Below, one piece after another: positions 1 to 64,000 of a stretch of DNA of 64,000 bases; the stretch's first letter is position 1; each line of letters starts with the position of its first letter. The stretch lies in the NCBI GenBank assembly GCA_034439715.1, contig JAWXAY010000100.1, positions 1 through 64,000 on the forward strand, written 5' to 3'. A model generated the notes under the pieces. The model had not been told where the DNA came from and did no database searches. It saw only the letters and a list, made by a program, of their open reading frames with translations. Made by a program: the position numbers and the translations under genes. This stretch comes from Pseudomonadota bacterium (GTDB taxonomy: Bacteria; Bdellovibrionota; Bdellovibrionia; Bdellovibrionales; SG-bin7).

Positions 1-90
1 GAAATATTAAAAACGATGCAGGACTTCTCGCTAATTACAATAACCAGAGGCAATCAACCGCGCCAATTTAAAGCGGAAGAAATTGCGTGA
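1..90 (+). CDS. 3' end of an unidentified CDS entering the window
   Basis: Frame 1 is open from base 1 (EILKTMQDF...KAEEIA) to TGA at 88-90, which overlaps the next GTG (GTGA). Confidence 0.4.
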   Translation, partial: EILKTMQDFSLITITRGNQPRQFKAEEIA

Positions 91-260
91 ACACCACAGC
101 AAAGGGTGGAGCAACCTTTGCTCAGGACTCATCTGCCGAAGTAATCGACATGCCTTCTCATGCTGAAAAATCAGGTTGTATTGATTTTGTACTTCCAATC
201 GAAAAAATTTCGGTGAAACTTCAAAAATTGGCTACCGCTATTCAACGAAAAATGCGGTGA
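87..260 (+). pseudogene. C-terminal fragment of a CheB-type methylesterase domain
   Basis: Translates KGGATFAQDSSAEVIDMPSHAEKSGCIDFVLPIEKI (CheB C-terminal GG-T-AQD...MP..A...G.vD.VLP motif); in-frame TAA at 69-71 upstream, so the catalytic Ser/His/Asp region is absent. Confidence 0.65.
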
Positions 261-355
261 AGGTAGCGCGATTTAACTTTAGGACAAAACGGCAATAAAT
301 TTTGATTGTTCTAACTGAACGGGCCTTAAAATCGATCATAATCGCCCTAAAGTGA

Positions 356-1165
356 TTACATTTTGTAACAGTCAAAAGAGATTATATAAACCTTATCTGA
401 CACAGATGTTTCAGCGATTTTTCGGATATTTCTTATTGTTTCCGCTAAGACATCACGTACCTTTTGGTAATCCTTCTCAGACATTGTTAGTAGGCCGCTA
501 TAGCGGGTGCCATCTAGTTTAGATTTATTTTGCATATCAGCAAGAATTTTAGTTTTCCAAGTCGTGTGCATATAACGAATGAAGGCAGAGTCTTTTGTGA
601 GATGTAAGAAATTTGTCGTACTCTTCCAGGAAATTTTTTCGCTGGTCACGAGGCCCATTAACTTCAGTCTCCCCAAAACGCTAATCACTTCTTCGAGGGA
701 GGTTCCAAGCGCTTTGGCTATAGCAGGTGCAGTTTGAAACTGTTCAATCTGAGTAAATGCATGGATCGCCTGATAGATCCAGTTGCCATAATATTCTGCC
801 TCGGATAATTCAATTTTAGTCGAGACTTTTGTCTTTGGTTTTAGGTCTCGTTTAGCTTCCAGGATGTGATTTAGTTTTTCCTGACTATGTCTTTTCAGGG
901 CTACGGTTGCAGCGCGATCGCGCATAATCATCGCTAAAAAGAATGACTTTTCCTCATCTGAAAAGCCAAAGTAAGTAGCCGCATCCAAACCCTGCTCTAG
1001 ACTAAAATTGGCTCTCTCGGACAATACTTGGGCTATAAAAGTAGAATGACACCTCAGATGATCAGCGAACTTTTTAATCGCCCCCCTCGGTCTACGTTTT
1101 TCTTTGAACCCAAGATAATCATTTACAATTTCTCGATACTCAGAAGCGTCCCAGTTAAATTTCAT
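356..1165 (-). CDS. TIGR02147/DUF4423-family HTH protein (putative regulator)
   Basis: N-terminal YR..L...R-HTH (KFADHLRCHSTFIAQVL), central YYGNWIYQAIH, second wHTH, C-terminal VYIISF; architecture typical of this family, which is expanded in Bdellovibrionota. Confidence 0.75.
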   Translation of the reverse strand: MKFNWDASEYREIVNDYLGFKEKRRPRGAIKKFADHLRCHSTFIAQVLSERANFSLEQGLDAATYFGFSDEEKSFFLAMIMRDRAATVALKRHSQEKLNHILEAKRDLKPKTKVSTKIELSEAEYYGNWIYQAIHAFTQIEQFQTAPAIAKALGTSLEEVISVLGRLKLMGLVTSEKISWKSTTNFLHLTKDSAFIRYMHTTWKTKILADMQNKSKLDGTRYSGLLTMSEKDYQKVRDVLAETIRNIRKIAETSVSDKVYIISFDCYKM

Positions 1166-1313
1166 CAGAAGATAAGTATAGTAAAGCTATTGCTAAATCA
1201 AGTCTTATAGAGAATAAAAATCTATCTATTTTTTACCCTTGATCTATATTGGAAATGTCAGGCGCGGTGACAGAAGTAGAAGACTAAAAAAATTAATCAA
1301 AGGAGAAAACACA

Positions 1314-1772
1314 ATGAAAAAATATTTAGCAATTTTGACTTTAATAGGGAGTTTTGCCCATGCCGGAGGATCGATCGGTGGCGGCGAAGTTAAATACAAA
1401 CCTCTAATGAAATGCGATAACGAAGTCGCACCTGAAAATGCAATTCAAGAAGTGTGGATTGTTAAGGAAACCGACGATAACGGAAAGGTCATAACTGAGG
1501 CCGAACTTCGAATTGCCCCAATAGATAAAGACGGCAAAGCTACGGATTATTTTGTCACTCGCGATAGTGACATTTATTCGGACCCTGATGGATCAGTCAA
1601 TATTCCGATCTATAGGTATTCCGAAGGTGGCGATAATGATGATGAAATTATTGGTGCGTTTGGTTGGCAGGAATTAACCAAATCGGGATCGTTGCTTATT
1701 GCTCAACAAGGGCTTGATTTGCAGATTTTTCTAGCCAACTGTAGAATGCAAAAGCAAATGAGAAAGAAGTGA
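1314..1772 (+). CDS. Secreted hypothetical protein
   Basis: AGGAGA RBS before ATG 1314; signal peptide MKKYLAILTLIGSFAHA followed by GGSIGGG. Confidence 0.75.
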   Translation: MKKYLAILTLIGSFAHAGGSIGGGEVKYKPLMKCDNEVAPENAIQEVWIVKETDDNGKVITEAELRIAPIDKDGKATDYFVTRDSDIYSDPDGSVNIPIYRYSEGGDNDDEIIGAFGWQELTKSGSLLIAQQGLDLQIFLANCRMQKQMRKK

Positions 1773-1780
1773 GAAGAAAT

Positions 1781-1814
1781 GCGGCACAGCGAATTCTGTG
1801 CCGCTGAATTTTTT
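1781..1814 (+). terminator. Putative intrinsic terminator hairpin
   Basis: GCGGCACAG / CTGTGCCGC 9-bp inverted repeat followed by a T-run, between convergent genes. Confidence 0.6.
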
Positions 1815-1888
1815 CGAAGGGAGAATTTTGTTTGGTAAAGTGCTATTTGCATCATTTTTTTACTACCAACTTTGGAGTCACTCAAAAA

Positions 1889-2407
1889 TTATTTTGTAAA
1901 AACACAGTCGAGGTAACTACTTAATAATTTAGTGCGGTTACGAATAGAGACAAGCGCCTTGTTCTTTTTAATTTTGATTTTAAGTCCCATCCTATTTAAA
2001 TTTAATCCGTGACCGCTAGCAAAAGTGACTGAAGCGGTTAATGAAGAGCTTGTTGATTCAAATGAAGGGGTAACCGGTATACCAAGAACGTTAGAGTTTA
2101 GATCCAGCGGTTCCCAATCAAATTGAATATCAGAGTAAGTGTGATTTTCAGATTTTAATGAAGGATGCACCATCATGGTAATTACGGCGCCACTAGCATG
2201 AACCGCGCAAACTTTTTCATCTTCTGTTTGTCCAAAATGTAGCTCTCTAATGTCAGAGTATTTTTTATCCATAACTGGTTTGGGTAATATGGCCTTATAA
2301 GTCTCAATAACAATCTGTTGTTGCTCTTGCAATTGCTCTAAGCTTGCGTATGCCGAAGAGACCATTAACGTCATCGCGAAAGAAAGAATTACCAATAATG
2401 TCGGCAT
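1889..2407 (-). CDS. Secreted hypothetical protein
   Basis: GGAGG RBS; signal peptide ending SAYA; 172 aa. Confidence 0.75.
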   Translation of the reverse strand: MPTLLVILSFAMTLMVSSAYASLEQLQEQQQIVIETYKAILPKPVMDKKYSDIRELHFGQTEDEKVCAVHASGAVITMMVHPSLKSENHTYSDIQFDWEPLDLNSNVLGIPVTPSFESTSSSLTASVTFASGHGLNLNRMGLKIKIKKNKALVSIRNRTKLLSSYLDCVFTK

Positions 2408-2447
2408 ACAACCTCCTAGTAAAGATTAAATACTGAGATTTGAGTGT

Positions 2448-2463
2448 TGCAAGTGATATGCCG
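2448..2463 (-). promoter_or_regulatory. Putative sigma54 (-24/-12) promoter
   Basis: CGGCAT-ATCAC-TTGCA (GG-N10-GC) about 40 nt upstream of the 2407 start. Confidence 0.5.
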
Positions 2464-2646
2464 TGGCTGCAAAGATTTACCATAAATGGCCAGAAACTGA
2501 CATTTTTTGCTCAATATCCATATACAGCTAAGTTTTATCAATAGCTTACATTTATTAATTTTAAATTTGCTTCATTCTGATGTTTGGCATGCTTTGCATA
2601 GTTCAGATGTAGATAAGGTACCAAACTAGATTTATTGGAGAGAAAA

Positions 2647-3192
2647 ATGAAATTAATAATATTTGCTTGCTCGTTGACAACCCTGGCATTTTTAAGTTTG
2701 GCGGCCGCAAATGTAAAAACTCGATGTATCGTGATGGGAATGGAGGGGCTTTCCAACTCGTCTAAACCTCCGGCGCCCGGCGATACCATTATCTTTGATA
2801 CTTCTCACAGTCAGATGACGACTTTAAGATTTATGATAAATGATAGGCGTGAAATCAAATATCCCACTAGTTGGTTCCCTCTCGCTAAGACACTTGAGAA
2901 AAGCGAGGTGGAATCATTTTCTTCAGATTCCACTTTATACACATCTGAAGTTACAGTTTGGCCGGTCGGCATGGGGCCAATTCAAATTGAAACAAAGTTA
3001 GAATTTAAAATCGATGAAAAGGGAAATGGGACAGCGATTTTTTATCAAAGTAAAGTTGATAACAGTCGAGGTAGGGTCAACTCCATTACTCCGGATTTGA
3101 CTTCTGGAGAAATTATCGAAGGATTGGATGCCGATGCCCGGCCTGAAATCTTCACTTTAGAAATGAACTGTAATTCTATGAATTTAAAATAG
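2647..3192 (+). CDS. Secreted hypothetical protein
   Basis: GGAGAG RBS before ATG 2647; signal peptide; Cys near both termini. Confidence 0.7.
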   Translation: MKLIIFACSLTTLAFLSLAAANVKTRCIVMGMEGLSNSSKPPAPGDTIIFDTSHSQMTTLRFMINDRREIKYPTSWFPLAKTLEKSEVESFSSDSTLYTSEVTVWPVGMGPIQIETKLEFKIDEKGNGTAIFYQSKVDNSRGRVNSITPDLTSGEIIEGLDADARPEIFTLEMNCNSMNLK

Positions 3193-3210
3193 CGGAGAAA
3201 AATTCTCCGC
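3192..3210. terminator. Hairpin between convergent genes
   Basis: GCGGAGAA / TTCTCCGC inverted repeat. Confidence 0.5.
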
Positions 3211-3219
3211 CAACAAACG

Positions 3220-3495
3220 TTATTTTTTGCTTTGAGCAGGCAGACGCACAATAGATTTGTGAGGAACGCACTCATCGATAAGTTGGTTGACCCTGCTTTT
3301 AAAAAACTTAAGCTGTTCTGTTCCGAGCAGTGCTTGATCTATCGTTAGTTTTTTCTTTTTAAAGAGCACCTGAAAGGTAATTGTCTTTTCGTCAAATCCA
3401 ATGACGTAGCCTTCAATTTTACGACAAACTCCGGCATTGACTTGGGAACTCACAAAAAGCATGCTTATTAGTAGACTTATTGTGATTGGTTTCAT
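3220..3495 (-). CDS. Small secreted hypothetical protein
   Basis: Likely start ATG 3495 (MKPITISLLISMLFVSSQVNA signal peptide) after GAGGG. Confidence 0.6.
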   Translation of the reverse strand: MKPITISLLISMLFVSSQVNAGVCRKIEGYVIGFDEKTITFQVLFKKKKLTIDQALLGTEQLKFFKSRVNQLIDECVPHKSIVRLPAQSKK

Positions 3496-3513
3496 TATCC
3501 CTCGAGGCATTAT

Positions 3514-4185
3514 ATGAAAATTAAGTTTTTATCTTTTATTGCCGTATCTATAAGTTTGCTCCTTACATTTTCATCTCGTCAAGCGCTAACTTGCGGGTCC
3601 GATGAAAACGGCCCACGCGAAATTTCATTTGTTCCCGGCGAAAGGGACGGAGTATTGAATATGCAAATAAGTACTAAAAAAACAGGCCTAACAAGTATTA
3701 TCGAAGATGAGTCGGGCTTCTTGGGTACCTATTATATGGTAGATTTTCTTTCTAAACAGATTCGTCCCAATGAAAAAGAAGAAGTTTTACCATCGAAATA
3801 TCGGGATGAATTTGATTTTTTGCTTGAACGTATAGGAAAGCTCCGTTTAGTTGTCAGTGAAATTCCGGAGACTGACGGCCGAAAGGTAATTTTAGAAAGT
3901 ATTGATCATCTCAACAATGTAAGCAAAGGGCCGGACTCCGTAAATCAAGAACAGATGGATAAAGCTTGGAAAAAAGTAGTCCTAACTTTATATGAAAATA
4001 AAACTGAAATTACCACAAAAACCAAAAAACAGATATCGGACTCATTTGGTGAAAGCTATAAACTGGGAGTGGAAAACTACTTCTCTGTTCACAGATCTAG
4101 AAGTTGTGGATCAAGCGTGTTAAACATTAGTAAAAGAAAAGGTGATGCGGGGAGCGAAGACACACCCCAAAAATCCTCACAGTAA
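3514..4185 (+). CDS. Secreted hypothetical protein
   Basis: Signal peptide ending RQA; 223-aa ORF; GAGG RBS. Confidence 0.7.
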   Translation: MKIKFLSFIAVSISLLLTFSSRQALTCGSDENGPREISFVPGERDGVLNMQISTKKTGLTSIIEDESGFLGTYYMVDFLSKQIRPNEKEEVLPSKYRDEFDFLLERIGKLRLVVSEIPETDGRKVILESIDHLNNVSKGPDSVNQEQMDKAWKKVVLTLYENKTEITTKTKKQISDSFGESYKLGVENYFSVHRSRSCGSSVLNISKRKGDAGSEDTPQKSSQ

Positions 4186-4187
4186 AT

Positions 4188-6209
4188 TTATAATAGAGCC
4201 TGTTTTTTTTGAACGATAAAAAACTCTTTTGGCGAAGCCTTGAGGCGCACATAGACTGCTTTCAGTAGGACCCACATCCAGCGCAGTTTTATATTTCGCG
4301 CCCTCATAGCAATCGAAAGCGCCAATAAAAAACTGACAAACACATTTAAAAAGCCAATAAAAATCACACCCAGAATTGCTAAGGCCAGTTTGCTACCATC
4401 AATTTGACCAGCATGATAAAGTGCCGCGGTGGCAAGTGTTAGTGAGCCACTTGAGAGAGTAACATGTCTTACGTCAAGCGCGACGCCGAAAAAATGTCCA
4501 AACACGGGTAGAAATGCAAGTAGGAAGCCTATGCCAATGTTTCCCCCAAAACCAGAAATGTTTGCGCCTAGCCACTTGCCGATAAAGCCACAGATTTTTT
4601 TTCCAAAATATTTATTAAGTCGTCGATTAAACACAATGGCTTCAGGAATCCGCCGATAAACAAACCAATTCTCTATCCATCCGGCAAAAATACTGGATAA
4701 CCACAACAGTACGCCAGTCACGATAGCAAAAGGAATCGTAAAACTCAGAAAGGGATGGAGCGATGCTACAGTCTTATGAGCGTATTCAATGTCGAAGAGT
4801 GAGGCGCCATTGGATTTGCGGTAATAATGTTCTAATAAGAAGGCGGTGGGAACCACAAGTCCCACGTTTCCGACAATAGCGGCAAATTGTGAGCGCATGA
4901 TTTGAACGACCTCGTCAACAAAGGACTTCATATTCTCAGCTTTATCTATGTTAGTTAGTTTCATGGCCAGAGCCGGACCAGTCATCGAGGATTGTTTTGT
5001 AGCCAATGTAAAATGGCAAAACTGCATAAAAACGAAACTACTGGCAAAATTAATGAAATGAAAAAATCCTTCAAAAAATAGCGGGAGTGACAGATGCGCA
5101 ATTTTAAATTTAGCTATGGTCGTAAAGCCAGTGATAATACCACCACCACTGCCTGCCAATAACATTTTAAAATACTCCCCACGTGTGCGGGTGATATAGT
5201 GTTCGCCACTGGCGCCTGCGCGTTCGACTATTTTGCGCGAAATGAGTCTTAGGTTATCTTGTACAAGTCCACTTAAAGTAGATTGAGTCTGTTGATCTCT
5301 GACGAGTAACGAAATAAATTTTAGAATAAATGGAGCGGCATTTGAATCAGGTTGAGAAATTTGCAGAAGCTGCATCAACCATTCAATGCGAGCCAAAGAC
5401 TGCATAAGATTCTCAAGATGGTAGACAATAGCCACGCTGACGCCGCGGTCTTCGAGGTGTCCAAAAACTTCGCGGACGCCCTGACGACATAAATTAATTT
5501 CAGCGATGCAGGAATCATGTAACTCGCTAATAGTTTGCAAATTGGGTTCCGCCTGGCCTAAATTTAATACAAAGTAACTCAATGTAGTATTTAGATTTAA
5601 AAATGGAGACTCAGTTACTCCAGTGGCCTGCATTCTCTCTCGAATATCTCGCGAAAGTCCCAGTTCGGCGACATGGGTTCCGAGAACAATAAGGGCTTCT
5701 CTAAGGCTAGTTTGCAGTGATGTGAAGGGCGATTCAGACTGAGATTGATTAATAACAGAGAGAATATCTTGAAACAAAAGAGGATCCATTTTTTCAATCC
5801 ATGCGGCATCATGTGCTGAATTAAATAGTCGTGGAAATGTGTCGGCAAAATCCTGATCGTGAATGGGCGTTGGTAAAATTTTATTTAGGACGCGGTCGGT
5901 GGCCTCGCTAAAAAAACCACTTTCGCGTAAAAGACCCGTAGCGCTGAAAAGCCTAAGACAACTTGTTTCATTTAGTATTTTTTGTAAAACCAGAGAGACC
6001 TCTGCCTTCCAGTTTTTATTTTCATTAAGAAGGAAAATCATCTGTTTTAGGCGAAGGAGCTCTAAATGCGTACCTGCCTGTCCAGAAATTTTGGCGTGAT
6101 GAATAGCGTGAAATAGATTTTCGAGCCACAGTATTTGCTCTGGTAATGGCGCGTTGTGGTTGGCCTTACCTAAAACTGTTGATAAATCACGAGACTTAAA
6201 GAGTTGCAT
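4188..6209 (-). CDS. Gcr / SpecificRecomb-family polytopic membrane protein
   Basis: GEHYITRTR, TLATKQ..MT, RSQFAAI.GN and LDVRHVTLSSG motifs; soluble N-terminal half, multi-TM C-terminal half. Confidence 0.8.
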   Translation of the reverse strand: MQLFKSRDLSTVLGKANHNAPLPEQILWLENLFHAIHHAKISGQAGTHLELLRLKQMIFLLNENKNWKAEVSLVLQKILNETSCLRLFSATGLLRESGFFSEATDRVLNKILPTPIHDQDFADTFPRLFNSAHDAAWIEKMDPLLFQDILSVINQSQSESPFTSLQTSLREALIVLGTHVAELGLSRDIRERMQATGVTESPFLNLNTTLSYFVLNLGQAEPNLQTISELHDSCIAEINLCRQGVREVFGHLEDRGVSVAIVYHLENLMQSLARIEWLMQLLQISQPDSNAAPFILKFISLLVRDQQTQSTLSGLVQDNLRLISRKIVERAGASGEHYITRTRGEYFKMLLAGSGGGIITGFTTIAKFKIAHLSLPLFFEGFFHFINFASSFVFMQFCHFTLATKQSSMTGPALAMKLTNIDKAENMKSFVDEVVQIMRSQFAAIVGNVGLVVPTAFLLEHYYRKSNGASLFDIEYAHKTVASLHPFLSFTIPFAIVTGVLLWLSSIFAGWIENWFVYRRIPEAIVFNRRLNKYFGKKICGFIGKWLGANISGFGGNIGIGFLLAFLPVFGHFFGVALDVRHVTLSSGSLTLATAALYHAGQIDGSKLALAILGVIFIGFLNVFVSFLLALSIAMRARNIKLRWMWVLLKAVYVRLKASPKEFFIVQKKQALL

Positions 6210-6857
6210 TTAATTCACCAGACCCAATATCACCACAAAATGAAAAGCAGCGCCAACAATAACGAGAAGGTGAAATATTTCGTGATACCCGAAGTATCGG
6301 GGTGAAGGATTTGGATACCTAAAGGCGTAAACAAGGGCGCCAATTGTATAAACCAGGCCACCAAGCAATAGAAGTGTGACCTTGGCTATTCCCAAGGTCG
6401 CATGAAATTCGCGTAAATAGGGTGCGACCATCCAGCCGACCGAAACATATAATACGGCAGACAACCACTTAGGGGCATTGACCCAAAAAAGTGACTGAAT
6501 AACCCCCATAACTGTCGCAATCCAGATAAAAACTAATACCCTGGAGGCGCTTTCGCGCGAAAGTGCCAATAGGCAAATCGGGGTAGCTGAACCTGCAATC
6601 AACACAAAAATAGACGAGTGATCGAGTCTTCGCATCCAGGCTCGGCGTTCTGTGCTCCACTGAACGCGGTGGTATAGAGCGCTTATTCCAAAGAGTCCAC
6701 AAAGACTTAAGGAGTAAATTAACATCGAAATAATCGAAACCAGCTCATGACTTTTAGCTATTAGCATCGCACAGGCGCCCAAAGAAAAAAAGAACGCTCC
6801 TTGATGAAAATGCCCCCGTAAAAGGGGTTTGATTATTGGTTTTTGAGATTCGCTCAT
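6210..6857 (-). CDS. Hemolysin III / PAQR (TrhA) family membrane protein
   Basis: SALYH, RRLDH..IF..IAG and HEIFH motifs; about 7 TM; start ATG 6857. Confidence 0.9.
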   Translation of the reverse strand: MSESQKPIIKPLLRGHFHQGAFFFSLGACAMLIAKSHELVSIISMLIYSLSLCGLFGISALYHRVQWSTERRAWMRRLDHSSIFVLIAGSATPICLLALSRESASRVLVFIWIATVMGVIQSLFWVNAPKWLSAVLYVSVGWMVAPYLREFHATLGIAKVTLLLLGGLVYTIGALVYAFRYPNPSPRYFGYHEIFHLLVIVGAAFHFVVILGLVN

Positions 6858-6858
6858 A

Positions 6859-7824
6859 TTAGGCCACGTGAATCGAAGAACTGGTGCCCTCGCCATTTCC
6901 ACCAATGGCAACCGACAAGCGCCCTTTAGCGCCAGTAGTTAATTCGGCCTCTGTGCCAAAAGGGATGATACGTATTAAATTTGAATTCACATTCTGCACT
7001 CCGCTTAATACAGGAATGTCGACGGCTGAGGCAAAGCGGTCCAAAATGGGAGGCCAGAGACTGCTACCGTCGGGCTCAGTGCAGCCGAGAAGAGAGCCAA
7101 AGATTACCGCTTTTACATTCGAAAGGTAGTTGGACTGAATCAAATGTTCGAGAAAACCGTCAATCTCATGCGCACGTGAGCCGGACTCGTCCAAAAATAA
7201 AATAGTAGCCTTAGGATTACTGGACCAAGCCGTCCCTATTGTAAGAGAAATTTTCGACAGATGGCCACCAATAATGGGTGCCATTAACATCCCTGGAATT
7301 TTTGCTGATTCATTCAACGGCTTCAGCCCATCAAAGCTAATTTCAGGCACTTTTCCGCGAATAACATAAACCAATTCTTCCAGGCTCTTTTTAGACATTT
7401 TTTTTGATACAACTTGGTCAAGTGTGGGGCCATAGATTGTCGACCATTTCCACGAGTTATTTAAATGGAGATGCAAGGCCGTCGCATCGGGGCCGCCAAT
7501 AAATAACTTGGGGCGAAGCGGCTTATTTATTTTAGCCAATATAGATGTTAGACGACCTGATCCATAGCCATTCTTAACACACCATACAGCCTTTGAATGT
7601 ACATCGTGAAGTGCAGTAATTAAATGTCTGGCTCTGGCATCATCAGTATTCGAGGACAATAGTTCGGGGCCTAACAAATCTTTTGGTATTCTTGGTTTAA
7701 GTCCTAATTCTCCTAAGAATAAAATGATCTGGTTAAGCGACTTCTCCGACGCTCCCGAGCCGGGTGCAATAACATCAACGATGTCGCCCTTCACTAAACA
7801 ATTCCATTTGGCGAAGGAGCTCAT
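6859..7824 (-). CDS. S66 (LD-carboxypeptidase LdcA-like) homologue, probably catalytically inactive
   Basis: IAP.S, D..RA..L, GYGS and PFG motifs; GYSD is replaced by GGPD and the C-terminal GH motif is absent. Confidence 0.8.
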   Translation of the reverse strand: MSSFAKWNCLVKGDIVDVIAPGSGASEKSLNQIILFLGELGLKPRIPKDLLGPELLSSNTDDARARHLITALHDVHSKAVWCVKNGYGSGRLTSILAKINKPLRPKLFIGGPDATALHLHLNNSWKWSTIYGPTLDQVVSKKMSKKSLEELVYVIRGKVPEISFDGLKPLNESAKIPGMLMAPIIGGHLSKISLTIGTAWSSNPKATILFLDESGSRAHEIDGFLEHLIQSNYLSNVKAVIFGSLLGCTEPDGSSLWPPILDRFASAVDIPVLSGVQNVNSNLIRIIPFGTEAELTTGAKGRLSVAIGGNGEGTSSSIHVA

Positions 7825-10518
7825 CTAAGTACCCTCAGCTTGCACGTCAAGTGCACGAGTTTCGGTCCACGGAGAAGAAGTGTTACTCTTTTTTGCTCGC
7901 ATACGCCAATAAACTTTGGAATTCGGTAACTTCTTTTTCAAAACGAACTGAGTATCTTTAGATACCTCTCTATTCAAAGATTTGGTAAATCCTCGGTCGG
8001 TGGCAAAATCAATTTCATAGGACGTAGCATTTTTTACAGTTTCCCAGGCAAAGGCTACGGGTGTAATTCCAGCAAACTCGACAACAGTTGCCCCATCGCT
8101 GGGAGAATTTACGCTGGGAACCGCCAGTGAACTGGCCCGACCCACCAAGAGAGAGGCTGTCCTAGAGTAGTCACTAATTATTTCTCCGCGATCATTGAGG
8201 GCTGCGACTTTAATAAATAATTTTCCGGGGCTATCAATGCCAAGATCAAAGTTATCCCCATTTGCTTGAAATGCCCTTGTTCCCGAGCTAAAACTACTAC
8301 TGGGGCTTACTTTTAGAATAAATGTGTTTGAGCCTGAATTTGATTTCCATTTAACATTAACTGCACCAGTGTCATTGTCGAGACTGGCACTAGATTGGAC
8401 CTTAATGTCCGGTGCAGTAAAAAACGAACTAATTGTACCGACTCTGCTAAAATTACTTGTGCCGCTTTCGTTTCTGGCGTTGACCCGCCAATAGTAGGCG
8501 CCGGGCATTACTGATTTCCACTGATAGAAAGTTTTTGGGACTTCCTGCTCATCAACCACTTGGGAAAAACTTTCGTCTTGAGCAATTTGCACAGTGTACG
8601 ATCGAGAATTTTTTACAGAGGCCCAAGACAATACGGGCACGCTTAAAGGGTTAAGTGAAGCCGGATTACGTGGGCCTTTAAGAAATTCAAGAACGGTTGT
8701 CACTTTTTGTTTTTTCAGTAGAGGTGCTCCCAGCTTAGTTTTTTGGGCGGCGTTCTGTTTTGGAACGCTGGGAACAAAAGAAGGAAGAGTCGGCTTTTTA
8801 TCTTGATAGGCTACGACTGGCTCGGGCTTTGGTTTAGCTGACGAATTATTAAAGACAGCAAATGCAACTGGTTGACTCCAAAAATCTGACAATACAGAAT
8901 CGCCTACTGCTCGAACACGCCAATAGTAGTTTCCGAGCGGCAACAGAATGCCTTTTAGAGAGCTAGTATTTACTGTTTGATCGTAGACCACATCACTAAA
9001 GGCGAAGTCCCGAGAAATTTGCGTGCGATATCGATCAACGGTAATTTTACTTTGCCATTCAAATCGAATAGAATTGGTCGCAGAACTGGAGCTTGGGTCA
9101 TCACTCAATACGCGCGCATTAGGGAAAGGGTAGATCGGTGTGGGGGCCTGCTTTCCAGACAATACAAATTCTGAGGTGGGAGATGTTTTTTGATTACCTT
9201 GCCGGTCAATAAAAAGAATTCGCCAGTAGTATCGTTTTTCTTGGGGTAATTGAGAGGCCTTAAATGGATGTAAGGGATTTTTTTGACTGAGTAGTAATTG
9301 CTGAAACTGGGCGTCCATAGAAACCTGTAGAAAATATTCAATAGGCTTGGCATCAATAGACCACTCAAAGGTAACCGTCGTTTGGTTTTTATCTTGCCAA
9401 ATAGTTTTCTGGTCTTCTGGCGATATTAATTTGAATGAAGAAGAAGGTGCTGTTTGTGCCGCACTTTCTTCTGACACGGATGAGCTGGTATTTTTGTTAT
9501 TAATAAAAAGAGTGAAGACCACTCCGATAACTACAGTGGCTGCAGCTAATATTAGCCAAAGTGGTAGTTTAGCTTCGCCATCTAGGTCTTCAAACTTTGC
9601 CGACTTTGCGATTACTGAAGCTGAATTCGTTTGCTCTAGTCGCACCGTTCGAGTTTCGAGATCTGCGCTGCGTTTCTTGGCAAAGGCATCTAGATCACGA
9701 CTAATTTCGCTGGTTTTTTTGTAGCGTTTTGTTCGATCACGCTCGCATAGTTTTTTAATTATCTTTAAAAATTCATAAGGACAGGACTTCAGAAGGTCCC
9801 GTGAGAATTCCAAGTCAGAATCTTTTATTTTCCTGAGTATTGCCGTCTGGGTCTTTTCTTTAAACGGGTTTTGTCCGGTCAGCATCTCAAACAGAATAAT
9901 ACCAATTCCCCAAAGGTCAGATTGCGGATTGGCCTCGAGGCCAGAGGCCACCTCGGGCGACATGTAGAGAGGCGAGCCGACGACCTCACCCGCTTTAGTG
10001 AGTTCAAAATTTGTGTCTTCTGCGACTTTCGCAATTCCTAGGTCCACAATTTTTATTGAACCATCTCTTCGGTAGATTATATTCGCGGGTTTCATATCTC
10101 GATGAATGATGCCGCTATTGTGGAGGGCCTCAACGCCGGCTACTATTTGTTGAAAAATGGGTATCGCCTTATCGAGAGAAAAACTGGATTCTGCAATGAA
10201 CTCTTTGAGAGAAACGCCATCGACATATTCCATGGTAAGATAGTGGATGTTTTCGGCTTGGCCAAGACTATGAACGATGACAACGTTGGGATGATTTAGT
10301 TGGGCCAGAACTTTACCTTCGGAATCAAATCGTATAACGAGTTCGGGATCTTTGTCGGCTAGATTTCTGGGTATAATTTTAAGCGCTACTCGACGGTTGA
10401 GAGAAGGTTCATAGGCTTCATAAACCTCTCCCATTCCGCCTTTTCCAATAAGGCGAATAATTTCGTAAGTGCCGAGAGTTGAGCCCGGCTTTAGCGATCC
10501 TTCTTTCTTTTTTGACAT
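7825..10518 (-). CDS. Hanks-type Ser/Thr kinase with one TM helix and five periplasmic FN3-like repeats
   Basis: GKGGMG, VALK, HRDMKPAN, DLG, YMSPE; TM LPLWLILAAATVVIGVVFTLF; repeats of W..Y..Q-S-D..F...YYWRV. Confidence 0.9.
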   Translation of the reverse strand: MSKKKEGSLKPGSTLGTYEIIRLIGKGGMGEVYEAYEPSLNRRVALKIIPRNLADKDPELVIRFDSEGKVLAQLNHPNVVIVHSLGQAENIHYLTMEYVDGVSLKEFIAESSFSLDKAIPIFQQIVAGVEALHNSGIIHRDMKPANIIYRRDGSIKIVDLGIAKVAEDTNFELTKAGEVVGSPLYMSPEVASGLEANPQSDLWGIGIILFEMLTGQNPFKEKTQTAILRKIKDSDLEFSRDLLKSCPYEFLKIIKKLCERDRTKRYKKTSEISRDLDAFAKKRSADLETRTVRLEQTNSASVIAKSAKFEDLDGEAKLPLWLILAAATVVIGVVFTLFINNKNTSSSVSEESAAQTAPSSSFKLISPEDQKTIWQDKNQTTVTFEWSIDAKPIEYFLQVSMDAQFQQLLLSQKNPLHPFKASQLPQEKRYYWRILFIDRQGNQKTSPTSEFVLSGKQAPTPIYPFPNARVLSDDPSSSSATNSIRFEWQSKITVDRYRTQISRDFAFSDVVYDQTVNTSSLKGILLPLGNYYWRVRAVGDSVLSDFWSQPVAFAVFNNSSAKPKPEPVVAYQDKKPTLPSFVPSVPKQNAAQKTKLGAPLLKKQKVTTVLEFLKGPRNPASLNPLSVPVLSWASVKNSRSYTVQIAQDESFSQVVDEQEVPKTFYQWKSVMPGAYYWRVNARNESGTSNFSRVGTISSFFTAPDIKVQSSASLDNDTGAVNVKWKSNSGSNTFILKVSPSSSFSSGTRAFQANGDNFDLGIDSPGKLFIKVAALNDRGEIISDYSRTASLLVGRASSLAVPSVNSPSDGATVVEFAGITPVAFAWETVKNATSYEIDFATDRGFTKSLNREVSKDTQFVLKKKLPNSKVYWRMRAKKSNTSSPWTETRALDVQAEGT

Positions 10519-10607
10519 AATATCTCATAAAACTAATCGGAATTTTGCAGCCTTAGTGTATGTATTCAGGACCAAAGTTGGGGTCCAATTTTTTTGGTGA
10601 AAATATT

Positions 10608-10636
10608 TCAAGATTGTATCTAGATTGTCCGAGTTA
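10608..10636 (+). promoter_or_regulatory. Possible sigma28 promoter
   Basis: TCAAG-N16-CCGAGT upstream of 10670. Confidence 0.3.
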
Positions 10637-10669
10637 ATATGAGAAAATTTAAATACTTAGGTTTGAATT

Positions 10670-11890
10670 ATGAGAATATGCCCAATTTTAATGTTTAGCG
10701 CAGCAATTATCTGGGGAGGGCTGGGTATTGCGGCCTCAAAAAAACCCTCTTTAATCAACTGGTACGAACCGGAATTTCTAATGGCGCAAGACGATGTAGC
10801 AGAGATTCGATTGTCTGGTGAAACCTTGCCACGCGCTATCGTGTCGGTGGATCTAAGTAAAATAATATCTATCAGCGGAGGAACTGCAAAGCGTCGCCCT
10901 GTAAAGTCAGAAATCAGATCGGCAATCTCGGACGAAAAAGGGTCATTTGAGCTAGTTATTTCCGTGGCATACGGTATTTTGCAAGTTCCGGTGCAGGTTC
11001 AAGTTGCAACAGAACCGCAACAGAATTTATTAGTGATATTCGAGGTAGCAAGCAATACAGTTAAAGTAAATGCCAAGACAATTAAAAAAGTAAAAGTAAA
11101 GGTCGTGAAGGGATTGCAGAGTGAGGAAGTCTTAGAGGAGGCCAAGCCAAAAGCAGAGCGAGCGCGAGTAAAATCTGAAGTGGGAGACACTAATTTTGAT
11201 ATTTCGTTGGGAGTAGCATATCCTTCACACAGATATGCACAAAAAATTAATTTAGAGAGTGATGTTTCGTTTCAAAGTGGTAATGCCCCGTCCTTAAATT
11301 TAATGGGCGGAGGCAAACTCGGATCATTCGGCTTTGACCTGGGGTACAATTCTAGCTCTGGCAGCATAGCATCGGCCGCCGAGCCTTTTGTAATTAAAAA
11401 AGGCGATTATAAGTGGCAGAATCTTAATTTAATGTTCTCCTATCTTTTTGGAGAAAAGCCTAAGAGAGTCGGTTCCGGATATGTACTTAGCCTAGGATAT
11501 GGCTCTCGCATCCAGCCGCTTCTGTCTATTAACTCTGTATCAAAAGAAGTTTTTGCAATTTCAATTACTGAGAACGATGCCATCGTTGGTTTTAAAGCCA
11601 AGTTCGGTCAACCTGATGACTTGCTGTTTGAGTCCGGAGTTAACTATCATTTGCCCGTCTCGTCGGCGAGCGAAAGCGGAGAATTTACCCTGAAATCGGC
11701 ATCAGCTATCGAAGTAAGTTTCGCAGTCAAAAAATCACTTGGAGACTCTTACATTCTGAACGGTTTTGTTAATGTAATTTCGAGTCAAAGCTCTTTTGAT
11801 TATACAGAAACACCAACCTCAACAACCATTACTGGTTCCAAGTCATTTTTGGTGACTGATATTGGCGGCAGTGTTGGATTTAGTTTTTAG
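10670..11890 (+). CDS. Outer-membrane beta-barrel protein with N-terminal Ig-like domain
   Basis: Signal peptide; LSGET.P...V...D.KGSF Ig-like segment; amphipathic strands; C-terminal GSVGFSF. Confidence 0.7.
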   Translation: MRICPILMFSAAIIWGGLGIAASKKPSLINWYEPEFLMAQDDVAEIRLSGETLPRAIVSVDLSKIISISGGTAKRRPVKSEIRSAISDEKGSFELVISVAYGILQVPVQVQVATEPQQNLLVIFEVASNTVKVNAKTIKKVKVKVVKGLQSEEVLEEAKPKAERARVKSEVGDTNFDISLGVAYPSHRYAQKINLESDVSFQSGNAPSLNLMGGGKLGSFGFDLGYNSSSGSIASAAEPFVIKKGDYKWQNLNLMFSYLFGEKPKRVGSGYVLSLGYGSRIQPLLSINSVSKEVFAISITENDAIVGFKAKFGQPDDLLFESGVNYHLPVSSASESGEFTLKSASAIEVSFAVKKSLGDSYILNGFVNVISSQSSFDYTETPTSTTITGSKSFLVTDIGGSVGFSF

Positions 11891-11972
11891 ACCGTCTCAA
11901 CCTGATACATATCTAGGTAATTCTTCATAATTTATGGCTTTGGTGCTAGAATAATACTTGGGTAGTCTGTAA

Positions 11973-13604
11973 ATGGGGAGCAACTTGAAAAATCAAGTGG
12001 GTTACATTTCTTTATTTTGCATAACCTTGGGTTTTATTCTCTTAAGTTTTAATGCCTGCGAGAAATCAGGAATGCTTCAAGGAAAAGTTATCTTTGGCAG
12101 CAATATCGTTCCGCCCCCCTTACCGCAAGAGTTGAAACTTTCAACAAAAACTGTTGCTCTTCTAAATGGCTCCAGCTCAGTCAATCTCTCGCAATTTATT
12201 TTGGACGGAGTGCCGCCTTATAATTTTCAAATTCTCTCAAATACTTCTACCTCTAGCTTAACTCTAGATTCATTTACTCCCACAGGGGTGGGACTGGTGC
12301 AGTTTAAAATATTAGACTCAGAGGAAAGGTTCGCCGACTTTTCAGTCAAAGTGAAAGGCCCCGACTTAAATTATGACTTTACTCAGGGGACCGTATCAGG
12401 ACTGGTTGATGGTGTAATGAACTCCACCCTGCTTAGTCATAGTCGAAACGACGGTGGGCTAAATATCGCGAGGTATCTCAATGGCGCCGGAAACCTAGTT
12501 GCTGTGAATTCTGGCCTGCCACGATTTCAATATTCCCTAGGGGTGGTTACTCCTGTCGGGTTGTTTATCGAAAGAGCCTCGACTAATTTAATTCGCAAAA
12601 CGCAGACGATAACAAATTTAAATGTAGATCCCGCCGGCTGGAGAATTGCGCAAAGTGCGGACCCTGCGCTTGTTGGCATTGTCACTACTAACGTACAAAA
12701 TAATTCTGCCGCTGGTCCCGATGGCCTTGTGAGCGCTACAAGAATAAGATTACTGGCGACAGGCGGCACTAACATTGTTACTTCGCTATTGCCGGCAACT
12801 ATAGGCAACTCTTACACGGCATCGATTTATATTAAGGGGAGAGTGGTTGGACAATATGTTACCCTCTACATGAATGGTACGAACGCTTTGCGTATAGTTA
12901 CTATGCTTGATACCACAAAATATGTTCGTTATACGATGACTGGTGTGGCGACTTTGACAAATATCTCTTTCCAAGTAGATAATGATGGTATCGATCTGAA
13001 TGGGGATCTTAATAATCAGGAGTTGCTTGACGGTGACTTTTGGGGAGCGCAAATAGAGCCAGGCGTGCGGGCCTCTACGGCAATTGTGACTAATGGAACT
13101 CCGCTTGCCCGTGGTGCCGATGAATTAAAAATCACTGACCTGGCGTGGCTTAATAAAAAAGAAGGTACGATAGTGCTTTCCTTGGTTGTGCCCAACATTC
13201 TGCCCGAGGACGGCAAGTACCTCTTTGGTCTTTCCAATGGACCCCTAATTGGGACAACTGCTGCGGATGGATTTTATATTCTGAAATCTCAAGGAAAAAC
13301 TGCTTTTGAGTTAGTAAAGGGCGGCACTTCAACCATTTCTAGTGGTAGTCTGCGACCTGTCTGGAGGACAGGTGATATAATTAAAATAGCTGTAAGATAC
13401 CAAGCCAACTCTATAACGATGTATGAAAATGGCGTGTTTGCAGGACAATTAAACGAATCATTGCCGGATGCCTTAAGTCTTATAACGCTTGGTTATAGTG
13501 GGGGACATGGCGGGCAAAGTTACATTAATGGATTCCAAACGGGATTCAAATATATCGATGCTTTAATCCAAGACCAAGACTTAATTAATCTGTCCACCCA
13601 ATAG
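11973..13604 (+). CDS. Lipoprotein with phage head/tail-fibre-like and LamG-like domains
   Basis: Lipobox-like LSFNAC; motifs PRFQY..GLFIERASTNLI, GPDG, WGAQIE.G..ASTAIVT.G...RGAD, EGTIV; Gly/Thr/Asn-rich beta composition. Confidence 0.65.
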   Translation: MGSNLKNQVGYISLFCITLGFILLSFNACEKSGMLQGKVIFGSNIVPPPLPQELKLSTKTVALLNGSSSVNLSQFILDGVPPYNFQILSNTSTSSLTLDSFTPTGVGLVQFKILDSEERFADFSVKVKGPDLNYDFTQGTVSGLVDGVMNSTLLSHSRNDGGLNIARYLNGAGNLVAVNSGLPRFQYSLGVVTPVGLFIERASTNLIRKTQTITNLNVDPAGWRIAQSADPALVGIVTTNVQNNSAAGPDGLVSATRIRLLATGGTNIVTSLLPATIGNSYTASIYIKGRVVGQYVTLYMNGTNALRIVTMLDTTKYVRYTMTGVATLTNISFQVDNDGIDLNGDLNNQELLDGDFWGAQIEPGVRASTAIVTNGTPLARGADELKITDLAWLNKKEGTIVLSLVVPNILPEDGKYLFGLSNGPLIGTTAADGFYILKSQGKTAFELVKGGTSTISSGSLRPVWRTGDIIKIAVRYQANSITMYENGVFAGQLNESLPDALSLITLGYSGGHGGQSYINGFQTGFKYIDALIQDQDLINLSTQ

Positions 13605-14660
13605 TTAAAATTTAAAATTGAAGTCAAGTTGCGTTCTCTGGTAATCCGTTTCCACATCAAGGTCACGAAGGTTCAAAAAATGTGACAACGAAAGTGTCGT
13701 ATTTGTCGCTGCAAGATAACTAACACTTAATTTATGGCCCTTGCCATTGGTGCCACCGCCAATAAAATCGCCATCCGTTAAGGCCCCAATCACTGCATCT
13801 TTTTCGACTCTGCGATAGTTATAATTGACAAGAAAGTCGCCGGTATTTTTTAATTTCCCTATCAGAACTCCCAATAAATAACCGCCGTCTTCAGCTGATT
13901 CATTTGTCACATAATTAAAATAAAAAATGGTGGAATGAGATCCAATGAGAGTAGGTAATTCAATAAACAGTTCATTCATCTCATAATTGTAAGCGTAATT
14001 AGTCCCATTCGCGGAGTTGCCTTTAGCGTCAGCCGCATTAACTAAAAAGGGATGATCTTTCAATGATGTCGCCTGAAGTCGGCCTATACCAAAAATAATT
14101 TCTTGATTTGAAATTTTAGCCACACTACCAATCTGAAGTCCTAAAAGACCAGAGTCGGTTTCGGTAGCGCGCTCATCAAGCCAGTAACCAACGCCACGTA
14201 GAAACCAATATAAATCCGCAGGCTTTTGACTATAATTAAAACCAATTCCCTCCGGCGTCCAGTCGGCGTCCCAGATCAAATCGCTTTTACCTGGGATAAA
14301 AAGCGCATTCTCCATTTTGCCGAGCGTTGCTGTCAGCTGCGGTGTAATTGCGTGCTGAATATAAGCCATATCGACATGAATTTCTTTTTTGCTTCCAGCA
14401 TTGTCTAAAGTTTCATTGGTAGAAGCCGTCGCCACTGAACCGTTTGAGAGGCGCTCCGCAGTTGCCATGCGTAAGCCCACATTGGTTTTTTCGTTTATCG
14501 TGGTATCTATGCCGACGCGTAGACGCATACGGTGTCGAGTTCGGTCTTCTGTGCCCTCGAGCGATTCAATTTCGTGGCGATAGCGAAGGTCGCCGGTAAT
14601 AGTTGGCGCACCCAGACTAATTTTTGAAAATAAAAAGACTATCAAAAAACATAACCTCAT
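13605..14660 (-). CDS. Putative porin (Porin_5-like)
   Basis: GDLRYRHE, R.R.R.RLR, LIWDAD..PEG, D.DF.GGGTN.KGH, C-terminal QLDFNFKF. Confidence 0.8.
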   Translation of the reverse strand: MRLCFLIVFLFSKISLGAPTITGDLRYRHEIESLEGTEDRTRHRMRLRVGIDTTINEKTNVGLRMATAERLSNGSVATASTNETLDNAGSKKEIHVDMAYIQHAITPQLTATLGKMENALFIPGKSDLIWDADWTPEGIGFNYSQKPADLYWFLRGVGYWLDERATETDSGLLGLQIGSVAKISNQEIIFGIGRLQATSLKDHPFLVNAADAKGNSANGTNYAYNYEMNELFIELPTLIGSHSTIFYFNYVTNESAEDGGYLLGVLIGKLKNTGDFLVNYNYRRVEKDAVIGALTDGDFIGGGTNGKGHKLSVSYLAATNTTLSLSHFLNLRDLDVETDYQRTQLDFNFKF

Positions 14661-14710
14661 TTTATTCTCCCTATTGACATATCAGTAAACTTCTCACAAA
14701 ACTGCACATT

Positions 14711-15868
14711 ATGGCAAAAATTATCTTTGGATTATTGATTGTTATCTCGAACATTACTTGGGCTGTCGGAATTGAGTGCTTTGCGAACAAGAGCGCAAAA
14801 TCACCCAGCTTGGGCGTAATTAGGGATAAACTTTATTTATCTTGGACTGAAATAAGCCCAAAGCCTCAAATCCTAATTTCTTCACTAGAAAAAAAGCAAT
14901 TCGTTAAGCCTGCACTAGTTGTACAGTCCTCCAATTTGATCAGTAATTGGGCTGATTCAGGAAAATTTTTTTCGCTCTTAAATGGTGAGACTTATTTTTG
15001 GTGGCCTGAGAAATCGGCCTCTGGTGTGAATGGTTATGATTTAATGCTTGCGAAAAGTTTTGATCAAGGAAAGACCTGGCGTCCTTTTGGAAAAATCAAT
15101 AGCGATAGCTCCCCGACAGAGCATGGTTTTACTTCGATGGTTGAAGACAGCGGTAAGCTGCGGGTGATTTGGGTAGATGGTCGCGATACGGTTCAGGGAG
15201 GTGCCTCGTCACTGAGGTCGGTGGTTGTGACCGATAAATTAGAAACCGAGGAACTTTTAGACACCAGGGTTTGCGACTGTTGCGGTACCTCGACGGTGTC
15301 GGTAAAAAATGATTTTTTTGTTTTTTATAGAGGTCGGACGAGTGAAGAAGTTCGGGACATACAAATCACAAAACGAATTGACGGAAAATGGCGTGTGCCA
15401 ACTGCCTTTCAGGTTGATAAATGGAAATTGTCGGGCTGTCCAATGAATGGACCACACGCCAGTAGCAAGGGGAATTTTATTATCGCCAGTTGGTTTACGA
15501 AACCTTTTGATAAAGCACTTATCAAAATAAAAATTTCAAATGATGGTGGCTTGACTTTTCAAAAGCCTCTATTGATTGATGATTCCAAAGATACTAACTT
15601 GGGTAGGGTAGGAACTGATATGATCAATGAAAGCGAAGCATTGGTTTCGTGGGTGAAGTCAATTCCAAACACCGAGCGGGCTCAGCTTATGGCAAGAAAG
15701 GTGTCTATTGGTGGAGAGCTTGGCAATCCTGTTTTGATCTCAGAAATTAGCAGTTCAAAAAGCTCGGGATTTCCGGTGATAAAGGTTTTTCAAAAAGACG
15801 TGTATCTAGCTTGGACTGAACCCAACTCAGGAGTTAAGGTAGAAAAAATTTCGCTCAGCAAGTTTTAA
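14711..15868 (+). CDS. Secreted BNR/Asp-box (sialidase-like) beta-propeller protein
   Basis: Asp-boxes SFDQGKTW and SNDGGLTF; WVDGR, VCDCC and GCPMNGP motifs. Confidence 0.8.
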   Translation: MAKIIFGLLIVISNITWAVGIECFANKSAKSPSLGVIRDKLYLSWTEISPKPQILISSLEKKQFVKPALVVQSSNLISNWADSGKFFSLLNGETYFWWPEKSASGVNGYDLMLAKSFDQGKTWRPFGKINSDSSPTEHGFTSMVEDSGKLRVIWVDGRDTVQGGASSLRSVVVTDKLETEELLDTRVCDCCGTSTVSVKNDFFVFYRGRTSEEVRDIQITKRIDGKWRVPTAFQVDKWKLSGCPMNGPHASSKGNFIIASWFTKPFDKALIKIKISNDGGLTFQKPLLIDDSKDTNLGRVGTDMINESEALVSWVKSIPNTERAQLMARKVSIGGELGNPVLISEISSSKSSGFPVIKVFQKDVYLAWTEPNSGVKVEKISLSKF

Positions 15869-15878
15869 TTTATGACTT

Positions 15879-16217
15879 TTATTTGGAAATTTCGCAATAA
15901 AGTTTCGAAGTAGAGATATATTCGCGGTCCATTCTCTCGCCAGGGCAAAATAATGCTACACTGCCCTCATGCGGACCGGTAATGCTCAAGCTGTAATGGC
16001 AGTCGTTGGGATTCAGATTTCGTTCAACCATGTTTTTATAGTTTACTGTCAAATTAATGGCCAGGCCGGAAGAATCAAGCTCGCCTTTAAAAGTCATTTG
16101 ATCAAAATCACCATCGACGCTTACAGGAACGGCAAGATCACTTTCGCAAATAAAACTACTACCGTGAGCAGTCTGAAGTGACAACAAAATTGAAAATACC
16201 ATGTAAAATGCTTTCAT
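15879..16217 (-). CDS. Small secreted Cys-containing hypothetical protein
   Basis: Signal peptide ending TAHG; 4 Cys. Confidence 0.65.
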   Translation of the reverse strand: MKAFYMVFSILLSLQTAHGSSFICESDLAVPVSVDGDFDQMTFKGELDSSGLAINLTVNYKNMVERNLNPNDCHYSLSITGPHEGSVALFCPGERMDREYISTSKLYCEISK

Positions 16218-16378
16218 CGTGAAAAAGAGTATATCATAAGCCTCTGGACCAAAGTACTGAAAAATTTGCCTTTTCAGAGACCAAAACTGTCACTTTCGTA
16301 AAAATCTTGCTGGCTCTAAGGAGAGATTTGGCCACGAGAGGTATATAGCGACTCGATACTATAGGAAAATAGGGGATC

Positions 16379-17212
16379 ATGAATCGAAATCCCCTATATA
16401 TTTTATTGGTACTTTTGCTTTCTTCTTGCTCTGGGGTAGTAAAAAAACCTGAAGCGCTAGAAATTAAAAAAGTTGCAATAGTAAGTCTCTATTCAAATCA
16501 AAGTGTCTATAATGTTGGTAAAGACGGTGGTGGGGCGCTAAATTTTATTTCGTTTCCTACATTTTCGAGCCATAAGCCCCCGTCCGATAGTGCACTTTTG
16601 ATTCCCGAGATGGGCAGTTACAAGCTTGTGACTTATTCTTTGTATACCTTTGAAGAAGAGCTTGGAAAGATCAAAGGCTGGCAAATTGTGCCAACGGTAA
16701 AAGTGGTAAATGCACTTGCCTTTAAATCATTTGCTTTAAAATTCAGTCCTGACGCGTCTCGAGTAATAGCCTCCGACACTAGTTCACTATCGTTAAAATG
16801 GCAAACTCCCCGAGGCATGCCGCCGGTCACAACCGCCGACATTAAAGAACATAAAGAATTATTTTTAAAAGAAATTAATAAGATGTCAGAAGAGTTAGAT
16901 TTAGATGCTGTGATTGTCATTCAGCTCGACTTTGCCTATGCACCAGATCATTCTACCCCCGACGGGAAAGAGGACGTCACTGATGCCTATGCCTCGGTGG
17001 CCACTAGTATCAAGGTCATAAATCGTCGAGGAACGCTAGCCATAGTGACGCCCGATGCCAGCAGCGAATCTGGGGAACGATTTATCTCCGACGGAAGAGC
17101 TTCATTTGTTGGAAAGCAAATGATTTTTAATGACGAGGTTGAAAATCTGTTTAAAAATGCCATCCAGAAATGCGCAGTGAATCTCAGGGACAAAATTAAC
17201 AAAGAGCTCTAA
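16379..17212 (+). CDS. Hypothetical lipoprotein
   Basis: Lipobox LSSC; KKVAIVS and LDLDAVIVI alpha/beta motifs. Confidence 0.7.
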   Translation: MNRNPLYILLVLLLSSCSGVVKKPEALEIKKVAIVSLYSNQSVYNVGKDGGGALNFISFPTFSSHKPPSDSALLIPEMGSYKLVTYSLYTFEEELGKIKGWQIVPTVKVVNALAFKSFALKFSPDASRVIASDTSSLSLKWQTPRGMPPVTTADIKEHKELFLKEINKMSEELDLDAVIVIQLDFAYAPDHSTPDGKEDVTDAYASVATSIKVINRRGTLAIVTPDASSESGERFISDGRASFVGKQMIFNDEVENLFKNAIQKCAVNLRDKINKEL

Positions 17213-17215
17213 TCG

Positions 17216-17809
17216 GTGGCCTATAATCCCAAAGACTATTATTTCAAAAAGGCCAAAGCTGAAAACTTTGTCGCACGTAGTGTCTACAAGCTCGAAGAAA
17301 TTGACCAAAGACATAAGCTATTCAAATCCGGGCAAAAGGTATTAGATTTAGGCGCGGCCCCGGGCTCCTGGTCGCAATATCTCAGCAAAAAAGTGGGAGA
17401 ATCGGGTAAAGTTTTAGGGATCGATCTGACGCCTATAAAAATCAACTTACCAAATGCCGTCTTTGTAACGGCGGATATCGAATCCGTTAACCTTGAAGAC
17501 ATTTTTAAACAGCACGGATTCGTTCCTCCGCTGGACTCTGTTGTTTCTGATATGGCCCCCAATACCACTGGAATCAGATCTGCTGACCAAGCGCGGTCAT
17601 TCGCCCTTTGTGAAATGGCGCTCACCGTTGCCATGAGAATGTTAAAGCCCGGAGGAAGTTTTGTGTGCAAAATTTTTCACGGTAACGAGTTTGAGGTCCT
17701 CAGAAAGTCAATGCGGTCAAACTTCAAGACGGTAGACATAATTAAGCCAAAGGGCACCCGTAAAGAAAGCAAAGAAATCTTTATGATTGGTCTTGGATTT
17801 TTTAAGTAA
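17216..17809 (+). CDS. rlmE: 23S rRNA Um2552 methyltransferase RlmE (FtsJ)
   Basis: ARSVYKLEE, DLGAAPGSW, SDMAPNTTG, K-D-K-E catalytic tetrad. Confidence 0.95.
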   Translation: MAYNPKDYYFKKAKAENFVARSVYKLEEIDQRHKLFKSGQKVLDLGAAPGSWSQYLSKKVGESGKVLGIDLTPIKINLPNAVFVTADIESVNLEDIFKQHGFVPPLDSVVSDMAPNTTGIRSADQARSFALCEMALTVAMRMLKPGGSFVCKIFHGNEFEVLRKSMRSNFKTVDIIKPKGTRKESKEIFMIGLGFFK

Positions 17810-17843
17810 ACTCGCTTATTCTATATGTTTAGAGGCAAAAGCT

Positions 17844-18401
17844 ATGTCGACACTAAAAGTAGCCCGTATGGGCCACCCGATATTAAGAGAAAAAGCTAAA
17901 GAGCTAACACTATCAGAAATTAAATCTGAACGTGTTCAACGATTGATTGATGACATGATCGAAACCATGCACGAATACGATGGAGTGGGACTTGCGGCCC
18001 CGCAAGTACATGAGTCATTAAGGATATCAGTCATTGAGTTCGATTTAGATAATGAGCGCTATAAAGACTCAGGTGTACAAAGTCTTATTGTCTGTATAAA
18101 CCCAAAAGTAAAAGTGTTAGATAAGAAAACTCATGGCTATTGGGAGGGATGCCTGTCTGTGCCAGGCATTCGTGGCTATGTTAAACGTCCTCAAAAAATT
18201 GAGGTACATTTTTTAAATCGAATGGGCCAAAAGCAAACCATCACGGCCGAAGGATTTTTAGCCACAGTCTTTCAGCATGAGTTTGATCATCTAGATGGCG
18301 AACTCTTTGTCGATAAAGTAGCAAGCCCAGAGCAGCTCGCTTTCACAGAGGAATACCTCAGGTATCATCACAATCCCGAGGCAGAAGAAGAACTTGATTA
18401 A
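17844..18401 (+). CDS. def: Peptide deformylase
   Basis: GVGLAAPQ, EGCLS, QHEFDHL. Confidence 0.97.
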   Translation: MSTLKVARMGHPILREKAKELTLSEIKSERVQRLIDDMIETMHEYDGVGLAAPQVHESLRISVIEFDLDNERYKDSGVQSLIVCINPKVKVLDKKTHGYWEGCLSVPGIRGYVKRPQKIEVHFLNRMGQKQTITAEGFLATVFQHEFDHLDGELFVDKVASPEQLAFTEEYLRYHHNPEAEEELD

Positions 18402-19092
18402 AATTCGCAAGTCCGAAGAACGTGGGCGCTTAAAGTTAAATTGGCTGCAGGCACGCTATAGCTTTTCATTTGCAAATTACCACAATGCTGAATACTCAGG
18501 TTTTCGTGACCTGTTAGTTTTAAACCAAGATATTGTGAGTCCTTCAGGCGGTTTTTCAACTCATGCTCATAGTGACATGGAAATAGTGACATTTATTATC
18601 CGAGGCACGCTTGAACACAAAGACAGTATGGGCAACAAAGAGCAAATCCATGCTGGTGAAGTTCAGCGTATGAGCGCGGGGACCGGAATTACACACAGCG
18701 AGTATAATGCTTCGGACGTAGAGGAGCTTGAGCTGTTACAAATATGGATATTACCGAGTAAATTACATTTAATACCAAGTTATGAGCAAAAACAAATCAA
18801 AGACTTTAAATCTGAGGGACCAGAAAAATTGTTGGTGTCCCCAGCGGGTGAGTTCAGTTCGTTAAAAATAAATCAAGATGTTAAATTTTTTGAGATCGCG
18901 CTAAAAAAAGGCGAAGCATGGGAGCGGCCCATAGATGCCGAAAGAGGAAACTGGATTCAGGTGATTAAGGGTGACGTGAACATTAATGATCTGAATATCA
19001 AAACAGGCGACGGGGTTCTGGTTGAAAAAGAAGAGAATCTTAGTTTTAGAGCCCAGACCGAAGTTGAACTTTTGCTCTTGGATTTGTGTTAG
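18394..19092 (+). CDS. Pirin family protein (YhhW-like)
   Basis: F.THAH.DMEI, HKDSMGN, MSAGTGITHSE, LLQIW. Confidence 0.93.
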   Translation: MIKIRKSEERGRLKLNWLQARYSFSFANYHNAEYSGFRDLLVLNQDIVSPSGGFSTHAHSDMEIVTFIIRGTLEHKDSMGNKEQIHAGEVQRMSAGTGITHSEYNASDVEELELLQIWILPSKLHLIPSYEQKQIKDFKSEGPEKLLVSPAGEFSSLKINQDVKFFEIALKKGEAWERPIDAERGNWIQVIKGDVNINDLNIKTGDGVLVEKEENLSFRAQTEVELLLLDLC

Positions 19093-19817
19093 TTCGTGCT
19101 TTTTCCGCAGTTCATATTTGCAGGCAATGCTACGTCAATTTGCGCAGGGTAATCTAATTTTAAATTTTTCATTATTTCAACAAACTGTTCCTTGCTGTTG
19201 CTGGTTTTAAGCCGCGGATTATATTTTTTTTCTTCAGCAATTGTTGAAACAGTCATTCCCATATAATTGTGGGCGGGGAAAATTAGAGTTTCATTAGGTA
19301 ACGTAAATAGTTTTTTGTTTATATTGTCATACATGTTTTCTGGAGAGCCTTGTTGAAAATCAGTGCGACCACAGGCGCGAATCAATAGGGTGTCCCCTGT
19401 AAACACCATTCCAAAAATCGAATCTACTAAATAAAATGAAGTGCAGGCACCAGTATGTCCAGGAGTAGAAATTACTTTTAGTGAATGTCGTCCAAATTTA
19501 ATCAGATCTCCTTCCTTAAATGTCTGATCGGCGTTTTTTACTCTAGCCTCGATACTGACCATTATTTTACACTGAGTGGAGTTTTTTAGCTGTGATGCGC
19601 CGGTCACGTGATCGGCATGAATGTGAGTTTCTAGAGTATATAAAAGCTTTATACCCAGTTCATTGATGATTCTGAGATCCCGCTCGTGTTGCTCTATGAC
19701 AGTATCAATGATGAGGCCTTCAAGAGTCTCTTTGTCTGCTAAAAGATAAGTGTAGGTAGAGCTAGTTTTATCAAAAAGTTGGCGAAAAATAAGTGATTTT
19801 GAGTCTGGACACATCAC
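19089..19817 (-). CDS. Persulfide dioxygenase (ETHE1-type MBL fold)
   Basis: FRQLFD..SSTYTYLL, THIHADHVTG, PGHT, GDTLLIR.CGRTDFQ, PANMNCG. Confidence 0.92.
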   Translation of the reverse strand: MMCPDSKSLIFRQLFDKTSSTYTYLLADKETLEGLIIDTVIEQHERDLRIINELGIKLLYTLETHIHADHVTGASQLKNSTQCKIMVSIEARVKNADQTFKEGDLIKFGRHSLKVISTPGHTGACTSFYLVDSIFGMVFTGDTLLIRACGRTDFQQGSPENMYDNINKKLFTLPNETLIFPAHNYMGMTVSTIAEEKKYNPRLKTSNSKEQFVEIMKNLKLDYPAQIDVALPANMNCGKSTN

Positions 19818-19925
19818 GGCCTCCCCTATTTATTTAGTAAACAGTAAATCCAACTTTATTGAAACTGAATTGTTGACAATAAGCTTTCAAATGAGGATGA
19901 AGTACACTGCTAAAAGGGAGTATAT

Positions 19926-20894
19926 ATGCCGGGTCCAATCTCGAATTTTATTGACCACCACTATCGACATTTCAATGCGGCGAGCCTAAGAGACGCTTCT
20001 ATAGCTTATAATTCTCATCTTGCGAAGGGCGGTAAGATGTTTATGACTTTGGCAGGTGCGATGAGTACCGCTGAGCTAGGCTTAACACTGGCCGAAATGA
20101 TAAGACAGGGTAAAGTTCACGCAATTAGTTGTACCGGAGCCAATCTTGAAGAAGACGTCTTTAATTTGGTGGCGCACGATCACTATGAGCGAATTCCTAA
20201 TTACCGCGATTTAACTCCTGACGACGAAGAAAAGCTTCTTAAAAAACACTTTAATAGAGTTACTGACACTTGTATTCCCGAGGCCGAGGCCATTCGCCGC
20301 ATCGAGAGCCACATAATGAAGTTATGGGTGGCAAATTCCAAGGCGAAAACAGGACTTCTGCCTCATGAGTATTTTTACCAATTGATTCGAGAAGAAACGC
20401 TGGTAAAATCATACCAAATTGACCCTAAAAATTCTTGGATGGTCGCCGCCGCACAAAAGAATCTACCCATTTTTGTTCCAGGTTGGGAAGACTCCACCCT
20501 CGGAAATGTTTTTGCCGCTCGCTGTATCGAAGGTAAAATCGATCGTTCGGCCATGAAAACCGGGATCGATTATATGATCGAGCTAGCGAAATGGTATCAA
20601 CAAGCAATTACTCCCCAAGGTATTGGCTTTTATCAGATAGGTGGCGGCATTGCCGGTGACTTTCCGATTTGTGTCGTTCCTATGCTTGAACAAGATTTAG
20701 AAAAAAACGTTCCCAAGTGGTCCTACTTTTGCCAAATCAGCGATTCAACAACTAGTTACGGATCTTATTCTGGCGCGGTACCAAATGAAAAAATTACTTG
20801 GGGCAAATTATCTAAAGAGACACCCAAATTTATTATTGAATCAGACGCCTCTATTGTGGCACCGCTGATGTTCTCTTATATAATGGGAATGTAG
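19926..20894 (+). CDS. Deoxyhypusine-synthase-like protein (probable homospermidine synthase, SpeY-type)
   Basis: LAGAMSTAE, TGANLEED, GSYSGA.PNEKITWGK with the catalytic Lys. Confidence 0.88.
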   Translation: MPGPISNFIDHHYRHFNAASLRDASIAYNSHLAKGGKMFMTLAGAMSTAELGLTLAEMIRQGKVHAISCTGANLEEDVFNLVAHDHYERIPNYRDLTPDDEEKLLKKHFNRVTDTCIPEAEAIRRIESHIMKLWVANSKAKTGLLPHEYFYQLIREETLVKSYQIDPKNSWMVAAAQKNLPIFVPGWEDSTLGNVFAARCIEGKIDRSAMKTGIDYMIELAKWYQQAITPQGIGFYQIGGGIAGDFPICVVPMLEQDLEKNVPKWSYFCQISDSTTSYGSYSGAVPNEKITWGKLSKETPKFIIESDASIVAPLMFSYIMGM

Positions 20895-21061
20895 AAAAAG
20901 AAAAAATCTTCGCATTAAATAAAACTGACTGATTCCATTGAGGCTCCCTTGACGCACCCATGACGCATCGGTAGAGCATTTTTTCGCAAAAATTCTGTAA
21001 GTCTTTCAGATTAAATAAAACTTCAATTCGATTTTCCAAAGACTTACATAGAAATAATATT

Positions 21062-21077
21062 TGGTATTAAACTTGCT
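21062..21077 (+). promoter_or_regulatory. Putative sigma54 promoter
   Basis: TGGTAT-TAAAC-TTGCT (GG-N10-GC) 32 nt before ATG 21110. Confidence 0.5.
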
Positions 21078-21109
21078 GATACCCTTTGCAATATTAATCA
21101 GGGGGTAAA

Positions 21110-22426
21110 ATGAAAAATATTCTAATTGTGTCTTCTTTAATTTCTATTTTGGTTCTTTCGGGCTGTAGTCGGAGTGGAAAGCCAAGACCGGGAAAAATTG
21201 ACCTAAATGATATTCAAAAATCAACTCTAACTTCAGAGCAAAAAGCTGAAAAGATGGCGTTGGCTGGAGAACAGCTGGTGTCGCCGGTTTCCTTTATGTA
21301 TGCGGATTATGTTTTTGATCAAGCGCTAGTACAAGATTCCAAAAACTTTCGCGCTCAGTTTTATAAAGCGTTGCTTGCTCAGGTTGTTGTTTATCGCGGG
21401 ATAGTGAAAAGAGTTGAGCCGTATATAAAAACTCAAAGCACTAAAGTAGAGCAAAATCGTTATGATCGTTGGATCAAAAACCAGCCGAACAGCGGTTTGA
21501 AAAGCTTTTTGCTAGATAATAGTAATTTGCCGGATATTAAGGATGAAAAATCGTTTCAAGCGTTCTTGGATACAGTAACTGCGGGTTATGAAACCTACAG
21601 AACATTTTTAAAGACTAACAAGAACAGTATGAATTTAACCTTAAACGTAAATGATTCCAAAGAAATTTCACGTAGAGTCAAAGCGGGCAAAGAGGAATGT
21701 TCTTGGAAAAATCCTGAACCAGGTATCTATGATCCAAGTGAGTGTGTATTAACAGATGTACTAGAAATTAAGGTTGACCAAGCTGATGCCGAAGTCATGC
21801 AACAAGTGGCTGCCGGTATGGAAATGTACCATATCATGTTGAACTCTTATGACATGAGCGGTCTCATTAATGCCAATAAAGTACTTCCAGAAAACGCCAC
21901 ACCCGCACAAATATTTGCTTACCTTAATCAGATTCCTGATTTTGGTCAGCTGCGAAGCGAACAAAAACTAGGACGCGTAACAGAAATGGGAAGCGATGTA
22001 GTTGCCGGCATGAAGTATGCCATGGAAAATTACAAAATGCTTTGCCCCGAGGGTACTCACACTGAAAAAGCCCGTAAGGGACATATCATTGAGAATTCTA
22101 TCTGTATGTATGATGTTAATGTGCCTGATTCAAAAAACCGTGTTGAAAAACTTATTGCCAGCATGACTCAAATATTAGGTGGCGGTGTAGTTTTAGGAAA
22201 AGTTGGCCATGATATTCGCGATGACAGTATTGTAACGGCGAACTTTAACTATACGGCTTTGCTTAAAAATCCCGTTCAGGATTTGAAAAAGCAATTCCCC
22301 ACTTCTTTTAACAGGTGCGGAAATCCGGTAGCTTTAGCTGATAAAACCATGGGTGGATTATATGCCGATGGCGACGCTGAAGATAAATTGACTCGCACCG
22401 GAAAACTCGGCGCTAGTTGTGAATAA
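21110..22426 (+). CDS. Hypothetical lipoprotein with TPR-like N-terminus
   Basis: Lipobox LSGC; A...FDQAL..DSKN.RA.FY helix pair; several paired Cys. Confidence 0.75.
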   Translation: MKNILIVSSLISILVLSGCSRSGKPRPGKIDLNDIQKSTLTSEQKAEKMALAGEQLVSPVSFMYADYVFDQALVQDSKNFRAQFYKALLAQVVVYRGIVKRVEPYIKTQSTKVEQNRYDRWIKNQPNSGLKSFLLDNSNLPDIKDEKSFQAFLDTVTAGYETYRTFLKTNKNSMNLTLNVNDSKEISRRVKAGKEECSWKNPEPGIYDPSECVLTDVLEIKVDQADAEVMQQVAAGMEMYHIMLNSYDMSGLINANKVLPENATPAQIFAYLNQIPDFGQLRSEQKLGRVTEMGSDVVAGMKYAMENYKMLCPEGTHTEKARKGHIIENSICMYDVNVPDSKNRVEKLIASMTQILGGGVVLGKVGHDIRDDSIVTANFNYTALLKNPVQDLKKQFPTSFNRCGNPVALADKTMGGLYADGDAEDKLTRTGKLGASCE

Positions 22427-22799
22427 TAATAAAATTCAGGGATTAAGGTGTATAGCCTTAGTCCCTTTATTTTTTGTATTATTTTTTTCTATTAAAAAGG
22501 CTTTTGCGGGCAGTGGTGAAATTACGCCATTGGTTTTAAAAGGCTGTTCTCAAGCTACTTGTTATGAGGTCATAACGCAAAAAGGACTTTCTGCTCGCTC
22601 CGTACCACTGATTTATTTTTTGGGAAAAGTTGAGCTAAGAGTTTTTAAATCTAAGAGTCGCGAAACAATCTTACGTCAATCAGGTCAATCGGGATATTTC
22701 GACCCCATTTCTAACATTATAGTGATTCGTAATATCAAAGGCCATGCCTTTAATGAGATACTCTTTCAAATTGAAAGAGGCGTCGTCACAAAATTTTAG
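22419..22799 (+). CDS. Secreted hypothetical protein
   Basis: Overlaps the previous stop; signal peptide ending AFA. Confidence 0.55.
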   Translation: MNNNKIQGLRCIALVPLFFVLFFSIKKAFAGSGEITPLVLKGCSQATCYEVITQKGLSARSVPLIYFLGKVELRVFKSKSRETILRQSGQSGYFDPISNIIVIRNIKGHAFNEILFQIERGVVTKF

Positions 22800-23970
22800 A
22801 TTTAAGACTAAAACAAAATTCTTTCGGCAGTTCCTGCAGATTATAAGTCGATGCCATTGAAAATCCATAGGCGCCAGTGTCTCGAACACAAAGGATATCG
22901 CCTTGGTGCAGAGGCGACAGGAGCCTTGCTGTAGCTAAGAAGTCAGAAGACTCGCAAATGGGTCCTACTATATTATATTTTATCTTTCTCCCCGCGTGAG
23001 GTCTAAGTGGCAATATTCGATGATAAGCCTGATAAAGCGCGGGTCGAATCAAGTGATGCATGCCCGTATCCACTATGGCAAAATTTATTGGTCCATTATT
23101 TTTTAAATACTGAATCTCGGTGACGAGCAGGCCACATCTCCCCACTAATATTCGGCCAGGTTCGAGCATGACTTCGACGTCAAGATTTTTAAAGGCTTGG
23201 TTCACAAGCTTTGTGTACTGTTTGATTCTAACGTGATCCTTATGGCCTTCTTGATAATAATCAATGCCAAGTCCACCGCCGATATCAATTCTTTCGATTA
23301 AAAAACCTTCCATTCGCATTTTTTTGTAGAGTTCAATCACTTTTTTAAAGGCTTCAGAAAAAGCGCCTAGGCTGGTAATTTGTGAGCCTATATGAATGCT
23401 GAGACTACGCAGCTTTAAATACTTAGTATTGTCGCGGAGAAGTTTTTTAATATTTGTAAGATCGCTAATATTAATTCCAAACTTATTCTTTCGGATGCCT
23501 GTTGTGATATAAGGATGCGTTTTAGCGTTAATGTTGGGATTGATCCTTAGGCCCACTTCTGCTGGATGACCCAATTGTTTAGAGATCATAAGAATTCGTT
23601 CGAGTTCTTGTAAGCTTTCGACATTAATTTGTTTAATCTTTTTTTGAATTGCCAGGCGCAGATCGGTTTTGGTTTTACCCACTCCAGAAAAAATAATTTG
23701 CTCTGGTTTAAAGCCAACTTTAATGGCGCAAGCCAACTCGCCGCTTGAAACGACATCGACCCCACACCTATTTTGCCTCATAAGTTGTAAAATCTCAGGA
23801 TTGGCATTTGCCTTCATGGCGTAATGTACCGTGGCTCGCTTTAGCCTAATACCACTTTTAAGCAGACGAATGCGCTGATTAACAGACTCTAAATCATAAA
23901 GGTAAAAGGGAGTGACATGGGTTTTAAGTAAACGCTCAATTATATTACGATGCTTTAATGAGACAGACAC
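22786..23970 (-). CDS. lysA: Diaminopimelate decarboxylase
   Basis: YAMKAN (PLP Lys), FSGVGK, THPYITTG..NKFG, HIGSQ, EPGR, CESSD, GAYG; GGAG RBS before GTG. Confidence 0.95.
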   Translation of the reverse strand: MSVSLKHRNIIERLLKTHVTPFYLYDLESVNQRIRLLKSGIRLKRATVHYAMKANANPEILQLMRQNRCGVDVVSSGELACAIKVGFKPEQIIFSGVGKTKTDLRLAIQKKIKQINVESLQELERILMISKQLGHPAEVGLRINPNINAKTHPYITTGIRKNKFGINISDLTNIKKLLRDNTKYLKLRSLSIHIGSQITSLGAFSEAFKKVIELYKKMRMEGFLIERIDIGGGLGIDYYQEGHKDHVRIKQYTKLVNQAFKNLDVEVMLEPGRILVGRCGLLVTEIQYLKNNGPINFAIVDTGMHHLIRPALYQAYHRILPLRPHAGRKIKYNIVGPICESSDFLATARLLSPLHQGDILCVRDTGAYGFSMASTYNLQELPKEFCFSLKSKIL

Positions 23971-23982
23971 TTCTTCTCCCTA

Positions 23983-24036
23983 GGTCCAGATAGTCCAGAT
24001 GGGCTAGTTGGTCCAGATAGTCTAGATGGTCTAGTA
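23983..24036. repeat. Six degenerate 9-bp tandem units (two 27-bp copies)
   Basis: ggtccagat agtccagat gggctagtt ggtccagat agtctagat ggtctagta. Confidence 0.85.
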
Positions 24037-24105
24037 AGAATGTAAGCGAGGTATATAAACATATCCTTGATAATGATATTCTTGTTTGCTTAAGTCTATA
24101 CACAA

Positions 24106-24726
24106 ATGAAAAATACCTTGAAGATATTTGGCAGCAACCGAACTCGTGCACTCCGATGTTATTGGTTGCTTGAAGAGATGGGCGTACCGTATGAGTCCAT
24201 CCCCGTTGATTTGGCGAAACGCGAAAATCAATCTACAAAGTTTATAGAACTTAATCCCTACGGCAAAGTACCTGTAATGCTTGACGGCGATTTTATGTTG
24301 GCTGAGTCAGGCGCAATCTTAACTTACCTATCTGAGAAACATAGCACTGGTAAACTAATTCCGCACCCAGGCACCTGGGAGCGCGGCAAATACAATCAAT
24401 GGATGTTTTTTGCGATGAGTGAGATGGATGCCTATCTTTGGACCATCAACCGCCACGCCAGCCTATATCCAGAAGAGAAACGATCTCCCCAAGCAATTGA
24501 AATGGCCAAAGGGGAGTTTTCTAAATCCCTAGAGGCAGTACACCAAACTTTGGCTCAGCATCAATTTATTCTAGGTGCTGAATTTACCACAGCTGACATC
24601 TTAGTCGGTGCAGTTTTAGCTTGGGCTAAGGCCTTAAAGATAGATTTAGAATATGCCCGCCTCGATGAATACGTGGCGAACCTCAAAAACCGCCCGGCCT
24701 TTAAAAAAGCGTTGGGGAAAAGTTAA
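24106..24726 (+). CDS. Glutathione S-transferase
   Basis: TRALRCYWLLEE, LNPYGKVP, ESGAILTYL, FT.ADI. Confidence 0.93.
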   Translation: MKNTLKIFGSNRTRALRCYWLLEEMGVPYESIPVDLAKRENQSTKFIELNPYGKVPVMLDGDFMLAESGAILTYLSEKHSTGKLIPHPGTWERGKYNQWMFFAMSEMDAYLWTINRHASLYPEEKRSPQAIEMAKGEFSKSLEAVHQTLAQHQFILGAEFTTADILVGAVLAWAKALKIDLEYARLDEYVANLKNRPAFKKALGKS

Positions 24727-25679
24727 CGGCATAAAAAATAATGAGTAAAAATCGGTGAGTTTTTTAGTACTGGAAAATCTATCGGCGGCGAAATTATTTT
24801 TACCTCTTTGAAGGTCAGTGATAGAGGCTTCAGAAGCTTACTGATGTTCGTATTTTGAAAATTGGTAGAGAAAAGAAATTGCGCATTAGGGTTAGCGATT
24901 TTTTTACATGATTCTACTAAGGCAGCCCATTCTTTTTCGACATCAAAGACGCCATGCTTTTTATCTCCGCTAGCAAAAGTCGGGGGGTCGCAAATAATTA
25001 AATCAAATTTAAGCGAAGGGTCTTTTACTATTTTATTTTCTTGCCGCTTGAGCCACTGGCGAACGTCATCGCAATAAAAGAAAGCTCTCTTATTAGCGTT
25101 TAAATTTTCAATATTATTGAGAGCTAGATTTTTTTCACTCCATTTTAAAACAGATTTTGCAATGTCAACAGAATGCACGCTTTCGGCTCCTCCCAGAATT
25201 GCTGCGACCGAAAAAGAAGAAGTAAAACAAAATAAATTTGCGACACGGGTTCCCCGCGAATTTTCAAACACCCAGCGACGGTTATCCCGTTGGTCTAAAA
25301 AAAGACCGGTGTGTTGCTTTTCTGTTAACGTGACTTCAAACTGAATTCCTTTTTCTTGCACGGTAAACCAGGTTGGGGGTTTTTCAAGAACCACCTTCTG
25401 CACGCTTATTAGGCCTTTTTCATGGGGGTTTTTTTGTGGAAATTTAATGACGCCGCCCAAAGAGTGATAAGTTGTGACAACGAGTTCAACTAATTCATCA
25501 AGGAGTTTTTGGGATTTAGGACTTGCCTGGTAGCTCCAAATCAAAAACCAATTTCCGTAAATTTCTACTGAAACATCAAGGGATTGCCATTCGCCACGAT
25601 GTAGTGCGCGAAAGGCGGTGGTTTTGGAGAGATCTAGCTTTTTTCGCAGGTTAAAGGCAGTTATGAGGTCACTATTCAT
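24723..25679 (-). CDS. Class I SAM-dependent methyltransferase, RlmI/RlmK-like
   Basis: HTGLFLDQRDNR, NLFCFT..FS, FDLIICDPPTF. Confidence 0.85.
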   Translation of the reverse strand: MNSDLITAFNLRKKLDLSKTTAFRALHRGEWQSLDVSVEIYGNWFLIWSYQASPKSQKLLDELVELVVTTYHSLGGVIKFPQKNPHEKGLISVQKVVLEKPPTWFTVQEKGIQFEVTLTEKQHTGLFLDQRDNRRWVFENSRGTRVANLFCFTSSFSVAAILGGAESVHSVDIAKSVLKWSEKNLALNNIENLNANKRAFFYCDDVRQWLKRQENKIVKDPSLKFDLIICDPPTFASGDKKHGVFDVEKEWAALVESCKKIANPNAQFLFSTNFQNTNISKLLKPLSLTFKEVKIISPPIDFPVLKNSPIFTHYFLCR

Positions 25680-25768
25680 AGGTAATGGCGCACTCTGTAA
25701 TAGGTCAGGAGATTTAATTTCATTTTTCTAAAAAGAATGCAACAGTATTATGTAAATGAGGAGGAATC

Positions 25769-26329
25769 ATGAAAAAATTAGTTTTAATTATCGGGATGTT
25801 GTTTCCAGCTTTAGGTTGGTCCGCTACCGCTTATGACGTCTGTGATAATGTGAATAAGCAAGTGCCTTCCAAAGGCGCTGAATGCCACCAAATTATCAAT
25901 CAGGCGAAATCAATCGATAATACTGCTATTGAGCCATGCCATATTATATCATTTCGTGATCCCATTTCCGCGGTTCAATGTATTTCGGCGATGATAAACA
26001 ATATTTACGATTTGGGCGCGGTCAGAACTTGTGTAGTAGTAGCGCGGCGCAATCCCACAGATGTGCCAGCCTGTATGATCGCTGCAGCCAATAAAACTTA
26101 TACTCCAGAAGCCGCCTACGCCTGTCAGCGCGACGCCACGAACGATACAAAGGCAGGTATTAGTTGTCTTGAAACTCGCGGTACTCCCAATAACAAGGGC
26201 ACGTGTCCGCCAATTCAAGAAATTCGTGACTCAGTAAAAACTGGTATCGACCTTATTAAAAATAAGACTGACGACAAAGCCCTAGTTGAACTCGAGCTTT
26301 TATTGGAAAAGTTGGCTAGCTGTTCGTAA
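25769..26329 (+). CDS. Secreted Cys-rich tandem-repeat protein
   Basis: GAGGAGG RBS; signal peptide; four A-x3-C-x13-C repeats. Confidence 0.8.
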   Translation: MKKLVLIIGMLFPALGWSATAYDVCDNVNKQVPSKGAECHQIINQAKSIDNTAIEPCHIISFRDPISAVQCISAMINNIYDLGAVRTCVVVARRNPTDVPACMIAAANKTYTPEAAYACQRDATNDTKAGISCLETRGTPNNKGTCPPIQEIRDSVKTGIDLIKNKTDDKALVELELLLEKLASCS

Positions 26330-26334
26330 ATCTC

Positions 26335-27474
26335 TTAATCTTTTCCTGGAAAGGTCACATCTTTTAATTTGGGATTTATCAATAAATCAATGACGGCTCT
26401 ATAGTTAACCGAAAGCTGCGGACATTTTTTTGAGATATGTTCTTTAATCGCTGCGCCCTCTTTGGGATTTAAACTGAGGCCCCAACGAAATTTTACATTA
26501 AGCCATTCCTCTAAATAATCACATTGATACGTTATGTTTGAGGGCAAATATTGCCCAGGGTGTTTAGCGCCCTTTCGGCGATTTTCGCTAGCGCTCACCG
26601 TCTGCAAATGAAATGGATCTTTGGAGTAATTTGCGTAATCCTCTTTTTTTACCTGATTCCAGCGCCAGCCTCCTGACATGTAAGCATTGGCTAAGGGCAC
26701 CGTATGATCGATGTCGACGCTTGCGGGGCCTCGTAAAGTTTTATTGGAGTAAGGATCTAACCACTTTCCATCCTGTGCCTTACAGCCCTTTGATTTATAG
26801 GAACTTGCCACGTCACGTGCGAGAGTGTTCGTGCGCGAATCACATCCCCCCATTATTCGACTCCAATGCGGAAACTGATCTCGATTATAGGTTTCAAGCT
26901 GCACACACTCAGAGAGCCATTCAGAGGTTTTTAAGAGCTCATTTCGTTCAGCGCCAAGTGCCCACCTGTCTCGAGCATCTTGCCACTGAGCCACAATCTG
27001 ACAGCGATACCGAATGTCATCGGGCACAACATAAAGACCAACTTCGTTCTGCAGATATTGTTGTTCGCCGGCTTTTTCTTTTCGAAGAACAATCATTTGA
27101 TCCCAATCATGAACAAAGGCCATGGTTTTATGAAGTGACCAAGCCGTGTTTGAGTTTTTCTTAGCATAGGTTAAAGGAACCACAGTCGTTACGATTGCTT
27201 CTCTAGCGTTTGTGAATTCTTCTTGGGTCATTGAATCCACCCAAAGTCCTGACTTTACGTGACATTTTTTGCCCTCCTTTTTGTCCCAAGTTACTTTTTT
27301 AGAACTCATACGTTCTAAAAATTGATCCTTGGTGCTGACGCAGCCTTCGAGATCATAGGGCCAAAAGGCCGAAGTAAACGCTGCGGGCATCGGAATAGGA
27401 TTGAATTCATTTTCTGGTCCAGAGGTAGCACAGCCTAAAGTAGAGACGATCGAAAGAGCAGCTATTAATTTCAT
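26335..27474 (-). CDS. Lipoprotein with C-terminal HNH nuclease (DUF1524-like)
   Basis: Lipobox LGC; YNRDQFPHW, CDSR...L.RD, W.DPY, DIDH.VPL..A..SG, N..KG, YL..W..VK..WGL. Confidence 0.82.
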   Translation of the reverse strand: MKLIAALSIVSTLGCATSGPENEFNPIPMPAAFTSAFWPYDLEGCVSTKDQFLERMSSKKVTWDKKEGKKCHVKSGLWVDSMTQEEFTNAREAIVTTVVPLTYAKKNSNTAWSLHKTMAFVHDWDQMIVLRKEKAGEQQYLQNEVGLYVVPDDIRYRCQIVAQWQDARDRWALGAERNELLKTSEWLSECVQLETYNRDQFPHWSRIMGGCDSRTNTLARDVASSYKSKGCKAQDGKWLDPYSNKTLRGPASVDIDHTVPLANAYMSGGWRWNQVKKEDYANYSKDPFHLQTVSASENRRKGAKHPGQYLPSNITYQCDYLEEWLNVKFRWGLSLNPKEGAAIKEHISKKCPQLSVNYRAVIDLLINPKLKDVTFPGKD

Positions 27475-27529
27475 GAATTGATTTCGGGAGGCTGTTAAAG
27501 ATTATGAAATCAATTTGGGTCCAGAATAT

Positions 27530-27560
27530 AAAAAGGCGAACTTTTCAGTTCGCCTTTTTT
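27530..27560 (-). terminator. Rho-independent terminator of hppA (bidirectional shape)
   Basis: AAAAAGGCGAAC / GTTCGCCTTTTT inverted repeat with T-tracts on both strands. Confidence 0.85.
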
Positions 27561-27573
27561 AAGGCCAGGTACT

Positions 27574-29988
27574 CTACGAGATTCGCATCTTGTAGAATGA
27601 GCGCCAAACAAAATAAAGAGCTACTACAAAAAAGCCAACACCAAGAACTAAGGCTATGTCTTGTGCTGATACAGCGATTTCAACAGCCAAAAGTCCAAAC
27701 AGTGTAGTGAACTTAATAATGGGATTAAGCGCCACTGAAGACGTGTCTTTAAACGGGTCACCAACAGTATCACCGACAACGGTTGCCGCATGCAATGGTG
27801 TGCCTTTTTCTCTAAGTTCCACCTCAACTACTTTTTTAGCATTGTCCCAAGCGCCGCCGGCATTAGCCATAAACATAGCCTGATAAAGACCAAAAACTGC
27901 AATTGAAATTAAGTAGCTTGCAAAAAATGTAGGATCAAAACAAGCGAACGCTAGTGTGATAAAAAACACAACGGCAAAAATATTCCACATTCCCGCTTGC
28001 GCGTACTCGGTACATATTTTTACCACCTCTTTAGAGGACTCAACAGAAGCTCGTGTTGAGCCGTCAAGTTTTATATTCTTTTTGATGTACTCAACCGCAC
28101 GATAAGCACCGGCAGTGACCGCTTGCATAGAAGCGCCTGTAAACCAAAAAATCACCGCGCCGCCCGACATTAGGCCCAATAAGACTCTAGCATCCAAAAG
28201 ATCTAGTTTTAGTTTTAACAAAAGAATAATTGAGAAAATCATGGTCGTAGCGCCAATGACGGCGGTTCCAATAAGAACAGGTTTAGCTGTAGCTTTGAAA
28301 GTGTTTCCGGCAGAGTCGTTTTCTTCAAGATAACGTTTGCCTTTCTCAAAATTCGGCGAGAACCCAAAATCCTTTTTTATTTCCGCTGCTATACCGGGAA
28401 TACTTTCTATTTGTGAAAGCTCAAAAACTGATTGAGCGTTGTCTGTAACTGGCCCGTAACTGTCGACCGCAATAGTAACAGGGCCCATGCCCAACATGCC
28501 GAATGCCACTAAGCCAAAAGCGAATACGGCAGGAAATGCCATGTATTGATCAAGACCGTCAGAAGAAGTCATATAGGCCACCAACATGAGACCTACCATT
28601 GTCATACCCTTCCAAAAGGCACTAAAGTTACCAGCAACTAATCCAGACAGAATGGTTAGCGATGCGCCACCCTCACGAGAGGCATTAACTATTTCTGCCA
28701 CGTGTTTAGATTTCGAAGAGGTAAAAATTTTGGTGAGCTCCGGAATGATGGCGGCAGCCAAAGTTCCACAAGAAATAATAATTGAAAGTTTGAGCCATAA
28801 ATCGCCACCAAGGTCAGCTAAAATTAGATGGCTGGCAAAAAGTGTAGCTATTATAGAAACTATAGACGTGATCCAAACAAGTGAAGTCAGCGGGGCTTCA
28901 AAATCAAAATGATCTGAATTGGCAAATCGCGCCCTTGAAATAGCGCCATTGATCCAATACGAAACGATCGAAGTTCCAATCATTAGAACGCGCATTACAA
29001 ATATCCAAACAATCATTTTTGCTTGTATACTTTGATATTCAGCTCCCGGAGTAAGAGAACCATCGGGTGACATTGTCATTCCCACAGCTAAAATAATAAA
29101 AGTGATTAGCGCAACGCCAGTAACGCCATAGGTTTCAAATCCGTCGGCTGTTGGGCCTACTGAGTCTCCCGCATTATCACCCACGCAGTCAGCAATTACT
29201 CCCGGGTTACGAGCATCATCTTCTTTAATATTAAAGACGATTTTCATTAAGTCAGAGCCAATGTCGGCAATTTTTGTAAAAATACCGCCGCATATTCTTA
29301 AAACTGAAGCGCCGAGAGATTCACCAATAGCAAATCCGATAAAGCAGGCGCCAGCACTGTCGCCAGGAACAAACAAAAGAATGATGAGCATCATTAAGAG
29401 TTCTACACATATAAGTAAAACGCCTATCGACATTCCTGAACGAAGGGGGATGTCCATGACGCCATAAGGTTTTCCGGTAAGAGAGGCAAAGGCAGTGCGA
29501 CTATTTGCATAAGTATTAATTCGAATGCCAAACCACGCTACTCCATACGAGCCAAGTATACCAATGACTGACCATAATAAAATGACCAGCACCTTTCCCA
29601 ACTCAAGATGAGAGAGATAATAAAAATAAACAAAGATACATGAACCGATCGCGAGCTCTAAGTAAATTAAAAACCGGCCTTGTTGCAGAAGATAGGTCTT
29701 GCAGGTTTCATAAATGAGATGCGAGATATCAAGCATGGATTTGTGTGCGGGTAATTTTTTAACATTAAAAAACTCCCAAATACCAAAGAGCATTCCCGCT
29801 AATACTATGAGAATGCTAAATTTTAATATTCCAGTTCCTGAGTAGTCTGACCCAAAAATATTAAATGTTAGGCCTAAATCGGGAACAATAAGATCTGTTT
29901 CACTTGCGCTGGCAAGTGCCGAAAAAAATAGGCCAGAGAAAAACAAAGGAATGAACGAAAATATTTTCATGCGAGAGAGCCACGCCAT
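27574..29988 (-). CDS. hppA: Membrane-integral pyrophosphatase, K+-independent (GNxxK) type
   Basis: GGIFTK.ADIGSDL, EDDARNPGVIAD.VGDN.GD, DSYGPVTDNA, GNTFKATAK, GGAWDNAKK, GDTVGDPFKDTS. Confidence 0.95.
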   Translation of the reverse strand: MAWLSRMKIFSFIPLFFSGLFFSALASASETDLIVPDLGLTFNIFGSDYSGTGILKFSILIVLAGMLFGIWEFFNVKKLPAHKSMLDISHLIYETCKTYLLQQGRFLIYLELAIGSCIFVYFYYLSHLELGKVLVILLWSVIGILGSYGVAWFGIRINTYANSRTAFASLTGKPYGVMDIPLRSGMSIGVLLICVELLMMLIILLFVPGDSAGACFIGFAIGESLGASVLRICGGIFTKIADIGSDLMKIVFNIKEDDARNPGVIADCVGDNAGDSVGPTADGFETYGVTGVALITFIILAVGMTMSPDGSLTPGAEYQSIQAKMIVWIFVMRVLMIGTSIVSYWINGAISRARFANSDHFDFEAPLTSLVWITSIVSIIATLFASHLILADLGGDLWLKLSIIISCGTLAAAIIPELTKIFTSSKSKHVAEIVNASREGGASLTILSGLVAGNFSAFWKGMTMVGLMLVAYMTSSDGLDQYMAFPAVFAFGLVAFGMLGMGPVTIAVDSYGPVTDNAQSVFELSQIESIPGIAAEIKKDFGFSPNFEKGKRYLEENDSAGNTFKATAKPVLIGTAVIGATTMIFSIILLLKLKLDLLDARVLLGLMSGGAVIFWFTGASMQAVTAGAYRAVEYIKKNIKLDGSTRASVESSKEVVKICTEYAQAGMWNIFAVVFFITLAFACFDPTFFASYLISIAVFGLYQAMFMANAGGAWDNAKKVVEVELREKGTPLHAATVVGDTVGDPFKDTSSVALNPIIKFTTLFGLLAVEIAVSAQDIALVLGVGFFVVALYFVWRSFYKMRIS

Positions 29989-30075
29989 GAACTGCCTCCG
30001 AAGGTGTAATGGTTTGTAAAATTAAATGCTTAACGCTAGTAATTAATTTTTATTAGACAAAAAGTAAAACAATAT

Positions 30076-31104
30076 TTAACGTTTTTTTAGTTCTATTCGA
30101 GAGGCCATAAGTGAGAGCCCTATAAAAGCAGCACCAATTAATCCAGTGACGGCTTCTGGTATGTTTCGAAAGGTGTTTACGACCATAAGGACTGCGAGTG
30201 AGCCGATCGCATAGAAAGCGCCGTGTTCTAAATACTTATATTTGGACAGAGTGCCCTGTTCCACCAACAGAATAGTCAGACTGCGCACAAACATGGCGCC
30301 GACCCCTAAACCTATGGCAATAATAAAGAGGTTATTGGTTAGCGCGAAGGCACCAATTACGCCATCTAAGCTAAAAGAAGCGTCAATTAACTCTAAATAG
30401 ACAAACATCATAGCGCTCGCTTTTTGGGCATCTGCCATAACATCCTCAGAAATCTGTAATAGATCTCCAATTCCTTCAACGACAATAAAAATAATTATGC
30501 CTATTAGGCCAGCAATTAAAAAGACTTCACGATCGTGAGGTTGTAAAAATCTTGAGGCTCCAACCAAAGCAATTAATGCGATAACAATTTCTATCGCCTC
30601 AATTCGGCCAGCTCGCGAGAGGCCAGTTTCCAAGAGTTTGATCCAATGGACCTCTTTACTAGCATCAAAAAAATATTTTAAGCAAACCATGAGCAAAAAG
30701 AAGCCACCGAAGGCGCCAATCTCAATGTGAACTGATTTCATGATTCGCTCGTATTCCAGTGGCTGGGTGGCGGCGAGCATTAATGCTTCATAGGGATTGA
30801 GGTGGGCTACGATGCTAATAATCGCTAGCGGAAATACGAGTCGCATGCCAAATACAGCAATGGCAATACCCCAAGTTAAAAATCTCTGGCGCCAGAGATC
30901 GGTCATCTTGCGCAAAATAGTCGCGTTCACGACAGCATTGTCAAACGACAGAGAGATCTCGAGGACGGTCAGTATGGCAACTAAAAAAACGGTCTTTAGT
31001 GCGCCCGATACTGTACCATAAAAATAAAAGCCATAAAAATAGCCAGCAATAAGCCCCAGAACAGTAACTAAAAGTGAACCTTTAAAATAACGCCAGTTTT
31101 GCAT
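30076..31104 (-). CDS. DUF475 (TerC-related) membrane protein
   Basis: LEISLSFDNAVVNA, GMRLVFP, YLE.IDASFSLDGVIGAFA, YLEHGAFYAI. Confidence 0.9.
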   Translation of the reverse strand: MQNWRYFKGSLLVTVLGLIAGYFYGFYFYGTVSGALKTVFLVAILTVLEISLSFDNAVVNATILRKMTDLWRQRFLTWGIAIAVFGMRLVFPLAIISIVAHLNPYEALMLAATQPLEYERIMKSVHIEIGAFGGFFLLMVCLKYFFDASKEVHWIKLLETGLSRAGRIEAIEIVIALIALVGASRFLQPHDREVFLIAGLIGIIIFIVVEGIGDLLQISEDVMADAQKASAMMFVYLELIDASFSLDGVIGAFALTNNLFIIAIGLGVGAMFVRSLTILLVEQGTLSKYKYLEHGAFYAIGSLAVLMVVNTFRNIPEAVTGLIGAAFIGLSLMASRIELKKR

Positions 31105-31212
31105 ATTTAGAGATGATACTAATTTGCAATTATTGGCAGTCAATCGAAATAACTTTACCTTGCCATAAATAGCAGTGGTAATTAATAATTGATTTGTCGA
31201 GGGGGCCCACGT

Positions 31213-32406
31213 ATGAAAGCATTAAAATTAACAAATAGATCTAATCTGATTTTGGCTACTTTATTAGTCACAGCTGGAATTTTTAATACCAGTTGCACCA
31301 AAGAAGAAAACAAATCGCCAGAAATTGCGAAAGCACAGACACCTCAATCCGAGGAAATTAAAATCGGATTGGTGGGGTCACTCACGGGGGGGCAAGCGTC
31401 CTTTGGTCAGTCGACTCAAAAAGGCGCTGAGTTTGCCGTTAACGAAATCAATAATGGCGGAGGCGTGGCTGGCAAAAAACTCAAACTGATTTCTCTTGAT
31501 GACCAGGGAAAACCCGAAGAGGCTGCGACTGTTGTCACGCGACTTATCTCGCAAGATAAAGTAACGGCAATATTGGGCGAGGTGGCGAGCTCAATTAGTC
31601 TTGCTATGGCACCAATTGCGCAAAAAAATAAAATCCCTATGATCACGCCGTCATCTACAAATCCAAAGGTTACAGAAATTGGCGATTTTATTTTTAGGGT
31701 TTGTTTTATCGATCCCTTTCAGGGCAGCGTGATGGCAAAATTTGCGACCGAGGATCTCAAAATTAAAAAAGTCGCAGTACTAACCGACGTAAAAAATGAT
31801 TATAGCGTGGGTCTGGCCCAATTTTTTAAAGATAAATTTACCAGTTTGGGTGGTAAAATAGTCGTTGAACAAAGTTATTCGGCCGGAGACATGGATTTTA
31901 AATCTCAGTTGACCTCAATCAAAGCTAAAAACCCCGACGCTATTTATGTCCCCGGCTATTATACCGAGGTGGCGCTCATTGCTCGGCAGGCAAAGGGGCT
32001 TGGCTTAAATGTACCACTCATGGGCGGAGATGGTTGGGATTCGCCAAAGCTTCAAGAAATCGGCGGCAAGGCCATTGAAGGCAGTTATTTTTCAAGTCAT
32101 TATTCGGCGGAAGACAAATCACCTATTGTACAAGAGTTTATTGAAAAATTTAAAAAAACCTACGGCATAGTGCCTGATGCATTAACGGCACTAGGCTACG
32201 ACGCAGTTAAAGTTCTTGTTGAGGCGATGAAGCGCACCGACAATCTTGATACCACAAAAATTCGCAATGAAATTGCGAGCACCAAAAATTATCAGGGCGT
32301 TACAGGATTAATTACGATAGATGAAAAAAGAAATCCCGTAAAGTCGGCTGTAGTTTTAAAAGTGGTAAGCACTGGGTTTAAGTATCAGACCACCGTGAAC
32401 CCCTGA
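31213..32406 (+). CDS. livK: Branched-chain amino acid ABC transporter substrate-binding lipoprotein
   Basis: SLTG..A.FG, GEVASS, STNP.VT, FRVCFIDPFQG, DFK.QLT, GDGW. Confidence 0.9.
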   Translation: MKALKLTNRSNLILATLLVTAGIFNTSCTKEENKSPEIAKAQTPQSEEIKIGLVGSLTGGQASFGQSTQKGAEFAVNEINNGGGVAGKKLKLISLDDQGKPEEAATVVTRLISQDKVTAILGEVASSISLAMAPIAQKNKIPMITPSSTNPKVTEIGDFIFRVCFIDPFQGSVMAKFATEDLKIKKVAVLTDVKNDYSVGLAQFFKDKFTSLGGKIVVEQSYSAGDMDFKSQLTSIKAKNPDAIYVPGYYTEVALIARQAKGLGLNVPLMGGDGWDSPKLQEIGGKAIEGSYFSSHYSAEDKSPIVQEFIEKFKKTYGIVPDALTALGYDAVKVLVEAMKRTDNLDTTKIRNEIASTKNYQGVTGLITIDEKRNPVKSAVVLKVVSTGFKYQTTVNP

Positions 32407-33308
32407 TGTCTGAGTTTCTCCAACACGTAATTAACGGTGTGTCTCTGGGTAGCATCTATGCCCTGATAGCGCTTGGTTATACGATGGTGTTTGGAATTTT
32501 AGGCCTCATTAATTTTGCCCATGGTGAAGTTTATATGTTGGGGGCTTTTTCTGGTTATTATTTTTCACGCTGGTTTCATCTCCAAGAAAGCTCTTCGCCG
32601 AGCGGATTATTTTTAGTACTTGCATTGTCTATGGCGACTAGTGGCTTGGCCGGATTTATTATTGAGCGCTTAGCCTACCGTCCCTTGAGACAATCCCCGC
32701 GAATAAATCTTTTGATCACTGCCGTGGGGGTTTCATTATTTTTGCAGTTTTCGGGCCAAGTTATTTTTGGGGCTGACCCTCAATCGTTTCCACAAATTTA
32801 CCAGCCGGCAGAACAATGGAATTTCGGCGATATAAGTATCAATCCACTTCAAGCAACAGTATTAGGGATTTCGATAGGATTAATGGCACTCCTTCAGTTT
32901 ATAATTTATTTTACTCGCTTCGGTCGAGCCATGCGGGCCGTGAGTTTTGATCATAATCTCGCAAGCCTAATGGGTATTCCAACCAACCAAATTATTTCTT
33001 TTACATTTGTATTAGGTTCTGCGCTGGCGGGCGCGGCGGGGGTATTGGTGGGGCTAATTTATCCTCGCATTGAGCCACTCATGGGAGTGATGCCGGGATT
33101 AAAGGCCTTCGTGTCAGCGGTTTTAGGAGGGATCGGCAGCATCGTTGGCGCGGTGGTTGGTGCCATCACGCTAGGACTGGCTGAAGAATTTTTGGTAGGT
33201 TATTGGAAGCCCAGTTACCGTGATGCTTTGGCTTTTGCTGTCCTTATATTGATTTTACTTTTTAAGCCCACGGGTCTTTTTGGCAAAAAAACGAGCGAGA
33301 AGGTTTAA
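32406..33308 (+). CDS. livH: Branched-chain amino acid ABC permease
   Basis: YALIALGYTMVFG...INFAHGE, GRAMRAV, KAF..AVLGGIG. Confidence 0.93.
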   Translation: MSEFLQHVINGVSLGSIYALIALGYTMVFGILGLINFAHGEVYMLGAFSGYYFSRWFHLQESSSPSGLFLVLALSMATSGLAGFIIERLAYRPLRQSPRINLLITAVGVSLFLQFSGQVIFGADPQSFPQIYQPAEQWNFGDISINPLQATVLGISIGLMALLQFIIYFTRFGRAMRAVSFDHNLASLMGIPTNQIISFTFVLGSALAGAAGVLVGLIYPRIEPLMGVMPGLKAFVSAVLGGIGSIVGAVVGAITLGLAEEFLVGYWKPSYRDALAFAVLILILLFKPTGLFGKKTSEKV

Positions 33309-33310
33309 AA

Positions 33311-34342
33311 ATGGAAGTCGAAAACTTTAGGACTAGATTTGGCCTTAACTCCCTGTGGATGTGGTTTTTCTTATTAGCGAACGTCATTCTCTTTCAAATA
33401 TTTTTTGTTGGTCACATTGCTCCTTACGCATTTTCAATTGTTATGTACGCAGGGATCAACATTATTTTGGCGGTTTCATTAAACTTAGTGAATGGCTTTA
33501 CGGGACAATTTTCGATGGGGCACGCCGGTTTTATGGCCGTTGGCGCCTACACGTCAGCCTTTTTGACGGGGTATTTTCAATTGCATCTGGGAGAGAGTTT
33601 TTCAAATCCGCTTATTTCAAATAGCCTGTTTTTTTTGGCTCTGGTAATTGGGGGACTTCTATCGGCCGGGTTTGGCTATATAGTGGGCCTGCCATCACTC
33701 AGACTTAAAGGAGACTACCTGGCTATTGTAACTTTAGGCTTTGGTGAAATTATTCGTGTCCTAATTTTAAATATGGATTTCTTAGGTGCCGCTCGAGGAA
33801 TGCCAGGGATAGCGGGTCTTTCCAACTTTGCCTGGGTTTATGGTTTAGTAGTTATAACAATCTTTTTTATTTCCAGAATAATTCAATCAGCTCATGGGCG
33901 GGCGTTAATGGCGGTTCGTGAGGATGAAATCGCAGCGCAAGCTATGGGAATAAATGTCACCCAAACCAAAGTGCGAGCTTTTGTTATCGGGTCCTTTTTT
34001 GCGGGAATTGCTGGCGGCTTATTTGCTCATTATTTAAGTTTTTTAAGTCCGGCAATTTTTGATTTTAACAAGAGCTTTGAAATAATTATTATGGTTGTAC
34101 TAGGGGGTATGGGCAGCATCACGGGATCTTTTATTGCCGCACTGTTTTTAACAGTTTTGCGCGAGGCCTTACGGGGACTGCAAGACATTACCAAGGTCGA
34201 TCTACGCATGGTAATCTATTCGCTGGTTCTTATCCTACTTATGTTAACAAGACCCAATGGACTTTTTGGCAAAAAAGAATTTTTTGATTTTCTGCCACGA
34301 CGAATACGGCATTTTTTTGGTCGAAGGGGTCCGGCAACATGA
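33311..34342 (+). CDS. livM: Branched-chain amino acid ABC permease
   Basis: LNLVNG..GQ.SMGHAGF, LRLKGDYLAIVTLGFGEI, REDEIAA. Confidence 0.93.
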   Translation: MEVENFRTRFGLNSLWMWFFLLANVILFQIFFVGHIAPYAFSIVMYAGINIILAVSLNLVNGFTGQFSMGHAGFMAVGAYTSAFLTGYFQLHLGESFSNPLISNSLFFLALVIGGLLSAGFGYIVGLPSLRLKGDYLAIVTLGFGEIIRVLILNMDFLGAARGMPGIAGLSNFAWVYGLVVITIFFISRIIQSAHGRALMAVREDEIAAQAMGINVTQTKVRAFVIGSFFAGIAGGLFAHYLSFLSPAIFDFNKSFEIIIMVVLGGMGSITGSFIAALFLTVLREALRGLQDITKVDLRMVIYSLVLILLMLTRPNGLFGKKEFFDFLPRRIRHFFGRRGPAT

Positions 34343-35127
34343 GCAGCGCGATTTCACTAGAAAAACTAAGTATTCAGTTTGGCGGACTGAAAGCTGTTTC
34401 TGATCTCGACCTTAACGTGCCTAATGGCAGTATTTTTGGCCTCATTGGTCCCAATGGTGCCGGTAAGACTACAGTTTTTAATATGATCACGGGAGTGTAT
34501 CAACCTACCTCAGGGCAAATCAAAACATTTTCAGAATCACTCAACGGCTTAAAGCCTCATGAGGTTACGCGAAAAGGTTTGGCCAGAACGTTTCAGAATA
34601 TTCGACTCTTTAAAGAGCTAACTGTGCTTGAAAACCTACTGATTTCTCTGGATAACCATCAGGATGTAAAAAAGTATAATATTTTTACGTCAGTTTTTCT
34701 TGGTAAGTCAGTTTTGGAAAATGAGCTCGCTAAAATTAAAAAGGCATTTGAATTTCTGAAAATAATTAAATGTGAGGACCGCTGGCATTTGTTAGCTAAA
34801 AATCTGCCTTATGGTGATCAGCGTCGTCTTGAAATGGCTCGTGCCATGGCCACCGGGGCAAAAGTTTTACTACTAGATGAACCTGCTGCGGGGCTTAATC
34901 CTCAAGAAACAAATGGCCTAATGGAAACGATTCGGTCGATAAGAAAAAATCATAGTCTTACGATTTTTTTAATTGAGCATGACATGAAATTAGTCATGGG
35001 AATTTGTGAGCGGATTGCTGTTCTGGAGTACGGCATAAAAATAGCTGAAGGCACGCCACAAGAAATTCAGAAAAACCCAAGAGTGATAGAGGCTTACTTG
35101 GGAAAGGAGACGGTGACAAATGCTTAA
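34339..35127 (+). CDS. livG: Branched-chain amino acid ABC ATPase
   Basis: GPNGAGKT, RTFQNIRLF, LPYG.QRRLE, LLLDEP, EHDM. Confidence 0.95.
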   Translation: MSSAISLEKLSIQFGGLKAVSDLDLNVPNGSIFGLIGPNGAGKTTVFNMITGVYQPTSGQIKTFSESLNGLKPHEVTRKGLARTFQNIRLFKELTVLENLLISLDNHQDVKKYNIFTSVFLGKSVLENELAKIKKAFEFLKIIKCEDRWHLLAKNLPYGDQRRLEMARAMATGAKVLLLDEPAAGLNPQETNGLMETIRSIRKNHSLTIFLIEHDMKLVMGICERIAVLEYGIKIAEGTPQEIQKNPRVIEAYLGKETVTNA

Positions 35128-35824
35128 GGTCGACAACCTTTCAGTCTCCTATGGCGCCGTCAAAGCGGTGAGGCATGTTTCTTTTGATGTGCCAAAAGGT
35201 AAAATAGTAACTTTGATTGGCGCTAATGGAGCCGGAAAGACTTCTGTTTTGCGCTCTATTTCGGGGCTGGTAAAACCTGAAGGCGGGCAGATAATATTTA
35301 AAAATCATTTGATCACAAAATTAAAAGCCCATGAGATAGTTAGAATAAAAATTACCCATGTACCTGAGGGTCGGGGAATTTTTTTAAATCTAACGGTCGA
35401 AGAAAATTTAGACCTCGGCGCCTGGACCGCGCCTGATAAAAACTCTCTTAAAGCTGATCTCGACTATGTTTTTGAACTTTTTCCGAGATTAAAAGAGCGC
35501 CTAAAGCAAAACTCAGGAACTTTATCAGGTGGCGAGCTTCAAATGTTAGCTATTGGGCGTGCGCTCATGAGTCATCCTGAATTACTTCTTTTGGATGAGC
35601 CAAGCTTAGGATTAGCGCCTCAAATGATTCAGAGAATTTTTGAAATTGTACAAAAAATTAACTCCCAGGGCACAACGATTTTGTTGGTGGAGCAAAATGC
35701 TTTGCAGGCTTTAAGGATTTCACATTTTGGAGTTGTGCTCGAGACTGGTACCGTTTTGTTAAAGGGTGAGGCCAAAGACATTTTGAAGTCAGATCAAGTA
35801 AAAAAAGCCTATTTAGGGGAATAA
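35120..35824 (+). CDS. livF: Branched-chain amino acid ABC ATPase
   Basis: GANGAGKT, VPEGR, LSGGE.QM, LLDEPSLGL, VEQN. Confidence 0.95.
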   Translation: MLKVDNLSVSYGAVKAVRHVSFDVPKGKIVTLIGANGAGKTSVLRSISGLVKPEGGQIIFKNHLITKLKAHEIVRIKITHVPEGRGIFLNLTVEENLDLGAWTAPDKNSLKADLDYVFELFPRLKERLKQNSGTLSGGELQMLAIGRALMSHPELLLLDEPSLGLAPQMIQRIFEIVQKINSQGTTILLVEQNALQALRISHFGVVLETGTVLLKGEAKDILKSDQVKKAYLGE

Positions 35825-35833
35825 AAAAGACCT

Positions 35834-37087
35834 ATGAAAAATCACGTTAGATTGCTCTTGGCACTTATATTGGGACTAGCGCTTGGTCTTTTTTCACATT
35901 CTTACAGTGACCAGGAGTTTTTGCAATTTTTAAGTACTAGCATCCTTGCACCTATAGGCAGAGTATTTTTACGCACTATTTTTATGGTTGTAGTACCCAT
36001 GGTTGTCTCAGCATTAATACTTGGAATTTATGAACTCACGCATTCTCAAGGGTTAGGGAAGATAGCCTTGACTACATTAAAATTTACAGTGATATCGAGC
36101 GCACTTTCAGTGATTGTCGGGATTAGTTTAGTGAACTTGGTCAAACCGGGTAAAATCTCATCTCTGGTTAGCATGGACGGCGGAATGGCTAATATTGACG
36201 ATATTGAAACTAAGGCCAGCGCCACAAAACCGCTCAGTGAAATTCTGGTGAGCATCATTCCCGACAATCCCTTGCGCTCGGCTTTAAATGCCCTTGAGGG
36301 AGAGATGCTCTCGCTCATGTTTTTTTCTCTGATTTTTGGTTTGGCATTTGGATTCACGGCCAAAGAAAATAAATATGGCGAGGGGGGGTTGTTTTCTGTA
36401 TTGGAGCAAGTTTACGCCACGTGTATGAAGATCGTAGAATTTGCCATGAGGCTGGCGCCACTTGCGGTGTTTTCGTTAGTGTTTAATTCAGCTTTTAAGT
36501 TCGGTCACGGAGTTTTTGTTTCTCTCTTTGCCTACATTTGCGTTGTTGTAGTGGGGCTACTTATTCAGCAATTTGGCGTTTATACTTTTTTATTAAAAAC
36601 GTTTACCAAGTGGTCACCAAGAGAATTTTTTGGTCACTGTCGCGAGGTTTATCTCTATGCTTTTTCGACAGCGTCTTCGAACGCAACGCTACCAAAAGCC
36701 CTAGCTACGGCTGAACACAACTTAAAATTGTCAAAAAAGATTTCGCGATTTGTTCTTACAATAGGTTCAACCGCTAATCAAAACGGCACGGCTCTTTTTG
36801 AGGGCGTAACCGTACTTTTTTTAGCCCAACTTTATAACGTTGATCTTTCGCTCGGCCAGCAGGTTCAAGTGGTATTAATGTCGATACTGGCTGGAATTGG
36901 CACGGCCGGAGTGCCGGGCGGCTCGCTTCCGCTTATTATGATATTGCTCAATCAGGTGGGGGTACCCGCTGAGGGGCTTGGCCTTATTTTAGGAGTTGAT
37001 CGGTTTCTTGATATGTGTCGTACTACGGTGAATGTTAGCGGTGATCTAGTCATTGCCGCCATTGTCGACGAAAGGTCTAAAACATGA
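35834..37087 (+). CDS. Dicarboxylate/amino acid:cation symporter (DAACS, GltP-like)
   Basis: FSTASSNATLP, G.TANQNGTALFEG, GTAGVPGG, DRFLDMCRT..NV.GD. Confidence 0.93.
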   Translation: MKNHVRLLLALILGLALGLFSHSYSDQEFLQFLSTSILAPIGRVFLRTIFMVVVPMVVSALILGIYELTHSQGLGKIALTTLKFTVISSALSVIVGISLVNLVKPGKISSLVSMDGGMANIDDIETKASATKPLSEILVSIIPDNPLRSALNALEGEMLSLMFFSLIFGLAFGFTAKENKYGEGGLFSVLEQVYATCMKIVEFAMRLAPLAVFSLVFNSAFKFGHGVFVSLFAYICVVVVGLLIQQFGVYTFLLKTFTKWSPREFFGHCREVYLYAFSTASSNATLPKALATAEHNLKLSKKISRFVLTIGSTANQNGTALFEGVTVLFLAQLYNVDLSLGQQVQVVLMSILAGIGTAGVPGGSLPLIMILLNQVGVPAEGLGLILGVDRFLDMCRTTVNVSGDLVIAAIVDERSKT

Positions 37088-37530
37088 AAGTTTTTTTTAG
37101 GGTTTTTATTTTGAGTCTGAGTTTGGGGCTGAGTTCCTGTGCCCTTTTGTTTTTTAAAAACCCCGAATTGAAAGTAGAAAGTGTTGAACTTGAAAGAGTT
37201 GATTCAAAGGACCTTTTACTAAATGTTAAACTTCACGTTAAAAACCCTAATTCTTTTAATTTAGAAATTTCACAGATCGATTATAAAATTATTATTAACG
37301 AGAGCGCGGTGGCCGATAGTTCTGTCACCAAAAAATATGAAATACCTAAAGAGGGTGAGACTACTCTGACCCTTCCAGTAAAATTTAGTACAACGGATCT
37401 TATCGGCTCTGCCCTTGAAATATTAGTCTCGAAAAAGTTTAGTTATAAAATGGCAGGAGTCATTCGACACAAGGGTATGCGGGTGCCCTTTTCAAGTGAA
37501 GGTGATTTAAGAAAAAAGGTATTTCAATAG
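37084..37530 (+). CDS. LEA_2/WHy-domain lipoprotein
   Basis: Lipobox LSSC; V.NPNSF.L.I..IDY motif. Confidence 0.85.
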   Translation: MKVFFRVFILSLSLGLSSCALLFFKNPELKVESVELERVDSKDLLLNVKLHVKNPNSFNLEISQIDYKIIINESAVADSSVTKKYEIPKEGETTLTLPVKFSTTDLIGSALEILVSKKFSYKMAGVIRHKGMRVPFSSEGDLRKKVFQ

Positions 37531-37536
37531 AGAGTG

Positions 37537-38031
37537 CTAATCTCGCAAGTAATGACATGAAATTCCACCATTTCTTTCGAAATACCTCTGATGATATTCT
37601 TCGGCAGGGTAGAACTTTTGTGCGGGTGCAATTTCTGTCACAATAGGGTTTTTAAATTTGCCTGAGGCTTGCCATTTTTCTTTCGAGACTATAGCCTTTT
37701 TTTCCTGCTCTTCAGAGTGACAATAAATCACTGAGCGGTATTGAGTTCCTGAGTCTGGACCTTGCCGATTTAAAGTTGTGGGATCATGTAACCTAAAAAA
37801 ATAATCTAAAACAGTCTCAAATGAAATTTGTGTTGAATCAAATTCAATTTGAACAACTTCGGCATGGCCCGTTTGGCCAGTACAAATATCCTTGTATGAG
37901 GGGCTTTCGGTTTTTCCGCCACAATACCCACAGGTGGCGCTTAAAACGCCCTCAACTTTACGAAGAAGGTCTTCGACCCCCCAAAAACAACCAGCGCCTA
38001 AAGTGGCAAGCTCAGTGTTTTTCATCGCCAC
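37537..38031 (-). CDS. msrA: Peptide-methionine (S)-S-oxide reductase
   Basis: GCFWG, GHAEVV, HDPT..NRQG.D.G.QYRS, AEEYHQ.Y. Confidence 0.97.
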
Positions 38032-38575
38032 CCTTTTCTTTCACATTTTTAAACAAATCCAAGAACTCACCGTAGCCTTCTTCTTTTAGTTTGGCGATTG
38101 GTATAAACCTCATCGACGCAGAATTCATGCAGTATCTTTTTCCTGTAGGCTTGGGACCATCACTAAAAACGTGTCCCAAGTGGGAGTCACTATTTTTTCC
38201 ACGTACCTCTGTTCGGGGGTACAGGAGCTTCCAATCGGTTTTTGACAAAACATTTTCAGCGACTAGCGGTTTGGTAAAACTTGGCCAGCCGGTTCCTGAA
38301 TCAAATTTATCAAGCGAACTAAAAAGAGGATCGCCAGAAATGATATCCACGTAAATTCCGTTCTCCTTGTTATCCCAGTATTCGTTCTTAAAGGGTGGTT
38401 CCGTTCCCTCTTCCTGAGTGACATTGAATTGGACTATAGTGAGTTCTTTCCTTAAATCTTTGCCGATGAGACTTTTCTTCCATTTTGTTTGAGACACTAG
38501 TTTTTCCTCTGCTGCTACGCAACCCCACTGATAAAATATAATCATGACGATAACAAATAACTTCTTATTAATCAC
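38012..38575 (-). CDS. msrB: Peptide-methionine (R)-S-oxide reductase with export signal
   Basis: [32 protein letters not shown]; hydrophobic N-terminus. Confidence 0.96.
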
Positions 38576-38617
38576 GGCTCGCCCCCTCCAGATACTCTAA
38601 AAAAAAACGAGTTAAAG

Positions 38618-40534
38618 TCAAGGTGCAAGAGTGTCCAACGGTTTAGTTAGGGATACGGATTTCATACTTAATGCTTTGGCAACATAATCTTTTTTGACAG
38701 TAGGCCTATGTACGGGTCTATCAAACCAAAACTGAAGTGGTTCGCTAAGGCCTATTCCGTGCATAAAATTATAAACGGCCTTTTTTAACCCCATTCCCAG
38801 CATATCATGATCGACAGGGGTGGGGTCGGTAAACGGAATTGCATTTTTCGCAAACACTCCTTCAAGGGGCACTTTTTGAGGTAAAAGTGAAATTCCAAAT
38901 TTTTCGGGATTTTTACCGACAGGGCTATGAGTAGTCGCCACAAAGCGATGCCAAAAAGCCGAATTGATACAGCCAAGAAAAAAAAGTTGCCGCACGACTT
39001 CAAGAGAATCTATTGTCTCTTGTTCGGTCTCAGTGGGAAAGCCATACATCAAATAGGCGTGAACCAAAATTCCCTGCTCGCTAAAATTACGAGTGACTTG
39101 GGCGACCTGTTCTATAGTTAACCCTTTGTTAATGAGATTGAGAATTCGCGGGCTAGCGACCTCAAGTCCTCCTGTAACGGCGACGCAGCCAGCGTCGGCC
39201 ATAAGTTCTGCCACCTCACTGGTGAATTGGCTGTCAAAGCGCAAGTTCCCCCACCAAGTGATTTTGAGGCCTCGATGTATGATGATTTCCGAGATACTTT
39301 TTAATAGTGCTGGGGGTGCGGCCTCATCGACAAAGTGAAAGCCCGTCTGCCCGGTTTCACGAATAATTTTTTCTATATTGTCGACAATGTGTTCGGCGCG
39401 CGCGGGTTCAAAACGACTGATGTAATCAAGACTTGTATCGCAAAAGCTACACTTCTTCCAATAGCAGCCATGGGCTAAAATCATTTTATTCCAGCGAAAG
39501 TCGGACCACATTCGATGCATCGGGTTCGGCAGTTCCATCATTGAAATATAATTGTCGAGGTTGAGGCCATCAAAAGTAGGCGCCGGAATGCTTTTAAATG
39601 AAATATTGCTGCCAACACCAGACTTATATTTCTTAATTTCGCCGCTTTCTAATGTCCAAGTACGAATAAGTGAGCTCTGAGGGGCTCGTTCGCCCAATAT
39701 TTCTAACAACTGCTGTAGCGGCTTTTCGCCATCATCAAAAACTAAATAATCAATGAACTCAAAAATACGCTTATCAGAAAGCTCTCGAAGTTCTGTGTTA
39801 ACAAAACCACCGCCCATTACGATTTTAATATCAGAGAATGTATTTTTAACCGTAGAGGCAATTCTCAAGGCTCCATAAAGATTTCCCGGAAAAGGCACGG
39901 TTAAACCGACGACGTCGGGTGAAATTTCAGTGAGATAAGTTTTGGTGAGCTCCTCGATCAATTCATCAATTAAGGTCTTTGGTGTTTTGAGATTTTCATA
40001 TAATGGAGAGAATGATATTTGCGAAGAAGCAAGTTCTTCGGCATAGCGAGAAAATTCAAAGCGAGGATCGATGCCAGACTTAATAACATCTGCGATGTCG
40101 TCTAAAAACAGACTGCCAATATATTTGGCCTTATCTTGCGTGCCCAGTACGCCAAAGAAGTCGTTAATTTGGGGATGGTTATTTAGATGAGTGAAGCGAG
40201 GTCCCTCAGGGACCAAATGTCTTTTGGCTAAGCGTAAAGAAACCGTCGGATTGTTGCCGCGCAGAAAATCGACTACGGATGAAATACAATCGCTGTAATC
40301 ACTAAAGGCGCTAATGAAAAATTGAATATTTTCTTTAGCTAAAGAGGACTCGTTTAAATTTTCTTTAATTCTTAATAGTCCTTTGGGAGAGAAAAGCGAG
40401 GAAGCCAAATCTAAACCGAGATCTCTTTGCTGAACCTCGTATCCTTGCTCGCGCAAGTAAGACGTCAAATACGCCGTTGCAGGATAGGGCGTGTTTATTT
40501 GGGTCATCGGGGGAGTTATCAGCAGGACTTTCAT
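38618..40534 (-). CDS. B12-binding-domain radical SAM protein
   Basis: NTPYPAT.YL, CYWKKCSFC (CxxxCxxC), HFVDEAAPP, GLEVAS. Confidence 0.9.
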   Translation of the reverse strand: MKVLLITPPMTQINTPYPATAYLTSYLREQGYEVQQRDLGLDLASSLFSPKGLLRIKENLNESSLAKENIQFFISAFSDYSDCISSVVDFLRGNNPTVSLRLAKRHLVPEGPRFTHLNNHPQINDFFGVLGTQDKAKYIGSLFLDDIADVIKSGIDPRFEFSRYAEELASSQISFSPLYENLKTPKTLIDELIEELTKTYLTEISPDVVGLTVPFPGNLYGALRIASTVKNTFSDIKIVMGGGFVNTELRELSDKRIFEFIDYLVFDDGEKPLQQLLEILGERAPQSSLIRTWTLESGEIKKYKSGVGSNISFKSIPAPTFDGLNLDNYISMMELPNPMHRMWSDFRWNKMILAHGCYWKKCSFCDTSLDYISRFEPARAEHIVDNIEKIIRETGQTGFHFVDEAAPPALLKSISEIIIHRGLKITWWGNLRFDSQFTSEVAELMADAGCVAVTGGLEVASPRILNLINKGLTIEQVAQVTRNFSEQGILVHAYLMYGFPTETEQETIDSLEVVRQLFFLGCINSAFWHRFVATTHSPVGKNPEKFGISLLPQKVPLEGVFAKNAIPFTDPTPVDHDMLGMGLKKAVYNFMHGIGLSEPLQFWFDRPVHRPTVKKDYVAKALSMKSVSLTKPLDTLAP

Positions 40535-40746
40535 GGGTTTGGATTTAACATAAGGGTAAGGTTTTGTCTAACTGAGGGACGAAGTATAAAATTTACAGCT
40601 TGTTGAGCGGGTTGGTCCTGAACTCAGCGTAAATGTATGCGGGCCCTGTACCAAAATCTTTAGGTTTATAACACTTGGTTCCAGTCCAACCTTAGTCCAG
40701 TTAACCACTCACTTTATCGCCTCCCCCACTAAGCCGATAAAGAGAC

Positions 40747-41217
40747 ATGATATTCGAAGATCTAGTTGGCAAGACTTTTCAAGAAAATGAATTTTACGAG
40801 TTATTGCTGTTCGATATTGAAGAGAACTTTGAGCAGTACTTTTCTAAATTTATTCACTTTTATTTTGATAGAATTGAAGACAAGAAAATTAGAATCAATG
40901 AAGTGGTTTACTTTATAGATTCAAAAGAATTAAACCAAAAAGGTCGAAAAATTGTCGAGAAAAGAGAGTGGTTTGAAATCGCTGAAAATCATAACCATTT
41001 CAATTTGCTACTTTGTCGTTTTGACAGAACTGGATTTGTCTCATCTATCTTTAAAGACTCAACTCGCACCGAAGAGTGGAAGCTTGGCTGGGCTGATGAG
41101 AGGCCTGACCTGGGACCTATGACACCTGAAGAAATTCGACAAGCGTTTCAGGAATTAGCAGGCATGTTTGAAGATCAACAGGAAAGACAAAAACTAAGAT
41201 CTAAAAAAGCCGTATAG
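40747..41217 (+). CDS. Hypothetical protein
   Basis: 156-aa ORF; GCCGATAA just upstream. Confidence 0.6.
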   Translation: MIFEDLVGKTFQENEFYELLLFDIEENFEQYFSKFIHFYFDRIEDKKIRINEVVYFIDSKELNQKGRKIVEKREWFEIAENHNHFNLLLCRFDRTGFVSSIFKDSTRTEEWKLGWADERPDLGPMTPEEIRQAFQELAGMFEDQQERQKLRSKKAV

Positions 41218-41498
41218 CTTAGACTCGTTATTAAAAACTCTGCCGGTGAGGGGTGTTTCAAGGACTCTTTTGCCAACCGATGGGATTTTGACATCAAACC
41301 TTCTCGTATTTTCTTTTGTTCAATATCTGAACACAAACTAAGTGCTTTCTTATGATCGTCATAGTCGTGCATTAACAGTTCATTGTTTGCGATACTAAAA
41401 TACAATCTTACAAACTCTCGACGCCGATTAATCTTGTATGTCCGAATTAATAGGTCTTTGAGTTCCGAAAATCCGGACACCAATTCTCGCTGTTGCAC
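41175..41498 (-). CDS. Hypothetical protein (uncertain)
   Basis: 107-aa ORF with GGGGG before GTG; 3' end overlaps the convergent gene. Confidence 0.35.
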   Translation of the reverse strand: MQQRELVSGFSELKDLLIRTYKINRRREFVRLYFSIANNELLMHDYDDHKKALSLCSDIEQKKIREGLMSKSHRLAKESLKHPSPAEFLITSLSYTAFLDLSFCLSC

Positions 41499-41618
41499 TT
41501 AAACCCCCCAGTTAGGAAGAAGTTTAAAATTGCAAGAATTGAACTAATTTACTCGAACCAAGAAATAATGCATTTAGACGACGTTCGATTTCGGGCAAGG
41601 GGGTACGCCCCCCTTTTG

Positions 41619-42032
41619 CTAAATATTTCCATGACCGGCGATTTCAGGATTTTCCAAAATAAACTCTTCAAGCCGTGCCTTAATTGCATCCCGCACTTCA
41701 CGAAAATTCTCTAAAGAGCCACCAGGATCCTGAAATGGCCAATGAAGTTTTTTAGCCCGATTCAAAAAAGCAGGACAGACTTCATCCTGACAAAGTGTAA
41801 TTACTAAACTGATTTCTTGAGTCCCCACGTCTTCCACAGATTTAGATCGATGCCCGGATATATCAATCTCAATTTCTTTCATAACCGCAACGGCCAGCGG
41901 ATTTACTTTTGTAGCCTTGCATCCGGCGCTAAAAACTTGCGTGCTGGCGCCAAAAAGTTTTCGTGCAAGGCCCTCGGCAATTTGCGACCTTGCTGAATTG
42001 GCAACGCACAAGAATAATATCGTCATTGGCAC
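41619..42032 (-). CDS. arsC: Thioredoxin-coupled arsenate reductase (LMW-PTP fold)
   Basis: CVANSARSQIAEG, ITLC...C.P, HW.F.DP, FR.VRD.I. Confidence 0.9.
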   Translation of the reverse strand: MPMTILFLCVANSARSQIAEGLARKLFGASTQVFSAGCKATKVNPLAVAVMKEIEIDISGHRSKSVEDVGTQEISLVITLCQDEVCPAFLNRAKKLHWPFQDPGGSLENFREVRDAIKARLEEFILENPEIAGHGNI

Positions 42033-42145
42033 AGACTCCCATAGAACTAGCCACTAGTCGAGATAAGGCCTTCCTCGACCGTCAATTCCTTCGGATTATG
42101 TCAAATGAATATTAACATAAAGGCTGTACCTAATAGGAGGCCAAA

Positions 42146-42574
42146 ATGGGCAACAAAAAGACTGATAAGTTTCGTAAGAATCACGATACCTTGCTGCAAC
42201 TTCTAGAAAATCTAAAACTCTATCTTGAGGCTGATCGAGTTGCGAAAGAAGCAAAAGATGCCTGTCGGGTAGTGGGTAAAATCGCCGGCCTTTTAATTAT
42301 GAATATGGCACATGAAGATAAGAATCTTTTTCCTGAGCTACTCGGCTCAAGCAATAAACAAATAAAAGATGCCGCCGAAAAATTTGCTATCGAAACTAAA
42401 AATGTGCGTAAAGTGGCGGATAAGTTTATGTCTAAATGGGTAGTCATTAAAAATGTTCAAGCTCAACCGGTGGATTTTATTAAAGATGCGAATACGCTAA
42501 TTACGTCACTTTCCGAGAGTCTGGAAAAGAAAAACACCCAGTTTTACGACCTTGTAGATAAACACGCCGCTTAA
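42146..42574 (+). CDS. Hemerythrin-like protein with degenerate metal ligands
   Basis: AGGAGG RBS; F..NH..L, HED..LFP.L and FY.L four-helix pattern. Confidence 0.6.
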   Translation: MGNKKTDKFRKNHDTLLQLLENLKLYLEADRVAKEAKDACRVVGKIAGLLIMNMAHEDKNLFPELLGSSNKQIKDAAEKFAIETKNVRKVADKFMSKWVVIKNVQAQPVDFIKDANTLITSLSESLEKKNTQFYDLVDKHAA

Positions 42575-42593
42575 AACGTGTGCGCTAAAATTA

Positions 42594-42965
42594 TCAGGGA
42601 ATTTCGAAATGTAAAGTGTCTTCTTTAGCTTTGTCCTTCAATTTCACATCTACACTATGTGCACTCTTGAAGGTTCTGTCGATTCGAAAATGATCACTTT
42701 CTTTGTACACAGTCAGCCGAACGCTTTTGCCTCCGATGTTGGCAAAAGCTTCCATACCTAAGTCATTAAACTTCAATCCTGCAGTCTTATAGCCAACCAC
42801 AAAAACATCTAAAGTCTTGGCTCCCGGGACGAGCTGAACGGTAAAAAGCTTTCCCTGTGCCTCCAGGCGTTTGGCAATTTCCTGCGTGTCATGTAAGTCG
42901 TCTGTTTGTGCATGAAGGTAAGAGGTCAAAAGTGATAGAATAAGTAAAAACATTAGTTTGTTCAT
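42594..42965 (-). CDS. Secreted hypothetical protein
   Basis: Start ATG 42965 gives signal peptide MNKLMFLLILSLLTSYLHA. Confidence 0.7.
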   Translation of the reverse strand: MNKLMFLLILSLLTSYLHAQTDDLHDTQEIAKRLEAQGKLFTVQLVPGAKTLDVFVVGYKTAGLKFNDLGMEAFANIGGKSVRLTVYKESDHFRIDRTFKSAHSVDVKLKDKAKEDTLHFEIP

Positions 42966-42980
42966 ATAAGCCAATACGAG

Positions 42981-42996
42981 AGCAATTTTGATGCCA
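42981..42996 (-). promoter_or_regulatory. Putative sigma54 promoter
   Basis: TGGCAT-CAAAA-TTGCT, near-perfect consensus, 15 nt from ATG 42965. Confidence 0.6.
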
Positions 42997-43175
42997 CCCG
43001 TCTTCTCTTTAGTACCTACTTTTGGCGTCTTGTGGGACAACAATTCCCACAATCAGGGCGAAATGACCGAACTGGACCTGTGCCCAATCGATTTATTTTG
43101 TGACGCCAAATTATTCGTTTTAAGAACTCTCAAAAAAAGCTAACATAATTTCTTTGAGAACTAGGAATAAAAAAA

Positions 43176-43847
43176 TTGGATTATAGCCAGACCCCCGTAT
43201 TTGAGTTTTTGTCACAATATGCTTATCAGCCGGGACTCATCTACGGCTTAATTGTCGTTATGATGGTGGCGAGCGCCTTTGGCTTACCGCTGCCCGAAGA
43301 AATAACCATCATTAGTGTGGCGATTTTAGCCCATATGGGTGCACATCCTGACAGATTTCCACCACCCTTTCCTGATGCACCGGTAGTCAACAAGTGGACA
43401 GCATCAATAATCACTTTAGCCGCAGTTTTAATTAGCGACATTGTCGTTTACCAGATTGGGCGCAAGTCAGGTGCTTTGCTAACTACGCGGCCTACGTTTA
43501 AGAGATTTTTTGATCACGGAAAAATGCAGAAAGTAAAAAAATGGACTCATGACTATGGGGCTTGGGCAGTTTTCTTTTTCAGATTTATGCCGGGTATAAG
43601 ATTTCCAGGACATATTTTTTGCGGACTTATGAACCTGTCTTTTTGGAAATTTATCTTGATGGATTCCTTTGCTGCCCTAATTAGTATACCCACGCAATTG
43701 GTTTTTGTGGCGACTTATGGCGACGAAATAATTGCCAACATCATTAAGTTTAAGATTTACGTATTTGGATTTATCGCGATCGTAATCCTTGCTCTTATAA
43801 TGAAAAAAGTTTTTTTTTGGTCCGTCGCTAAAACTGATAATGTTTAG
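43176..43847 (+). CDS. DedA family membrane protein
   Basis: GLPLPEE, D...Y.IGR, RFMPGIR. Confidence 0.92.
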   Translation: MDYSQTPVFEFLSQYAYQPGLIYGLIVVMMVASAFGLPLPEEITIISVAILAHMGAHPDRFPPPFPDAPVVNKWTASIITLAAVLISDIVVYQIGRKSGALLTTRPTFKRFFDHGKMQKVKKWTHDYGAWAVFFFRFMPGIRFPGHIFCGLMNLSFWKFILMDSFAALISIPTQLVFVATYGDEIIANIIKFKIYVFGFIAIVILALIMKKVFFWSVAKTDNV

Positions 43848-44797
43848 GCCGCCCTCACTGCTGGCACACCCGAAGTTTTTGGAAGCTTAATTACAAATCG
43901 CGTATTGATACTCTCACTATCGAATTGAATCTCTCCATTGTGTTCTTTAATTAAGCTAATACAAATACTCAAGCCCAAGCCCGCTCCATTACCTATATCC
44001 TTTGTAGTAAAAAATGGCTGAAATATTTTTTCTCTTACTTCGAGTGGAATTCCTGGTCCCGAGTCCGTAATGCTTATCAGGACAAAATCACGCTGCTCAT
44101 TTACATCAATTCGAATCCAACGATGGTCAACTATCTTGACCGCATCAAAAGCATTGTAAAGTAAATTTAAAAATATCTGCGCAATTTGTACGGGCCGACA
44201 ATTCAGAGTAATATTGGGGTCTATTTCAGGGCAAGAGAGTTCTATGCCATGGCTCTTAAAGCGTGTCTTACAAAAATTTAAGGTGTCAGAAATAATTTTT
44301 TCGAGCGCAACCTTGGTCGTGGGCTCTTTGTCGCCTTCGCGGGAGAAAGATCTTAGCGCCCGTATTATTTTAGATATTCTCTCTGAGTTTTCGACGATTT
44401 TTTCAGCCAAATAAATATTTTTGGTGACATCCGATTGGTCGCGTTTTGCCATAGAAATTATTTGATGAGCAAAGCCCTCGATAATTGTAAGCGGATTGTT
44501 AATTTCATGAGCGATGCCGCTACTCATTTCGGCGAGTGACGCTAAGCGAGACCGATAGGCGCTTTTAATTCTCTCTTTTAAGACTTGCTGGATTTCTTTC
44601 TTTCGTAGTCCGTAAGCTACAAAATTTATGAGGGCAATTACAGTGGCGCCGGCTACAACTAATCTAGCCGCGGGTTTATTGAGATTATCAAATATCGCAA
44701 AAAATATTCCGACTGTAAATAAGAAACAAAGTAACTGCAAAAAACTACCGCGATTTACGCTTTTTGAAAGTGAATTTAGCCGCAAATATCTCATCAA
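43844..44797 (-). CDS. Orphan sensor histidine kinase (NtrB-like)
   Basis: Two TM helices; IAHEINNPL H-box, QIFLNLLYNA, DSGPG, FQPFFTTK, GAGLGL. Confidence 0.93.
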   Translation of the reverse strand: MMRYLRLNSLSKSVNRGSFLQLLCFLFTVGIFFAIFDNLNKPAARLVVAGATVIALINFVAYGLRKKEIQQVLKERIKSAYRSRLASLAEMSSGIAHEINNPLTIIEGFAHQIISMAKRDQSDVTKNIYLAEKIVENSERISKIIRALRSFSREGDKEPTTKVALEKIISDTLNFCKTRFKSHGIELSCPEIDPNITLNCRPVQIAQIFLNLLYNAFDAVKIVDHRWIRIDVNEQRDFVLISITDSGPGIPLEVREKIFQPFFTTKDIGNGAGLGLSICISLIKEHNGEIQFDSESINTRFVIKLPKTSGVPAVRAA

Positions 44798-44801
44798 TTA
44801 T

Positions 44802-44829
44802 TTATCGGCCAAACCTTCAAAAATCTTTT
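44802..44829 (-). promoter_or_regulatory. Putative sigma28 (FliA) promoter
   Basis: AAAAG-N15-GCCGATAA immediately upstream of the kinase start. Confidence 0.55.
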
Positions 44830-44860
44830 GGCAATCTCAAATTGAGTCGGCTGATTGACA

Positions 44861-45751
44861 CTACTTTTGTTTTTGTTGAACGGGCTCGTTTACGAAAATC
44901 ACCAAATCTGAAATAGGGCCGTATATATAGTGATTGAGTAAGCCCAATAGCTCACTTTCTTTATATTCCGATGTGTCAATAATTCGAATCGAAAGAACAC
45001 CTGATGTCGGATTTCTCTTTTTGAGTCGCGAAATAGTTCCATCAAAAAAATCAGTGTGAAAATTGCCGGCTATAAAAAATCGGGGTACAGTAGAGATTTC
45101 ATTTTCAAGGGAGTAGGCCATCACATCGTCTGTCAAGCATTGTGCCTCAAAATAATTCTGGTGCTTTTCGGCAGGAACATGTTCCCCCATCGCCTTGGTG
45201 AAGCGTTCCCAATAATTTGCGCCGCCCATTTCAAAGCCAGGGGGAATCAGTTGGGGATCGGCAGACTTGATTCCTCCTTTTGTCACGGGTGCTTTTTCCT
45301 CGCGCGTAAGATTGATGCCTTTGAGATCTCCTTCAAACTTCTTTAGGGTTTCTAAAACAGGTACATAAAAAGGGGCGGTGGATTTACCAACGGTCGCAGT
45401 CAAAAATTCGAGTGCCGTTATTTTGCCACTCATAAAATCGCTGTAAAGCAACTTATTTTGCACCTTTTGGGTAACCGCTAAAAACTCCCAGCCCAATGAA
45501 AATCGGCCTTTAAGGTGAAGGCGGGTAACCACCTCTTCAATAATTCTAGCCTCCAAAATTTGTACTTCGGTTGTATTATGTAGTTCACCTATGGCAATAG
45601 TTTGGGAGACGGCGGCCCGAATGCTCAAATCTTCAAAGGTCAGTTCACTTAAAGTCTTTACGTCCAATATGCGGTGGTGCCAGGTGGCAGACGCCGCGGT
45701 AGCTACGGAAATACTTAACAACATTGCAATTGAAAAAATCTGTATTTTCAT
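44861..45751 (-). CDS. ChaN/PhuW-family (haem-uptake, TIKI-superfamily) secreted protein
   Basis: IGELH, LGWEF, Y.PV, AQ.L.D..MA, AGNFH; signal peptide from ATG 45751. Confidence 0.8.
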   Translation of the reverse strand: MKIQIFSIAMLLSISVATAASATWHHRILDVKTLSELTFEDLSIRAAVSQTIAIGELHNTTEVQILEARIIEEVVTRLHLKGRFSLGWEFLAVTQKVQNKLLYSDFMSGKITALEFLTATVGKSTAPFYVPVLETLKKFEGDLKGINLTREEKAPVTKGGIKSADPQLIPPGFEMGGANYWERFTKAMGEHVPAEKHQNYFEAQCLTDDVMAYSLENEISTVPRFFIAGNFHTDFFDGTISRLKKRNPTSGVLSIRIIDTSEYKESELLGLLNHYIYGPISDLVIFVNEPVQQKQK

Positions 45752-45752
45752 A

Positions 45753-46235
45753 TTATTGGTCCCCCAAACATTTGGCGTGGACATTATCGATTTGAGTTTT
45801 AATTTGTCGAAATTTAGAAAAAAACGTGAACCATTCAATCGTAGCACCAACCTGTAATTTCTCGACACCAGTAAGACCACAATAGCCATATTGTTTATAG
45901 CAAATGGCGTGTGAATCGAACGCGAACTCCTCAAGGGTCGTACAATTCGGAATGCGTGAAATTCGATTGTCGTAGAGCATTCCCATAAGACAAAGACCGG
46001 TATTATTGATAAAGTTACTTAGATCAGGATTCCAAACGGTCGCTTTTTCTTGGAATTTCAGGCAGTAAGGATAGGCAAAACTGGTAAGGTAATCGGAGCC
46101 GTTATCTTTGCAGTTTAAATGTCGCTCTAACTCTAGATAGTAATTACAGTCAAACTTGGTCGGCTGTGGCCACTCAGAGCTTTGAGCTGAATTTAAAAAA
46201 ACCGAAAAAAGAAGAGAAAGAATTTTTAAAGTCAT
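45753..46235 (-). CDS. Secreted Cys-rich protein with a stanniocalcin-like motif
   Basis: Signal peptide; C..Y...E...C....Y...F...YC..F...CL...C..L...AFDSH..CY...G.C; 8 Cys. Confidence 0.65.
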   Translation of the reverse strand: MTLKILSLLFSVFLNSAQSSEWPQPTKFDCNYYLELERHLNCKDNGSDYLTSFAYPYCLKFQEKATVWNPDLSNFINNTGLCLMGMLYDNRISRIPNCTTLEEFAFDSHAICYKQYGYCGLTGVEKLQVGATIEWFTFFSKFRQIKTQIDNVHAKCLGDQ

Positions 46236-47620
46236 AAAACAATAGTCTTTTGCAGAGGTAAGTTGCCAATTTCAATCATTACAGCGTCGGTGGTTTTTTC
46301 TGGGGTTTCCACAATCAATTTATATACACCTGGATTTAGAATTATAAAAAAAGTGCCGTCGGGATTCACTCTATATGATTGAGTATACTTTTCGCCACTA
46401 ATTTTAAGAGTTGCATTTTTTACTGGTAAATTATTATCTATTACCTGGCCATAAAATCCTGCTTCTTCAAGACGTTTAAACAACAAAGTCCAGGCGGAGC
46501 GCAGCTTTTTTACAGTGGCGTCGCGGTATTTGCCGTATTCCGGTTGAAAATCCTGATTCAATTCAATAACGAATGGAATGACTTGGTATTCGTGATACAT
46601 CCAACTTATATCATCCCCATCCACTCCGTAGAGAATTTCCCAGGGGACCCCGGCCGTGTATGTTCCTCCCCCACTGTCAGATTTTATCCTGCTGGCCAAC
46701 TCCTGGCCAATAGGTTCCACGACAGATGCCGTTTCTACACGTTGACCATCACAGCCATAAGGATACAGCACAAGCTCGCCGTAGGAGTGGAATGAAATAT
46801 CAAACACAGGTCTAATTTGCGCCACTAAACCCATGAGCGCCTGTGTTTCGGGCTCAGATCCCGGTGATTCGCCACGGTAAGTGTCTGTGTTTTTATTACT
46901 ACTGGAGCCATTACAGCTGGCCCATCCGTAAGGATAATTACGATTGATGTCCACGCCATATCCGCCGCGAGTATTTTTTCGCCACCAATTATCCTCGGTC
47001 CAAACCTTGTTGTTTCCATCAACATTGAGCATAGGTACAACCCAAATCTCATAAGAATTTACCCAGCGGGTAAGTACGTCGTCTGACAAATAATTGTTGA
47101 TCAAGACTTCAATGAGGTCTAGCGGCACTTCGGGTGTCATGACCTCGCGTGCATGGTGCATTCCATTAAATAAAATAGCCGGCTCACCAACTTCATGCAC
47201 ATCGGGGTTGTCAGAAATTTTGAGCGCCCAAATGTCGCGGCCCTCGAGTGATTTTCCAATAGACACAAGTTTTGTAATGCCTGGATATCGCGAGCTATAA
47301 TCCTTAAGAAGGGCCTCAATTTCATCAGGTGATTTGTAATCTTCATCTACATTTTCAACTCTTATAATAATTTCGGGGTTAAAGCCCTGGGCTTTCAAAA
47401 ATTCAATCTGTTTTTCGTTGACTAGCACCTGCACACTCTTTTGACTATAATTTACTCCGGCGACATCTACTCCATGTTGCTGCAAAAATAAAATTTGGTT
47501 TTTGTAGTCTGTAAGCTGGAGGTTTGCGCGAAATCTTTTTGCGGGACTGACCATTGCGCCCATAAAAATGGCAAGGACAAATACGATTATAAATTTCAGC
47601 ACAAAATTATACTTTTTCAT
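46232..47620 (-). CDS. M14 zinc carboxypeptidase (carboxypeptidase T-like) with C-terminal beta domain
   Basis: HHARE, NVDG, WRKN, GVDINRNY, SEPET, FHSY, IEL. Confidence 0.92.
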   Translation of the reverse strand: MKKYNFVLKFIIVFVLAIFMGAMVSPAKRFRANLQLTDYKNQILFLQQHGVDVAGVNYSQKSVQVLVNEKQIEFLKAQGFNPEIIIRVENVDEDYKSPDEIEALLKDYSSRYPGITKLVSIGKSLEGRDIWALKISDNPDVHEVGEPAILFNGMHHAREVMTPEVPLDLIEVLINNYLSDDVLTRWVNSYEIWVVPMLNVDGNNKVWTEDNWWRKNTRGGYGVDINRNYPYGWASCNGSSSNKNTDTYRGESPGSEPETQALMGLVAQIRPVFDISFHSYGELVLYPYGCDGQRVETASVVEPIGQELASRIKSDSGGGTYTAGVPWEILYGVDGDDISWMYHEYQVIPFVIELNQDFQPEYGKYRDATVKKLRSAWTLLFKRLEEAGFYGQVIDNNLPVKNATLKISGEKYTQSYRVNPDGTFFIILNPGVYKLIVETPEKTTDAVMIEIGNLPLQKTIVL

Positions 47621-48863
47621 CTATTTTTTCTCCTAAATTTAATCGACGTAAATATAAAAGTAGCAACATTCCAGGAATGGCAGCTAATGTGCAGAACAAA
47701 AAGTAAGAAGACCAACCCATTTGCTTAGCCAAATACCCAGTAGGCGTTCCGATAATTACACGAGGGACACCAGCGAGACTCGAAAGCAGAGCATACTGAG
47801 TGGCAGTAAATTTTCGGCTAGCAGTATTTGACATAAAGGATACAAAAGCTATGGAGCCAACAGCCGCCGTTATATCTTCAAACGAAACCACAGCGCCATA
47901 AAGCCAAAGGTTTTTTTCTGCCAAGGCTACAAAAGTAAAACCAAAAGTAGATGCCGCCTGTAAAAATCCCGCAATCCACAAAGAGCCCCAGATTCCAAAA
48001 AAATACACAATTGAACCGCCTAAAATGGGACCGACCCAACTTAATGTAGGGGCAATGGTTTTGGCTATGATGGCGATTTCAGTTTTTGTATATCCCCTGT
48101 CAAGGTAAAAAGGGGCGAGCATATTTCCAGCCATGTTATCGCCAACTTTGTAAAGCACGATAAACAACAATATCACAATTGCGGATTTTCGATTAAAAAA
48201 TTCTTTAAACGGGAGAACGAGCGCTTCAGCCATAGTTTTTGGTTTTATATTTCCGGTTTTAGGTTCAGGCGCTTTGATGGTAAAAATAAGATTCAATCCC
48301 ATAATAGCAGCCATTATGAGATAGACATACTTCCAGGCCATATGATCCGCCAAGAGGAGAGCCAGGGCACCAGTAATCAGTAGGGCAATCTTGTAACCAT
48401 AAGTGTAAAGTGCAGTACCCAATCCTAATTCTTCATCCTTGAGAGTTTCTAGGCGGTAGGCATCGACGACAATGTCTTGAGTGGCGCTGAAAAAAGCGAC
48501 AAGCAGAGCCATTACAGCAAAGCCCCATAAGTGGTGAGCAGGGTTGATTAGCCCCAATCCACATATTAATACTGTGAGGGCCAGCTGTGAAAACGCCAAC
48601 CAACCTTTTCGATGTCCTAAAAAAGGTAAGGTGAAGCGATCCAAAAACGGTGCCCACAAAAACTTTAACGTATAAGGCAAGCCCACAATTGCAAAAATAC
48701 CAATGACGGTGAGGTCGACTCCGGCTTCCTTGAGCCAGAACTGCATTGTTCTAGAAGTCAAAAACAGTGGCATGCCTGAAGCAAATCCCATGAGAAGAGA
48801 ATAGAAGAATGGCGGTTGCTTTAACGCCACGACCATTTGTTTAAAGGAGTGCTTTTGCGCCAT
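47607..48863 (-). CDS. ampG: AmpG muropeptide MFS permease
   Basis: GFASGMP, LKFLWAP.LD, SATQDI.VDAYR.E, TATQYALLSS. Confidence 0.93.
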   Translation of the reverse strand: MAQKHSFKQMVVALKQPPFFYSLLMGFASGMPLFLTSRTMQFWLKEAGVDLTVIGIFAIVGLPYTLKFLWAPFLDRFTLPFLGHRKGWLAFSQLALTVLICGLGLINPAHHLWGFAVMALLVAFFSATQDIVVDAYRLETLKDEELGLGTALYTYGYKIALLITGALALLLADHMAWKYVYLIMAAIMGLNLIFTIKAPEPKTGNIKPKTMAEALVLPFKEFFNRKSAIVILLFIVLYKVGDNMAGNMLAPFYLDRGYTKTEIAIIAKTIAPTLSWVGPILGGSIVYFFGIWGSLWIAGFLQAASTFGFTFVALAEKNLWLYGAVVSFEDITAAVGSIAFVSFMSNTASRKFTATQYALLSSLAGVPRVIIGTPTGYLAKQMGWSSYFLFCTLAAIPGMLLLLYLRRLNLGEKIDEKV

Positions 48864-48927
48864 ACCTTGATAGGGTAGGGCCAGATATTAGTTGTGGCAA
48901 GACCTTATTTACGGGAATATTAGGTCT

Positions 48928-49599
48928 GTGAAGTATACATATCTCCTGCTTTTATTTTGGATTAACAACGCTTTTTCAGAGATGCCCAACCCAGTTATCC
49001 GAGGAGATCGAAAGGTAGCAAAAGTGGCGTTAACTTTTGATGCTTGCCCAACAATTCCTCAGGGAAAACTTGAAGAGCGCGTGATAGAAATTTTAAAAAG
49101 AACTCAAACGCCGGCCACGCTATTTATTAGCGGGCGCTGGGCCAAAAAGCAAAAACGTCTGGTTAAAAAACTGAGTCAAAATCCACTTTTTGAAATTGCC
49201 AACCATTCTTATTCGCACCCACATTTTTTAGAAAAAAAAGATGAGGAAATAAAATGGGAGCTCGAAGAAACCCAAAAAATACTAAAATCAATCACGGGTA
49301 AAACGCCCACACTTTATCGTCCGCCCTTTGGTGAATATGACGAAAACACGGTTAAAGTCGCAAAGGAACTTGGGCTAACGACTGTTGAGTATGATTTGCC
49401 GTCGGGAGATCCTGACCCTAACTTTACAAAAGAAGTTTTAGAAAAATCAGTTGTCACAAAAGCCAGAAATGGTTCAATAGTAGTGATGCACATGAACACC
49501 AGGGGCATTCACACAGGAGAAGCTCTCGAAGAAATAATCAAGGGCCTAAAAAAAAGAGGCTTTACACTCGTTAAAGTGTCAGATTTATTTGATCGGTAA
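48928..49599 (+). CDS. Secreted CE4 polysaccharide deacetylase
   Basis: ALTFDAC, NHSYSHP, YRPPFG, GSIVVMH. Confidence 0.9.
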   Translation: MKYTYLLLLFWINNAFSEMPNPVIRGDRKVAKVALTFDACPTIPQGKLEERVIEILKRTQTPATLFISGRWAKKQKRLVKKLSQNPLFEIANHSYSHPHFLEKKDEEIKWELEETQKILKSITGKTPTLYRPPFGEYDENTVKVAKELGLTTVEYDLPSGDPDPNFTKEVLEKSVVTKARNGSIVVMHMNTRGIHTGEALEEIIKGLKKRGFTLVKVSDLFDR

Positions 49600-49644
49600 A
49601 AAGTCTAGTGCTGCCCGACGTTAGCCCGAAAATAAAAGCAGCCA

Positions 49645-49672
49645 TAATGATTTGAAAGGTCTGTGCCGAATA
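49645..49672 (+). promoter_or_regulatory. Possible sigma28 promoter
   Basis: TAATG-N15-GCCGAATA upstream of the TolQ-like gene. Confidence 0.4.
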
Positions 49673-49708
49673 GACTCGTGAGTTATCTAACTACTCAGGA
49701 GTGTTAAT

Positions 49709-50410
49709 ATGGCTATGGCAATCATTGGTTTTATATCTCTATATCATGTCGCCGAGTTTTTTATTGGCTTGGTAGGCGTCTTTGGAATTGCCCTCGTTTT
49801 AGAGCGATTCAAGGCCCTCTATTTTGTCTATCCTATCAAGACCAAAGAATTTATGGATCAAGTTTTAGACTTGCTTTCAAATGACAAACGAGAAGAAGCC
49901 ATCGCACTGTGTGCAACATATAAAGAAAAGCCTCTTCCCTACGTTATTAAACGAATTCTTGAGCGATCAGATAGAGACGATGAATCCATAAGGATGTCTT
50001 ATGATATTGGCACCTCAGAGGTAGCTCCTGGTATAATAAGACACCTCAATCACTTACCGATGATCTCAAATGTTGTAACTCTGATAGGTCTATTGGGGAC
50101 AGTTGCGGGTCTTATTATAGCGTTTGACGCCTTAAGCTTGGCCGATGCCTCTCAAAGAAATACCGTACTCACGCAAGGCATTTCGCTCGCCATGACTGCT
50201 ACGGCGGCCGGTCTTGCGGTTGCAATTCCTGTTATGTTTATATATTCCTTTTTATACACTCGCCAAACTAAACTTTTTTCAGAAATAGATAATAATGCTC
50301 TTAAAGTGATGGAACATCTTTTTGATCGTGGAAATGGTTTTGATGTTGATAAAGTGTATCCTTCACGAGGGTCAGCACCTCCGCCACCTAAAACTAAGCA
50401 GTCAGCCTAA
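49709..50410 (+). CDS. MotA/TolQ/ExbB proton channel protein (AglR-like)
   Basis: NV.TLIGLLGTV.GLI..F, GIS.AM.ATA.GL.VAIP. Confidence 0.9.
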   Translation: MAMAIIGFISLYHVAEFFIGLVGVFGIALVLERFKALYFVYPIKTKEFMDQVLDLLSNDKREEAIALCATYKEKPLPYVIKRILERSDRDDESIRMSYDIGTSEVAPGIIRHLNHLPMISNVVTLIGLLGTVAGLIIAFDALSLADASQRNTVLTQGISLAMTATAAGLAVAIPVMFIYSFLYTRQTKLFSEIDNNALKVMEHLFDRGNGFDVDKVYPSRGSAPPPPKTKQSA

Positions 50411-50422
50411 TCGAGGTCACAC

Positions 50423-50959
50423 ATGCGTTGGAAAAAGACTAGGGCCTCAGACAATACTTTTGATATTAATTTGGCTCCAGTTTTGGATATTATTATTTCA
50501 ATAGTATCGCTCTTACTTTTTAGCGTGGCGCTTATCGAAATCAAAATGATAGAAACATCCGTTCCTCAAGTCGTTAAGGACATGGTAGAAAAAATTGAAA
50601 AACAAGAAGAGCTGGCGCAAATTCAATTAAAAATGTCCAAGAAAAATGGTTTTACTTTTGAGATCGACAACAAAGGGAATAAAGAATCAGTGGCTGTGCC
50701 CCTTTCAACTGGTAAACCTGATTACGTGAAACTCCAAGAAGAAGGCAGCAAAATTAAGAAACGCTATCCCGCTGTATTTTCCCTTTCTGTTTTGCCCGAA
50801 AAAGATTGGTCCATGTCAGAAATTGTTTCCACTCTTGATCATGTTCGAAAAATGTCTCCTCAGCAGACAGTTGAAATTCAAGACCCGACAAATGGCAATA
50901 AAGTTTCTACGGATTTTATGTTTCCAAACGTGGTCTTTGCCAATATTTTAGGAGAGTAA
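50423..50959 (+). CDS. ExbD/TolR family protein (AglQ-like)
   Basis: DINLAPVLDII with the conserved TM Asp; C-terminal FP.VVF. Confidence 0.85.
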   Translation: MRWKKTRASDNTFDINLAPVLDIIISIVSLLLFSVALIEIKMIETSVPQVVKDMVEKIEKQEELAQIQLKMSKKNGFTFEIDNKGNKESVAVPLSTGKPDYVKLQEEGSKIKKRYPAVFSLSVLPEKDWSMSEIVSTLDHVRKMSPQQTVEIQDPTNGNKVSTDFMFPNVVFANILGE

Positions 50960-50963
50960 TATT

Positions 50964-51467
50964 GTGGGAATGAAAAGGCATCTTGATCGCAGAAACTCTT
51001 CTAGTTTTAAAATTCAAATTACTTCACTTGTTGACGTTTTTGTAATTATGCTGGTGTTTTTGCTCAAAAGCTACTCTACAAATCCAATTGCTATCTCAGT
51101 CTCCAAAGATCTCACTTTGCCAGAGTCTTCAAGCACCGTAGATCCTAAAGAGATTATCAATCTTGTGGTAGCGCGCACCGGAATTTTTGTTGATAGTGAA
51201 AAAATTTTGGATCTTGTCGATGGGGTTATAAATCCAAAAGATGTGGATCCCAAAGATAACTCAAACTTACCGTTATTATTTAAAGTCCTCGACGATCACG
51301 CTGGTCGACTCAGAAAAATTGCAAACGTCAACGAAACTGTCGAATTCGACGGGAATGTCCTCCTTCAAGCAGATCGCTCTGTGCCTTATGAGCTTTTGCA
51401 AAAAGTAATGTACACTTCGATGATGGCTGGCTACGCCAACGTAAAGCTCGCTGTCTACGCAAAGTAA
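50964..51467 (+). CDS. ExbD/TolR family protein (AglS-like)
   Basis: ITSLVDVF..MLVFLLKSYS, L.LP.S, QAD...Y..L.KVMYT...AGY. Confidence 0.88.
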   Translation: MGMKRHLDRRNSSSFKIQITSLVDVFVIMLVFLLKSYSTNPIAISVSKDLTLPESSSTVDPKEIINLVVARTGIFVDSEKILDLVDGVINPKDVDPKDNSNLPLLFKVLDDHAGRLRKIANVNETVEFDGNVLLQADRSVPYELLQKVMYTSMMAGYANVKLAVYAK

Positions 51468-51537
51468 ATAATTAATTCGTTGACCGACCATCTCAAGTTA
51501 AACATAATCTCATTGAATTTTTATAATGGAGGAACTT

Positions 51538-52140
51538 ATGAAATTAAGAGGTTTTATTTTGTCATTGTTTTTATGCGGACAAACTTTTGCCGCTACTTAC
51601 ATTATCGATCCGGCTCATACCGGCGTGCAGTTTAAAATTAAGCATTTAATGGTCTCAAATGTGTCCGGGCGATTTGAGGGGTTTGAGGGAGCTTTCGATT
51701 TTGACGAAAAATCAGGAAAACTCGAAAAGGTGACTACAAAAATTAATATTGATACCATCGATACTAACGAGAAAAAACGGGACACTCACCTTAAAAGCCC
51801 AGATTTTTTTGGTGTGAGAGATGCTAAAAATAATCTTGTTTCTAAAAATCAATACATGACCTTTACAAGCAAGAAAGTTGAAATGTCAGGTGATAAGCCA
51901 ACTAAAGTTGTGGGCGATCTTTCGATGAACGGCATTACTAAAGAAGTGAGTCTCAATGTCGTTTATAATGGTGCCGCCAAAGATCCTTGGGGTAATGAAC
52001 GTATAGGTTTCGAGGCTACTACAGAACTTAAGCGTAAGGATTTTAACCTTACATGGAACAAAAATTTAGACGCTGGTGGAGTTGTGGTTGGTGATGATGT
52101 AAAAGTCATCATAGAAGGCGAAGCGATTAAGAAAAAATAG
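51538..52140 (+). CDS. YceI family protein
   Basis: IDPAHT.V.F.IKHLMVS.V.G.F, RD.HLKS.DFF, DPWG. Confidence 0.93.
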   Translation: MKLRGFILSLFLCGQTFAATYIIDPAHTGVQFKIKHLMVSNVSGRFEGFEGAFDFDEKSGKLEKVTTKINIDTIDTNEKKRDTHLKSPDFFGVRDAKNNLVSKNQYMTFTSKKVEMSGDKPTKVVGDLSMNGITKEVSLNVVYNGAAKDPWGNERIGFEATTELKRKDFNLTWNKNLDAGGVVVGDDVKVIIEGEAIKKK

Positions 52141-52150
52141 GTATGATTTA

Positions 52151-52621
52151 ATGATGACAGCTTTGGTGTTTTTACATGCGAGTATTGGCGAGGTGGCCGC
52201 TTTAGCTTTTCTTTGGGTGTCAATCGAACTGTTTGAGCCAACCGCCACTCGAATTAAACGCGCCACGGCTGTTTCGTTGGTAGGGGTTATAGCCACGTTT
52301 TTGTGTTGGATACTTGGCGGAGCTTACTACGTGATTCATTATGTTGATTTTGTACGGCCCGTTATAAAGTCAGGGCCCTACCCATGGGCGCAAGAGATTA
52401 TGATGGAAATAAAGCAACATATTTTTTTGCTAATTCCATTTTTAGCTTTGATGGTCTATCTGCTTATTCGTCAATCTAGTCGAGAAATTATTTTAGATAA
52501 AACAATGCGACGTCGGACAATCGTCTTATCTTTGGTCACTTTCTTTTTATGTTTCTTGATGACGGCACTTGGTTACCTTACTTCGTTTGGAGCCAGGAGA
52601 GCACTTGAAGGACTCTTGTGA
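52151..52621 (+). CDS. Four-TM hypothetical membrane protein
   Basis: Four hydrophobic helices; H...G, YY..HY and GP.PW..MME.K.H motifs. Confidence 0.7.
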   Translation: MMTALVFLHASIGEVAALAFLWVSIELFEPTATRIKRATAVSLVGVIATFLCWILGGAYYVIHYVDFVRPVIKSGPYPWAQEIMMEIKQHIFLLIPFLALMVYLLIRQSSREIILDKTMRRRTIVLSLVTFFLCFLMTALGYLTSFGARRALEGLL

Positions 52622-52923
52622 GTAACCGTAAAATTTCTAGCGCAGCGTTTGCCTTTTTTTCTGTTTGTTTTTTCTTAGTGGCTATTTCCTTCTTAGAAGG
52701 CCTTTCAATTTCACCTTATAATTTCATTCCTATAGCGAGAAAATACCCCTGGGTTGCAAAAAGCTTGTTTTTACTCGTCGTATTTTGGTTGATTTATGCG
52801 GGATCTTTGACAACCGGAAAGTCATTTAGTTTAAAACGTAGCGCCAATCTCGTAATTATAAGTTCCTTAGTCACAGTTATTACACTATCGAGTTTCTATA
52901 TCGTTATATATTTTATCCATTGA
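52618..52923 (+). CDS. Three-TM hypothetical membrane protein
   Basis: GTGA overlap with the upstream gene; hydrophobic helices; C-terminal His. Confidence 0.6.
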   Translation: MSNRKISSAAFAFFSVCFFLVAISFLEGLSISPYNFIPIARKYPWVAKSLFLLVVFWLIYAGSLTTGKSFSLKRSANLVIISSLVTVITLSSFYIVIYFIH

Positions 52924-53003
52924 CAAAAGGCCAGCTCATTTAGCAATGGGTTTAGCCGTTAGTTGCGTAGACCGATTGAAAAAGAATCCCTAAGATTTAA
53001 TAC

Positions 53004-53882
53004 ATGCATAAACTAATATTAGTTTCACTGTTGTTGGCACTTTCAACTCAGTCACATTCCGCATATCAAGATTATGACGAAATTCTTTCAAAAATTGCAA
53101 TCTTGGAGACAAAGTCGACTCATTTAAAATCATTTAAGTTGGGCTCGTCCAATGCCGGAAAAGAAATTGTCGGTGTTACAGTTGGAGTGGGACCCGTCAA
53201 TCACATCTTGGTTTCAACTCATCACGGGAATGAATATGGTTCGGCAGAGGTCGCGATGGCATTTATTGAAGAAGTTTCAGTGCGTCCCCTCGATGGCATT
53301 ACGTTACACATTATTCCTGTTTTAAATATCGAAGGGTATAATGATCGCGAGCGGCTTGAGCGTGCAAAAGGAAAATATTATGATCCCAACCGAGACTATC
53401 CGGGGCCGTGCGGATCAGCGGGACCTTTTAATTTAAAATCCACTCAAGCGTTGGCTGATTATATTGCTGCAACCAATATCGTAGCAAGCGCAACACTTCA
53501 TACTTTCTACCCTGCTGTTGTTTATCCCTGGGGTTTTTCGACAAGGGATACGGCAACTCCTTATGACGAGTTATTTAAGTTTTTAGGAGGGCTGGCTACT
53601 GAGTGGAGCAAATATACTGTAGGAAACTCGACAGAGGTAATTTACCCGGCTAACGGAACTTACGAAGACTACGCATTTTGGAAACACGGAATATGGTCAT
53701 TATTGTTTGAGCTTGGTGGATCTCATTCACCCACCGAAAGAGAAATCGAAACTATGAGCAGCGAAAATGTGCCAGGACTCGTAAAATTTTTTGCAGGTTC
53801 ACCTAAAGAGCGCGCAACGGATCACAATTTCAAGGGTAAGTGCGATTCATCCTTAAATGTTTTAGATCGGCATGACGAGTAA
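53004..53882 (+). CDS. Secreted M14 family zinc carboxypeptidase
   Basis: HHGNE, PVLN..GY, DPNRDY, LHT, FELG. Confidence 0.88.
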   Translation: MHKLILVSLLLALSTQSHSAYQDYDEILSKIAILETKSTHLKSFKLGSSNAGKEIVGVTVGVGPVNHILVSTHHGNEYGSAEVAMAFIEEVSVRPLDGITLHIIPVLNIEGYNDRERLERAKGKYYDPNRDYPGPCGSAGPFNLKSTQALADYIAATNIVASATLHTFYPAVVYPWGFSTRDTATPYDELFKFLGGLATEWSKYTVGNSTEVIYPANGTYEDYAFWKHGIWSLLFELGGSHSPTEREIETMSSENVPGLVKFFAGSPKERATDHNFKGKCDSSLNVLDRHDE

Positions 53883-54022
53883 TCACATCGTGACTAGATT
53901 AAAGATCTGAAAAAGTCTTAATGATGGACCAAAGTCCAAAACAGGATAGCATAATCACTTAGAGCGGCTCTCTCTGTCGTATATACTATGGTGTATAAAG
54001 AAAATTCATTAATTTTAGGATC

Positions 54023-54598
54023 TTGAGAAGTGATAAAGGGAAAGGCAAAAAATTGAAAACGATTTTTGTGATATTGGCATTGGGCTTTTCACAAAATACA
54101 TCAGCACAGTCAGCCAGCGGTGCCGGCTATTTTGGATTTGCATATGGGCTTAGCGTGCCAGATGCGCAAAACACTGTTGATCATAGGCTATCGGGCGTTA
54201 TTGGCGGCGGTAAAGTTTCAGAAACAACCTCTTTTGGAGGATATCATTTGGAATCCACTAGTGAGGATGGCCCAAATAGCACTAAATTTAATTATGGAAT
54301 TACGGGCCTTGAAGGCCGCTTAAACCTCACAACGGGTGAGAAGCAGGTTTACATTGGCATTCGCACGGGAGTCGCTAAAATAAATACCGCAATTAGTGGC
54401 AATACCGTTGTCTTTTCGCCCTATCATTGGGGAATTATGGGGGGCTACAGTTACAATATTTATTGGCGCCTTAACTTTGGCATAGAGGGCAGCTATATAG
54501 CTTTTGAACGGTCCCAAACTTCAAGTGCAGGCACCGAAGTAGAGCTTCAGCCTTTTCATATCATCAATTTTTTGGCCATGATGACGGTTGCTTTCTAA
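54023..54598 (+). CDS. Small outer-membrane beta-barrel protein
   Basis: Signal peptide; about 8 amphipathic strands; terminal Phe. Confidence 0.7.
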   Translation: MRSDKGKGKKLKTIFVILALGFSQNTSAQSASGAGYFGFAYGLSVPDAQNTVDHRLSGVIGGGKVSETTSFGGYHLESTSEDGPNSTKFNYGITGLEGRLNLTTGEKQVYIGIRTGVAKINTAISGNTVVFSPYHWGIMGGYSYNIYWRLNFGIEGSYIAFERSQTSSAGTEVELQPFHIINFLAMMTVAF

Positions 54599-54675
54599 AA
54601 TTCCCTCCTGATAGTGAAAAATATACCTGGCCATTAATTACCTTTTATGCGTGGCGTAGAAAAACGTCGTTTGGT

Positions 54676-55722
54676 GTGGTAAAACGCCTGATGCAAATCG
54701 TATTTAAACTTTTGATATTTTTGGCGGCCTTAGGTTTTTACCAATTTGATGTCGTGTTCGCGCAGGAGGACCAGAAAGAACACCAGCTGGAAATTATTTC
54801 TGATGTTCCACCTAGTGTGGATCTTCAAGAGCAACCCGACCGGATTTCTCTAGAGGTCAAAATTAATGACCGTTCGGTTAAGCTACTTAAGAGTTCAATT
54901 CCAACGGAAGCCTTAGAAAGTTTTACCCTGCTCGGTATAGAATCGCAGACAGCTTTTTTGAGTCACCGAAAGGAAATTTTGGAACTCATGTCCAAAACCA
55001 TATATTACCCGGCTCTTGCTGCGGGTGTTGGGGTCGTCACCAAGAATAAAATTGTGAAATTTTTTAAATCCGGGCAGCCCCAAACAAGCTTGGCTAACTC
55101 CTCTGATGAAATAAGAATTTCTTTTTTGCAAATGGTAGAGTCAACACTCTGGAGTAATATCAAGCTAGTGCAAGACTCAAACGAATATGGCCTGCATTTG
55201 AACGTGGGATTAGTAGGGGTGATGGGCGCTTTCAACAAGGGTCGCGGTGGTGCCTTGGGGCTATTTATGAATTTTTCTTATAACAAAGAGCAGAGAGCCC
55301 TAGCTTTTGAAATTGGTTTTGAGCAAGAAAGCTATCATCGTTCGGTGCCTGGCGCGGTGAACTTTGCTTTGTTTTGGAAGGCTTATCCTTATCTCAGTTA
55401 TGTAGACAAAAATAAGTTTCATAGCAGATCAAACGGTTTATCTAACTATCCCCCTGGCATTTTGGGTTCAACGACAATCGACAATAAATTTTTTGGATTG
55501 GGCTATACCGACTCTCCTATAGGATTTCCAAGTATTTTTTCGGCATTTATGTACTACCAAAATAAAGTCACAAGAACAACCTTGGTTCGATTTTCACTCT
55601 CTCGCTCGGGTGTTTCAATGAACTCCGTAATTACTGAGGTCGTATTTGAAAAAATCGCTCAATTGAAGGATATATTTAAATTGAAAGCAAAGGCCCTGCC
55701 ATCCTGCCACGGAATCTTCTAA
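54676..55722 (+). CDS. Secreted hypothetical protein
   Basis: Signal peptide ending VFA; beta-rich centre; C-terminal SCHGIF. Confidence 0.7.
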   Translation: MVKRLMQIVFKLLIFLAALGFYQFDVVFAQEDQKEHQLEIISDVPPSVDLQEQPDRISLEVKINDRSVKLLKSSIPTEALESFTLLGIESQTAFLSHRKEILELMSKTIYYPALAAGVGVVTKNKIVKFFKSGQPQTSLANSSDEIRISFLQMVESTLWSNIKLVQDSNEYGLHLNVGLVGVMGAFNKGRGGALGLFMNFSYNKEQRALAFEIGFEQESYHRSVPGAVNFALFWKAYPYLSYVDKNKFHSRSNGLSNYPPGILGSTTIDNKFFGLGYTDSPIGFPSIFSAFMYYQNKVTRTTLVRFSLSRSGVSMNSVITEVVFEKIAQLKDIFKLKAKALPSCHGIF

Positions 55723-56153
55723 TTTCCTAACGTACAGAAAAAACTTCGACGTTTGAATTCTTTTTCTCCACCATCGTTATCATAAAAACCAAAAGATATT
55801 GGCGTGTGATCTTTGTCGATATTTAGGGTAGCCATTGCCTTAGTCGCGCCAATATCGGTGGAATCTGCTTGATTGGGTTTTATGGTACTTCCGGTATACA
55901 TTTCTGGCACAGATCTAAAAGCGGTGTTTAGCTGCTCTATTGGATGAGTGAGACTAAATAAATCCTGGCTATAACTGAAAGTAACTTTAATCTGATGATT
56001 TGTTAGTAGTGATTCTTTCTCATTTTTTACTTCAATGATATTGACCCAACAAGGACTTTGATAATTATCAATTCCGGATAGTTTTCCTGTTTGAATGGCG
56101 GCCACTGAGTACGAGCCGGATAAGATTAAAACACCAGTTAATATAAACTTCAT
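55719..56153 (-). CDS. Secreted hypothetical protein
   Basis: GAGGTG RBS; signal peptide ending SVA. Confidence 0.7.
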   Translation of the reverse strand: MKFILTGVLILSGSYSVAAIQTGKLSGIDNYQSPCWVNIIEVKNEKESLLTNHQIKVTFSYSQDLFSLTHPIEQLNTAFRSVPEMYTGSTIKPNQADSTDIGATKAMATLNIDKDHTPISFGFYDNDGGEKEFKRRSFFCTLGN

Positions 56154-56180
56154 TAGTCACCTCTTGGTGGACAAATCTAT

Positions 56181-56196
56181 TGCAGGATATATGCCT
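56181..56196 (-). promoter_or_regulatory. Putative sigma54 promoter
   Basis: AGGCAT-ATATC-CTGCA (GG-N10-GC) 27 nt from ATG 56153. Confidence 0.45.
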
Positions 56197-56368
56197 GATT
56201 TTGAGAGGTTGAATAGAGATGAAAATCTGTAATTCAAATATAACATTTAGGAGCGACAAAAATAGTCATCAGCGGTCAATTTGGGGTCGCTTAGGAGATT
56301 GCCTGGACTAAAGACTTTGACGCGGGCTGGCCGTTGTGATCAATGCTCCCAAATGTCATAATTAAAAA

Positions 56369-57523
56369 ATGTATCCCATTTATATGGACAACCATGCGAC
56401 CACGAGAGTTGATGAACGCGTTTTAGCAGTAATGTTGCCGTATTTTTGTGAACACTATGGGAACTCCTCACTAACTATGCATCGCTATGCTCGGCGAGCG
56501 GAGAGTGCGGTAGATGGCGCTCGTCTTCAAGTAGCAAAAATCATAGGTGCGACCAAAGACGAAATATTTTTTACTGGCACTGCAACCGAATCCATAAATC
56601 TGGCCATCAAAGGGGCTGCGTTTGCAAACAAAAATCATGGCGAGCACATCATTACCTCGATGGCCGAACACAAGGCCGTACTAAATTCTTGCCAAAGCTT
56701 GGAGAAGCAGGGTTTTAAGGTGACTTACCTCAAGCCTGAAAGCGATGGGAGGATTCTGCCCGAAAAAGTTTTTACAGCAATCACCGATAGAACCATATTA
56801 GTAACTTTGATGCTCGCGAACAATGAAAACGGTGTCATCCATGATGTAAAAACAATTGGCAAGGAACTTTCGAAAAGAAAAATTTTATTTCACATCGACG
56901 CCGTCCAAGGAGTAGGAAAAATTCCTTTTGATGTGACATCTAGCCACTCCGACTATGTATCCCTTTCTGCACACAAAATGTATGGCCCAAAGGGTGTTGC
57001 TGCCCTCTTTATTCGTAAAAATCCGAACACATTAATGGAGCCACTAACTGATGGTGGTGGCCAAGAGCAGGGAATACGATCTGGAACTCACAATGTTTCA
57101 GGAATCGTAGGGTTTGGGGAGGCCTGTCGTATTGCGCAGGAAGAAATGCCTGAGGAGAGTCAGCGACTGCTTAATCTTCGCGAATCGTTGCATCAAAAAA
57201 TAATTAGTCAGCTCGACGGTGTTTTTCTTAATGGCCCCCTGGAAAACCGGTTACCTGGAAATCTCAATATGAGTTTTGCCGAAATTGAAGGAGATGTACT
57301 TCTCGCATCTCTCATAGAAATCGCAGTGTCCTCAGGTTCCGCTTGCTCTGCAGGTAATCAAAACAGCTCTCACGTTTTACGTGCCCAAGGCGTTCCTGAC
57401 GATTTAGCTAAGGCCGCCATCCGCTTCGGGTTAGGTCGATATAACACTCAGGAGGAAGTCGACTTTGCCGCACAACTTGTTATACGCCATGTAAAGCGAC
57501 TGCGCCAATTTTCTGCTTTCTAA
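56369..57523 (+). CDS. iscS: Cysteine desulfurase (IscS/NifS group I)
   Basis: YMDNHATT, EHKAV, NNENG, DAVQ, SAHKMYGPKG (PLP Lys), RSGT, SSGSAC (catalytic Cys). Confidence 0.93.
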   Translation: MYPIYMDNHATTRVDERVLAVMLPYFCEHYGNSSLTMHRYARRAESAVDGARLQVAKIIGATKDEIFFTGTATESINLAIKGAAFANKNHGEHIITSMAEHKAVLNSCQSLEKQGFKVTYLKPESDGRILPEKVFTAITDRTILVTLMLANNENGVIHDVKTIGKELSKRKILFHIDAVQGVGKIPFDVTSSHSDYVSLSAHKMYGPKGVAALFIRKNPNTLMEPLTDGGGQEQGIRSGTHNVSGIVGFGEACRIAQEEMPEESQRLLNLRESLHQKIISQLDGVFLNGPLENRLPGNLNMSFAEIEGDVLLASLIEIAVSSGSACSAGNQNSSHVLRAQGVPDDLAKAAIRFGLGRYNTQEEVDFAAQLVIRHVKRLRQFSAF

Positions 57524-58347
57524 AATTTTTCGATAACTGAGGCGTGTAGTTTCTTATTCTCACCGGACAGATTATGCACAAAATAAACGTCTTCCCCAAC
57601 TTGATAAGCTTTTGTCTGCACGTAACATTCATCAAATAGAAAGTAAGCTTTTTTAAGTTCGGCATTTATTTTCTTTAGGGGATGACTAAGGCCTTTAAGA
57701 AGAGAATCTCCTTTGTCAGTATTTGCTTGAACTAGATTTTCGCGTCCTCTTCCAACGATACCCATGAGCTCTACGAAACACCATTGATCAGCAACTTCGC
57801 AAAGGTGGCGGTGAATTGTAAGTGAAATATTCCCCTCAGCTAAGATCTCCCCCGACGTTTCAATTTCGCTGAGAAGCACAGGAACAACCCTATCTGGTGT
57901 GGTATCATCTATTTCATCTGGTCGAAGTTTTTTTAGTAAGGACCCCTCAACTTTGCCAGTAACCCCGGCTAAAGAGGCATCTAAGTGCGCAACTTTAAGT
58001 GCAAATAAAAGTATTTTAACTTTAGCAATTTGTTTTTCCGCAGTTCTGAACTCTATATTAAAATCTAAGAGTGTTCCATTTTTGCGAAGGGTGGCACCCT
58101 TAACTTCGACAGTAAAACCATCATCGTCAAAAAAATCAACTCGGTCTTGATAAGCTATATCGATACCAACGATTACCCAACTCAGCCCGTGATTTTTAAC
58201 TCCATCCCGAAAGCTAACAAAGTGTGTTCGCAGCCACCCCCACATAACATTAAAACTGACAGATAATAAGGAGCGCGATTGAAATTGATGGGGAGTGAAT
58301 TGGCTCGTATCAAATGGGTAGTCGACAGTATGTGAACGCGGCATCAA
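57520..58347 (-). CDS. Uncharacterised double-hotdog (acyl-thioesterase-like) protein
   Basis: GLSWVIVGIDIAY...F.D...V strand pattern in the first half; IHRHLCEVADQW.FVE.....GRE and LKK...ELKK...LFD in the second half. Confidence 0.55.
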   Translation of the reverse strand: MMPRSHTVDYPFDTSQFTPHQFQSRSLLSVSFNVMWGWLRTHFVSFRDGVKNHGLSWVIVGIDIAYQDRVDFFDDDGFTVEVKGATLRKNGTLLDFNIEFRTAEKQIAKVKILLFALKVAHLDASLAGVTGKVEGSLLKKLRPDEIDDTTPDRVVPVLLSEIETSGEILAEGNISLTIHRHLCEVADQWCFVELMGIVGRGRENLVQANTDKGDSLLKGLSHPLKKINAELKKAYFLFDECYVQTKAYQVGEDVYFVHNLSGENKKLHASVIEKF

Positions 58348-58350
58348 CGA

Positions 58351-58620
58351 TTATCCTCCTGCAATCGCTGTTAAAATTTCTAAACAGTCCGTTTCTTGCA
58401 ATTGGCGCTTCATATCTTCAGGTAGAAGTTGCTCACCATTTAAAAATAACTGGTGGGCACCTCTCACGCTGCCATGGGTATCATAGAGAATAGATTTTAA
58501 CGTCGGATAAGTTGTCGTCAAAGAATCGAGAGCCGCCGTGATGGTACGAGCTTCACCAATGATATGCTCCTTTTTATAACCTACAAATCGCAACAGAGTT
58601 CCTGAAAGTTTAACTATCAT
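58351..58620 (-). CDS. MoaD/ThiS/CysO-family ubiquitin-like sulfur carrier protein
   Basis: 89-aa beta-grasp pattern (TI..AL..L...YP.L, LFLNGE, D.LEIL) ending in IAGG. Confidence 0.93.
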   Translation of the reverse strand: MIVKLSGTLLRFVGYKKEHIIGEARTITAALDSLTTTYPTLKSILYDTHGSVRGAHQLFLNGEQLLPEDMKRQLQETDCLEILTAIAGG

Positions 58621-59804
58621 GGTGCCTTCTTCCTGTGTTGTCTTTGTTCAAAATTATGTGTGGCCCACACGCCAAGATCGACTTCAATGGTATCTTGGGC
58701 TCCAACGGTAGGGATTAGACCCGTAAAATCTCGTTGAAATCTTCCATACTGTTGGTCCTGAATATAACCTTTGCCCCCTGCCAATCGAAATACCTGTAGC
58801 ATGAATTGGTTAGCTTGATCGACGATATGATATTTCGTAGCAGTCAAGAATGGATCCCAAAGGGGTTCAATATTTTTGTCTCTTAATTTTTCTAATGCAC
58901 GATAAAGCATGGCCCGGCTTGTCTCGATAGAAACATACATCTTTCCTAAGAGAGATTGGACATTTTGCATGACTGTTAGGGGCCGCTCATATCGGGTGGT
59001 GCCTATCAGATTATTCATCAGGTCGTCGTAGATCGACTGCATTTTTCCAACCAGGCCACAAATGACAGAGATTCTTCTTAGGTTTAAAAAACGCTGAACG
59101 TGGCTGAGTCCATCAGCTGGTGTTAATATTCGGTTGGCATCCAGTACTATGTTATTGAACTTGAGCCCCGCCAGACCTACAGAGCGAAGGCCACTCATTG
59201 TGGTGAGTGGAATAATTTCAAGCCCGTCATCATCGCGTTCAATAAGAAAGGTAAGAAGATCATTTTTTTCGTCTCGTACGTAAACCATAAAGAGATCGGC
59301 CTGCATTCCGCCCATGACATAAAATTTTTCGCCATTTATAATATATTTATCGCCTTTTTTTTCGCACGAGGAGCGAAAAGAGAAAGGATCAGCCCCCTCT
59401 GTATAAGCAAATGAAGCTAAGCACTTGCCATGAACTGCAGGACGCAAGTAGCGCTCAATCATCCAAGGCGTCGCTGTTTCTTGAATTGTATTGGCAACAG
59501 CTGGAAAAAGTGAACTGAGCATAACAAAGGAAAAATCGGTGCTGTGTTTTCCTAAATCTTCTAAGAGTAGCCCATAACTCAATGGATCCAGGCCACCTCC
59601 ACCAATATTTTTAGAAAGTGAAGCAGAAAATAGACCTAACTCTGCGGACTCGATAAATATATCTTTGGGGATGGGAGTTGCCAACTGATCTCGGGTAATA
59701 ACATGGCGATTAACTTGTTCATCAAGAAAAGATCTCATCTTGGGATTTAGAGCACTTTTCATATGAAAATTTATCGGGAAAGAATCAGGGGAACGGTAGG
59801 CCAA
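58617..59804 (-). CDS. Acyl-CoA dehydrogenase-family flavoprotein (atypical active site)
   Basis: AYTE.AD, INGEK, GLRS, Q.VQ..L..M, GGKGY, R..RD; true start may be ATG 59762. Confidence 0.88.
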   Translation of the reverse strand: MAYRSPDSFPINFHMKSALNPKMRSFLDEQVNRHVITRDQLATPIPKDIFIESAELGLFSASLSKNIGGGGLDPLSYGLLLEDLGKHSTDFSFVMLSSLFPAVANTIQETATPWMIERYLRPAVHGKCLASFAYTEGADPFSFRSSCEKKGDKYIINGEKFYVMGGMQADLFMVYVRDEKNDLLTFLIERDDDGLEIIPLTTMSGLRSVGLAGLKFNNIVLDANRILTPADGLSHVQRFLNLRRISVICGLVGKMQSIYDDLMNNLIGTTRYERPLTVMQNVQSLLGKMYVSIETSRAMLYRALEKLRDKNIEPLWDPFLTATKYHIVDQANQFMLQVFRLAGGKGYIQDQQYGRFQRDFTGLIPTVGAQDTIEVDLGVWATHNFEQRQHRKKAP

Positions 59805-59809
59805 ATCTG

Positions 59810-61030
59810 ATGCCCAACATCAATGGGAAAACTGTAAAGTTTTGGTTACTTATGACGATAGAACGGAGTATGCCCAGACCTTTATCCAGCACAGCGTTAA
59901 AACTCTCAAAAGAAGAAGTGCGTCGTTACAGTCGACATCTCTTAATGCCCCAGGTGAAAATGGAAGGTCAGCTCAAACTAAAAGCGGCACGTGTATTGAT
60001 TATCGGCACGGGCGGTTTGGGTGCGCCGTTAGGGTTATATTTAGCTGCGGCTGGAATAGGAATGCTAGGCTTGGTTGATTTCGATGTGGTCGATGCTAGT
60101 AACCTCCAGCGACAAGTTATATTTACCAATGATGATATCGGTCGCCCCAAGGTAGAGGCGGCACGTGACCACCTTTCAAAACTAAATCATTACATAGAAA
60201 TCATGTCGTATAATGAACTCTTCACAAGTCAAAATGCCCTCCGTATTATGCAGGAATACGATGTGATCGTAGATGCGACTGATAATTTTCCGACAAGATA
60301 CTTAATTAACGATGCCTGTGTGTTTACGCAGAAGCCCTATGTTTATGGGAGTATTTTTCAACATGAAGGACAGGTCACGGTTTTTGCGAAAAGTGATGGT
60401 CCCTGTTACCGCTGTTTGTTTCCGGAACCACCGCCGCCGGGAATGGTACCCAGTTGTGCCGAGGGGGGAGTGCTGGGAGTTTTGCCAGGAATCATTGGTT
60501 CCCTTCAAGCCAATGAAGCTCTCAATTTAATTTTAAATATTGGTGAGGGCCTAGCGGGCAGGCTTGTGAGGTTTGATGCTATCAATGTTCGTTTCAAAGA
60601 ACTAAAAATTAAAAAAAACCCAAACTGTCCTGTCTGCGGAGCGAATCCTTCGATTACCAAGCTTATCGACTATGAAGAGTTTTGTGGATTGTCCGATAAA
60701 AATGCCACTCACGAAGGCCAAGAAATTGAACCTATCCTACTAAAGCAATGGTTAGACCGAAACGAACAGGTGTCCCTAGTCGATGTAAGGGAACCCGGCG
60801 AGTACGAAATTTGTAATTTGGGCGGACAACTAATACCTTTATATGAAATACCATTGCGGATGCACGAATTTGATTCGAGCCTGCGAATTGTTATTTTATG
60901 TAGTGGTGGCCAGCGGTCAGCCCGTGCCGTAGAGTTATTACGAAAATCTGGTTTTAAAAATGTTTGGAATTTAAAAGGTGGTTTGTTTGCGTGGAGTGAC
61001 CAGATTGACCCGACTTTTGTGAAATATTGA
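59810..61030 (+). CDS. moeB: MoeZ-type E1-like adenylyltransferase fused to rhodanese
   Basis: RYSRH, GTGGLG, SNLQRQ, DNF.TRY, CYRC and CPVC Zn motifs, PSCAEGG Cys, rhodanese DVRE..E and C.GG.RS. Confidence 0.92.
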   Translation: MPNINGKTVKFWLLMTIERSMPRPLSSTALKLSKEEVRRYSRHLLMPQVKMEGQLKLKAARVLIIGTGGLGAPLGLYLAAAGIGMLGLVDFDVVDASNLQRQVIFTNDDIGRPKVEAARDHLSKLNHYIEIMSYNELFTSQNALRIMQEYDVIVDATDNFPTRYLINDACVFTQKPYVYGSIFQHEGQVTVFAKSDGPCYRCLFPEPPPPGMVPSCAEGGVLGVLPGIIGSLQANEALNLILNIGEGLAGRLVRFDAINVRFKELKIKKNPNCPVCGANPSITKLIDYEEFCGLSDKNATHEGQEIEPILLKQWLDRNEQVSLVDVREPGEYEICNLGGQLIPLYEIPLRMHEFDSSLRIVILCSGGQRSARAVELLRKSGFKNVWNLKGGLFAWSDQIDPTFVKY

Positions 61031-61035
61031 TTTTA

Positions 61036-61716
61036 TTAGGGCTTACCCGAAAGCACTCTTGTGCCTAAAGGCTTTGACGAACCACCCTTTGGTTCACGAG
61101 TAATTAAGATCGAAGAAAGTTTTTTAGGATCTGATATTGGTAATTCCTCCAATTTGAAAACTTTTAATTCTGGAGAGTCGACAGAAAAACTCATTAGATT
61201 TAGATTTACGGAGCCCTGTTGAACCATCCATAGCTGATATTCCGAGGTGTCGGCGTTGGATTTAAGGCCCGATACCAACAGGCTCGCTGTCTTAAGGCCG
61301 GGTACCCAAAAAAATTTGCCATTAGCTTTAGATTCAGGGTCAGAAGTTATCAACGGTATAATTTTGAGTTTTGAAGAATCCAGAATTGCGGTGAGTTCGC
61401 TAAACTTTTTACTTAAAGTCTCGAGATTTTCAATTTTGACTTGATCTTGAGCGGATTTCTCACTCGCCGCTGCTATCTGTTGTTCCATCCCCTTGGATTT
61501 TTGCCCAATTTGATCCAACTCGGACTGCAGTTGGTCAACTTCACTTTTTCTATTTAAAAGTTCTGAGCTTAAGTTGCCCAGCTGATTCCTTAACTCTCGA
61601 GCGCCCGTCACATAGTGTAAAGCAACAAACAGACACACTATAGCCAAAAAGTATCCTATAAAAATGGGACTCATAAGGCCTTTTAGTTTTTCAAACTTCT
61701 TTACTATTTCGTTCAT
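61036..61716 (-). CDS. Membrane-anchored coiled-coil protein with RskA-like anti-sigma C-terminal domain
   Basis: TM plus coiled coil plus YQLW and IT.EPKGGS..P.G motifs. Confidence 0.8.
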   Translation of the reverse strand: MNEIVKKFEKLKGLMSPIFIGYFLAIVCLFVALHYVTGARELRNQLGNLSSELLNRKSEVDQLQSELDQIGQKSKGMEQQIAAASEKSAQDQVKIENLETLSKKFSELTAILDSSKLKIIPLITSDPESKANGKFFWVPGLKTASLLVSGLKSNADTSEYQLWMVQQGSVNLNLMSFSVDSPELKVFKLEELPISDPKKLSSILITREPKGGSSKPLGTRVLSGKP

Positions 61717-62117
61717 TGAATTGTGGGGACCACCGAGAATTTCATCTCATTTTTATCGCCATTAGACGAACCTACGGTAATTTCTGCTTCACCCCCATCA
61801 AGAGCAAAAATCTGAGGGGTAGAAATAATTTTTTTCTTACCATCTATCGTCTGACTTATGACGAAATTCATATTGATGCCTGCGATTGCGTCGACCTTTG
61901 TTTGTTTGGCATGAACTTCAATAAAGGTCTCATTGAACTCATTTATTTCTGTCGCGCGCTGCGAGATCATAGCTTTTTCTCCATCTAAAACCACGACGAC
62001 GGGAGCAGACACATCTCGACCATCGATCGTAAGTTTCATGTCAAGTTTTATCGATTTTGTCGCAGAAAACGCAAAGGAAGACGCAAAAAGAACGGCTAAA
62101 GTTAAAATATGTTTCAT
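61713..62117 (-). CDS. Secreted hypothetical protein
   Basis: GGAGG RBS; signal peptide; two internal S.P....LDG..A.I repeats; ATGA-coupled to the next gene. Confidence 0.7.
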   Translation of the reverse strand: MKHILTLAVLFASSFAFSATKSIKLDMKLTIDGRDVSAPVVVVLDGEKAMISQRATEINEFNETFIEVHAKQTKVDAIAGINMNFVISQTIDGKKKIISTPQIFALDGGEAEITVGSSNGDKNEMKFSVVPTIQ

Positions 62118-62188
62118 AGGGCCTCCGACTTATGATTGTCCGAATTGCACTAAGCTATTGTCAACAACGATCTTTATTAGTACAGTGA

Positions 62189-63007
62189 ATGTTCTATCTT
62201 TTAGGGGAGCTATCACTAGTGCCAGCCGTTTTCATAGGTCACGGATCGCCCGCCATCGCTCTTGAGAAAGACGAATTTAACAGCAGTCTCCTAAAATTTT
62301 TTTCAAATTTAAAGCCCATGCCCAAAGCAATAATTGCACTTTCAGCCCACTGGCTGACCCAGGGAAATGAAATTCTAGTAACTGGTAAGTCTCAACTGAA
62401 CAGCATATACGACTTCTTTGGTTTTCCGGCCCCGCTTTATGATTTAAAGTACGAACCACAGGGAGATTTTCAGCTGGCCGAAAAAATTCAGGCAGAATTA
62501 GAAAAAAACGGGTTCGAGTGTAGTATAGATTTTAATCGCGGAATTGATCATGGCGTTTGGATACCACTATTAATTGGTAGACCACAGTGTGATTTTTCAG
62601 TTGTTGAGGTTTCTATACCAAATACCGACGATGCGAAAATACACTTTAAATTGGGTCAGTCGTTGGGAGCGCTATTAACAGACGAGGTTCTGTTACTTGG
62701 CAGTGGCAACTTAATTCATAATTTAGGAGAGGTATATTGGGATGAACCTCGTGGCGAGCCAATTCCGTGGGCTCAAGATTTTGAAAATTGGTTTTTTGAC
62801 ACCCTTAAAACTGGTGATTGGGAAAAATTATTTAATTGGCGACAAGAGGTCAGCGACCCGTCAAGAATTCATCCCAGTCCTGAACATTTTTACCCTGTAT
62901 TTTCGGTGTTGGGTGCTTGTCAAAAACGAGAATCCTTAAAATTCATTTATCAGGGCTTTCATAATCGCTCGGTCTCCATGACCAGCTTTAGTTTTGATTT
63001 AGTTTAA
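62189..63007 (+). CDS. 4,5-DOPA-type extradiol dioxygenase (LigB/YgiD family)
   Basis: FIGHGSP, SAHW, YDF.GFP..LY, DHGVW.PL, GSGN..HNL, HP.PEHF.P. Confidence 0.92.
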   Translation: MFYLLGELSLVPAVFIGHGSPAIALEKDEFNSSLLKFFSNLKPMPKAIIALSAHWLTQGNEILVTGKSQLNSIYDFFGFPAPLYDLKYEPQGDFQLAEKIQAELEKNGFECSIDFNRGIDHGVWIPLLIGRPQCDFSVVEVSIPNTDDAKIHFKLGQSLGALLTDEVLLLGSGNLIHNLGEVYWDEPRGEPIPWAQDFENWFFDTLKTGDWEKLFNWRQEVSDPSRIHPSPEHFYPVFSVLGACQKRESLKFIYQGFHNRSVSMTSFSFDLV

Positions 63008-63490
63008 TTCGTCGTAGCCAAAAATGCTAATTTTGGGTTCTTGCAGGGTTTCGTCGGTATAATTTATTTGCCACATTAGGCGACCCATGGTGTTCCGATA
63101 GATAAACCATTGTTGGCTAAAGGAAATAATTTTATTGCCATCGATTAATTTGCCATAGGTCTTAACATAAAGTTGGCGATCCTTACATTGGGCGACTTCA
63201 TAAACATCTTTGTAAAGGGCACCCAAATCTTTTGGTTGGGGATGCCCACTAGCTATTAGCTTCCAGTTCCAAACAGGTCCGTTTACCGAGGGCATCACGA
63301 GATTATAGACTTTATCGTCGCCTAACATATGCGTAGATATTTGCAGTTCGGCAGCTGTGGTCGATGGATACGTCTGCTTAAACTTTCCTTCAACATTGGG
63401 GCAAGTGTGGTCCGAAGTAAAGGCCGAAGAAAAAAACAGTGGAACAAAACCAAAAGTAACTACGACCATTGCGTTTTTTAATAGATTCAT
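62999..63490 (-). CDS. Secreted hypothetical protein
   Basis: AGGAGA RBS before ATG 63490; signal peptide; CP...G.F motif. Confidence 0.7.
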   Translation of the reverse strand: MNLLKNAMVVVTFGFVPLFFSSAFTSDHTCPNVEGKFKQTYPSTTAAELQISTHMLGDDKVYNLVMPSVNGPVWNWKLIASGHPQPKDLGALYKDVYEVAQCKDRQLYVKTYGKLIDGNKIISFSQQWFIYRNTMGRLMWQINYTDETLQEPKISIFGYDELN

Positions 63491-63700
63491 ATTGATCTCC
63501 TTCTGTGAATTAGACAACCATTTTATAGTTGAGATTTAGTAGACTTTCACTCTAGAACTGGCTATTAGTGCGCGTCGTTATGATGGGGCAAGATACCCCG
63601 AAATGCCTTCAAGTCCTGGATTTTACTTGCCACAAATCCAGCTCACTTGGCATGATGAGCGGTGGCATCTACTTAATTTGGCCCTTGGGAGGAATTACTA

Positions 63701-64000
63701 GTGAGAGCAAGAATCACTGCTAAATATAAAGATAAAAAATTTTTTGGTCATCCGGCAGGACTTTGTATTTTATTTTGTGCCGAGATGTGGGAGCGAATGT
63801 CTTTCTATGGAATGAGAGCCTTGCTTGTTCTTTATATGGTAAAATATTTGTTTGTTGATCCCACCCGAATGGCAAATGTACTAGGATTCGATACATTAAG
63901 GTATATTCTTGAAACTGGATTTGGCCCACTTGAAAATCAGCCTTTTGCGTCGCACATTTACGGTCTCTATACTGGATTTGTTTATCTATCGCCTTTTTTT
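63701..64000 (+). CDS. POT/PTR peptide:H+ symporter, 5' part (runs off the window)
   Basis: GGGAGG RBS plus GTG 63701; [30 protein letters not shown] and IYGLYTG.VY..P motifs. Confidence 0.9.

Follow-up and report, generated by a model that had tools for sequence, protein, structure and literature searches.

A conserved carrier, hotdog and ACAD-fold gene core that likely attaches sulfur to fatty-acid chains by an undescribed route

The window, a stretch of 64,000 nucleotides from a bacterium of the Bdellovibrionales (contig JAWXAY010000100.1), contains at positions 56369..61030 the five genes listed below, which are real and intact, in agreement with the initial annotation.

56369..57523, plus strand: IscS/NifS-type cysteine desulfurase, 384 amino acids (Pfam Aminotran_5, E 9e-79)
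57520..58347, minus strand: double-hotdog protein from a family without annotation, 274 amino acids from the ATG at 58344
58351..58620, minus strand: ubiquitin-like (MoaD/CysO/SAMP1-type) sulfur carrier, 89 amino acids (Pfam ThiS above cut-off)
58617..59804, minus strand: non-canonical ACAD-fold protein, likely start at the ATG at 59762 (three ACAD Pfam domains)
59810..61030, plus strand: MoeZ-type E1-rhodanese fusion, likely start at the ATG at 59852 or 59870

A scan for promoters and terminators recovered 13 as compared to 10.4 +/- 3.1 expected, which is chance level. The GC content, 43.3% in the cluster versus 42.3% in the genome, is uninformative.

We compared the cluster to 74 loci with homologs of the hotdog gene. 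At 71 of these loci, a GG-ended, CysO-like carrier was encoded no more than 1.5 kb from the hotdog gene, and at 68 an ACAD of the same family lay no more than 3.5 kb away; linkage was 0/12 in control loci. A scan anchored on the ACAD (17 loci) recovered the carrier in 16 and the hotdog protein in 15. The concern that homologs of the two enzymes rarely lie near a carrier gene is thus dispelled, since the carrier nearly always neighbors them. Many of the 74 loci come from related Streptomyces, and the counts therefore overstate independence; pairwise-identity correlations among the three core proteins (0.65–0.73) were excluded as evidence of co-evolution because they are shared by kin. One candidate locus, L009, was discarded as a false match. 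The core is kept together across at least eight phyla, with hosts that include cultured Streptomyces, Micromonospora, Nocardia, Pseudomonas, myxobacteria and Microcystis. S. clavuligerus carries it on pSCL4, and the Microcystis strains that have it include FBCC-A1114, NIES-4325 and LEGE 91341. An E1 gene is adjacent at 16 of the 74 loci and a desulfurase gene at two. The conserved unit, hereafter the module, is carrier, hotdog and ACAD, to which MoeZ is an optional and the desulfurase a rare local addition. The initial annotation had proposed a dedicated five-gene relay; its non-housekeeping character and the assignment of the later chemistry to the ACAD-fold and hotdog proteins are supported, but the five genes are not the unit. 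No description of the module was found in the literature searched.

Within the module, carrier and hotdog genes are immediate neighbors in 67 of 72 loci. The order is carrier-hotdog-ACAD in 40 loci, with the carrier beside the hotdog gene and away from the ACAD gene, and the carrier lies between the two in 25 of the 74 loci, including the 56369..61030 cluster. Two loci with full flanks (L071 and L079) encode carrier and hotdog but lack a full ACAD, and in one homolog (P0130) hotdog and ACAD are fused. Gene order and fusions favor a scheme in which the hotdog protein partners the carrier and the ACAD acts next.

The carrier has a free, uncapped Gly-Gly at its C-terminus, and among 63 homologous carriers GG is the C-terminus of 62, with GG-NR in the other one. 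The solved structures closest to its profile are 3dwg_C, which we take to be CysO, and the ThiS/MoaD protein 4n6e_B; its best NCBIfam match, SAMP1, is below cut-off. The protein encoded at 59810..61030 matches Pfam ThiF (E 1.6e-83) and Rhodanese (E 5e-14) and contains the GxGGLG motif, the zinc CxxC pairs, Cys216 and the rhodanese Cys364, that is, both domains and both active cysteines of the MoeZ/MOCS3 type. From these residues, it is predicted to adenylate and thiocarboxylate the carrier. It is encoded by the only MoeZ/MoeB-like gene in the genome. A second ThiF match (C48) is located beside peptidase- and HTH-like genes and looks, from its sequence, like a defense-type E1.

The desulfurase contains the Lys203 (SAHK) and Cys326 (SGSAC) of Group I IscS/NifS proteins; its best NCBIfam matches, IscS and NifS, are below their cut-offs. 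It is 47% identical to an IscS-like copy on C56 and is an extra, fourth copy, the three others being found in housekeeping contexts. It is predicted to be the local source of sulfur. Desulfurases adjacent to the module are of three types with only 26–28% identity (this cluster, L056 and L065). The rhodanese active-site cysteine is present in 15 of 16 module-adjacent E1 proteins, and the lone plain E1 adjoins a desulfurase, which argues for sulfur rather than adenylation alone; the recruitment of three unlike desulfurases and of rhodanese E1 proteins beside the module likewise points to a role in sulfur transfer. In three gammaproteobacterial genomes the neighbor of the module is the sole full-length MoeZ, and in two genomes with a MoeZ elsewhere none is adjacent to the module. 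Counting against the reading preferred below, P. lundensis has the three core genes and only a short E1 without rhodanese was found.

The ACAD-fold protein has the N, M and C domains in Pfam, and its Atlas model has a TM score of 0.88 to an ACAD cluster. By the overall count, both catalytic glutamates are missing in 64 of 64 family sequences; the alignment has a glutamate at position 243 in one of the 64. That position, which aligns with the glutamate site of isovaleryl-CoA dehydrogenase, is an arginine in 61 sequences, a glutamine in one and a glutamate in one, while position 367 is mostly Gln (36), Ala (18) or Gly (7), with glutamate never among the top residues. In most family members the YEG motif reads G-(Q/A/G)-G, and in none does it contain a glutamate; it is TVG in the 58617..59804 protein, which has Val367 and Arg243. 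Arg244 and Arg271, common to ACADs, are retained, of which Arg244 contacts the CoA moiety in ACADs. Also retained are residues of the putative FAD site (Arg271, Gly343 and a T-E...D segment, with a three-residue deletion). The alignment predicts a flavoprotein without a catalytic base and, the base being missing, not a normal dehydrogenase.

The hotdog protein has a double-hotdog fold of the acyl-ACP-thioesterase type with a motif of its own. The nearest folds are FatA-type thioesterases and LnmK, to which it is only 7–13% identical, and no Pfam match was obtained at E 0.1, including Acyl-ACP_TE. Acyl-ACP thioesterases have an Asp/Asn/His catalytic motif. Neither this motif nor a match to the FatA/FatB family profiles was found in the hotdog protein, which instead has R-x-x-C-E-x-A-D-Q-W at the place expected for the catalytic motif. 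It is predicted to transfer sulfur and cleave a thioester.

Approximately half of the loci additionally encode a fatty acyl-AMP ligase (FAAL) and an ACP, together with a canonical dehydrogenase and a domain resembling methyltransferases. FAAL is present in 36 of the 74 loci. A second, long ACAD is also found in 36 loci, with FEG in 35 and FAAL in 30 of them, and an acyl-CoA-oxidase-like gene takes its place at three further loci with FAAL, such that a Glu-bearing dehydrogenase or oxidase is part of the extended operon in 39 of the 74 loci. In 31 loci the module ACAD has a C-terminal extension of more than 200 amino acids, the profile of which matches SAM methyltransferases (5f8c, E 7e-13). This fusion suggests that the ACAD acts last. 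The SAM-binding motif of the tail looks degenerate, and the source genome has no FAAL match and only ordinary ACADs elsewhere; both observations count against the preferred reading. At the module locus of S. sparsogenes, a FAAL/ACP/ACAD cassette is present but no NRPS was seen within 20 kb, and a link to sparsomycin was rejected.

The relay could in principle be a housekeeping one, for molybdenum cofactor, thiamine or tRNA thiolation, located beside unrelated lipid genes by chance. In line with this possibility, raised by the initial annotation, the MoeZ and the small ThiS/MoaD-family carrier at 58351..58620 are the only ones in the genome. However, the pathways to be served are missing: in this 95.7%-complete genome there were no matches for MoaE (PF02391), MoaC (PF01967) or TtuA (TIGR00269), and for ThiG only a partial match (21 bits) and none above cut-off. 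No CysM is encoded within the cluster. The hotdog protein was found in none of three genomes of the same family, and the three-gene linkage recurs across phyla. The housekeeping explanation is thus largely refuted. Only slightly less remote is a carrier that modifies proteins or lipids by SAMP/Urm1-like conjugation, or serves as an amide-linked scaffold, with sulfur being incidental. The SAMP1 match would fit such a role, as would Cys182 of the hotdog protein, present in 113 of 130 family members. The Cellvibrio/Microcystis clade, however, has Met or Leu at this position, so Cys182 is not an essential E2-like nucleophile and a relay through it was rejected. A deconjugating protease is also lacking, with no JAB match (PF14464) in the genome, and the recruited rhodanese and desulfurase proteins point to sulfur.

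Dedicated insertion of sulfur into an acyl chain is very probably the function, and the three-gene core likely forms an undescribed route by which sulfur is attached to a fatty-acid chain, most likely a pantetheine-bound one and at carbon 3. The exact route is put forward tentatively. Persulfide from the desulfurase would pass to the rhodanese domain of MoeZ, which would convert the Gly-Gly of the carrier to a thiocarboxylate, as established for these families and consistent with the residues seen. The acceptor would be an enoyl-thioester, as suggested by the second ACAD (36/74), with FAAL in 30 of these loci, and by the oxidase-like gene of three other FAAL loci. It may be a host enoyl-CoA or enoyl-ACP in minimal loci, as at 56369..61030, whereas extended loci may make their own through the FAAL, the ACP and the Glu-bearing dehydrogenase linked to the module. 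The hotdog protein would bond the carrier sulfur to C3 and split the carrier thioester; this would leave a 3-mercaptoacyl chain and free the carrier for reuse with no need for a JAB protease. Precedent for conjugate addition by hotdog proteins comes from ScoD and CmiS1, members of a different subfamily, which counts against this step. The ACAD-fold protein would then oxidize the 3-mercaptoacyl chain with no need for a protein base: Arg243 would hold the thiolate, which would drive the hydride from C3 to FAD and leave a 3-thioxo or enethiol acyl chain. More speculatively, the methyltransferase domain, where present, might cap the sulfur as a methylthio group; in its absence, release and decarboxylation might yield a small thioketone or secondary thiol. 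A substituent at C3 is suggested by the loss of the YEG Tyr/Glu, which the module ACAD has in common with isovaleryl-CoA dehydrogenase and with sulfinopropionyl-CoA desulfinase, an enzyme that takes off a sulfino group (PMC8360864); the same source reports the loss in IaaF, a decarboxylating dehydrogenase without sulfur, which counts against this reading.

FatA-type and LnmK folds act at the thioester carbonyl, and a thioacid route therefore fits the hotdog fold, that of acyl-ACP thioesterases and the acyltransferase LnmK, at least as well. The hotdog protein would here be a sulfur-accepting thioesterase that moves the carrier sulfur to the carbonyl of an acyl-ACP or acyl-CoA to give R-COSH. 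The base-less flavoprotein would then oxidize this thioacid, either to an acylsulfenic acid through S-hydroxylation or to a thiolactone through oxidative ring closure, before capping by the methyltransferase. FAAL in 36 loci agrees with this route, an arginine in place of the base would be well matched to an anionic thioacid, and passages in the sulfenicin preprint (10.1101/2024.10.16.618611) present the same logic as proven with other folds. Yet it leaves the Glu-bearing dehydrogenase or oxidase of the extended operon (39/74) unexplained, and no flavin reductase was found among the recurring neighbors annotated, while the hydroxylase of sulfenicin belongs to the group B monooxygenases and the main text of the preprint never names an acyl-CoA dehydrogenase; we consider the thioacid route somewhat unlikely, though only slightly less probable than the preferred one. 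Still less probable is a reversed order, in which the ACAD forms the C-S bond, by a non-redox reversal of the desulfinase reaction or by oxidative or decarboxylative coupling, and the hotdog protein only hydrolyzes the carrier thioester to leave a free thiol. This is the alternative nearest to the idea of the initial annotation. PMC8360864 describes a Glu-less ACAD whose action on a C-S bond involves no redox step, Arg243 could hold the thiocarboxylate, the FatA fold hydrolyzes protein-bound thioesters, and the carrier is in the middle in the 25 loci mentioned above. On the other hand, it lies away from the ACAD in 40 loci, L071 and L079 keep it with the hotdog protein without a full ACAD, and the methyltransferase-like fusion suggests that the ACAD comes last.

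If the preferred reading, sulfur placed on C3 by the hotdog protein and oxidation via the thiolate by the base-less ACAD, applies in at least eight phyla, the module may represent a widely occurring and hitherto unrecognized "acyl-thiol synthase" of bacteria, a generalization that is itself rather doubtful. Its products would be thioketones, secondary thiols or methylthio-acyl compounds, and the oxidation would be new to the ACAD fold. So far, only a few partner enzymes are known for carrier-thiocarboxylate chemistry in specialized metabolism, and in the module the carrier is joined by two folds that were undescribed as sulfur-transfer enzymes in the literature searched. Since the module marks many unassigned gene clusters, a putative new class of sulfur-containing lipid-like metabolites becomes directly searchable in cultured bacteria; the copy at 56369..61030 is a compact kit for reconstitution, because all five predicted steps, from cysteine onward, are located in one cluster. 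A weak lead, very unlikely to be correct, is that some Microcystis copies turn crotonyl-CoA into the bloom odor isopropylthiol. Production of this compound may be widespread in Microcystis, which would argue against a link to the module. Passages in two reviews name Microcystis as an emitter, and no primary or biosynthetic paper was found in the literature searched. A gene for a ThDP 2-oxoacid decarboxylase follows the module in three Microcystis loci. It was rejected as a pathway member, being present in 17/17 Microcystis genomes as compared to only 3/17 for the module, and unlinked in Pannus; the adjacency probably marks an insertion site.

The module is similar to thioacid cassettes such as TaaH-J of sulfenicin in that a MoeZ-type activator and a GG-ended carrier bring sulfur to an acyl thioester, and both the carrier and the rhodanese-fused E1 are present in the 56369..61030 cluster. 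Further cassettes of this kind are those for thioplatensimycin (PtmA3/PtmU4), PDTC and thioquinolobactin. The PDTC cluster also has an ACAD-like and a methyltransferase gene. Thioacid cassettes contain a CoA-transferase, a CoA ligase and a JAMM protease that uncaps the carrier, whereas the module has a hotdog protein, a Glu-less ACAD and an uncapped carrier, with no JAB. No clustered CoA-transferase was identified among the cluster genes scanned or the recurring neighbors annotated, and membership in the sulfenicin type was rejected because the enzyme folds differ. Passages in the sulfenicin preprint describe a CoA ligase, a CoA-transferase, a carrier thiocarboxylate and a flavin S-hydroxylase, with sulfur derived in such cassettes from a desulfurase or thiosulfate and, in sulfenicin, then oxidized by the flavoenzyme; an analogy to thioPTM is also drawn there (10.1101/2024.10.16.618611).

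With the CysO-CysM-Mec and BexX-CysO systems the module shares MoeZ-type activation and a carrier profile nearest to 3dwg_C and 4n6e_B. The partners in those systems are a PLP or ThiG-like enzyme, and sulfur goes to phosphoserine or a sugar rather than to an acyl chain. The isonitrile-lipopeptide enzymes ScoA-E and CmiS1 comprise a FAAL, an ACP and a hotdog protein that adds glycine to an enoyl-ACP; they resemble the extended loci in this combination and in bringing a nucleophile onto C3 of an enoyl-thioester, but the nucleophile is nitrogen, the hotdog protein falls in a different subfamily and a sulfur carrier is lacking. Finally, the module ACAD is similar to Glu-less ACADs in which YEG is replaced by small residues, which according to passages in PMC8360864 are AGG in 3-sulfinopropionyl-CoA desulfinase, GGG in the benzylmalonyl-CoA dehydrogenase IaaF and GAG in isovaleryl-CoA dehydrogenase. 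Isovaleryl-CoA dehydrogenase keeps the glutamate in helix G, where the module family has an arginine, and the NCBIfam model for the desulfinase scores the module ACAD at 82 as compared to a cut-off of 600.

At 56369..61030 the window holds, in this order:
forward strand, desulfurase
reverse strand, double-hotdog protein
reverse strand, GG-ended CysO-like carrier
reverse strand, ACAD-fold protein without the catalytic Glu (base-less ACAD)
forward strand, MoeZ, a fusion of a ThiF-type activating enzyme (E1) with a rhodanese

The hotdog, carrier and ACAD genes form a core that was recovered from many other genomes. The hotdog family comprises 232 representatives after clustering at 50%. Homologous loci were collected with an alignment scan, whose 9 loci included 8 true ones and one (L009) without a hotdog match, and with a DNA motif scan, which gave 110 stretches, 80 of them with flanks. 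After removal of 30 short stretches (25 with a hotdog match), 3 duplicates and 11 loci that had flanks but no hotdog match, the final set contained 74 loci, which are not independent because many come from related Streptomyces. The carrier is located within 1.5 kb of the hotdog gene in 71 of these, and a member of the same ACAD family within 3.5 kb in 68. Three of the six loci that miss the ACAD have contig-edge or split genes; L039, L071 and L079 have no full ACAD copy although their flanks are complete. An adjacent E1 was found in only 16 of the 74 loci and an adjacent desulfurase in only 2. The co-occurrence with carrier, MoeZ and IscS suggested in the initial annotation is thus borne out for the carrier, along with the ACAD, but not for the E1 and the desulfurase.

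No carrier, ACAD or E1 matches were obtained in the 12 control loci without a hotdog match (the 11 flanked loci and L009). A scan anchored on the ACAD yielded 19 loci; among the 17 with new identifiers, several of which lie on contigs already seen, the carrier was present in 16 and the hotdog gene in 15. Among metagenome loci (best 80 of 111, leaving out the identical L138), the carrier was identified in every one of the 66 whose upstream sequence reached 400 bp or more, and a desulfurase in none of the 79, the contigs of which are mostly short. Judged by record titles, the core occurs in Actinomycetota, Myxococcota, Pseudomonadota, Nitrospirota, Acidobacteriota, Dormiibacterota/Chloroflexi, Spirochaetota and Cyanobacteriota, and one protein record (P0130) is a hotdog-ACAD fusion. 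A single 810-aa record, P0143, which may be a chimera, fuses malate synthase to the same hotdog family. The core was also seen on the pSCL4 megaplasmid of Streptomyces clavuligerus (L218:13410-15861), a cultured and tractable host.

The rhodanese Cys motif is present in 15 of the 16 adjacent E1s, and the exception is adjoined by a desulfurase. The module-adjacent desulfurases of the window, L056 and L065 are only 26-28% identical and of different types, and were therefore separately recruited. The neighbor of the module is the sole full-length MoeZ in Yersinia vastinensis, Pseudomonas rubra and Cellvibrio; in Microcystis and S. sparsogenes, MoeZ is encoded elsewhere in the genome. All 19 further genomes contain an E1: the match covers a C-terminal rhodanese in 11, and in 7 the best match falls in a frame about 390-450 aa long, which may or may not include an N-terminal rhodanese. 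The remaining genome, P. lundensis, has a short E1 only, which counts against a strict requirement for MoeZ.

The genome from which the window derives (3.26 Mb, 95.7% complete) has no matches to MoaE, MoaC, TtuA or JAB, and none to ThiG above the cut-off. The alternative raised in the initial annotation, that these are the only moeB, moaD and iscS copies and serve housekeeping, holds insofar as the MoeZ and the carrier are the sole representatives of their kinds, but fails for the desulfurase, of which the genome has three others; judged from sequence motifs, these sit next to an IscA-like gene, next to mnmA and in a suf operon. The five-gene cluster is very unlikely to be a housekeeping relay. 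The hotdog gene is absent from all three genomes of the same family as the source. Elsewhere in the genome (G000:C48:271-2841), peptidase-like and HTH-like genes adjoin a frame of 402 aa that matches ThiF weakly and looks like a defense-type E1. Beside the cluster (61036-62117), a convergent RskA-like anti-sigma gene terminates at a distance of 5 bp from the stop of MoeZ, and the gene beyond it has a weak secretin-domain match.

Two architectures were distinguished. The minimal form, ACAD-carrier-hotdog with or without MoeZ, is that of the window and 25 of the 74 loci, while the extended form reads FAAL (fatty acyl-AMP ligase)-carrier-hotdog-long ACAD-ACP-base-less ACAD. The long ACAD occurs in 36 loci (with FEG in 35 of them) and the FAAL also in 36, the two together in 30; three other FAAL loci contain an acyl-CoA-oxidase-like gene instead. 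In 31 loci a tail of more than 200 aa is attached to the base-less ACAD, a profile built from 24 such tails matched SAM methyltransferases, and a stand-alone methyltransferase is found in 5 further loci. Extended loci often border a second cassette (L019:2079-4150, L023, L043, L058, L080), consisting of either a ferritin-like desaturase-type gene, a small acidic ACP-like protein, a PPTase and a thioesterase, or a ferredoxin with an enoyl reductase and an acyl-ACP desaturase.

Individual lineages have their own surroundings. Three of 17 Microcystis genomes contain the module, as does Pannus (L124:550-3444, L125:3238-8871, L136:3378-8874, L127:4585-7092), and in the last three loci it borders the same two secreted-looking genes, of about 545 and 223-247 aa; the pair in L136 gave no NCBIfam match. 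Microcystis is a reported emitter of isopropylthiol, and our search for Microcystis-specific literature found nothing beyond reviews. In Cellvibrio-like genomes (L004:9059-14741; L005, L006, L008), the genes that enclose the operon encode a MauG-type di-haem peroxidase and a 202-aa protein that looks secreted and belongs to no Pfam family, with MerR, rhodanese and Lgt genes in the surroundings. Two Leptospirales genomes (L131:8352-9971; L134:8237-9862) encode a 540-aa flavoprotein after the hotdog gene, for which the best NCBIfam match in L131 is the halogenase CmlS, far under the cut-off. Signs of decay include a split ACAD in P. psychrophila (L045:10859-12054), a split hotdog gene in one Streptomyces (L082:9374-10333), a transposase-like fragment within a Microcystis operon (L136:4752-5063), and the lack of an adjacent MoeZ in P. 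lundensis (L084), where P. psychrophila carries MoeZ at the corresponding site.

Conserved hotdog residues are R179, E/D183, A185, D186, Q187, W188, R201, E202, H257 and E272 (numbering of the 274-aa protein); Cys182 is common, but missing in one clade. In the base-less ACAD, Arg243 takes the alignment position of the catalytic Glu in isovaleryl-CoA dehydrogenase, and the counterpart of YEG is T366-V367-G368, as placed by the spacing from a conserved RD. Of 64 sequences compared, 61 have Arg at position 243, one has Gln and one has Glu, while at position 367 most have Gln, Ala or Gly, so a catalytic Glu is retained in essentially none, one sequence being aligned with Glu at 243. Arg244 is an arginine shared by ACADs in general rather than a peculiarity of this family.

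The module very probably inserts sulfur into an acyl chain. Formation of the C-terminal thiocarboxylate on the carrier, which is established for these protein families, would come first. In 67 of 72 loci the carrier gene is next to the hotdog gene, and the methyltransferase-like domain is fused to the ACAD; these arrangements suggest that carrier, hotdog, ACAD and methyltransferase would act in that order. The desaturating enzyme built into the extended loci suggests an enoyl-thioester as acceptor, and the loss of Tyr and Glu in the ACAD points to a substrate substituted at C3, for which no base would be required. Taken together, these points lead us to prefer, tentatively, placement of the sulfur on C3 followed by base-free flavin oxidation by the ACAD. 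A thioacid route, though itself doubtful, is a close rival to C3 thiolation. Ranked below the thioacid route, and improbable, is a reversal of the suggested order, in which the ACAD would form the C-S bond before the hotdog protein acts.

PtmU4, PDTC, thioquinolobactin, CysO/BexX, ScoD/CmiS1 and the FatA motif provide the background for comparison. No description of carrier, ACAD, thioesterase/hotdog, MoeZ and FAAL in combination was found in the literature searched, which excludes most subscription journals, and novelty is therefore not proven. The module is real and widely conserved; it is very probably a form of carrier-based sulfur insertion that makes use of an unusual flavoprotein and is apparently undescribed. 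The supplements of the sulfenicin preprint (10.1101/2024.10.16.618611) list further cassettes, possibly relevant to the module. According to PMC8360864, the Glu of YEG initiates normal ACAD catalysis and is absent from isovaleryl-CoA dehydrogenase, from the non-redox sulfinopropionyl-CoA desulfinase, which removes sulfite, and from the decarboxylating IaaF; the base-less ACAD resembles these three enzymes in missing this residue.
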